A stretch of DNA of 31,150 nt. Source: a virus. Its lineage: Duplodnaviria; Heunggongvirae; Uroviricota; Caudoviricetes; Crassvirales. The DNA is taken from IMG/VR virus record IMGVR_UViG_2974731182_000001; one strand, written 5' to 3'. Below are positions 1 to 31,150 of the stretch, one piece after another (within the stretch, counting starts at the first letter, position 1; each line of letters starts with the position of its first letter). The notes below the pieces were generated by a model, which was not told the origin of the DNA, did not search any database, and worked only from the letters and a program-made list of their open reading frames with translations. The position numbers and the translations under genes were made by a program.

Positions 1-3000
1 TGCCAAACATTCCTCTTTAGAGATGAAAAATACATCTCCATTTACTTTGTCATAGTATGTTACAAAACCTTCAAAGTCTATTGGATTCCATATATTCACA
101 TCTGTGGATCTACTATTTATCCAAGAGTGAAAACCTAATTTATCAGATAAATTAGCTATTTCTCCACTAAATAAGAATATACCTTTTGATATATCATCTA
201 TGAAATAAATTCCATTAGGAGTTTCTCTTATAGACCATTTATTCGTACATCCTATTTTATCTGATAAATATCTCTTTCCATCTACTTTTCCTGAATTCGC
301 TAACTCTATGGGAATACCATCTGTAGAGGATAATGGAGTCCTTGAATTATATAATATATTACTTATTCCTCTGTCCTGAAAAGCTATAAGCTCATTATTA
401 AATCTTCTCAAGGCTCTTATCTTTCCTTTATCTCCATCCAAGTCTAGGACAGAAGCTAAAGTTATATTAGTCCAGGAATCAGTTAGTTCTCCATTAGTCT
501 TAGTCTTTGTCCAAGTTATAGAATTGGGAAATTCTCTAACTTCAGTTGAAGAGTCAGTCATTCTATAGATAAAGTAATTATTATCCTGAGAATATACTTT
601 ATTTATCTTATTGAAGTTATCTATATTAATATTGAGTAGATTTTTAGTACCCCTATTATCATCATACCTCCCATCTAAATTTATCCTAGTCTCACACATA
701 AAAGATAAAACATCTATTACATTATTTTGGGATTCTGAATCAAATGGGTAAGTCTTTAAACAGTCATATCTTTGATAGTAGGTATCCCCCCAATTCCAAT
801 ACACATAAAATCCATCATTTTCAGATATGTTCTGTAGAGTTACATCTTCTCCAGCTATAAGCCATTCATTAGCTAACATAGCATCCTTAGTCATTCCTCC
901 AAATAGAGTGGTTTCATCTATATTGTCTCTTATTATATCACATAGATACATAACTCCTCCTCCAGCGGATATATTATAACCAGGACTGAAATAATCTCCT
1001 ATATCATCTGGTATTTCTATACTTCTATAATTAAATATAGTATTTCCTGAACTTATATTTGTCCAGAAGGGAGGACTAGTTTGAGTTTCACCATAAGGAA
1101 GATTTATAATGTTACCATTTTCAGATTTAATTTGTGGAAGTATCCATTGAGTATAATTCGTTTGATTATTGCTATCAGTATATATATCCCCCAAATTTAT
1201 AACCAGGTGTTTAGGAGATTTATACTTCATACTAACAGCCCCAGTCAACTCAGTGTTCATTACAGGAACACTACCTCCAGAACCTGGATTAGTATATTCA
1301 GGTTTCCTTGCGTAACCTCTATATATCCCTCTTGGTATGCCTTGATCACTAGATGATCCAGTTACAATTACCGGATAATTATAGTTTCCTGTTTCTCCCT
1401 TTACCGGAGATATTATAGAGTCTATATTACCATAATATGTTTTATCCCCCACATATATAGCAGATATCTCATTAGAATCCCATATAGACATATCAGGAAA
1501 ATCTTTACTACTTTGTACTAGCACCGGAGTATCTAGATAATAAGTATTATAGGAGAATCTCAGCATCGCTTCAGTTTTGGATTTTAACTTAGCAGATCCT
1601 CCTCCATTATCATTATTAAGAGATCCATTTCTATGCCATAAGTATGTAAGATATCCCCAGGAGTAATTTCCTTCCCTAGCTACTACCTTATCTCCTTTAA
1701 CAGCATAATCCATCCATAAAACATCAGCTCCAATACTATACCATGCTTGTGCTATATCCAATTTAGAATCTAAAGAAATTTCCTGTCCTTCGATATACTT
1801 TCCATATCCAGTTGAGCTTCCTCCAGTATATGTATAAGTTAAAGTGGGGGAAGAAGTGGACAAAGTTCTGGTAACATATTTTGAACTTATAGGAACAATC
1901 CCTACTACTCTTATCCTATAGTTATATAGATTATCCATTGTAAATTCGTCCCCCAATTCAATATCTGGAGAATGAAAAGTGAAAATTGAATGATCTACAA
2001 AGAACTCATCTCCGTAATTATTGATCCAATTAGAATGGTTAGAAGTTATAAATGGAGTAACAAAACTCAAACTATCGAGTCCTGCATTTTGTATTTCACA
2101 CTCTCTATAGTTCACTGGAGGTAAATGCATACAGTGCCTAAACTCAGCCCTATAACCATGGCTGTTAAAAGTGGTAGTACCCATATTACCCTGTTCTCCT
2201 ATTCCAAATGGTCTAAATATCCAAGAGGACTGAGCATAAGGAGCATTATTGTATCTGTCAGAAGCTCTAAATACAGTAGGGCACACTATTCCTTGAGCTA
2301 TGATAGTTCTTTCTGAAAATTTGGGATAAACCACCAGAGGTCTAGCACTAATATATCCATGTTCCTTTAGATATTTAGTTAGGATGTTATTGTTATCAAA
2401 TATACCGCAAAAGCATCCAACATTCTGTTTATCAGTACCACTTCCAGTACTTATTTCTCTTCCGCCAGTCGGTTTAATATTATTTACTATATCCTTTATA
2501 AATATAGGATTAGTCCAATTACCTACTTTATCTTGGAACTGTATTCCAAGTCTATAAGTTTCCCCATATTTAAATATTCTCTCTGTTGGATTAGGTAAAG
2601 TGTTTTTATAGCTATAAACCCCTTTCTGGAGTGGAAGCCTATCTAAAACTCTCTTTGTGCTAAATACTACATCAGCCTTTGTATTATTTTCTACCCACAA
2701 ATGATCATTACTAACCTTAATGTCTCCAAGGAATAATGTACCGTCCTTATGTGATATAGTACCAAATACAGCTTCTACTCCTCCAACATATAAGAGCTTT
2801 GTAGGATCTTCAATGTCTCCATAATTCCCAGAATCTGTATAAGTTAAACTACCGCCAGTAGATGTTCCTATACTTAAGTCTATAACTCTTTTAACTTCTG
2901 GAGTTGCATTTATAGATGACCTAAAAATACTATATATTCTTACATAATCCCAAGAAGTATCTGGATTATAAATATTTATCCTAAAGGAATTGTTAGATAA

Positions 3001-3762
3001 CTCTTCCGGAGAGCCTCCTTTACCTCCAGAAGAAGTAAAATACAGAGGAGATGTATAAACTATATTGCTTTCTTGTAAATATTCGCTAACATATGTTATA
3101 CAATATTGTATTACTCCACTAGAGAATTGTCCTCCTCCATCTATTGTATCTATAGTAACACTATCAGGAGATATTACCTCTTTCACGAAATTGAAGGAGT
3201 TATCCTTCCATTCTGTTTCAGAGGCTATGTTTATAACCCTAGGTTGATTTAGGCCATCTACCCAATATACCTTCTTGGAATTCTCATTTTCATATAATGA
3301 GATAGTTTCTATAGGATACCTTGGGTTAAATTTTAAATTACCAGAGAATAAGATTTTTCCTCTTATATTTAATCCATCTAACCATATCTTGTATATTTTA
3401 TCTTTAAAATCTTCAGAATCAATATCTTCAATGTTCCTCTCAGTAGCTGTCAAATCATTTATAGTACTAGACGAAGCATCTATATCTTTTATCTTCCGGG
3501 TAATTATCTGCCCAGATGAGAATATTACTAATTCGTCATTAAGAAGAGACTGCCCAATTGGAATACCTTTTATAGAATCTCCTATCCCATAAATATAGGG
3601 GGATATATTTCCCTTCTCATTAGATATACTTAGCAGAGTATTATCATCTGTAGACATTATTCTAATATTCTTATTTTCATAAGAATATTGAGAGTTGAAC
3701 GCAGAAACACTTAAATCTCTCTGCATCCCTCTAATTTTGAAAATAGATTGTCCCCGCTGCAT
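1..3762 (-). CDS. Muzzle / tail stabilisation protein (crAss gp44-like), 3' end beyond the window edge; absent from the supplied ORF track
   Basis: ATG at 3762, 1 nt after the stop of the ring gene. Starts MQRGQSIFKIRGMQRDLSVSAFNSQYSYENKNIRI. I scanned this frame by hand and found no stop codon from 3762 to position 1 (1254 codons). The position after the ring and IHF-like genes matches crAss synteny. Confidence 0.85.
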   Translation of the reverse strand, partial: MQRGQSIFKIRGMQRDLSVSAFNSQYSYENKNIRIMSTDDNTLLSISNEKGNISPYIYGIGDSIKGIPIGQSLLNDELVIFSSGQIITRKIKDIDASSSTINDLTATERNIEDIDSEDFKDKIYKIWLDGLNIRGKILFSGNLKFNPRYPIETISLYENENSKKVYWVDGLNQPRVINIASETEWKDNSFNFVKEVISPDSVTIDTIDGGGQFSSGVIQYCITYVSEYLQESNIVYTSPLYFTSSGGKGGSPEELSNNSFRINIYNPDTSWDYVRIYSIFRSSINATPEVKRVIDLSIGTSTGGSLTYTDSGNYGDIEDPTKLLYVGGVEAVFGTISHKDGTLFLGDIKVSNDHLWVENNTKADVVFSTKRVLDRLPLQKGVYSYKNTLPNPTERIFKYGETYRLGIQFQDKVGNWTNPIFIKDIVNNIKPTGGREISTGSGTDKQNVGCFCGIFDNNNILTKYLKEHGYISARPLVVYPKFSERTIIAQGIVCPTVFRASDRYNNAPYAQSSWIFRPFGIGEQGNMGTTTFNSHGYRAEFRHCMHLPPVNYRECEIQNAGLDSLSFVTPFITSNHSNWINNYGDEFFVDHSIFTFHSPDIELGDEFTMDNLYNYRIRVVGIVPISSKYVTRTLSTSSPTLTYTYTGGSSTGYGKYIEGQEISLDSKLDIAQAWYSIGADVLWMDYAVKGDKVVAREGNYSWGYLTYLWHRNGSLNNDNGGGSAKLKSKTEAMLRFSYNTYYLDTPVLVQSSKDFPDMSIWDSNEISAIYVGDKTYYGNIDSIISPVKGETGNYNYPVIVTGSSSDQGIPRGIYRGYARKPEYTNPGSGGSVPVMNTELTGAVSMKYKSPKHLVINLGDIYTDSNNQTNYTQWILPQIKSENGNIINLPYGETQTSPPFWTNISSGNTIFNYRSIEIPDDIGDYFSPGYNISAGGGVMYLCDIIRDNIDETTLFGGMTKDAMLANEWLIAGEDVTLQNISENDGFYVYWNWGDTYYQRYDCLKTYPFDSESQNNVIDVLSFMCETRINLDGRYDDNRGTKNLLNINIDNFNKINKVYSQDNNYFIYRMTDSSTEVREFPNSITWTKTKTNGELTDSWTNITLASVLDLDGDKGKIRALRRFNNELIAFQDRGISNILYNSRTPLSSTDGIPIELANSGKVDGKRYLSDKIGCTNKWSIRETPNGIYFIDDISKGIFLFSGEIANLSDKLGFHSWINSRSTDVNIWNPIDFEGFVTYYDKVNGDVFFISKEECLA

Positions 3763-3763
3763 A

Positions 3764-4456
3764 TTAATATAGTTTTAATCTTTCCTTACTTCCATTGTTT
3801 TTAAAGCCAGTTCTATGCTCCCCATCCCTTATAATAAGAGTCCTCCAGGAGTTAAAGAAGGATTCAGCTTTATCAATAGATAATCTATTGAACTCAGATT
3901 CACAATCTCCTACAGCCCAAGCATACTCTTGTTGTACATTTTGCAGTACAGCTGGACTTATCTCCCCCAAATCAAATAGTACAGTAAACTGTTTTTTCTT
4001 AATATAGAGTTCAAGTGCTCTAGTAAAGCTACTATTATCTGGAATAAGAGGGTATCCATCTTCATCAGTAGCTATAGCTTCATAGGATATCTCTATATCT
4101 CCGTCTTCAATAGATGTATATATAATATTGCCCTGTATTTTATAGGTTAAATCGTTTACACCTCTTTTATAATCATGCTTACATTCACTCATATGGAATG
4201 AGTCTGTAGAATATCTGAAGGCTGCTCCTCCAACTTTCCTTATTTGAATAACTTGGTAATAGTCACAAGGAAGAATAGCCCTATATTCTTTCACCCTAAT
4301 TATTTCTGTTTTTTCTTCAAATATACTAGGTGTTCCAACAATCCTCATGAAATCTACACAATAGTCAACTGCTGTCTCTAATGTTATATCTTGCATAAGA
4401 GGATGTCTGAGTATTTTATCTAAAATTAATTTTATACTTGAATATTGTTCAGCCAT
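3764..4456 (-). CDS. Tail ring/tubular protein (crAss R1-like)
   Basis: 230 aa ORF with the crAss tail tubular pattern (ILDKILRHPLM...LPCDYYQV...PLIPDNSSFTRALELYIK...YAWAVGDC); lies immediately upstream of the muzzle gene. Confidence 0.7.
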   Translation of the reverse strand: MAEQYSSIKLILDKILRHPLMQDITLETAVDYCVDFMRIVGTPSIFEEKTEIIRVKEYRAILPCDYYQVIQIRKVGGAAFRYSTDSFHMSECKHDYKRGVNDLTYKIQGNIIYTSIEDGDIEISYEAIATDEDGYPLIPDNSSFTRALELYIKKKQFTVLFDLGEISPAVLQNVQQEYAWAVGDCESEFNRLSIDKAESFFNSWRTLIIRDGEHRTGFKNNGSKERLKLY

Positions 4457-4467
4457 ATCTAAATAAT

Positions 4468-5019
4468 TTATATCATAAAACTATCTACTATTCCCTCCTT
4501 TATATTTTGCTTTAGTTCTTTCTTTATATTTCTATTTAGATGAAAAGTATAGAAAGATTTATTAGTAAAATTAGCTACATTTCTATTATAGTAGATTTTA
4601 AATATTTCTTTTTCTTCCACTTTAATAAGTGTTTTATTCTTATAGGATTCCTCATCTTCATACCATAATTTAAGAGTTCTATCCCAGTCGATAGGGAGAT
4701 TAGTCTTGATTTTATTTCCTTCTAAAACAATATTAGCTTTATATTTTCTTATTTCTAATTTTCCCAATCTACATGGTAACGTAACATCATCACCTTTTGA
4801 TAATAAATCAGCCAGTAATTTATTTACTTTTCTAATGATAGAAAAATACTGAGATTCTGTAAGTATATATTTAGATTCTTTTGGTTTAGTCTTCCTGTAA
4901 AATTTATATCCGTCATAAACTCCATATGAGTTTTTTATTTTATGATGTCTACTTCCTTTTACTTTATTAACTAGACCTCTAAACTCTTCATAGCTTATTA
5001 CCTCTTCTGGATTAGCCAT
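4468..5019 (-). CDS. IHF/HU-like DNA-binding protein of crAss phages
   Basis: Basic 183 aa ORF with an HU/IHF-like core (NKLLADLLSKGDDVTLPCRLGKLEIRK) and IDWDRTLKLW. crAss phages carry IHF homologues at this position in the tail module. Confidence 0.7.
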   Translation of the reverse strand: MANPEEVISYEEFRGLVNKVKGSRHHKIKNSYGVYDGYKFYRKTKPKESKYILTESQYFSIIRKVNKLLADLLSKGDDVTLPCRLGKLEIRKYKANIVLEGNKIKTNLPIDWDRTLKLWYEDEESYKNKTLIKVEEKEIFKIYYNRNVANFTNKSFYTFHLNRNIKKELKQNIKEGIVDSFMI

Positions 5020-5023
5020 AGTA

Positions 5024-5755
5024 TTATTCTAATTGTTTTTGAAAATTACTCTTTGTATTCCTAGCTATAAAAGAAGCCATATCAGATAAATCGTCCTTAG
5101 CATTGTTATCAGGATCAGCTGGTCTGTAAGAAGCTCCCAAGAGCTCTTTAACTGTCAGCTCTACAAGAGGGGAAATAAGGGAATCCTCTATAGGAAATTC
5201 TCTATCTAATATATCGCATGGGATTTTACCTTCTTCATCAGGGCATTGGAGGTCAGAGGCTCTGATGGAATTAAAGAATATCCCAGTAAGTCTTACATGC
5301 TCAAGGTATAGATGTTGCGGATTACAAGACTTAAAATATAAATAGTTGTCAGGACCGATGGAACAATAAATAATGTTCTTTAGAAATTTGTTATACCCTA
5401 CATATCTCATCCTATCTCTACTAACATAAGCTATGTCACCTTGGTAATAATCAACTGGATAAACCTTAGGTGTCCCAATTTGCATAAGAAATGGTATCTT
5501 ATCTTTGCTTCTAAGATAGATTCCCCCCTCACAAGGTTCACCGGATATAGCAGGAACCTGAATTAAATCTAAGCATATAGTCTGATAATTACTGGAAGGC
5601 ATTCGTTTCTTAACACTTGAATATCTTTGCTTAAGTAGAAAGGCCCTATATTTATCAAGAAGAATCATAACATGATCTTCAGTGAATGTAGAATCATCAG
5701 AATGTAGTTTAAGTTCATCCAAAACTAAATAAGTCAACTCTCTAAATGTACTCAT
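5024..5755 (-). CDS. Tail ring protein (crAss R2-like)
   Basis: 243 aa; MSTFRELTYLVLDELK...DSTFTEDHVM...FPIEDSLISPLVELTVKEL pattern; synteny. Confidence 0.65.
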   Translation of the reverse strand: MSTFRELTYLVLDELKLHSDDSTFTEDHVMILLDKYRAFLLKQRYSSVKKRMPSSNYQTICLDLIQVPAISGEPCEGGIYLRSKDKIPFLMQIGTPKVYPVDYYQGDIAYVSRDRMRYVGYNKFLKNIIYCSIGPDNYLYFKSCNPQHLYLEHVRLTGIFFNSIRASDLQCPDEEGKIPCDILDREFPIEDSLISPLVELTVKELLGASYRPADPDNNAKDDLSDMASFIARNTKSNFQKQLE

Positions 5756-5768
5756 ATTTGTATATAAT

Positions 5769-5818
5769 AAAAAATCCTTATTGCAAAGATAAGTAAAATT
5801 TATTCTTGCAACAAGGAT
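5769..5818 (-). terminator. Inverted repeat plus U-tract overlapping the promoter
   Basis: ATCCTTGTTGC...GCAATAAGGAT (one G-T pair, 23 nt loop) followed by TTTTT on the minus strand. Confidence 0.4.
5784..5815 (-). promoter_or_regulatory. Bacteroidota-type promoter (CTTG-N20-TATCTTTG)
   Basis: Minus strand reads CTTG ttgcaagaataaattttact TATCTTTG, 28 nt upstream of the ATG at 5755. Confidence 0.65.
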
Positions 5819-5854
5819 ATTATCATTTTTCTAGTATAAATATTATATTAATTA

Positions 5855-6139
5855 TTATAGAAATGGATTATATTTTACAGTTTCTGTAACATTTCTTATA
5901 AACTCTGGATATGGTAATAAACAATTCGATCCAAATAAGCAGGTTAAAGCTTCTCCAATAGCTCTATAATCTTCTTCAGTTATAGTTTTATTATAGCCTA
6001 TCTCTAACATTTCTGTAATAAATAGCACTGCTATTAACCTATTTACTTTTCCATAGGATATGTATCCAAGTTTTGTCAAAGCATTAAAATAAGAAATCAA
6101 TGAGTTCGACAAGTATTTATTTACAGCATCCATTACCAA
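5855..6139 (-). CDS. Small virion protein (tail hub B-like)
   Basis: 94 aa; YFNALTKLGY...ALTCLFGSNCLLPYP; synteny between the auxiliary capsid and ring genes. Confidence 0.5.
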   Translation of the reverse strand: MVMDAVNKYLSNSLISYFNALTKLGYISYGKVNRLIAVLFITEMLEIGYNKTITEEDYRAIGEALTCLFGSNCLLPYPEFIRNVTETVKYNPFL

Positions 6140-6620
6140 ATAAATTTTTTAATTCTTTATTCCTAAAGAATTTGTTCCAAAATTGTATAGCTTGAAGATA
6201 ATTTCCTGCTTTGATAGATAGTTCAAAAGCTTTAAATCTTAAGATACAATCTATAAACACTTTCGGAGGGCAACAGCATGATGTTCCAATAGTTTTTACA
6301 GACGGCATGAAACTTTGGTATATTCTAAAAAAGTTACATACAGGACACATAATTATGTCATCTTTATCACTTCTGCAGTACACAAATAGTAAGTTATCAG
6401 ATATATCCAAAGATTCCTTGGGAATCTCTAGTCTAAAAACTTTAGACTGATCAGAATTAATGCTTTGATATATAGGAGACGAACTAGGCATCCCTTCAGT
6501 ATAAGTATCTTGATTATCTATCACCACTTGTTTAGGATAAATACCCTCAGTATCTGTGCATTGAACCTCTATTACCAATAATGTTCCTTCTGGATTAACA
6601 TATAATTCATTAAATTTCAT
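6117..6620 (-). CDS. Virion protein (tail hub A-like)
   Basis: 167 aa; C-terminal CCCPPKVFIDCILRFKAFELSIKAGNYLQAIQFWNKFF; synteny. Confidence 0.5.
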   Translation of the reverse strand: MKFNELYVNPEGTLLVIEVQCTDTEGIYPKQVVIDNQDTYTEGMPSSSPIYQSINSDQSKVFRLEIPKESLDISDNLLFVYCRSDKDDIIMCPVCNFFRIYQSFMPSVKTIGTSCCCPPKVFIDCILRFKAFELSIKAGNYLQAIQFWNKFFRNKELKNLFGNGCCK

Positions 6621-6642
6621 AGCACTCTATTATAAAGGTAAT

Positions 6643-6670
6643 AAAAAAAATAGGGAGACATTAGTCTCCC
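6643..6670 (-). terminator. Rho-independent terminator after the auxiliary capsid gene
   Basis: GGGAGAC-TAAT-GTCTCCC followed by TATTTTTTTT on the minus strand. Confidence 0.8.
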
Positions 6671-6687
6671 TTAATTATTTAATAGCC

Positions 6688-7959
6688 CTATGCAGAGACA
6701 TCAAGTGCTGTAATCGTTAATCCAGTAGCAGTATTAATAGCTGCGATAATGTTATTAGTAAGTTTATTACTAGTCTGATTATTATCTCCAACCTTAGGAA
6801 CTACGATTGTAATATCCTTCTCTGATTTCTGAACAGCCTCATTAGAACCAACATAGGCATAGTGAATGTCGATAGTATTATATTTCAAATCGGGGTTCAC
6901 CAAGTACTTGGTTCTGATAACGTTAGGGAATCCCACCATTCTATAAACATCTCCTCTCTCACCCATACAGAAGTATTCAAGATCTGCAATTTTATGTCCA
7001 TCGGGAATACTATTAGTTGAAGCTTGTTTCTCTACCAAACCCCAAATTCTATCATCACCATTAACTATAATAGTATCTGGCATAAGAGTGAAATTTACAG
7101 GGACTTGAGGGAATGTACCAAGTATCCATTCTTGAGGAACCTCTTCTACTATCAAGCCACTGGCATCTCCACCAGTAAGAGCTACAGGAGTAGTCTCTGA
7201 TTGTACTGCTATTTCATCTGTACCAGCTATAGAAATCATAGCTGCTATACCTGGATTAGCAGCAACCAAATCCTTCAAATCTTTGATAGTTTTCTTAGTA
7301 GTTGTCAAGGAAGCCCTGATAACGGTAAATCCATCTTCTTGTGTTACTCTGAAACCTGCATTTGTAGCAGTAATAGATTCTACAGCAAATTTAATAGAGT
7401 TCCCTATTACCCCATTTTCTACTGCAGTTACTGTAATACTAGTATTAGTAGTCATAGTAACTTTAGCTGCAGTTCCTTCCAAGCTAAAGTCCAACAACTG
7501 TTCTGTTTCTCTTGAGAAGTTCTTTTTCAGTGACTTGTAAAGCTCTTGATAAAAACTGCCTGCTGTCATTCCTGACACTGCATGGACCATGCCATATTTA
7601 AAGTATTGATCTTCCTCAGACATACCAATATAGTTTCTAAAGGCAATTCTAAGGATATAATCCTGACCAGCCACCGGAGATCCGCCATTCACAGTAGGAT
7701 CTAAAGTTACCTTGTATTTAGCTAATTCATGAGCCAGATCATCAGCATCTGTTGCTTTAGCATACATGATATTTTTAATATCTATTAGGTCACTTCTTAG
7801 CATACCTCCAGCTCCCATGTATTCAAAATACAGGTGATTTTTTGCTGTGTCAGATTTTACTGCAATAGAGCCGACTGCGTCAGTTGAAATAACATTAGAG
7901 GGTTTTAATGCTTCTGCTACATAAAGTTGTCTTGCTTGATTTGTACTAAATGTCGCCAT
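6688..7959 (-). CDS. Auxiliary (decoration) capsid protein, crAss gp36-like, with an internal insertion
   Basis: NQARQLYVA, YILRIAFRNYIGMSEEDQYFKYG, DGHKIADLEYFCMGERGD and SNEAVQKSEKDITIV match the recalled PhiCrAss001 auxiliary capsid protein. Confidence 0.8.
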   Translation of the reverse strand: MATFSTNQARQLYVAEALKPSNVISTDAVGSIAVKSDTAKNHLYFEYMGAGGMLRSDLIDIKNIMYAKATDADDLAHELAKYKVTLDPTVNGGSPVAGQDYILRIAFRNYIGMSEEDQYFKYGMVHAVSGMTAGSFYQELYKSLKKNFSRETEQLLDFSLEGTAAKVTMTTNTSITVTAVENGVIGNSIKFAVESITATNAGFRVTQEDGFTVIRASLTTTKKTIKDLKDLVAANPGIAAMISIAGTDEIAVQSETTPVALTGGDASGLIVEEVPQEWILGTFPQVPVNFTLMPDTIIVNGDDRIWGLVEKQASTNSIPDGHKIADLEYFCMGERGDVYRMVGFPNVIRTKYLVNPDLKYNTIDIHYAYVGSNEAVQKSEKDITIVVPKVGDNNQTSNKLTNNIIAAINTATGLTITALDVSA

Positions 7960-7993
7960 TTTAATATATATATTAAATTATACAATAGATTAT

Positions 7994-8662
7994 TTATGCA
8001 CCTGATGACCATATAGCCTTAGCAAGAGAAACTGCTCTATTAAGTATAGCCCTATGGATTACAGGATTTAGTTTACACTCTGTTACTTTTGTTTCATTAT
8101 TTATACTTACCCCATAGCCTGTCAGATCCTCTAAGATGATAGGATCTGGTCTAGAAAGATACCTGACAGTGTAGGATTTTATATTGTATTTACTAACTAA
8201 TTCTGCTTTAGTTCCAATAGTTAATCTCAAAACCCTTCTATCATTGGGACCTCTAAATGGGTTCCTCGATACATTATAAAAGTTGTCTTGAGATACTGGA
8301 ACTACGATTACATCTTTATTGTTTGCACATCCTAGAGATTCATCACTTAAGTTAACAGATTCATAAGTTATAAACCATAGATCTTCCGGTAGTTGAAAGA
8401 ATATAGAATTCTTATGAGCCTCATTCTCTATCTTATCACTTAAAGTAACTTCTTTAACTAAGTTACTTATATATTCTGTAACTTCTTCAGTATTTTCAAA
8501 GGATTCCCCATTGAATCTCCCATTATATATATCTATCACTATAGATTCTTGGGATTGAGTAAGTAAGACACTCTTCTCATACTCATTCAATGGAGCTGCA
8601 TTATTACTCATTAGATTATTATAAAGTATGTCAAACTCATTAGAGAATTCTTTATTATTCAT
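7994..8662 (-). CDS. Tail ring protein (crAss R3-R5-like)
   Basis: 222 aa; MNNKEFSNEFDILYNN...LNEYEKSVLLTQSQE...YLSRPDPIIL...LNPVIHRAILNRAV motifs. Confidence 0.7.
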   Translation of the reverse strand: MNNKEFSNEFDILYNNLMSNNAAPLNEYEKSVLLTQSQESIVIDIYNGRFNGESFENTEEVTEYISNLVKEVTLSDKIENEAHKNSIFFQLPEDLWFITYESVNLSDESLGCANNKDVIVVPVSQDNFYNVSRNPFRGPNDRRVLRLTIGTKAELVSKYNIKSYTVRYLSRPDPIILEDLTGYGVSINNETKVTECKLNPVIHRAILNRAVSLAKAIWSSGA

Positions 8663-8663
8663 A

Positions 8664-9704
8664 CTATTTTAACTTTGCTTCTAAAGAAAATTTCAATTCC
8701 TGGTGCTTAGGAGAATTAAGGAATTTAGCAGCTATATTCAGAGTAGGTTCCTCATTAATCTCACATAGAGGAGTATTATCACTCTTCAAGTATAAATAGT
8801 TTCCTCTACTTGAAATGAGGCCTGCTTCAATACTTTTCTTTATAAGAACCTTAGTACTAAGCAGGGGATCAGTAATCACTCTTAAAAAGAGTTTGCTGTC
8901 TGCTTGAATAAGACTATTAATTTTCGTTTGCAAAAATTCCAGTTTAGCAGTGGGAGATGTAGGTCTTCCGTCTATAGATTCTATTATTACTCTTAATGTA
9001 TCTATATCATTTTCTACCTTACCGAATTCCTTATAGCATCTCATAGTATTACTCATATTTCCTCTAGCAGATTTAATCTCATCACCTTCTGTTACAATAA
9101 CAAACTGATAGGTAGCTTTTGGATGGTCCTGTAATTCCTGTAATGAAGAAGCGATAAAATCTTTATTGGCTAGTAGTATCTTATATCTTATATAATCCTC
9201 CGGGTTAGATAAATCAAAATAATTATCTTGCTTCTTCAATGTTACCTTTGAAATTCCATTTTCGTTAGAGTCATCCCAGAAATTATCGACTTTCTTGTAG
9301 ATACTTAATGAATTATATTCAAGCCCCATAATTTCCTCTAGAAAAGCTTTCTCAGCATCTGTAAGAACATTTACAAACATACCAGAAGATAATCTAGGAA
9401 CTACGAATGTTCTGCTAGCATTTTCAGCCATTCCTCCATATAACACATGTTTGGGGTTTGTGATCATTCCTCCTTCTTTTGGTATATGTCTTACTATAAC
9501 TCTCTCTTTTCTCAAACAATTAATTAGAGCATTATTCTTTGCAGTGTTAGATTTCTCCAACACTTCAGAAGCATTGCTCTCTCCTTCAAGATTGTGATGC
9601 AACTTTGAAACCTCTCTCATAGAGACTTCTCTGATAGAATCTTCATCTATTTCAAATTCAGGTGTCTCGTAATTTATATTTTCTTCTACTTTATTTTTTG
9701 CCAT
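8664..9704 (-). CDS. Conserved crAss protein immediately downstream of MCP (function unknown)
   Basis: 346 aa ORF with phage-like composition; synteny downstream of MCP. Confidence 0.6.
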   Translation of the reverse strand: MAKNKVEENINYETPEFEIDEDSIREVSMREVSKLHHNLEGESNASEVLEKSNTAKNNALINCLRKERVIVRHIPKEGGMITNPKHVLYGGMAENASRTFVVPRLSSGMFVNVLTDAEKAFLEEIMGLEYNSLSIYKKVDNFWDDSNENGISKVTLKKQDNYFDLSNPEDYIRYKILLANKDFIASSLQELQDHPKATYQFVIVTEGDEIKSARGNMSNTMRCYKEFGKVENDIDTLRVIIESIDGRPTSPTAKLEFLQTKINSLIQADSKLFLRVITDPLLSTKVLIKKSIEAGLISSRGNYLYLKSDNTPLCEINEEPTLNIAAKFLNSPKHQELKFSLEAKLK

Positions 9705-9718
9705 ATCTTCTCCTTTCT

Positions 9719-9750
9719 AAAAAAAATAGGGAGTAGGAGTACCTACTCCC
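9719..9750 (-). terminator. Rho-independent terminator after MCP
   Basis: GGGAGTAGG-TACT-CCTACTCCC followed by TATTTTTTTT, just after the MCP stop at 9757. Confidence 0.8.
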
Positions 9751-9756
9751 ATCATA

Positions 9757-9905
9757 TTAACCCTGCAGTATAGCAGGAATAATTGACATAGTTCTCGTAG
9801 GATCAAGAACACAGATACCTAAAGTGGCCATTCTATGAATAACTGCCGAGTCCTCATCAAAAGACATATAGGGATTACCCTTCTGTCCTGTATATGGATT
9901 TCTCA
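9757..9905 (-). CDS. Major capsid protein exon 4 (C-terminus: LRNPYTGQKGNPYMSFDEDSAVIHRMATLG...IPAILQG)
   Basis: Follows the terminal G of intron 3. The exon start TGAGAAAT pairs with intron ATTTCTCA (P10). The sequence matches the crAss MCP C-terminus. Confidence 0.85.
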
Positions 9906-10749
9906 CATTTTTTTTTATGTTGCTAATACATCGTTTCCATGTATTATCTCTAACTTTCATTAGAGTTCGGACTATATCTTCATCACTTAATATTAAGTGA
10001 GCAAGGCGTTTCAGTAGTACTTACTACTTACTCCCATCTGGGATAGTCTCTGAACCTTCATATATACTAGTATATATGCTTGGCTGCTGATCATCCAATC
10101 TTTCACATTGTTTCTTTTTATGAATTATATTTTTGAGAGACTGATATTCTATATTAAAAAGTTTAGCTATTTGATTGACTGTATATAATTCTCTTAATTT
10201 CCCTATCTGATTAACTTGGAAATCTGTTAGAATAGTCTTCTTGGGAACTTGTTTACAAATTTTTCTTGAACCAAATTTAAATGAATGAATGACATTTTCT
10301 TTTGGAGTTACCCATTCAAGATTTTCTATTCTGTTATTAGTTCTATTCCCATCTATATGATTAACTATATCTCTATTCTTAGTTCTAGGGATAAATGCTT
10401 TGGCAACTAATCTATGGACTGGTTGAGAAGTCCATGTTCCATCAAGTCTTTGCACAGAGCATCTGTAGTAACCATCTCTATCTTTAGGAAATTCAGTCAA
10501 GATTCTCTCTTTTCTACTCTTATTAGCAGCTTTTCTTATTCTACCAATTGAGCTTACCTCTATGCCTTTATATTCTAGCAGAGGCTTCCATAATTCTTTA
10601 ACTTCCATATTTAAATGTTTGAAGTTTAAAAAGCAGTGAAAGCTCTAAGGAACTTCCAGCAATTAACCTTGTTTTTCTTTACTAGCTCTACTTCTGTTTC
10701 TAGGGGAGAACTTTGGGAGCTGAGAAATGTGTAAAGGCTTACGCCGTTA
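9906..10749 (-). mobile_element. Group I intron 3 of MCP (844 nt) carrying an HNH homing endonuclease
   Basis: P1 UGGGGGU/GCUCCCA with U-G at the splice site; P10 8 bp; P3 CAAGGT/GCCTTG; P4 TTGCTG/CAGCAG; R element TTCAGAGACTA; S element AAGATATAGTCC; terminal G. Confidence 0.9.
10024..10608 (-). CDS. Intron-encoded NUMOD4-HNH homing endonuclease
   Basis: [20 protein letters not shown] (NUMOD4-like), [11 protein letters not shown]...[23 protein letters not shown] (HNH), and a C-terminal HTH-like segment. Confidence 0.9.
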
Positions 10750-11241
10750 ACCCCCATTGATACCCTCTATATTCTGTATCACCTTTAATCTTACACTTAA
10801 AGATATTCGGCTGATCCATTGTTCCAATATACATAATATCATATCTGTAGGAATAAGCCACTCCTCCAAGAGGATGAAGTATCTTATTTCTAACTGGATC
10901 ATCGTACATAGGATCTACATCAATTTTAACTCTGACTCCATTGGGAGCTTTGTACTCAACAAATTGGAATCCTGCAGACAATGCATTTGTATGTAATCTA
11001 GACTGGGTTTTCTCTATTACTCTAGTAGAACTATTATCCAATACAAATTGGGTCCAACCTGAAACTACATTCAATACAGCTTTATGGAATTGGATAGCTC
11101 CTCTTTCACCTGTTTTGATTAAGAAATATCTATCACCAAAATCCAACTTGGATGCAGATAATTCATACAAGGCATCTTCAAGAAGTTTCAAGCTGAAAGT
11201 ATTATAATACATAGTATTAGCTACTTCCATTTGCTCAAATA
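10750..11241 (-). CDS. Major capsid protein exon 3 (LFEQMEVANTMYYN...RGYQWG)
   Basis: 492 nt, phase 1 at both ends; continuous with crAss MCP motifs (KTGERGAIQFH, NGVRVKIDVDPMYDDPVRNK). Confidence 0.9.
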
Positions 11242-12156
11242 CATTATGTTATCATAGTGGCTCTTTATCCACTATTTCTTCATATTACTATGAAGTTCGG
11301 ACTATATATTCATTTAGATTACCACATCTAAATGCAAAACTCTCGTGGAGCATTACTATTGTAATGTTGGGAGATCTCTTCCCAAGTTTTTAGTCTCTTT
11401 AAAGGCTCTAAGTTTAATATTATTTCTCAAGAGTATTCTTCTTATCGTACTCTTATTTTTACCAAACTTTTTCCCTATGTCTACTGTACTATAACCATCT
11501 AAATATAAATCTATTATCATAGACTCCTCAAGTTTATTAGTCTTCTGCAAATCTAAGCCATAAATTATATTAGATCTCTTTAATAGACTAGTAATATTAG
11601 GTACTCCAGTATGTAAAATTTTAGCTATTTTATATGCTGGAATCCCAGAATTGAACATGCTTATTATTAAGTCTTTGTCTAATTCTTTAGTGGTTCTAAT
11701 AACATTACCCCCAATAGACATATTATAACCAAATTTATTATCAGTAGAATTAAAATAAGAAATCCAGTACTTTTCTCTATCATTAAGTTCTTCTATAGTA
11801 CACTCTTCAAGTAATTCTATATAAAAGTTTTCTTCACCATATTTTCTTATCGCTTTACCTATAACATAGTCTTTGTTATTTCTTGCAGCAGATAAATGAT
11901 TTTGAAATCTCAATTTTAAGCTTACTTTAGTCTGTCCTATATAAACCTTATTATTTATAGTATTTCTTATTATATAGATTCTACCATATTTAGTCATAAT
12001 ATAAAGAGTTTCAACCTCTAGTCTCTACACTACTATAAGCTTTTTAGTTCCTATAGTTAGCTCGGTATTATCCATCTCAGGACTTCCACCGACTTAGTTT
12101 TGTTAATTTTAATTTCTTGACTGCTTATGCAGCTAGCTGGCCTATTTGAGCCTTTA
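11242..12156 (-). mobile_element. Group I intron 2 of MCP (915 nt) carrying a GIY-YIG homing endonuclease
   Basis: P1 GCUGGUU/GGCCAGC; P10 CTCAAATA/TATTTGAG; P3 CAAAACT/AGTTTTG; P7 GAGACTA...ATATAGTCC; terminal G at 11242. Confidence 0.9.
11356..11997 (-). CDS. Intron-encoded GIY-YIG homing endonuclease with two C-terminal HTH repeats
   Basis: GRIYIIRNTINNKVYIGQT...R...H, EKYWISYFNS...GYN; tandem HTH-like units (DLIISMFNSGIPAYKIAKIL / SMIIDLYLDGYSTVDIGKKF). Confidence 0.9.
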   Translation of the reverse strand: MTKYGRIYIIRNTINNKVYIGQTKVSLKLRFQNHLSAARNNKDYVIGKAIRKYGEENFYIELLEECTIEELNDREKYWISYFNSTDNKFGYNMSIGGNVIRTTKELDKDLIISMFNSGIPAYKIAKILHTGVPNITSLLKRSNIIYGLDLQKTNKLEESMIIDLYLDGYSTVDIGKKFGKNKSTIRRILLRNNIKLRAFKETKNLGRDLPTLQ

Positions 12157-12976
12157 AACCAGCACCTGTCTTAATCGCATTGCCTGATTTACCGATATTC
12201 ATATACTCCCCATTGGAATTTCTGTTAGAAGTACCAAACGCAAGAGCATTGTTTTTGTATTCAGAGAATTGTTGTTCAACTTCCCAATCTACATTATGCA
12301 TCCACGTGGTAGCTATAGACTTGGTAAGTCCTCCGTTCTCAGTTGCTTTAGTCATAGGTATGCCCACAGCAAGTTTCTTTGTAAGAGCAGAACCTGGAAC
12401 CTTATGTTGAATTCTTATTGTAGACCACTCATTTCTCATGGAAACAGGACTAGTGAATCTAACATCACCTACTTTCCTTGATAATTCCTTCTCTACTGGA
12501 GCGAAATCTACAGAGAATCTTTCCCCTGCAAGGAGTCTCTCTGCAGGGCATCCTGCAGTATTACCTCCCATCAACTCAACTTTGTACACCGCATTAGTTC
12601 CCTCCATTCTGGGGTCACCTAGTATTCTGAATGGATATACTTGGTTCAAATGACCAACAATTACTTCTCCATCAGCAAACCAGTCTTCAGGGAAGACTAA
12701 ATAAAAAGGAGTAGTACCAACACCAACATTAGGGCTTCCTGCAGTAACAGGAGTGCCATTCTCATCTCTTGCCTCTACAAGAGGAATATTTCTCCTTGAA
12801 GAACCTATTACATCCCAGTAATACTCAGTATCATCTTCAAATTCTCTAACTGGGAACTGATTTAGGAATGTGTCAAGGGTTTTACCTCTGTAATAGGCAA
12901 GCAATTGAACCATAAGGTTGGTAGCTTTTTGTGGAGCTAATTGGAAGATAGAACCCAAGTGGTTCTCTTTTGTTAA
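12157..12976 (-). CDS. Major capsid protein exon 2 (LTKENHLGSIFQLAPQKAT...KSGNAIKTGAG)
   Basis: 820 nt; strong match to the recalled crAss-like MCP sequence (YYWDVIGSSRRNIPLVEA, FTSPVSMRNEW). Confidence 0.92.
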
Positions 12977-13256
12977 CAATCTGTTATCCTAAGAGCTTTT
13001 TATCTCTTAGTTCTTACACTTTACCATTGTGTAAGTTCAGCATACATTTTCATACTATTCAGTATGTTGGATACTCGTGGAAGAATTATATTCTATGTGA
13101 TTATAAATACATGCTTTTCTAATCATAGTTTCATCTTCTATGCGTTACACTACCTTTATATATTATTATAAAGGTTAGCTCGGTATTACCCTTTAATTTT
13201 ATTTGGAGGGCTTCACCGATTTTACCCAATTTTACAAGGGCTTAACTTGTGAGTCA
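12977..13256 (-). ncRNA. Group I intron 1 of MCP (280 nt), no endonuclease gene
   Basis: P1 AAGGGU/GCCCUU; P10 GTTAA/TTAAC; P3 TTGGGTA/TATCCAA; P7 GCATA/TATGC; shares TAATACCGAGCTAAC and CCACGAG with intron 2; terminal G. Confidence 0.88.
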
Positions 13257-13310
13257 ACCCTTCCAATGTTGGAAACCTACCATCTGGAATTTTCCTAATT
13301 TTCCTGCCAT
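13257..13310 (-). CDS. Major capsid protein exon 1 (MAGKLGKFQMVGFQHWKG)
   Basis: 18 codons, below the ORF-track cutoff; matches the recalled crAss MCP N-terminus; followed at once by the TGA of the intron. Confidence 0.88.
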
Positions 13311-13364
13311 TTCTGTTGTTTTTTAATAGTTAGATATGTTTCATAAAATTATGAAAGACTTAGA

Positions 13365-14537
13365 CTACACATCTATTTCCCATCCTTTTCCAATAAAGGA
13401 CTCTGGATCATCTTCAACCCCACTTACAAATTTTAAATTTCCGTCTGATGTTCTTGATGTGTTGTTGAGAGTGTGTTCTAGCTCTCTAAGACCTTTCTTT
13501 ACTTCTTTTCTCACTTTATTCTTTACTAAATTATCCAAATTTTTAAAGCCATCAGTTAGTGTAAAAAGCAACCCAATATTCTTAAGAAATTCAGTTCTAT
13601 TCTCCATTTCATATCTCTGAATAGCTGTGAATAATTCTCCAGTCTCCGGGTCTTTATAAACAGGCTTACTTATATTATCATAAATCTTTCTTCTAGTTAC
13701 CTTGTCTACTTGTAAGTCTCCAAATATTTTAGTATCTTCAAGAATTAATCTTTTTAAATCTTCTGCCTGTTTTTTTCTCTTTTCCACTTCCTTTTGTTCT
13801 TCTTCCTTTGCTTCCTTTATAATATTATCATATTCTGTTTGGAAGAATTCTTTATTACTTGTCAGAGCCTCTTTAGCATCCTCTATATCAGTGCCAGAGC
13901 TAAATGATTTTTGCACTTCTCTTTGAGCTCTTTCAGCACTATACCCTCTATTTATAAAATCAGTATAAATAAGCCGTTTTCTTAATCTTTCCCCTTTATC
14001 ACTCTCATCAGTAATTTCACTCTCTTGAAGAGAGTTAAAGAACTCTAGAGCTTTCTCATATTTCTGAATTTCTGAAATATCCACTCCAGCATTTAGAGCC
14101 TCATCTATTCTCTTCTGTCTGTCATCTAACATAGAGTGAATTTGCTTATCTATAATCTCAGCAAAGTCTTCAGCTGAAGATATTCCTTCAACTTCATTAT
14201 CTTCAAGGGTTTGGAAGATACCTTCTTCTTTCAAGGCTTTGGCAACGGAAGAGTAGAAGTGTTTATTGGGAGAAGCATCCTTATCCTCTTTAGGAGAAGT
14301 ATCTTCCCTATCCCCTGTGTTATCCTCTTTTCCACTACCTACGCTCTCTGGTGAATCAGTAAATAAATTATCTACATCAATAACCTCAGTAGTTTCATTA
14401 TCTTTATCATTTTTATTTTCTTCAGGATTGTCCCCATCGTTATCTTGGGGAACCTCCTGTGTTTCTTCTTCCTCTGAGAATAGATTTTCTATTTCATCTG
14501 ATCCCAGAATATTGTCTAAACTAAGCTCTTCAGTCAT
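13365..14537 (-). CDS. Putative capsid scaffolding protein
   Basis: Very acidic N-terminus and coiled-coil C-terminal half; directly upstream of MCP. Confidence 0.65.
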   Translation of the reverse strand: MTEELSLDNILGSDEIENLFSEEEETQEVPQDNDGDNPEENKNDKDNETTEVIDVDNLFTDSPESVGSGKEDNTGDREDTSPKEDKDASPNKHFYSSVAKALKEEGIFQTLEDNEVEGISSAEDFAEIIDKQIHSMLDDRQKRIDEALNAGVDISEIQKYEKALEFFNSLQESEITDESDKGERLRKRLIYTDFINRGYSAERAQREVQKSFSSGTDIEDAKEALTSNKEFFQTEYDNIIKEAKEEEQKEVEKRKKQAEDLKRLILEDTKIFGDLQVDKVTRRKIYDNISKPVYKDPETGELFTAIQRYEMENRTEFLKNIGLLFTLTDGFKNLDNLVKNKVRKEVKKGLRELEHTLNNTSRTSDGNLKFVSGVEDDPESFIGKGWEIDV

Positions 14538-14568
14538 ATTTGTTTCTCCTATTTATTAATAAACAATG

Positions 14569-14600
14569 CAAAGATATATATAAACCAAATTCGCAACAAG
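14569..14600 (-). promoter_or_regulatory. Bacteroidota-type promoter for the scaffold-MCP operon (CTTG-N20-TATCTTTG)
   Basis: Minus strand reads CTTG ttgcgaatttggtttatata TATCTTTG. Confidence 0.65.
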
Positions 14601-14656
14601 TATTAAAGAGAGGTTATATTAATAATATAAGTAAATTATTTACACTTAGGATAAGT

Positions 14657-14691
14657 AAAAAAAAAATAAAGGGCAAGATAACCTGCCCTTT
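14657..14691 (-). terminator. Rho-independent terminator
   Basis: AAAGGGCA...TGCCCTTT stem followed by a 10-T run, 4 nt after the stop at 14696. Confidence 0.75.
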
Positions 14692-14695
14692 ATAA

Positions 14696-15328
14696 TTAGT
14701 TTTCCTTGAAATGATTCCACAATTTCGAATTACTCTTACAATCATCATCCTTGAACCAGAATAATATAGCTGCTTCAATGACTTTCTGGTCTATGTCTTC
14801 TCCAAACCATGACTTGAATAATTCACTACAGTTATGATAATGCTCGTTAATAGCTACATACACATCTGCATGAGTAAAAGATTGTGGGATAACTCCTCTA
14901 TATCTTTCACACACTTCTTTAGCCTTAGCCATACTGAATTTTTCACCAACATATTTTCTACCACCTTCATAATGGTACATGTTAGATACCAGATATTTTG
15001 CGTATGATTCATTAAAATGTTCATTTCCAGAGTTTTTCTTCTCTCTAGCCATTTTCATTATTTCATACATATCTTCTTCAGTCAAGCTATCGGACATTCT
15101 GTTAAATCTTTCAAAGAGACCTCCTCTACTTCTCTCCGGGTTAAATGAACTTGATATATCATGATGTCTGTTGGAGTCATAAGCACTTCCATACATTAAA
15201 TGGTAATCATCATTACTAGAGTGATTGTTTCTAGTATGTCCAGACATAAATTCCTTGAATTTATGCATGAATTCTTGTTCACTTATACCTTTACTTCTGA
15301 GATATTCCATCAACATAAGTTCATCCAT
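14696..15328 (-). CDS. Conserved Bacteroidota-phage hypothetical protein
   Basis: 210 aa; low-complexity N-terminal half and a conserved-looking C-terminal domain (HFNESYAKYLVSNM...DVYVAINEHYHN...FWFKDDD). Confidence 0.55.
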   Translation of the reverse strand: MDELMLMEYLRSKGISEQEFMHKFKEFMSGHTRNNHSSNDDYHLMYGSAYDSNRHHDISSSFNPERSRGGLFERFNRMSDSLTEEDMYEIMKMAREKKNSGNEHFNESYAKYLVSNMYHYEGGRKYVGEKFSMAKAKEVCERYRGVIPQSFTHADVYVAINEHYHNCSELFKSWFGEDIDQKVIEAAILFWFKDDDCKSNSKLWNHFKEN

Positions 15329-15332
15329 AATA

Positions 15333-15710
15333 TTATTCTTTAGTAATTAACATCTCTTTGAAACTCTCTAAATCTGTTGTATCAAATACTAACTTCTTAT
15401 CGGTAAGAGGAATACTGAATCCTATAGTTCCTCCTCCTATTTCTACATCTGAGTTATATAATCCTATATAATAAGCTTCCAAGATATTTAGAGACTCTGT
15501 AGCTTCTTCAACACTACTATACTCATGTCTCTCTATAACATCATACTTAAAATTTTTAGGACCATATTTAGCTCTAGCATTATCTATTTTAATTCCTGCG
15601 TACCTTTCTTTTGTCAAGAACGCATGTTTCCTTTCAGATTCATTAATAGTTTTCCCCACATAAATTTTATTGCTAGGGCTAGTGTACTTATAAATTATTC
15701 CTGTAATCAT
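15333..15710 (-). pseudogene. Chimeric ORF: GIY-YIG catalytic domain fused to an unrelated C-terminus
   Basis: MITGIIYKYTSPSNKIYVGKT...EAYYIGLYNS then an abrupt change to DVEIGGGTIGFSIPLTDKKLVFDTTDLESFKEMLITKE. The usual GYN motif and DNA-binding tail are missing. Confidence 0.65.
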
Positions 15711-15856
15711 ATCATTATATTTTATAAGTACAAAGTTAATGAGTGTTATTGGAACAAGCAATAGTATAATTGGAACATTAAAGCTTAGCTGCTGATTGTC
15801 CTTTTAAAGGAGTTTCCAGCAATTAAGGGAATTTATACTGAGCATAATTATAGTTT
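15450..15856 (-). mobile_element. 5' half of a group I intron (truncated)
   Basis: P1 ACUGGGU/GCUCAGU; P4-P5 TTAATTGCTGGAAACTCCTTTAAAAGGACAATCAGCAGC, near-identical to intron 3. I found no P7 (GACTA/TAGTC) or 3' splice site downstream. Confidence 0.75.
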
Positions 15857-15970
15857 ACCCAGTGTCAACCCAGCATTAGCTTTGCCATTGATGTCTTTTC
15901 TGCCATAGCCATACCCATAGTTGCCATCAACAGGAACCTCTTTGATTGTTTGCTTTTCAATAATTTCCAT
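15857..15970 (-). pseudogene. Orphan 5' exon (MEIIEKQTIKEVPVDGNYGYGYGRKDINGKANAGLTLG)
   Basis: 38 codons ending in GGT at the P1 splice site; no matching 3' exon in the window. Confidence 0.65.
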
Positions 15971-16027
15971 AATAGCAATTTTTGAAATTAGTTAATATTC
16001 TATTTATTCTTGTAAGCTTACATGATA

Positions 16028-16035
16028 CAAAGATA
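16028..16035 (-). promoter_or_regulatory. Bacteroidota -7 element TATCTTTG upstream of the 15970 gene
   Basis: The -7 motif is present, but there is no TTG at the N20 spacing. Confidence 0.4.
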
Positions 16036-16075
16036 TAAATAGAATATTGTGAATCCTATTGATGCTAAGGTAAAC

Positions 16076-16110
16076 AAAAAACCCCTCTAAGTTATTATAC
16101 TTAAAGGGGT
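16076..16110 (-). terminator. Rho-independent terminator
   Basis: ACCCCTTTAAG...CTTAGAGGGGT stem followed by TTTTT on the minus strand. Confidence 0.7.
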
Positions 16111-16142
16111 TATATAAAAATAAATTATCTTCATATTACTAA

Positions 16143-16481
16143 CTACTTGTTTACTACTTTATCATGCTTCTTAAATACCTCTAAAATCTTAATGTAGATA
16201 TAAGTTAAAAGGTAAGAATCTACTTCATCATTATCTACTTGCGGGCTATATCCTATAAATTCCCATATAGCATTCTTAACATGCTCTGCCTCATGAACAA
16301 TGCTGGCTTCCTCTTTAGAATTTACTGCTACTATAGAACATCCTTCTGGAAAGATTCTTGTAAAAGCTTTAGGCTCCACATTGCCTCTATGCATGTCCTT
16401 AACCTCTTCCCATTTATCATATATAATTATAAGTAGCCTATAATTAAATATGGGTATATTTATTCTTCTTTTTGTTATCAT
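16143..16481 (-). CDS. Small hypothetical protein with HExxH motif (possible zinc metallopeptidase-like fold)
   Basis: SIVHEAEHV followed by a downstream E (NDEVDSYL); preceded by AGGAGG. Confidence 0.5.
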   Translation of the reverse strand: MITKRRINIPIFNYRLLIIIYDKWEEVKDMHRGNVEPKAFTRIFPEGCSIVAVNSKEEASIVHEAEHVKNAIWEFIGYSPQVDNDEVDSYLLTYIYIKILEVFKKHDKVVNK

Positions 16482-16903
16482 ACTTCCCTCCTAGTTTCAA
16501 TCATATTAATAAATTCTATTATGGACATTAAGCAAGCTGTGATTCTAGCTTGCTGCGCAAGCTGTGATTCTAGCTTACTGCGCAAGCTGTGATTACTTTT
16601 ACTCTTCTGGATGAATTCATCAAGGTCTTTTCTGGACCAACTTAATTCTTTAAATCCTGCTATATGTTCACCTCTAGGTAATTTTCCAGCTCTTACATAG
16701 TTATCAAATGTTGCTCTACTAACATTTAAATATCTACAAGACTCATATTTACTTAATCTTCTTTCCCTATCAGTTAATTCTTTCAGTACAGAAATTAATT
16801 TAATTGTTTCATCTTCCGTCAAATTAGAATTTCCAGCATCAATATTATCTACCAACTTCAGTAAATATTCTTTAATTAGATTAATCATTGCTTCTCCCTC
16901 CAT
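16478..16903 (-). CDS. Excisionase/MerR-like HTH DNA-binding protein with repeat-derived C-terminal extension (probable start 16888)
   Basis: LSKYESCRYLNVSRATFDNYVRAGKLPRG...WSRKDLDEF, a classic HTH_17-type pattern. Confidence 0.7.
   Translation of the reverse strand: MEGEAMINLIKEYLLKLVDNIDAGNSNLTEDETIKLISVLKELTDRERRLSKYESCRYLNVSRATFDNYVRAGKLPRGEHIAGFKELSWSRKDLDEFIQKSKSNHSLRSKLESQLAQQARITACLMSIIEFINMIETRREV
16532..16594. repeat. 25-nt tandem repeat, 2.5 copies
   Basis: gcaagctgtgattctagcttgctgc / gcaagctgtgattctagcttactgc / gcaagctgtgatt; one mismatch between the full copies. Confidence 0.95.
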
Positions 16904-17258
16904 ATTTTAAGTGAAAGTACAATACAAAAAATAAAAATATACCTGCTATTATCATATTAGATAATAACAGGTAGAAATCACTTAAAGGTATTATGATGTA
17001 GTTATCTACCATTGCTATTACTTTGTTTACTACTATATAATGTATAAACATCCTATGATATTTACAAAATTTGTAAATATAACTACTAATATACATTGGA
17101 ATAGTAGTTAATATAGATGTACCAGCAATATATGAAAGTATATCTAAGCTAATATCATAGTACATTAATATATTATCTAGTAAACTAAGGAGAGCGATAA
17201 TTATTGGAACATATTTCACACAGATCAATTCCAACTTATAGATAACTAGCCTTCTCAT
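16881..17258 (-). CDS. Small multi-pass membrane protein
   Basis: 125 aa with 3-4 hydrophobic stretches. Confidence 0.6.
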   Translation of the reverse strand: MRRLVIYKLELICVKYVPIIIALLSLLDNILMYYDISLDILSYIAGTSILTTIPMYISSYIYKFCKYHRMFIHYIVVNKVIAMVDNYIIIPLSDFYLLLSNMIIAGIFLFFVLYFHLKYGGRSND

Positions 17259-17267
17259 AGTTAAACC

Positions 17268-17354
17268 TTATCTTTTTCTCTTCTTCTTCAGCTCTCTTCT
17301 CCTTCTAAGAGAGGAAGCTCCAGTTGTACCATTTAATGCCCTAGGTCTTCCCAT
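17268..17354 (-). CDS. Basic micropeptide MGRPRALNGTTGASSLRRRRELKKKRKR (28 aa)
   Basis: ATG 2 nt after the previous stop; stop 9 nt before the next ATG; fills the operon gap. Confidence 0.55.
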   Translation of the reverse strand: MGRPRALNGTTGASSLRRRRELKKKRKR

Positions 17355-17356
17355 AA

Positions 17357-17419
17357 TTATTTACTTTTACTTTTACCTTTTCCTTTGCCTTTCCCTTTAC
17401 ATCCACTTCTTTTCATCAT
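17357..17419 (-). CDS. Basic micropeptide MMKRSGCKGKGKGKGKSKSK (20 aa)
   Basis: ATG 2 nt after the lysin stop; tightly packed with its neighbours. Confidence 0.55.
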   Translation of the reverse strand: MMKRSGCKGKGKGKGKSKSK

Positions 17420-17421
17420 AA

Positions 17422-17883
17422 TCATTCTATTTTAATAGTTAATTCTTCTCCTCTATTCTTACCTTCTAAAAGGCTGGAATAAAGTTTTTTAAATGTAATA
17501 GTACTATTACTAATAACTCCATTACTAGTGTTTTCCCCAACTAGAATGCACCCAAGAGTATCACCTACTTTGTTTCCCACGTGAATGAGAACTCCGTCAT
17601 AACCTTTAACATCAAGAAGTCTAGGCAACTTCCCATTACAAAACTTAGCCCATACTCTATCTTTAAATTTAGGACTTACTATATCTAAGGTAATCTTATA
17701 AATTCCCTTCGGTATAGCTGTGTTACCATAAATTTTCTTTGATTTAATTTCTTCTAAAGACATTGAACTAGTTAGGTCTCTGTCAGTGTCCTCTAATGTA
17801 TCACATTCATATTTACCATTAATATATAGCTGTCCTATGGTATAATTATTAGTTTTTGATACTCTCTTTAGATTTAATTCCAT
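17422..17883 (-). CDS. Putative endolysin (DUF5675-like)
   Basis: YTIGQLYING...CDTLED...TAIPKGIYKI...PRLLDVKGYDGVLIHVGN...DTLGCILVG pattern; adjacent to the holin-like gene. Confidence 0.65.
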   Translation of the reverse strand: MELNLKRVSKTNNYTIGQLYINGKYECDTLEDTDRDLTSSMSLEEIKSKKIYGNTAIPKGIYKITLDIVSPKFKDRVWAKFCNGKLPRLLDVKGYDGVLIHVGNKVGDTLGCILVGENTSNGVISNSTITFKKLYSSLLEGKNRGEELTIKIE

Positions 17884-17895
17884 ATACCTGTTTTA

Positions 17896-18264
17896 TTATT
17901 CTTTTTCATCCTCTTCAGTACAAGGGGCTACCTCTCCTAAAATATCCCTAATTTGATCCTCAGTATAGAATTGTCTTTTAGTACAAATATTATCCAAGCA
18001 GGAATTGTTTAATAATCTATGAATAATACCCTTCAATCTATATACTTCTACTCTATTATCTTCAGCAAGTTTAATATAGAATTGAAGCTTTCTATTATTA
18101 TCTCTTACTATATCCTCATAAAACTCTAGAGATTTCTTTAAGTTTTCTATCTCATTAGAGTCTACTTCCGTATTATATTTTCTTCTGGCTAGTAACCAGG
18201 TTACTATACCTGTAGCTAGGTTAGTACCCAAAGTTACAATTCCTGTAATTAAACTTGGATCCAT
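17896..18264 (-). CDS. Putative holin
   Basis: One N-terminal transmembrane segment (LITGIVTLGTNLATGIVTWLL) followed by a coiled coil; next to the lysin gene. Confidence 0.5.
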   Translation of the reverse strand: MDPSLITGIVTLGTNLATGIVTWLLARRKYNTEVDSNEIENLKKSLEFYEDIVRDNNRKLQFYIKLAEDNRVEVYRLKGIIHRLLNNSCLDNICTKRQFYTEDQIRDILGEVAPCTEEDEKE

Positions 18265-18535
18265 ATATTAAAAATTATTTTTTACTTTCAATTTCTTTAA
18301 TTGTATTTTTAAAAGATCTACATGCATAGAATAAGGATACAGAAGAAGTTTGTGAAAAAAACATATCTCCAGCGGTTTGACCATCTACTTTTCCTCCTAT
18401 ACATAGCCTACTTCCTCCTGTAAAGGTACTAGCTTGAATATTTAACACATAATTACTATTATGATAGTTGAATTTAGTTAGATAGGTTACAGCTCTATTA
18501 GTATTGATAGGTACAAGATTATTCCTACCTAGTAT

Positions 18536-18793
18536 TTAATATCCATATTGCAAGGTATTTGCTAATACTCCTTTAATCTCAGAATAAATCTCTGGATTCC
18601 AGCCAGGATATAAGACAGTAGTTATAAACTCTGATTGACCAGCAGGTCTCACTTGAAGTTGTATATTCCCCTCAGTAATATTTTTCACTAAAAATCCAAT
18701 CCCAGGGTTAAAATCACCTGCTGGTATATTTCTTAGTACACTCACTTGCAGAGAATTAATAACCTCTGCTCTATTTATAATTCTATTATCCAT
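18536..18793 (-). CDS. Small conserved Bacteroidota-phage protein (GWNPEI...YGY)
   Basis: 85 aa with the TTVLYPGWNPEIYSEIK...LQYGY motif. Confidence 0.6.
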   Translation of the reverse strand: MDNRIINRAEVINSLQVSVLRNIPAGDFNPGIGFLVKNITEGNIQLQVRPAGQSEFITTVLYPGWNPEIYSEIKGVLANTLQYGY

Positions 18794-18816
18794 TTTATAT
18801 GCCTATTAAAGATAAA

Positions 18817-18848
18817 CAAAGATATACAAATAGTTTGATATAATCAAT
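18817..18848 (-). promoter_or_regulatory. Bacteroidota-type promoter (ATTG-N20-TATCTTTG)
   Basis: Minus strand reads ATTG attatatcaaactatttgta TATCTTTG. Confidence 0.6.
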
Positions 18849-18870
18849 TATATAAATAAAATATTTACTA

Positions 18871-19509
18871 TTACTTTATCACCTCTATAAATCTACTTTT
18901 TCTAACTGTAGAATAAGGATTATTTTCTATAATATCAACTTTCAATACATTATGTTTTTTCTGAAATAATCTAACAAGCCAGCATTTGTGGGGAGGCTTT
19001 ATAGTTTCCTTATCTACACTCCAAACTATATTAGTTTCAGTAGTAAATTCTGGATTAACTATTATGGTGTTAGGATATCTCAAGCCTAATTGTAACTTAT
19101 ACCATTTATCCCCTAGCACAGTATCCATATTAATAGTTGCATCCTTAAATATAGTGTCTCTATAGAATATAGTATCTTTCTTAGAAGATTGAGCTAATAG
19201 GTATTGCATTTGCTTTAACTTACTATCTTTTATCTTAAGTTCTTTCCTGACCTTATTCATTTGCTCCAGAAGAGAATCATTGTAGTAGTCTAATTGTTCT
19301 ATTCTAAATTGAAACACTCTACTCTCATCTTTTAAGATAGAATTTTCTGCAGAAAAGGCTTTTTCATTAGCTAATGAAATGGAAAGTTCATTAGCTAAAT
19401 TTCTGGACCTATTGTATAGTACACAAGTACTAACCATAAGCAGACCTAATACTATTACTAGTATAATCCATAAATATTTCTTGATAGTACTGATCATACA
19501 TACTAACAT
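18871..19509 (-). CDS. Membrane-anchored coiled-coil protein, possible inner spanin
   Basis: N-terminal transmembrane segment, coiled coil, then a beta-rich C-terminal part; near the lysis genes. Confidence 0.45.
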   Translation of the reverse strand: MLVCMISTIKKYLWIILVIVLGLLMVSTCVLYNRSRNLANELSISLANEKAFSAENSILKDESRVFQFRIEQLDYYNDSLLEQMNKVRKELKIKDSKLKQMQYLLAQSSKKDTIFYRDTIFKDATINMDTVLGDKWYKLQLGLRYPNTIIVNPEFTTETNIVWSVDKETIKPPHKCWLVRLFQKKHNVLKVDIIENNPYSTVRKSRFIEVIK

Positions 19510-19531
19510 TTATTATCTTATTAGTTGCATT

Positions 19532-19768
19532 TTAAGCATTATTTTCTCGTTCTGTTTCCTCCTGCAAAGCCTGTTCTTTGGCTGCATGATAACTTAGATG
19601 TTTCTCCGGTGTAATCTCCCTTACGGTTGAAGCGTCGAAGTCTGCCGGCGTGTACATCGCTTTTACTCCCTCGTAAGTCTTTATATCATCGCCTTCTCGG
19701 TAGGTAGTCAGGTAATTACCTTCCGTTGCGGGAGTAATCTTTTGATAGGTCTTTTCTTCTATATTCAT
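19532..19768 (-). CDS. Small protein, putative fibre/RBP chaperone
   Basis: 78 aa directly after an LRR protein; part of the GC-rich segment. Confidence 0.45.
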   Translation of the reverse strand: MNIEEKTYQKITPATEGNYLTTYREGDDIKTYEGVKAMYTPADFDASTVREITPEKHLSYHAAKEQALQEETERENNA

Positions 19769-19816
19769 GGGTATTTGTTTTTTATGAGGTTTTGTTTGAT
19801 TGTGTTCTTTTATCCA

Positions 19817-20689
19817 TTACATCGAATCGGCGAAATTAATCGTCCAATTCTCATCTGTCAGTTTCGCTATGATACCTTCTGTTTCCAGATAAGTTTGTGC
19901 AGTCGTGTTAAATGTCAACGCAGCGGCCGGTAGTCCCAGAGATTTTAATGGAGCTACACCGCTTTCTCCGGCAGCATTGGCGAATCCTCCGAATCGATTC
20001 AAAGTATCTTCATCGATATTCGGGGAATCTGCCAGCGATAGAGCGGTGTGTAAGAAGATAACATCGCCGATAGACGACAGCGCCGAACAGCCTTTAAACA
20101 TATTGACCGCTCTAGTCACGTTCGAAAAATCCCAGTATTCAAGAGATTGCATGGATTGGTTATTATAGAATATAAAGCTACAATCAACAATTTTCGGAAT
20201 ATTTATCTTCGGGAAATGAACGATAGGAATATTTGAAAAAGCGTATGTTGCGGTGATGATATCCGGTAAATCGATATTGCCTATTTCCGTTAGTTTTGAA
20301 CTTTCAAAGGCGTTAAATGCGGTATATGCACTTTGAACGGATAAATTTAAGATTTTAGCTATATTACTTCTCTGAAAAATTCCTTCTAATGACGGCACAT
20401 CTAACGGCTCTATATTTACTTCATCATTTAGACTTGCTGTGCCACGAAAAGCCGCTACAACGTTAGTCATTTTCCCCCAATTTAAGTTTGAAGGTAAAGA
20501 AATTAGAGATTTGCAGGTGTCAAAAGTGAATGACAAATCCGTCACATTCGAAAGGTCGAATATCTCCGGTACTTCCTTGAACGTAGAATATGAGAGTTTA
20601 ATCCCCTCCGCTGCCACGTCGATTTTTTGTTGGGGTGGGAGTCCTCCCCCTCCATTCCATTTATTACCTGTTATTATAATAGTTCCCAT
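19817..20689 (-). CDS. BspA/DUF285-like leucine-rich-repeat protein, putative receptor-binding protein
   Basis: Repeated units (DLSNVTDLSFTFDTCKSL, DFSNVTRAVNMFKGCSALSSI) with a C-terminal LTDENWTI cap. Confidence 0.7.
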   Translation of the reverse strand: MGTIIITGNKWNGGGGLPPQQKIDVAAEGIKLSYSTFKEVPEIFDLSNVTDLSFTFDTCKSLISLPSNLNWGKMTNVVAAFRGTASLNDEVNIEPLDVPSLEGIFQRSNIAKILNLSVQSAYTAFNAFESSKLTEIGNIDLPDIITATYAFSNIPIVHFPKINIPKIVDCSFIFYNNQSMQSLEYWDFSNVTRAVNMFKGCSALSSIGDVIFLHTALSLADSPNIDEDTLNRFGGFANAAGESGVAPLKSLGLPAAALTFNTTAQTYLETEGIIAKLTDENWTINFADSM

Positions 20690-20858
20690 TTTCTATATTA
20701 TATTTTTCTTGTAATTCTAATGCTTCTTGTTCTGGTAATTCCATATATAAATCCAGATTGTGGTCATCTGGAATAAATAATTCCTTTGCTACTATTACCC
20801 CATTTATAAAATCCTTATTTACAAATAGGAATCCTTCTTTTGATACTAAATGTTTCAT
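20664..20858 (-). CDS. Small protein, putative fibre/RBP chaperone
   Basis: 64 aa after the first LRR protein; similar pattern to 19532..19768. Confidence 0.45.
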   Translation of the reverse strand: MKHLVSKEGFLFVNKDFINGVIVAKELFIPDDHNLDLYMELPEQEALELQEKYNIENGNYYNNR

Positions 20859-20859
20859 A

Positions 20860-22275
20860 TCATTTGGTAATTACAACCCAATTTTTATCCGTAGCTATCT
20901 TTATATCTTCTTCCATAAGTTCAGATGTCCCCGGATTATCTACTATGTTAATAGTTCTACTATTTGAATTTGTAAAATCTGGTAACCTATTAAATAATGA
21001 TAATAAGCTATCTTTTTCAAATTTGGCTCTTAATAAATCTATATGAGTACCCCTATAATCAAATGGTGATTCATTGCTGAATTGTAATGAATTTATATAT
21101 GAATCATTGGCAATAAAACACCTCAATTTTATCTTATCATTACCAAAACCCATACTATATTTAAAAAAATTAAATCCAGTACATATTATAGCCTCATCAG
21201 AAAATTCCCCAATATGCTCATTTGGAAAATTTTCTACTTCCTCTAAATTATATAATTGCGCAAAAGAAGATGTTAAATTATTTATATAAGAAAATAATGA
21301 CTGGTCTTTTGGGAAAATTAATCTCCTAAGTCTTATACAACCACTTAACATGTAACCAAGACTCTTCCAATTTTCAGAACTTTGTTCCGGTAAATAAATT
21401 TCTTCTACAATGTCATTACCTTCAAACAAACTTGAAATAGAAGAAAAAGTAAACTTTCTCAAATCATATGACTTCTTTAACAATATTGGAGTATAGGCTC
21501 TTGAAAATAGAGCATCAGCATATGAACCTACTAACTCTGGGTTAAATACATTTATTGGATAACCCGGATAATTGTTTGGAAACGTATTTCCAATAAGTTT
21601 TTCAAACTTTATATCATTGCTATCAAATCTTATCTCTTTTATAAATTTGGAACTCAAATTATCATTCCTGAAAATTATATAGTTACCATGAACTCTTACA
21701 TATTCTACATAGGGAGGATATTGTTGGGAAATATCAGAAATTATCAAATTGGTATACAACCCTTCTCTATTTATTGATACTGCTTTTATAATGGATTTAC
21801 TATAATCTCGATCATTGTTATAGTTTGATAAGTTAAAAGTATTGTAAGTAATATTATCTTTAATGATAGTAATATCTACAAACCAAAATCTTTCACCATT
21901 ACTATCTAACTTACCACTTCCATCAACAAATTTATGATTTACCCTATCTAATCCAGCTTTACTATTTACAAAATCTTCAATAATACCATCACCCCAATCT
22001 ACACGTATATTTTGGTCATAAAACCAAAAAGACACATCATAATCTTCATCTCTCCCCTTATATACAATCATCTGTATATGGTTTTTTGGAGTTTCTTCGA
22101 GACTATCCCATAATGGGTCTAATTTATATTGTCTTTGTACTTCTTGAACAATAGCCGGAACTACTACTTTTTCTTGTACTTGAATCTGAGGTTGTGGACA
22201 GATTATTTCTTCTTCCACAACTGGTATGTTTGGAACTACTACTTTTTCTTGTACTGTAATACAGGAATCTTGCAT
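20860..22275 (-). CDS. BspA/DUF285-like LRR protein, putative receptor-binding protein
   Basis: VDWGDG PKD-like motif, LRR units (SISSLFEGNDIVEEIYLP, SLGYMLSGCIRLRRLIFP) and a C-terminal cap LLSLFNRLPD...INIVDNPG...ATDKNWVV. Confidence 0.7.
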   Translation of the reverse strand: MQDSCITVQEKVVVPNIPVVEEEIICPQPQIQVQEKVVVPAIVQEVQRQYKLDPLWDSLEETPKNHIQMIVYKGRDEDYDVSFWFYDQNIRVDWGDGIIEDFVNSKAGLDRVNHKFVDGSGKLDSNGERFWFVDITIIKDNITYNTFNLSNYNNDRDYSKSIIKAVSINREGLYTNLIISDISQQYPPYVEYVRVHGNYIIFRNDNLSSKFIKEIRFDSNDIKFEKLIGNTFPNNYPGYPINVFNPELVGSYADALFSRAYTPILLKKSYDLRKFTFSSISSLFEGNDIVEEIYLPEQSSENWKSLGYMLSGCIRLRRLIFPKDQSLFSYINNLTSSFAQLYNLEEVENFPNEHIGEFSDEAIICTGFNFFKYSMGFGNDKIKLRCFIANDSYINSLQFSNESPFDYRGTHIDLLRAKFEKDSLLSLFNRLPDFTNSNSRTINIVDNPGTSELMEEDIKIATDKNWVVITK

Positions 22276-22281
22276 ATCTAA

Positions 22282-22611
22282 TTATATTATAATCACATCT
22301 ATTAATTCACTACCTTGAGGAGAACTGTAGTTCCATACCCCATCATTAAAATCACTATCATCCACTTGGTATCTCCTTGTTACAGATAGTTGGCCTCTCT
22401 GAAACGTGTTAGCATTAAATATAATTACAACACGATCATCTTTGACTACATTATTCAATCTGGTTGTTCCATCGAAAGATACTTCATATTTATTACCTTC
22501 GCAATCTTGATAAACAAAGTTAAACTTTACCTCAGAGTTATTTAATGGAGTGCCATCCTCTCCAACAAAATTTACAGAAATTTTAAAATCATCATCATGT
22601 CTAACATTCAT
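22282..22611 (-). CDS. Small beta-sandwich adaptor protein (BppU N-terminal-like); start probably 22611 rather than 22635
   Basis: Beta-rich 109 aa between fibre genes; a start at 22611 avoids overlap with the upstream gene. Confidence 0.45.
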   Translation of the reverse strand: MNVRHDDDFKISVNFVGEDGTPLNNSEVKFNFVYQDCEGNKYEVSFDGTTRLNNVVKDDRVVIIFNANTFQRGQLSVTRRYQVDDSDFNDGVWNYSSPQGSELIDVIII

Positions 22612-22615
22612 AATA

Positions 22616-24367
22616 TTAGTCAATTGAAGGTTCACCCAATAAATAGACCTCTCTATGTGTTTTTGAATAATCTAAATCTCCCTCTTTCGGAGTTGGATTA
22701 TAGAAGAAAGTAGTTTGTATATAATTCGAACTCATATAGGTCATAGCTACACCTGCATATGAAGTAGAATTTATACTCCTTCTAGTTTTATATAAATTTA
22801 CATAAGTTCTATCCTCAAAATTGTCACTTGCATCATCATCCGTTAATATTACTATAGATTTAGACAAATTCTCTAATCTGGCTATAATAGGCATAGAGCT
22901 ATCACTAATCTTTAAAGCATTCTTTATAGCTGTAACATTAGAAGCTCCGTTTAGAGCTTGAATATTAACAAACGACAGTGTCTCTACATTTAACCCACCT
23001 ACTGTAACTCTAACAGTATATTCATTATTATCTTTTGCATAGAAGTCATAATCATATGCCTTACCCATATAAATAAAAGATATTCTATACAAGGTTTTAT
23101 CTGAAGCACCTATAATCTCAGAAAATTCACTTATATTACATTTTATTCTATTCTCACTAGTATCAGCGTTATTAGACACTAGATTAATTACAGGAACAGT
23201 ACTTAATCTAATCAATGAAGTAGTTATCATACGACTAGTAGCACTAGAACTTATACCTAATGCTTTAGCAACATTTGCTTGTGAGTCTCCGGTTTGAAGT
23301 ACTAGAAATCTAGATAAAGGTAATGTAGCAGTCATAGCTTCTATTGAGTACTTTAACTCCGGTAAGCTATATACAGTATAGTCCTGTATCACCCAATCGG
23401 AAGATGCTTTTATCATCCTATGCTCATCATTTACTATATAATGAATGGTATAGGCACTATCATCATAGGTAACTGAAACAAATACGGCACTTTCAGAGGA
23501 TCCGGCTGAAACAGCTACATCTCCAGCTCTAGGAGGAATTAATTCATTACCCCCCACTGGTATAAATGCAGCTCTAAGTTCTGAAGACATGCTATCACCG
23601 TTAATAGTCTTTAATAAGGCAAAATTATATACATGAGTTCTGGATATATTAGAGACAGAGTTGTTATTGATATATATAGTATTTACTCCTCCATAACTCG
23701 TATATATTACCACTTTTCTGCCTGTTCTTAGTTCTATCCCAGAGAATATTACCACTCCTTGGATAGAACCATAAGCTACGTTAGCTACCTTATCCCCTAT
23801 AGAAGGAAACTTAGACATACCTTCAAATCCACCAGATATAGGCACAAAAGCATCACTAACATTATCTCCAAAAGATAGTGCATCAAATAAGGAGATATCA
23901 TATACTACCTTAGAGTCACTATATCCTTCTACAAACTCCTTAACAGCTTTCTGGCTCATTACTTTATCTTCAGAGTTTCCACTAGACTGTACTATATCCA
24001 ATTCAGATAGCATCTGAACCCAATTATCAGGGTTAACCCAAGCACTACTATCTACAGATACACCATTATACTGTATGGTTACCCACTTATTCGGAGTCAA
24101 ATCCTTAGATAAAAATGTTCCTACAAATCCAATCCTTCTATCATATAAGGGAACTGCACTTATAGCCTCTTGAAGAGAGTATGCAGTGGCAGAATAATTG
24201 GCAGAATAATTGGCAGAAATATTTATTGGAAGATTAAGAGCTAACAGCTGATCCAATGTCTTATTCTGACTATTATAAACTGATTGTGTACTTGTTACAG
24301 GATAAACTTCTTCATCTTGGGTTCCTCCAACCAGTTCTTTATCTTTTAATTTTCTTATCACTCCCAT
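22616..24367 (-). CDS. Tail fibre protein with internal domain repeats
   Basis: crAss fibre-type N-terminus (KLKDKELVGG...VYPVTSTQSV), IVQSSGNSEDKVMSQKAV motif, and duplicated domains. Confidence 0.7.
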   Translation of the reverse strand: MGVIRKLKDKELVGGTQDEEVYPVTSTQSVYNSQNKTLDQLLALNLPINISANYSANYSATAYSLQEAISAVPLYDRRIGFVGTFLSKDLTPNKWVTIQYNGVSVDSSAWVNPDNWVQMLSELDIVQSSGNSEDKVMSQKAVKEFVEGYSDSKVVYDISLFDALSFGDNVSDAFVPISGGFEGMSKFPSIGDKVANVAYGSIQGVVIFSGIELRTGRKVVIYTSYGGVNTIYINNNSVSNISRTHVYNFALLKTINGDSMSSELRAAFIPVGGNELIPPRAGDVAVSAGSSESAVFVSVTYDDSAYTIHYIVNDEHRMIKASSDWVIQDYTVYSLPELKYSIEAMTATLPLSRFLVLQTGDSQANVAKALGISSSATSRMITTSLIRLSTVPVINLVSNNADTSENRIKCNISEFSEIIGASDKTLYRISFIYMGKAYDYDFYAKDNNEYTVRVTVGGLNVETLSFVNIQALNGASNVTAIKNALKISDSSMPIIARLENLSKSIVILTDDDASDNFEDRTYVNLYKTRRSINSTSYAGVAMTYMSSNYIQTTFFYNPTPKEGDLDYSKTHREVYLLGEPSID

Positions 24368-24371
24368 AATC

Positions 24372-25439
24372 TTAAAAATCTTCTCCTAATTTACTAACAT
24401 AAACCTCATAAGCAATTCCTTCACTTGTTTTTACGAAGGTAAATTGTACTAATTTGTTTCCACTGCCTGTTAAGCTCAAGGGACCACTTGGAAATATACT
24501 GATATTGGCTCCAGCTGTAAGATTTATAGTCTTAACATCAGGTTTACAAGCCAAATAACTTACTCCTGACATCACACTACTTTTTTCCCTACCATCTGTA
24601 TTGATGGTAACATTTAATGCTTCTGCAGCTGCAGAACACCATACTGTCTGATTAGGATAAAGGGTAACATTAGAATTATCTGTATTTCCATATCTAGTAG
24701 AAGATATAATAGATTGTATATCTGCTAAATCTATAGTAACTGTGCTCCCTCCATTCATAGCTGCTATTATAGCAGCATTATCAGAGAAGCTCACATTAGA
24801 CCCAAATAAAAAGGTTACCCATTGTTCTTCTGGAAAATACTTAATTACTGAAACAGTATTACTATCTGTTACTTTAGATACATTGTATATGTTTCCATAG
24901 CCGTCTGTAAACTGTCTTACAGTTCCTTCCCCACAATTACCCCATAACCTTTGGAGTATCTCTGTTAAAGTATCTGTGTCTTCTAATTGACCATATTTTG
25001 CTGAACTAATTAAATCTGAGTCAATATATAATGGAAATTGATGCTTATCATCAAAATCAATTTCATTTGAAATAGTTTCTCCAGTTAATGCCTTATACTG
25101 ACCAACAGTGTATCCGGCAACAAATCTCCATCTCATTAAGGATTCTTCAGTACTGAAACAAACTACGGTCATATCAGTAGTCTGCTCATCATTGTTCAAA
25201 TCTGCATCTCCATATATAGACAGCAACCAAAGACCCCCAGCCGGATCTACTAATATTCTATAGTAATTATCTACATCCTCTCCTGGGTTATCAGTCTCCT
25301 TCATCATATCCTTCCATACTCCATTTATATTGAATCTAAGTACAGGCTTTCCATTACTAATGGTTATCCATCCAACTTTTGGATCATTCGGAGCAGACTC
25401 TGAAATAATTATGTCCTTGACTCTTACCATTTTATTCAT
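24372..25439 (-). CDS. Head fibre-like protein (gene following the portal)
   Basis: N-terminal IIISESAPNDPKVGWI...RFNINGVWK motif; synteny immediately after the portal gene. Confidence 0.55.
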   Translation of the reverse strand: MNKMVRVKDIIISESAPNDPKVGWITISNGKPVLRFNINGVWKDMMKETDNPGEDVDNYYRILVDPAGGLWLLSIYGDADLNNDEQTTDMTVVCFSTEESLMRWRFVAGYTVGQYKALTGETISNEIDFDDKHQFPLYIDSDLISSAKYGQLEDTDTLTEILQRLWGNCGEGTVRQFTDGYGNIYNVSKVTDSNTVSVIKYFPEEQWVTFLFGSNVSFSDNAAIIAAMNGGSTVTIDLADIQSIISSTRYGNTDNSNVTLYPNQTVWCSAAAEALNVTINTDGREKSSVMSGVSYLACKPDVKTINLTAGANISIFPSGPLSLTGSGNKLVQFTFVKTSEGIAYEVYVSKLGEDF

Positions 25440-27841
25440 TTATTAGAGTTAGTATTTTTATTCTTCTTTAAAGACTTTTCTTTTATTCTTACATCATCTG
25501 AATGCTTCTCTCTCTCAAAGGAAAGTTTCTCCTTTTCTAATCTCATTTTCTCATCGAACTCCCTAATTTTTTCTCTTAAATTAGCTCTATCTTCATTAGT
25601 CTCAGGTTCACTTATTCCATCTTCCTTACTACTAGCCTGTATCTGAGCTACAATGATTTTAGTTTCATTATCTCTTATATTAGCTTGCTCTTTCTGCTGC
25701 ATCTCAGCTAATCTTTGTTCATTCTCTAACTGAACTATTTGCTGTTGTGCTTGCATTTGTTGCTGTTGAGCTTGCGCATTTCTTGCTTGTATAGCTTGCT
25801 CATCTTTCTCTACTAATCTCTGCTTTTCAGCTAAAGAACTAGAGTTATATAATCTCATAATTGTAGAGAATGACAATGTTTGATTCTGTAAAGCAGCTTG
25901 TGCTAGCATATCTAGTTTCTGTGCTAATTCTTGAGTACCTTGGCTATTGTCAACAACTAAACCATAGTCAGCTTCTGCGAATTCATCTCCATCTATATCC
26001 ATAATCCTCATAGAATTATCTGATAAAATATATTGGAACTTTTTACTTCTACCCTTAAAAGCTATTTTAGCCGTTTCCAGAAAGCACTCTAATACCCGTC
26101 TCTTTACATCATCATGTATAACAAATAACCATTCAGTTATATGGGAAGACTGTAAAGTAGCTCTCTCAACTCCTCCTACTGTTTCCCTATTACTTATTTG
26201 TCCTTCTCTTTGTCTAGTAATTCCAACCACTTCAGACATTTCCATTTTAATAAATTCAAGAAGGTTAATCTGTGATTGAATAGAATTCCCAAACTCAGCA
26301 TCTATTACTCCAGAAGAGGAATTATTAAGAGCTCCTGCAAGTTTTCCACTAGCTGCTCCTATATTACCTTCTTTGAAGCTATCTTCAACTGCTATACCAT
26401 TAACTTTGGCATAATACATCCATTTTTCTATATCCCATTTCTTCGGAATTTTGGCGAGATCTAATCTTAATAGTTTTCCCCAGTTTCTAGCCATTATCTT
26501 ATTCAGTCTATCATGAATAACATCATAGAAATAATTATATCTCTTCATCATATCGACTAAAGAAAATGGCCTACTATCATTAAGATTATATATACTTCCT
26601 ATAATACCGAAATGACATCTAGATGAATTAGATAATCTATTATATTGTACTACTCTAGGTCTCATATTTACATAAATATCAGTTCCTATCTTAGTACCTT
26701 CCCAAGCTTCGTTTATGTAAAATATTTGCTCCTCCTCTCCATTATCCTTATCTATAATGTAAGTTTCAGGAAAGAAATTATAAACTTCTTCCCCAGTCTC
26801 TGGATCATAGGATTTAACCTTCTTTATTCTCCTTCTAGATTTCCAATACATTCTTAGCACTTTAATATTGCCTGCTAGATCGTAAGGGAGTAAAGAATTT
26901 GAGATAGAATCTGAGAATAGATTAAAGGGGTCAAAATAGAACCCATCTGTACTTATCTCTTCTCCTACCATATGGTTATTTACATATCCAAATCTTTCAT
27001 CTATATTATCCATTGAGTCAATAGATGCTTGACCAATATGGTCAGGGATATTCTCTATATATTCAATATCTTTTTTACTTAAGACATCATGATATGTATC
27101 TATAACTCTACCAGGGCTCCAATAATCCTCTATTATAATTATATCAGCATCTTCTATTTTATTAGAATAACCTGATTTGAATATTCTAACCTTTAAAGGA
27201 TTAAGTCTTTCTATTACAGGCTCTCCCCCAACAATATCACATTGATATATTTCTTCACCTACAGTGACTGCATCCATGAAGCCATTATTGAATAATAATG
27301 GGATATTATATTCTTTAACATAGTGATTAAGAATAGCATTCCCCCTTATCTCCCGCATGTCTTGCCACTCATAGGTATAATAATCATTAAGTTTTTCTAA
27401 TTCTTGGTTAAATTCTTCCTCAGATTTAGATGTATCAGCCATTAGTTTCTGTAGGTTCTGTAATAGCTCTTCCTTCTTATTATTCTCTATTTCAGAGATA
27501 GCATTTGGATTAGTTACAATTACTCTATAATCAAAGACTCTTCTAGATTCTTCACCTCTTAACACATTTAATTTGCTATTCATAATAGGATAATGCTGAA
27601 TCCTATCTGGAACAAATCCAGCCTTTATACTATCAGGGTTCAACATTAATTCTATATCTGACATATGAAGTTTTCCATTCAAAAGGTCATAATTGATCTT
27701 TTTATGAATTACAGATTTTCTTACAAGACTATAGTTGAAGAAAGTTTTAGAGTCAGCCCAATCAAGATGTGCCTTTCTCCACTTCTTATTCTTCTTGGAG
27801 AATGGTAATTGCTGTGGAGGTAAATTTATTAATTCAGACAT
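25436..27841 (-). CDS. Portal protein
   Basis: 801 aa; LPPQQLPFSKKNKKW, IQHYPIMNSKLNVLRGEE, GITRQREGQISNRETVGGVERA; follows TerL. Confidence 0.9.
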   Translation of the reverse strand: MSELINLPPQQLPFSKKNKKWRKAHLDWADSKTFFNYSLVRKSVIHKKINYDLLNGKLHMSDIELMLNPDSIKAGFVPDRIQHYPIMNSKLNVLRGEESRRVFDYRVIVTNPNAISEIENNKKEELLQNLQKLMADTSKSEEEFNQELEKLNDYYTYEWQDMREIRGNAILNHYVKEYNIPLLFNNGFMDAVTVGEEIYQCDIVGGEPVIERLNPLKVRIFKSGYSNKIEDADIIIIEDYWSPGRVIDTYHDVLSKKDIEYIENIPDHIGQASIDSMDNIDERFGYVNNHMVGEEISTDGFYFDPFNLFSDSISNSLLPYDLAGNIKVLRMYWKSRRRIKKVKSYDPETGEEVYNFFPETYIIDKDNGEEEQIFYINEAWEGTKIGTDIYVNMRPRVVQYNRLSNSSRCHFGIIGSIYNLNDSRPFSLVDMMKRYNYFYDVIHDRLNKIMARNWGKLLRLDLAKIPKKWDIEKWMYYAKVNGIAVEDSFKEGNIGAASGKLAGALNNSSSGVIDAEFGNSIQSQINLLEFIKMEMSEVVGITRQREGQISNRETVGGVERATLQSSHITEWLFVIHDDVKRRVLECFLETAKIAFKGRSKKFQYILSDNSMRIMDIDGDEFAEADYGLVVDNSQGTQELAQKLDMLAQAALQNQTLSFSTIMRLYNSSSLAEKQRLVEKDEQAIQARNAQAQQQQMQAQQQIVQLENEQRLAEMQQKEQANIRDNETKIIVAQIQASSKEDGISEPETNEDRANLREKIREFDEKMRLEKEKLSFEREKHSDDVRIKEKSLKKNKNTNSNK

Positions 27842-27863
27842 ATTTGATTCATTTTATTCTTTA

Positions 27864-27895
27864 CAAAGTTACGTGAAACTGCTTTCTAAAACAAT
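27864..27895 (-). promoter_or_regulatory. Bacteroidota-type promoter for the portal operon (ATTG-N20-TAACTTTG)
   Basis: Minus strand reads ATTG ttttagaaagcagtttcacg TAACTTTG. Confidence 0.6.
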
Positions 27896-27929
27896 AATAT
27901 AAGTAGTTTATTAATTCCTAACATTCTTT

Positions 27930-30188
27930 TTAGCTAAATTTACTGCCAAATCTAAGATCGTAGTTATTTCTAAAGTAGGGATCATTACTTAAATCGTCCT
28001 CATCATATTTTTCTCTAGACTCAGCATTCATATTATCACCATATCTTATAATATATTCTTGTCTATATATCATAACCATTCCCATAGCTCTTATTCTATC
28101 TACATTGATTTCAGGATTAAATTGTATAGCCTCTTCTATTAAAGCTCTTGTTTTTAAAGTATGTATTACAGGAACACTTACTTGATCATAAGTTCCATCT
28201 TCTTTTTCTATTGATATCTGAACTAATTTATTAAACCAATCTCTTAATAAAGAATTAGCATAATTATTAATAGCAGAACTGGCATTTACTCCATATGCAT
28301 TAGATCCAACATTACTGTACTTTATAAGTTGTTTGTCTCTAAGATACTCTGGAGTTTCAGCTAAAAGATGAACACTTCTTTTAACTTTAAAATATGCATA
28401 TATTCCTTTCTTATTACTCTCATACAAACATCTTGCATTATAGAACAAACATAATAATCTTGTTATCTCAAAATTATCATCAGCAAAAGGATTTCTTCCA
28501 GTAAACTCAGCTACTATGGTATCAGTAAATAAATCGAATACAAAGCATGAGTATAATGAAGAGGATTCAGCTACATCATTATCAACAGGGTCTACTCCTA
28601 TAATATACCTGTTATTGAATACTTTACCAGATTTGTCCTTTTCAGGCATAGCATATATCTCCAATGCTCCCTTAGTATCATTATCAACTGGATAACTCCG
28701 TATAGGAGTACTATCAGTTGGTCTGAATTTTACTTCTCCTTCTCCATCAATATATAATTCCCCAACATATATATCATTATATAGGCTAGGATTTTTATCC
28801 AATTGAGAAGCTCTCTCATTAAGAGCTTGTACATTAAAATAAGCATCTTTTACCTTTATAATAGCTTCTGCAGGAGTAATAGGATCTTCTGCTATTACTC
28901 TTAATACTGAGGTTGGATCAGCCCCATATTTTGCTTTATATCTATTATTCAATATTTGTAATAGGGCCATTACTACATCCGATATTCCATCTTCATTAAA
29001 GCATCCTGCTCTATTTAAGTAAGCTGGAAAGAAATATGCGAAGTAATCTTTTCCTTGACCTTTCTTATCATATACATTTTTTACTTCTTTTATATTATAA
29101 GAACTGGGGGCATATAATAAAGTTTTAGCAGACTGGAAATTAGATTCTTTATTGTTGGCTGTACCCACAAGATACATTAGAGAGAAAGTAAAATCACCAT
29201 CTTCTACTGATTTTCTAGTAACATCGTAAAGCTCCAGTAGTCCACTAAAGTTACCAAACTCTTCAAATAATATCCAACCTCTCTTTCCTCTTAACTTATC
29301 AGAGTCATCTTTAGCAGATACCCCCATAACCATATTTAGTGACCCTTGAAGTTTCCCATACTCATCCTTATATCCCATTTGCCAGGTCATCTCATTAGAT
29401 GACTGTTTAATCATTAGTCTAGGAAATGGAGTGTATTTTGACAAGTGAGATAAAGTGGGAACAAACTTACTTAAAGTTCCATCCTTATCATCTCTAAGAT
29501 ACTCCTTTTGGTATGCTGTGAGAACTGTAATATTTCTTCTTTGAGTTTCCACAGACTCCCCTATTATCAAATTTTTTGACATTATAGATGCCAATGAGTA
29601 ACTTTTACTACAACCTCTCTTAGCAAGCTCTGCAGCATGATGGCCTTCTTCTCTGGCGTCATTAAGGTATAGATACCGTAGCCAAATTCCTTCAAAGAAT
29701 AGCCCGAATCCCTCCTTTCTTATAGCTTTCTTTTTGCCCTTCTGATATTCATTTATCATCATTGGACAATAATTGAGGAACCAATATAAATATCCTGGAA
29801 TCCACATTCCATCAGATTCCCTTAGAAGACCATTATAGCATCTATCTATTTCTCTATCCCAGAATCTTCTATACTCACTATTAGGATTAGGATTAGGTAT
29901 AAGTTTTGTATATACCCCTTCTTTTAGAAAATACAATGCAGATTGCCTGAAATAATCTGCATCTTTATATATTGGTGGGTTAGTTATATCTATAATAGCT
30001 CTATTATACTTATCTCTGGGTAAATCTTCTATTTTTGGTCTAGAAGGAGAAATAAGATTCTGAATAAAAGGAACTGTAGAAATGAAGTCCATAAATTGCT
30101 CTACCACTTCATCTGGATATTTAGATAAAAGTTCTCTGGTTATAGGAGTTTGATATTCATTAGTTTGTATTAATACTTCTTCATCCAT
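27930..30188 (-). CDS. terL: Terminase large subunit
   Basis: Walker A-like AKRGCSKS, Walker B ILFEEFG, coupling motif LVGTA, RNase H nuclease YIIGVDPVD...LYESN...DRIRAMG. Confidence 0.92.
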   Translation of the reverse strand: MDEEVLIQTNEYQTPITRELLSKYPDEVVEQFMDFISTVPFIQNLISPSRPKIEDLPRDKYNRAIIDITNPPIYKDADYFRQSALYFLKEGVYTKLIPNPNPNSEYRRFWDREIDRCYNGLLRESDGMWIPGYLYWFLNYCPMMINEYQKGKKKAIRKEGFGLFFEGIWLRYLYLNDAREEGHHAAELAKRGCSKSYSLASIMSKNLIIGESVETQRRNITVLTAYQKEYLRDDKDGTLSKFVPTLSHLSKYTPFPRLMIKQSSNEMTWQMGYKDEYGKLQGSLNMVMGVSAKDDSDKLRGKRGWILFEEFGNFSGLLELYDVTRKSVEDGDFTFSLMYLVGTANNKESNFQSAKTLLYAPSSYNIKEVKNVYDKKGQGKDYFAYFFPAYLNRAGCFNEDGISDVVMALLQILNNRYKAKYGADPTSVLRVIAEDPITPAEAIIKVKDAYFNVQALNERASQLDKNPSLYNDIYVGELYIDGEGEVKFRPTDSTPIRSYPVDNDTKGALEIYAMPEKDKSGKVFNNRYIIGVDPVDNDVAESSSLYSCFVFDLFTDTIVAEFTGRNPFADDNFEITRLLCLFYNARCLYESNKKGIYAYFKVKRSVHLLAETPEYLRDKQLIKYSNVGSNAYGVNASSAINNYANSLLRDWFNKLVQISIEKEDGTYDQVSVPVIHTLKTRALIEEAIQFNPEINVDRIRAMGMVMIYRQEYIIRYGDNMNAESREKYDEDDLSNDPYFRNNYDLRFGSKFS

Positions 30189-30199
30189 AATAAAATATG

Positions 30200-30739
30200 C
30201 TACAGTATAAGATCTTCATACATGGATTTTTCTACACTACCTCTTACTCTATCATTTGAAGCAATTTCCTTAGTAATTGCCTTTTCAGCTTCATCCAAAT
30301 CTTTTACTAGAGAAGGTATTTGCTTTATTATACTTCCTACATCTTTTGTTTCTTTCACATCCAGATCAGCCATAGTAGCTGTTAAAGCTCTTAACTTGCT
30401 TCTGTATCCATTAATCATAGCTCTAGTATCATCTAATAACAGAGCTGATATCGGTTTGAATTTAGCATAATAATCTATAGCTTCTTGTAAATCTTTATCT
30501 ATCTTCCAAGTGTCAGAAACTCCTATACCTTCTAATATCTTTTTATGTCTCTCCTCTTCATCAGTATATATTTGAAAATCAGATCTAGGATCTACAAAAA
30601 AATATATATACCCTAACTCCTGTAAAAATTTACTTTTATCTTTGGTTTTATCTCTCTGATGAAGCTTCTTAAAGACTTTTATGGTAAGTAACTCCGGTTC
30701 AAATGTCAATTTAAATCCTTCATATTTTAATAACCTCAT
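30200..30739 (-). CDS. Conserved protein upstream of TerL (possible terminase small subunit)
   Basis: 179 aa helical protein directly upstream of terL. Confidence 0.45.
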   Translation of the reverse strand: MRLLKYEGFKLTFEPELLTIKVFKKLHQRDKTKDKSKFLQELGYIYFFVDPRSDFQIYTDEEERHKKILEGIGVSDTWKIDKDLQEAIDYYAKFKPISALLLDDTRAMINGYRSKLRALTATMADLDVKETKDVGSIIKQIPSLVKDLDEAEKAITKEIASNDRVRGSVEKSMYEDLIL

Positions 30740-31077
30740 AGACTTCCTCCCTTATAATTACCATTTACTATTTGATTGTAATCCTCAGTTCTTATAAATC
30801 TAAAAAGAGCTTCTAATAAAGAATTACATAATCTCTTATTTATTCCCTCTTCTTGATCTTTCAGAACTTTTTCTGTAAGAGAAACTATGACAATTTTATA
30901 TTTAGAATCATTGTCAATGAGCCACACTATCCATTCATACTTCTTATATGATTTAAATGTCGAATTAGGCTCTACAATTCTTTGCAAAACCAGATGGCTG
31001 TTAACAGAGATCCCTTGTTCATTTCTTTCTAGACGTATGTACCTATTCAAAGACTCTATAATATCTTCTATACTCAT
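30736..31077 (-). CDS. Hypothetical protein
   Basis: 113 aa ORF with a 4-nt overlap with the next gene. Confidence 0.55.
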   Translation of the reverse strand: MSIEDIIESLNRYIRLERNEQGISVNSHLVLQRIVEPNSTFKSYKKYEWIVWLIDNDSKYKIVIVSLTEKVLKDQEEGINKRLCNSLLEALFRFIRTEDYNQIVNGNYKGGSL

Positions 31078-31095
31078 AAATAAAGAAAATTAAAG

Positions 31096-31142
31096 AAAAA
31101 AAAAAAATAAAAGAAAGGCCAGCCAACTAACTGACTGGCCTT
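31096..31142 (-). terminator. Rho-independent terminator of an upstream, off-window gene
   Basis: AAGGCCAGTC...GGCTGGCCTT stem followed by a long T-tract on the minus strand. Confidence 0.7.
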
Positions 31143-31150
31143 CCTGAATT

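Follow-up and report, generated by a model that had tools for sequence, protein, structure and literature searches.

Three predicted group I introns interrupt the gene for the major capsid protein in a phiCrAss001-like gut phage

The major capsid protein (MCP) gene of a Steigviridae-like (phiCrAss001-like, Beta) gut crAss phage lies in four pieces on the 31,150-nt stretch of DNA analysed here (IMG/VR record IMGVR_UViG_2974731182_000001; hereafter the window). Our data indicate that the gene has very probably been invaded by three self-splicing, IA-like mobile group I introns; the second and third contain an endonuclease gene and the first is a remnant (Table 1). The exon structure, precise empty sites in relatives, endonuclease domains and polymorphism of the introns across the population were observed, and covariation and Rfam reveal the RNA fold. 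The original prediction, made from the sequence of the window, was of three group I introns whose splicing restores a 504-aa frame, and it is upheld by intron-less alleles, covariation and Rfam matches. We regard the finding as well supported but ordinary: the introns are selfish mobile elements of a kind for which crAss-like capsid genes have already furnished examples, and they reveal no new mechanism. Its main value lies in annotation: the capsid gene of this phage and of several relatives is listed in fragments or liable to be miscalled, and with the exact splice sites provided in Table 1 a correct joined CDS becomes possible.

Table 1. Exons, predicted introns, helices and intron-borne reading frames of the MCP gene in the window
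Feature	Coordinates	Strand	Description
MCP exon 1	13257..13310	(-)	ATG at 13310; codons 1-18, final codons TGG AAG GGT
Intron 1	12977..13256	(-)	280 nt, predicted ORF-less group I intron, family 1
Intron 1 helices	IGS GCCCUU 13241-13236; P4 13219-13214/13185-13180; P7 13145-13139/13044-13039	(-)	
MCP exon 2	12157..12976	(-)	codons 19-291 and base 1 of codon 292
Intron 2	11242..12156	(-)	915 nt, predicted group I intron, family 1
Intron 2 helices	IGS GGCCAGC 12142-12136; P3 12102-12096/11341-11335; P7 12025-12019/11304-11299	(-)	
Intron 2 ORF	11356..11997	(-)	213-aa putative GIY-YIG homing endonuclease, C-terminal HTH; in P7.1/P7.2 region
MCP exon 3	10750..11241	(-)	bases 2-3 of codon 292 to base 1 of codon 456
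Intron 3	9906..10749	(-)	844 nt, predicted group I intron, family 2
Intron 3 helices, 5' part	IGS GCUCCCA 10720-10714; P3 10671-10667/10006-10002; P4 10662-10657/10089-10084	(-)	
Intron 3 helices, 3' part	P7 10050-10044/9974-9969; P7.1 10043-10032; P7.2 10027-10014	(-)	
Intron 3 ORF	10024..10608	(-)	194-aa putative NUMOD4 + HNH_3 homing endonuclease
MCP exon 4	9757..9905	(-)	bases 2-3 of codon 456 to stop at 9759-9757

Exon structure of the capsid gene

The four exons (54+820+492+149 = 1515 nt) join into an unbroken frame of 504 aa plus a stop, and translation thereby bears out the original count of 504 codons with no frameshift. Exon 1 matches residues 1-18 of the MCPs of cr85_1 and cr106_1 with full or nearly full identity, exon 2 corresponds to positions 18-285 of the Pfam Crass_capsid profile (E 1.5e-111) and to residues 19-291 of gp32, the phiCrAss001 capsid protein of solved structure (PDB 7QOF, E 1.4e-151), exon 3 to profile positions 287-448 (E 3.2e-76), and exon 4 to positions 452-494 of PHROG 11589, a major head protein. 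The spliced MCP as a whole is colinear with Pfam PF23898 (Crass_capsid) and with 7QOF. Because exons 2 and 3 are colinear on the Crass_capsid profile and exon 2 matches the phiCrAss001 capsid structure, we do not consider the exon arrangement to be due to chance.

Introns are located after codon 18, inside codon 292 and inside codon 456, each within a highly conserved peptide motif, and the joined peptides read HWKG/LTKENH, TGAG-L-FEQMEV (Leu codon T/TA) and YQWG-L-RNPY (Leu codon T/TG). Two of the three junctions thus cut through a codon, yet the conserved Leu is restored on joining. The spliced protein is 84-90% identical to intron-less MCPs, and the alignment with those of cr85_1 and cr106_1, proposed beforehand as a check, has no indel at any junction. 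Read-through into introns 1, 2 and 3 reaches a stop after 0, 9 and 3 codons, respectively, which agrees with the limit of about 10 codons first stated, so capsid would not be made from unspliced RNA. As also first described, the ORF list gives the MCP gene as fragments only, with false TTG/ATG starts.

Intron occupancy among relatives and its interpretation

About three quarters of 84 related loci, in which IMG/VR relatives are represented by the best 80 of 336, are without any MCP intron. Loci L012-L018 lack all three and have exactly the sequence predicted for the joined exons, and L007 and L010, whose MCPs are 97-99% identical at the amino acid level, lack introns 2 and 3. Given that near-identical phages do without introns 2 and 3 and most relatives do without all of them, the introns are dispensable and act like selfish mobile elements. 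At least six MCP intron sites are patchily occupied in the phiCrAss001-like clade, which therefore offers a handy natural system for homing and for intron gain and loss, set among the most abundant human gut phages.

Comparison of the window with locus L011 revealed 161 differences in 1515 exon nt (10.6%), against 0/280, 14/915 and 0/844 in introns 1, 2 and 3 (0-1.5%). That the introns are far less diverged than the exons suggests recent homing or horizontal spread. Co-conversion tracts near the junctions were unconvincing in this same comparison, with difference-free gaps of only ~27-99 nt. Near-identity of the introns across exons this diverged is also consistent with very recent sweeps.

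The reading frame of intron 2 matches Pfam GIY-YIG (1.1e-8), HTH_23 and PHROG homing endonuclease (1.5e-29), and that of intron 3 matches Pfam HNH_3 (4.6e-13), NUMOD4 (8.5e-7) and PHROG HNH endonuclease (4e-39); endonuclease activity and homing are predicted from these sequences. The GIY-YIG enzyme of intron 2 and the HNH enzyme of intron 3 would presumably cleave intron-less capsid alleles of co-infecting relatives, after which the intron would be copied in. Intron 1 is a clean ~558-nt deletion of a GIY-YIG ORF when compared with L029-type copies, a lost gene that is absent from the original prediction. It would represent a splicing-only remnant and, having no endonuclease, would not direct its own homing.

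It is possible, if on balance unlikely, that the endonucleases also serve in interference competition or marker exclusion by cutting the capsid gene of crAss relatives that lack the introns and infect the same cell, a reading that is compatible with selfish homing. Both the GIY-YIG and the HNH ORFs are intact, one IMG data set (3300045988) contains intron-plus as well as intron-less alleles among its contigs, the introns are nearly identical although the exons have diverged, and a precedent for interference competition exists in the PhiPA3 intron endonuclease gp210, which acts against PhiKZ (PMC11620839); plain selfish homing, however, accounts for the same data. Capsid introns 2 and 3 might act as weapons among co-circulating crAss strains, by which the essential capsid gene of co-infecting strains without the introns is cut and those strains are converted or excluded, a proposal to which we give slightly less credence still. 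Were it true, MCP intron load would be a factor driving the replacement of strains in the human gut virome.

Considerably more doubtful is a regulatory reading. The original prediction suggested that dependence on three ribozyme reactions could set the timing of capsid synthesis or restrict it, and could render assembly sensitive to Mg2+ or GTP; on this reading the introns would be retained for such timing or limitation, or for a coupling of capsid synthesis to Mg2+/GTP levels. Every group I intron in principle needs Mg2+ and guanosine, and the stops 0-9 codons past the 5' splice sites would indeed preclude capsid from unspliced RNA. The introns are nevertheless dispensable, as the 97-99% identical MCPs without introns 2 and 3 and the large intron-free share of loci indicate, and occupancy is patchy across six sites. 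Moreover, the low divergence of introns relative to exons is the mark left by invasion, as opposed to long-term retention, and the decay of intron 1 is typical of a homing element, leaving the regulatory suggestion unsupported.

We consider it very improbable that no splicing takes place and that the capsid gene either is defunct, as in a defective phage or a pseudogene, or yields separate polypeptides around free-standing endonuclease insertions, even though automatic annotation of the relatives gives separate 'major capsid protein' fragments. The spliced CDS has a dN/dS of 0.02-0.04 over all four exons against intron-less alleles, which argues for a functional MCP gene; exon 1 consists of 18 codons only and exons 2-4 have no genuine starts; and the same split arrangement recurs on at least five independent contigs (~92-98 kb). 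Pseudogene and split-protein readings were rejected on the low dN/dS, the conserved Leu restored at both codon-splitting junctions, and the conserved, covarying ribozyme folds described below.

Splice sites and the predicted ribozyme fold

A T (U) precedes each of the three introns, and each ends in G (at 12977, 11242 and 9906). Sequence alone allows every junction to shift by 1 nt with the same resulting mRNA, and the coordinates in Table 1 were chosen because they fit the U(-1)/terminal-G rule; position -1 is frequently C or A in empty alleles. P1 helices with a U.G wobble are formed by AAGGGU/GCCCUU (intron 1), GCUGGUU/GGCCAGC (intron 2) and UGGGGGU/GCUCCCA (intron 3), and these P1 pairings, the preceding U, the terminal G and the junction sequences are as first described. 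Directly 5' of the guide we found P10 helices of 5, 9 and 8 bp in introns 1, 2 and 3; lengths of 5, 8 and 8 bp had been claimed, which holds for introns 1 and 3 but falls one pair short for intron 2. Exon and guide covary in intron 3 (UGGGGGU/GCUCCCA versus UGGGGAU/GUUCCCA in a homologue) and in intron 2 (GCUGG/CCAGC versus GCAGG/CCUGC in a homologue).

Self-splicing is predicted to proceed as follows. In the late pre-mRNA the internal guide of each intron would pair with the last bases of the 5' exon, placing U.G at the cleavage site, and exogenous guanosine bound in P7 would attack the 5' splice site. The 3' exon would be positioned by P10 and the terminal G used in exon ligation, giving a single 504-codon capsid mRNA.

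All three introns possess a P3-P9 core with the conserved topology P3-[P4-P5-P6]-P7-P3'-P8-P7' and R and S elements, and R/S-like motifs occur in the window at the three intron positions only. Two alignments were made in this analysis, each with many closely related rows: family 1, comprising introns 1 and 2 and the introns at sites 122 and 337 (16 rows), and family 2, comprising intron 3 (8 rows). Family 1 shows compensatory changes at 7/7 pairs of P3, and P7 also covaries; among the cells of 35 pairs that are long-range or well aligned, 94.8% are canonical, compared with 30-45% when partners were slid and a maximum of 83% over 500 column shuffles. In family 2, covariation was seen in P2, P3, P7, P7.2, P8 and P9. 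Individually, intron 1 has a folding z of -4.57 and an MFE structure that recovers P1, P4, P5, P6, P8, P9 and P9.1, and P1 and P3 of intron 2 covary with the copy at locus L001.

With its ORF excluded, the 3' core of intron 3 (9948-10125) matches the Rfam covariance model RF00028 (Intron_gpI) at 55.2 bits (E 1e-13, cut-off 50), and homologues that lack an ORF and occupy or adjoin this capsid site reach 77 bits (L001) and 72.9 bits (L003), with P3, P4, P6, P7, P8 and P9 assigned identically in all of them. The stretches of introns 1 and 2 that hold no ORF match weakly and in part, at 20.7 and 20.0 bits (E ~0.003, same cut-off), Intron_gpI being the top-scoring family for ORF-free intron 2. The search proposed with the original prediction thus succeeded for intron 3 and fell well below the gathering score for introns 1 and 2, so that the group I assignment of these two rests on covariation. 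Rfam gave no Intron_gpI match on the whole window (gathering threshold) or on 9600-13500 (E<=10). Since ORF-free stretches and ORF-less homologues did match, we attribute this miss to ORF insertions and filters, and whole-window Rfam scans evidently overlook ORF-bearing, AU-rich phage group I introns. Taken together, fold and sequence identify all three inserts as group I introns.

Inteins and group II introns are likewise found in phage genes (PMC7886860, PMC12350094), but that the inserts are either has almost no chance of being correct, because in-frame stops after each junction and endonuclease ORFs out of frame with the capsid exclude inteins, the inserts hold no reverse transcriptase or maturase ORF as would suit group II, and R/S elements, P3-P7 pseudoknot topology and RF00028 matches are group I features.

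Within group I, the architecture appears to be phage IA-like, judged by P7.1/P7.2, a designation that covers IA1, IA2 and IA3 alike. Intron 3 has P7.1 and P7.2 hairpins between P7 and P3', where the Rfam alignment shows an insertion, and in introns 1 and 2 the ORF site is enclosed by a P7.1-type stem, which is weak (3 bp) in intron 2. The ORF of intron 3 starts in the P5a loop, its 3' end crosses P5a', P4', P6, P7 and P7.1, and its stop lies in P7.2.

Comparison with known systems

The phage IA introns of Twort orf142 and of T4 td, nrdB and nrdD have a P7.1/P7.2 core and intron-borne homing endonucleases, and splicing of Twort and T4 introns has been demonstrated experimentally. Landthaler & Shub (1999, cited in PMC6669764) reportedly described three group I introns in the single gene orf142 of phage Twort. 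The capsid introns resemble these phage introns in that several group I introns share one phage gene, as in orf142, and in the P7.1/P7.2 core and the homing endonucleases, and differ in host gene and phage lineage and in that splicing is here a prediction.

Among crAss-like phages, the Delta (Suoliviridae) and Zeta groups have MCP genes that carry group I introns, one Zeta MCP having been described as five fragments (Yutin et al. 2021, PMC7886860; review PMC10136315); the original prediction was therefore correct in stating that crAss capsid introns had been reported before. As in those cases, a crAss-like MCP is broken into several pieces by putative endonuclease-bearing group I introns. Unlike those reports, in which introns were recognised by protein domains, splice sites and RNA fold are here resolved to the base, and the phage of the window is a member of the Steigviridae-like (Beta, phiCrAss001-like) group, for which our literature search found no paper on MCP introns.

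The nearest records are the MCP loci of Bajarodcaudo virus 1 (GenBank PQ006092) and cr116_1 (NC_055882), neither of which gives intron boundaries or a joined CDS. PQ006092, which names an 'intron associated endonuclease', has the same three sites occupied by homologous predicted ribozymes; its second-site copy contains a homologous GIY-YIG ORF, and its first- and third-site copies are ORF-less. Two extra introns are present in this record, one at codons 121/122 and one, which contains a LAGLIDADG ORF, at codon ~337. In cr116_1 an ORF-less homologue of intron 3 adjoins the same site, and another intron is found at codons 61/62.

Three group I introns, mobile and self-splicing, very probably interrupt the major capsid protein (MCP) gene, as judged from comparative sequence evidence; two would be homing-competent and the third a remnant.

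The predicted spliced capsid frame

On the minus strand, positions 9757-13310 carry four pieces of a Crassvirales MCP gene, with inserts of 280, 915 and 844 nt between them. The exons join to 1515 nt, or 504 codons plus a stop, and exon 2 corresponds to residues 19-291 of the phiCrAss001 capsid protein gp32, whose structure has been solved (PDB 7QOF, 504 aa). Past the 5' splice sites of introns 1, 2 and 3 the unspliced frame stays open for 0, 9 and 3 codons, respectively, before a stop. Together with the colinear profile matches, the join and these early stops show the originally predicted four-exon split with an intact spliced frame to be correct in every particular. Alignment to intron-less crAss MCPs had been set beforehand as a possible refutation; against the uninterrupted proteins of cr85_1 and cr106_1 there are 0 gaps at the junctions, which bear the conserved motifs HWKG/LTKENH (slash, junction), TGAGLFEQMEVAN and YQWGLRNP. 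Compared with intron-less alleles the spliced coding sequence gives dN/dS of 0.02-0.04, a sign that strong purifying selection acts on the interrupted gene, which must hence be expressed. The chief use of the result is correct annotation of this gene.

Directly 3' of the MCP stop (9717-9752, minus strand), 8 U residues in a row follow a GC-rich hairpin (GGGAGUAGGUACUCCUACUCCC), an arrangement that looks like an intrinsic terminator. A weak match there (20.7 bits, E 6.8) to the Bacteroidetes FopS sRNA model concerns the model's 3' end and is taken to be this terminator only.

Exons, intron ORFs and additional clade introns of the MCP gene (window positions unless a locus is named)
Feature	Position	Strand	Evidence or remarks
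MCP exon 1	13310-13257	-	joined-frame translation
MCP exon 2	12976-12157	-	Pfam Crass_capsid (PF23898) profile positions 18-285
MCP exon 3	11241-10750	-	Pfam Crass_capsid (PF23898) profile positions 287-448
MCP exon 4	9905-9757	-	PHROG 11589 positions 452-494
Intron 2 ORF, 213-aa GIY-YIG protein with HTH	11997-11356	-	sits in P7.1/P7.2 region
Intron 3 ORF, 194-aa NUMOD4 + HNH protein	10608-10024	-	starts in P5a loop, ends in P7.2
Codon 121/122 intron, GIY-YIG	L001 (PQ006092) 1453-2333, 3887-4859		interval pair listed for the L001 extra introns
Codon ~337 intron, LAGLIDADG_2	L001 (PQ006092), same interval pair		ORF in P6
Codon 61/62 intron, HNH	L003 (NC_055882) 1120-2073		

Splice sites and two ribozyme families

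Inserts in all loci are preceded by T and end in G, the exception being the two cr116_1 inserts, where the boundary search is imprecise. In each window intron a guide sequence pairs with the 5' exon, and the stretch just upstream of it pairs with the 3' exon (P10); P10 could be drawn as originally predicted save in intron 2, which allows 9 bp rather than 8. The introns fall into two ribozyme families. Family 1 takes in introns 1 and 2 and, from L001 (bajarodcaudo virus 1), the introns at sites 122 and 337; common to its members are the P4 pair UCGGUG/UACCGA, an R-like element, GUGUA(A/G)(C/A)G(C/A)(A/C/G)UAGA, and an S-like element, AU(G/A)UA(U/G)(G/U)C. Its P3 shows compensatory changes at 7 of 7 pairs (e.g. 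UUGGGUA/UAUCCAA, CAAAACU/AGUUUUG, CAAGACU/AGUCUUG, UUGGGAA/UUCCCAA), and P9.1 covaries at 6 of 7. In P7, covariation is seen in the helix (GCAUA/UAUGC, GACUA/UAGUC, GAGUA/UACUC) and in the pair that closes it across the bulge (A-U versus G-C). Canonical pairing holds in 94.8% of cells over 35 pairs that are either long-range or well aligned, versus 30-45% for slid partners and a maximum of 83% in 500 column shuffles; the alignments behind the covariation of both families are our own and hold many close relatives among their rows. The intron 2 P1 covaries between exon and guide (GCUGG/CCAGC in the window, GCAGG/CCUGC in L001), and the folding z-score of intron 1, taken with 12 nt of exon on either side, is -4.57, its minimum-energy structure containing P1, P4, P5, P6, P8, P9 and P9.1.

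Family 2 consists of intron 3 with its homologues and is marked by the classic elements AAUUGCUGGAA...AUCAGCAGCC (P4), GGUUCAGAGACUA (R) and GAAGAUAUAGUCC (S), hairpins P7.1 and P7.2 between P7 and P3', a GAAA loop on P9, and compensatory changes in P1, P2, P3, P7, P7.2, P8 and P9. Its P1 exon-guide pairing is UGGGGGU/GCUCCCA in the window versus UGGGGAU/GUUCCCA in L001, L028 and L031.

In Rfam searches neither the whole window nor 9600-13500 gave a match to Intron_gpI (RF00028). This was a sensitivity problem, since the ORF-free 3' core of intron 3 (9948-10125; 55.2 bits, E 1e-13) and ORF-less homologues at the same capsid site in L001 (77 bits) and adjoining it in cr116_1 (72.9 bits) all score above the 50-bit cut-off. 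For introns 1 and 2, the stretches free of ORFs gave partial matches below it (20.7 and 20.0 bits, E 0.003), Intron_gpI being the third-ranked family by score for the former and the top one for the latter. The covariance-model check that accompanied the original prediction thus succeeds for intron 3, while the assignment of introns 1 and 2 draws on covariation and on the splice-site rules. The nearest virus record searched has Rfam matches at the same three places. A 2.1-Mb MAG (66% complete) includes a contig, C350 (6354-9625), with the same three MCP intron matches, which is for that reason probably a binned phage contig; its contigs C22, C52, C203, C413 and C96 have strong RF00028 matches (54-83 bits).

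Occupancy among relatives and precedents

The closest public records are the Steigviridae/Asinivirinae crAss-like phages cr85_1, cr106_1, cr112_1, cr116_1, bajarodcaudo virus 1 and the PhiCrAssBcn isolates, whose host is Bacteroides intestinalis. We mapped the MCP on the best 80 of 336 IMG/VR relatives and 5 GenBank loci. The three-intron layout recurs in L006, L008, L009 and L011; L007 and L010 (MCP 97-99% identical) possess the first intron only, and L012-L018 (91-94% identity) and most other mapped loci have no MCP introns. The DNA of empty alleles equals the predicted ligated exons exactly. At position -1 of sites A and B (window 12157 and 13257), empty alleles have A or C and occupied ones the T required for the U.G pair. 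The Leu codon at these sites is CTA or CTT in intron-less alleles (L012, and the empty sites of L007) versus TTA with an intron, a synonymous difference that tracks occupancy and could stem from target preference, from co-conversion or from the need for the U.G pair. Given the extra introns of L001 and L003 (cr116_1), the clade's MCP has at least six intron sites (codons 18/19, 61/62, 121/122, 291/292, ~337 and 455/456), five of them occupied in bajarodcaudo virus 1, and three endonuclease families.

Group I introns are known from crAss-like MCP genes of the Delta and Zeta groups, including one MCP in five fragments (PMC7886860; PMC10136315), and phage Twort, by a title cited in PMC6669764, is a precedent for three within one phage gene. 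For the Steigviridae-like group we found no paper on MCP introns, nor any record that defines their splice sites; the GenBank record of bajarodcaudo virus 1, the closest relative, names an 'intron associated endonuclease' within a fragmented MCP.

Endonucleases, ORF loss and probable mobility

The last ~100 nt of the intron 3 ORF overlap P5a', P4', P6, P7 and P7.1; such overlap with the ribozyme core is known, and controlled ORF expression is thought necessary (PMC3984707). Intron 1 has no ORF in the window, measures 538 nt in L010 and L007, where the ORF is truncated, and reaches 837-839 nt with an intact GIY-YIG gene of 207-210 aa in L029, L046, L054, L055 and L059. The window version is a clean ~558-nt deletion keeping the ORF's ATG and last ~25 nt, and this graded loss is what would be expected of the invasion-decay-loss cycle of homing elements. 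Compared with L011, the window differs at 161 of 1515 exon positions (137 of 505 third codon positions), whereas introns 1, 2 and 3 differ at 0/280, 14/915 and 0/844; the introns thus appear far younger than the exons, which suggests horizontal spread by homing or recombination. Stretches next to endonucleases in phages of Staphylococcus, Clostridioides, Bacillus, Flavobacterium, Vibrio and E. coli (in the last case inside a DNA polymerase gene) match the intron cores at 69-87% DNA identity, by which measure the introns are members of widely travelled phage intron families.

The endonucleases might also have a more interesting, non-exclusive role in competition between co-infecting strains, a role demonstrated for an intron endonuclease of PhiPA3 against PhiKZ (PMC11620839). 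The original proposal that the introns time capsid synthesis or add Mg2+/GTP sensitivity finds no support: introns 2 and 3 are missing from near-identical phages, and most relatives have no MCP introns at all.

Elsewhere in the window, a ~748-nt segment (15311-16058, minus strand) just upstream of the DUF7841 gene (14696-15328) is absent in L010, and L006 has a different ~1.5-kb segment replacing ~15449-15856. Its 142-aa ORF (15333-15761) gave no Pfam match and bears a weak resemblance to GIY-YIG homing endonucleases (PHROG 314, E 1.7e-12), and the family 2 P4 motif AATTGCTG occurs at 15824.

Follow-up and report, generated by a model that had tools for sequence, protein, structure and literature searches.

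A deletion scar in the structural region

The hybrid gene at 15,710–15,333 of the window (the whole 31,150-nucleotide stretch analysed here) is very likely the scar of a real 2,009-bp deletion at a recurrent deletion hotspot of crAss-like phages. The window covers the structural region of such a phage and is read on the minus strand, as are the genes and elements of the locus from U1 to the gp31-like gene. The gene preceding its capsid gene shares 64% identity with its counterpart in Steigviridae cr85_1, to which the phage is nearest, and 54% with crAss001 gp31. This gp31-like gene (13,365..14,537, immediately before the major capsid gene) is probably the scaffold gene and served as a sampling anchor.

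Relative to the intact, intron-bearing allele L081, the window differs by a single deletion of 2,009 bp at 15,450 (L081 6261|8270, with 1 nt of microhomology). There are no mismatches to L081 across the 521 nt before the junction, and none over the 754 nt after it to the intron carriers L086 and L102. In relatives the full element is a group I intron of 921 nt that encodes a 226-aa GIY-YIG endonuclease and has P7 and a terminal G, and the full endonuclease with its intron is present on 109 contigs. Intronless relatives have 1,494 bp between the positions equivalent to window 15,856 and 15,450, which hold the rest of gene A (261 aa in all), gene B (167 aa) and gene C (126 aa). The window has therefore lost the rear of the nuclease, the intron core, exon 2 of gene A, the whole of gene B and 88 of the 126 codons of gene C. 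The original prediction of a single deletion that removed the 3' part of the nuclease, the intron core and the 3' exon was correct in kind, and alignment with related crAss genomes now supplies the size of the missing segment; its extent had been underestimated, since one more whole gene is gone. Comparison with intact relatives likewise shows that, as predicted, the host gene is dead and the chimera is in frame. We considered whether a 10-nt repeat close to the two breakpoints had made the junction and rejected this, the join lying 12 nt beyond the repeat.

These comparisons show a parent with the order lysin gene, U1–U3, gene A (split by the 921-nt intron with its GIY-YIG endonuclease), B, C, D, gp31-like gene and capsid gene. 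The deletion, closed at the single shared nucleotide, fused nuclease codon 87 to gene C codon 89, and loss of the ribozyme core would have ended splicing. Genes A, B and C are dead in the window and D is intact. Gene D (14,696..15,328; 210 aa, DUF7841, a gp58 homologue) is the usual right-hand deletion end-point in relatives. Terminator-like hairpins flank the A–D cassette, with a further one after gene A: the upstream hairpin (16,072..16,111), at the end of the preceding operon, was mapped on L081 at 5600–5631 and is the same in the window, and the bidirectional hairpin at the cassette end (14,660..14,693) is the right limit of deletions mapped in close relatives. By motif match, a promoter-like TAnnTTTG, the Bacteroidetes -7 promoter consensus, stands 5' of gene A at 16,028..16,035.

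Evidence that the junction is real

The chimera occurs on six contigs, and an identical junction is present in assemblies of the Logan runs SRR18842545 and SRR9161558, which match the window at 100% identity across 7,250 and 1,249 nt and may share one donor; a pattern search for the exact 5' junction found no match in viral contigs. An artefact of assembly, one of the options first raised for this locus, or of amplification is now very improbable. Such an artefact would be easier to credit because the evidence for the junction consists of assemblies rather than reads, and because the locus is split over short contigs in SRR9161558, which may mean a mixed population. Against it, two runs that were assembled independently have the same junction, graph mis-joins in k-mer assembly need more than a 1-nt overlap, and no such joins appear in the neighbouring essential block. 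Judged from the assemblies, misassembly of the window junction is thus unlikely. In SRR9161558 (contigs L111 and L024) the assembly is interrupted from the gene C end to mid-gene D, possibly because several alleles coexist in one sample.

Gene A and the remains of its intron

Exon 1 of gene A, a homologue of prototype crAssphage gp61, occupies 15,970–15,857 and comprises 38 of 261 codons, as had been proposed from the sequence. It is followed by the surviving 5' non-coding part of the intron (15,711..15,856, covering P1 and the P4–P6 region), which is 100% identical to intact L081. Folding reproduced the proposed P1 helix (15,837..15,863), in which 15,863–15,857 pairs with 15,843–15,837 and a U.G pair marks the splice site. 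The guide segment at 15,849–15,844 is complementary to the start of exon 2 in intact relatives, and the ATAATT predicted from it is exactly what intronless relatives carry at that point (ATAATC in intron carriers). Both P4 strands, the P and Q elements at 15,824 and 15,797, were found, and of the P4–P5 region described as nearly identical to that of intron 3 only these two strands resemble it; P5 differs, because intron 3 carries its HNH ORF there.

In L081 the 921-nt insert lies between gene A codons 38 and 39, and its removal restores the reading frame seen in intronless alleles. No P7 strand was found in the window between 15,797 and 14,600. The P7 of L081 (6621/6695) and its terminal G, 3' exon border and P10 (6775/6776) all fall within the segment deleted from the window, so the reported absence of P7, terminal G and 3' exon is both confirmed and explained. 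Group I RNA that lacks P7 is unable to splice. With P7 and the terminal G lost, splicing of gene A RNA would be impossible, leaving only the 40-aa peptide that unspliced read-through encodes. In an Rfam covariance-model scan no intron of the window scored, not even those of the capsid gene, which look intact.

The original prediction also considered a split intron spliced in trans from a second half elsewhere in the genome, and called it unlikely. This possibility is now effectively excluded: relatives carry the missing half contiguously, in cis, its loss also took genes B and C, the break lies inside an ORF at one of many unrelated positions, and the window holds no second copy of the missing 2-kb segment. 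What little room it retains comes from the scope of that search, which covered the window and not the rest of the genome.

The remnant was correctly counted as the fourth intron of the region, three others being present in the capsid gene; introns 2 and 3 were found by tblastn against a capsid lacking them, and intron 1 from the interrupted N-terminus. The capsid gene (9,760–13,310) is split by one intron without an ORF, one with a GIY-YIG ORF and one with an HNH ORF. Each of these is missing from some relatives (L083, L104, L112), and L084 has an extra capsid-gene intron with a 220-aa GIY-YIG ORF.

The chimeric reading frame

The chimera starts at 15,710 and its stop at 15,333 lies 4 nt before gene D, as first described. 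Its front (15,450..15,710) is the first 87 of the 226 codons of the intron's GIY-YIG homing endonuclease, and its rear (15,333..15,449), in frame with the nuclease head, is the last 38 codons and stop of gene C, a gp59 homologue. The C-terminus that had been called unrelated is therefore the native end of gene C, codons 89–126, with nuclease codon 87 joined directly to codon 89. The chimera itself has a weak Pfam GIY-YIG match (residues 6–88, E=0.0014, below the cut-off), and the full-length parent matches the homing-endonuclease PHROG 314 at 2e-26. A profile of the endonuclease aligns to I-TevI (1MK0/1LN0) at E about 1e-5, although phmmer with a single endonuclease sequence against the PDB returned no match.

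The GIY and YIG motifs, Arg27 and the catalytic Glu are present in the chimera (Y7, Y17, G19, R27 and E78 are kept). Missing are the C-terminal DNA-binding modules, including NUMOD3 (parent residues 120–138), and the motif E Asn, N93, which is equivalent to I-TevI N90 and I-BmoI N87. N93 belongs to a G91-Y92-N93 segment that hardly varies among 34 relatives and corresponds in alignment to the GYN motif of I-TevI. The picture of a nuclease head that has lost its DNA-recognition tail thus holds for the tail, but the head is itself incomplete, broken at residue 87 before this segment. In I-BmoI, N87 is one of four active-site residues and its mutation abolishes cleavage (PMC2853131); residual activity has been reported for I-TevI N90A (PMC1952068), so slight non-specific nicking by the chimera is possible. 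Because the motif E Asn and the DNA-binding region are missing, the chimera is most likely an inactive by-product that is in frame by chance.

Its retained residues, its open frame, a promoter-like motif upstream and an assembled form in at least two runs would each be expected if the chimera were a functional new protein, with a domesticated nuclease head and the C-terminal hairpin and helix of gene C. The motif in question, a TAnnTTTG inside the intron at 15,731..15,738, 28 nt 5' of the endonuclease ATG, was found by motif match and is possibly a separate promoter, which could now drive the chimera and gene D. We nevertheless consider a functional chimera very unlikely, and with it both the new-protein and the domesticated-nuclease options. 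N93 and the DNA-binding part are gone, and the fusion is private to one near-clonal strain, all carriers seen being identical over the compared stretch. As a test of domestication, we found the fusion not to be conserved across diverged lineages; many alternative tails occur. No fewer than 23 further junctions yield different tails, some of them in frame and others not, for at least 24 chance fusions altogether, so an in-frame join requires no selection on the protein.

Recurrent deletion of the block

Protein searches recovered the same nuclease head with many different tails. Twenty-four nuclease-head junctions, from two endonuclease alleles, could be located (a count that leaves out five short tails without placement); 23 end in gene D or its terminator, and the window junction is the only one that ends in gene C. 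The skew of right ends into D has a p of about 3e-4 even against C and D only. In this phage group the intron site can also hold a second endonuclease allele of the P0054 family, about 79% identical, as at L112 3738–4378.

Deletions also occur in intronless alleles, and in L059, L080, L082, L085, L087 and L101 they leave the whole intron intact; the endonuclease is therefore not their general cause. This bears on an aborted homing event, in which the endonuclease would have cut an intronless genome, repair would have carried over no more than the intron's first 407 nt, and the end would then have been joined by microhomology to a resected downstream site. T4 provides a documented case of one-sided homing in which resection is long and the junctions show microhomology (PMC2988022), and intronless and intron-bearing alleles do coexist here. 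However, the DNA downstream of the window junction has no mismatches to intron carriers as against at least three to intronless alleles, so that aborted homing is an unlikely origin even for this one junction; as a general cause it fails, since many deletions spare the whole intron or miss the insertion site, and others occur in genera in which no intron was seen.

Sampling from anchors outside the block gave deletions in 10 of 14 genomes for the gp31-like gene and in 5 of 10 for the capsid HNH ORF, with one genome shared. The combined figure of about 14 of 23 close relatives is inflated by de-duplication, because the samples collapse similar places and over-represent unique alleles, and the assemblies were de-duplicated and convenience-sampled. 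Full-length C and D are each found on several hundred contigs, which suggests that intact alleles are still the majority. Among more distant relatives, at 64–74% identity, the same deletion pattern recurs. As a control, a 9.3-kb structural block contained no deletion longer than 60 nt in nine genomes, four of which carry a cassette deletion.

Cleanly mapped junctions mostly have 0–6 nt of microhomology. In close relatives left ends reach the lysin gene and right ends stop at the terminator after D; the hotspot is bounded by the lysin gene on one side and by the terminator and promoter of the capsid operon on the other. L031 and L112 have the same junction (L081 6322|8572) in two endonuclease alleles that are 78% identical. 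It is produced by a direct repeat of 11 nt that the endonuclease gene has in common with gene D, and its presence in both alleles suggests that it arose repeatedly. Apart from that junction, carriers of the same junction are 99.7–100% identical, compared with 95–99.8% among intact alleles, and one junction recurs in about 20 similar contigs that may be one person's time series. The pattern is suggestive of deletions that are young and short-lived, although near-identical carriers may be re-assemblies from one person. Dozens of independent junctions, in intron-bearing and intronless genomes of several genera, show that the block is a deletion hotspot. Two separate deletions are present within the block in L041, L064 and L065, in L043 and L067, and in L103, which is consistent with stepwise erosion.

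Conservation, distribution and possible role of genes A–D

Intact copies of A–D appear, from their substitution rates, to be under purifying selection. Their dN/dS is 0.01–0.17 among close relatives (0.06–0.10 for the gp31-like gene) and mostly 0.02–0.15 in more distant pairs, the few higher values having tiny or saturated dS. The same four genes stand in the same order in prototype crAssphage, as gp61-gp60-gp59-gp58, with 62, 49, 35 and 44% identity to A, B, C and D. The cassette is also found in Bacteroides phage BF1-TP2, as fragments in cr107_1, and as a mere remnant (D codons 155–209) in crAss002. In crAss001 (L115 5304–7170) lysin gp30 directly precedes gp31 and the whole block of U1–U3 and A–D is absent. 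The gp31-like gene is present, but A and D found no match, in DAC15, DAC17, the Bcn phages and the isolates 'tikkala' and 'frurule'. Some uncultured genomes also lack the cassette, so there is no clean split between cultured and wild phages. DUF7841 was not found in 300 other genomes of the phylum of G001; G001, probably a bin with phage contigs, has six matches.

No family in Pfam or PHROG was found for A, B or C, and no PDB sequence match for A. The model of A has a hydrophobic helix at 31–51, a Gly-rich linker, one 130-residue helix and a Cys-containing tail. That of D is confident only for about residues 101–190, a compact helical DUF7841 domain; Foldseek returned nothing for it at E<=0.001, VIA gave a highest Z of 4.6, its scattered sigma-region-2-like rows being too weak to build on, and in the Atlas only DUF7841 was found. 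The cassette folds gave no functional match. Tentatively, A–D may form a fibrous module that is anchored in the membrane, includes accessory proteins and can be spared in lytic growth. The more specific role that we prefer, though at less than even odds, is a strongly expressed membrane-anchored coiled-coil module with A as main subunit that serves transmission or colonisation of new hosts.

Repeated young losses beside old purifying selection would fit a cassette with both a cost and a function. We propose that lytic growth does not require A–D and that the cassette probably carries a cost once a gut population is established, so that loss mutants would rise within a person, while purifying selection at another stage would keep the intact copies. 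That the opposing selection lies between long gut residence, where A–D would be costly and independent loss mutants would repeatedly take over, and transmission or establishment in a new host, where it would be needed and loss lineages would die out, with the window as one loss mutant, is a speculative but plausible extension. The main alternative is a neutral deletion bias in dispensable DNA, which would give a similar picture but does not explain the skew of right ends into D. A literature search of incomplete coverage returned no report of recurrent loss of a gp61–58-like cassette and no mention of DUF7841, nor are gp58 or gp61 named in the paper on crAssphage as a phage-plasmid.

Relation to known systems

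In its sequence features the parent is an ordinary phage group I intron with a GIY-YIG homing endonuclease. With the T4 td intron and I-TevI, and with I-BmoI, it shares a P1 with U.G, P4, P7, the terminal G, P10, and a GIY-YIG domain followed by NUMOD3. The window copy differs in having no catalytic RNA core, 3' splice site, motif E Asn or DNA-binding region, and in interrupting a dispensable rather than an essential gene; it is predicted to be neither a working intron nor a source of working endonuclease. The deletion in the T4 nrdB intron leaves splicing intact. There too, in the defunct I-TevIII, the endonuclease was inactivated by a large deletion and an intact version exists in relatives (PMC2988022), and this deleted I-TevIII and illegitimate one-sided homing (PMC2988022) are the nearest precedents. 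The nrdB deletion is internal, whereas that in the window extends beyond the intron across three host genes, and dozens of alternative deletions exist. Prototype crAssphage (Carjivirus communis), of another family (Intestiviridae), has no intron in gp61 and a different neighbourhood; its gp61 is annotated 'putative tail protein', a label without support from our Pfam, PHROG or PDB searches. Major capsid genes with several group I introns, as in the window, have been described in crAss-like phages, mainly in the Delta and Zeta groups, in a text from which the word 'deletion' is absent (Yutin 2021, PMC7886860).

The chimera itself is ordinary; the point of interest is the repeated loss of a conserved module. 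Two crAss families and a non-crAss Bacteroides phage share the conserved cassette, yet it is repeatedly lost in gut populations and is missing from the cultured plaque-forming isolates searched. An intron in a dispensable gene loses the protection given by essential sites, and what a crAss catalogue lists as a 'novel' fusion protein may be a deletion scar. The natural deletion series provides ready-made mutants for studying gene function and the persistence and spread of crAss-like phages.

Variable neighbouring genes

Between the lysin gene and the cassette lie the non-essential genes U1 (125 aa, hydrophobic), U2 (HTH_17) and U3 (112 aa, with an HExxH motif), which together span 16,143..17,258 and are intact in the window and often co-deleted in relatives. 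U3 (16,143–16,481) reads HEAEH at its motif and belongs to phrog_1365; in prototype crAssphage, gp56, annotated as a zincin protease, is located near the cassette of that phage. At the end of the HTH_17 gene a tandem repeat of ~25 nt (16,520–16,590) varies among relatives, and the contigs L023 and L024 both start at it. Near the end of the same gene, L082 and L084 carry an additional 197-aa GIY-YIG ORF (4536–5129). Further away, the tail or receptor-region genes at 19,817–25,439, DUF285-like and leucine-rich-repeat-like, are strongly divergent among close relatives.
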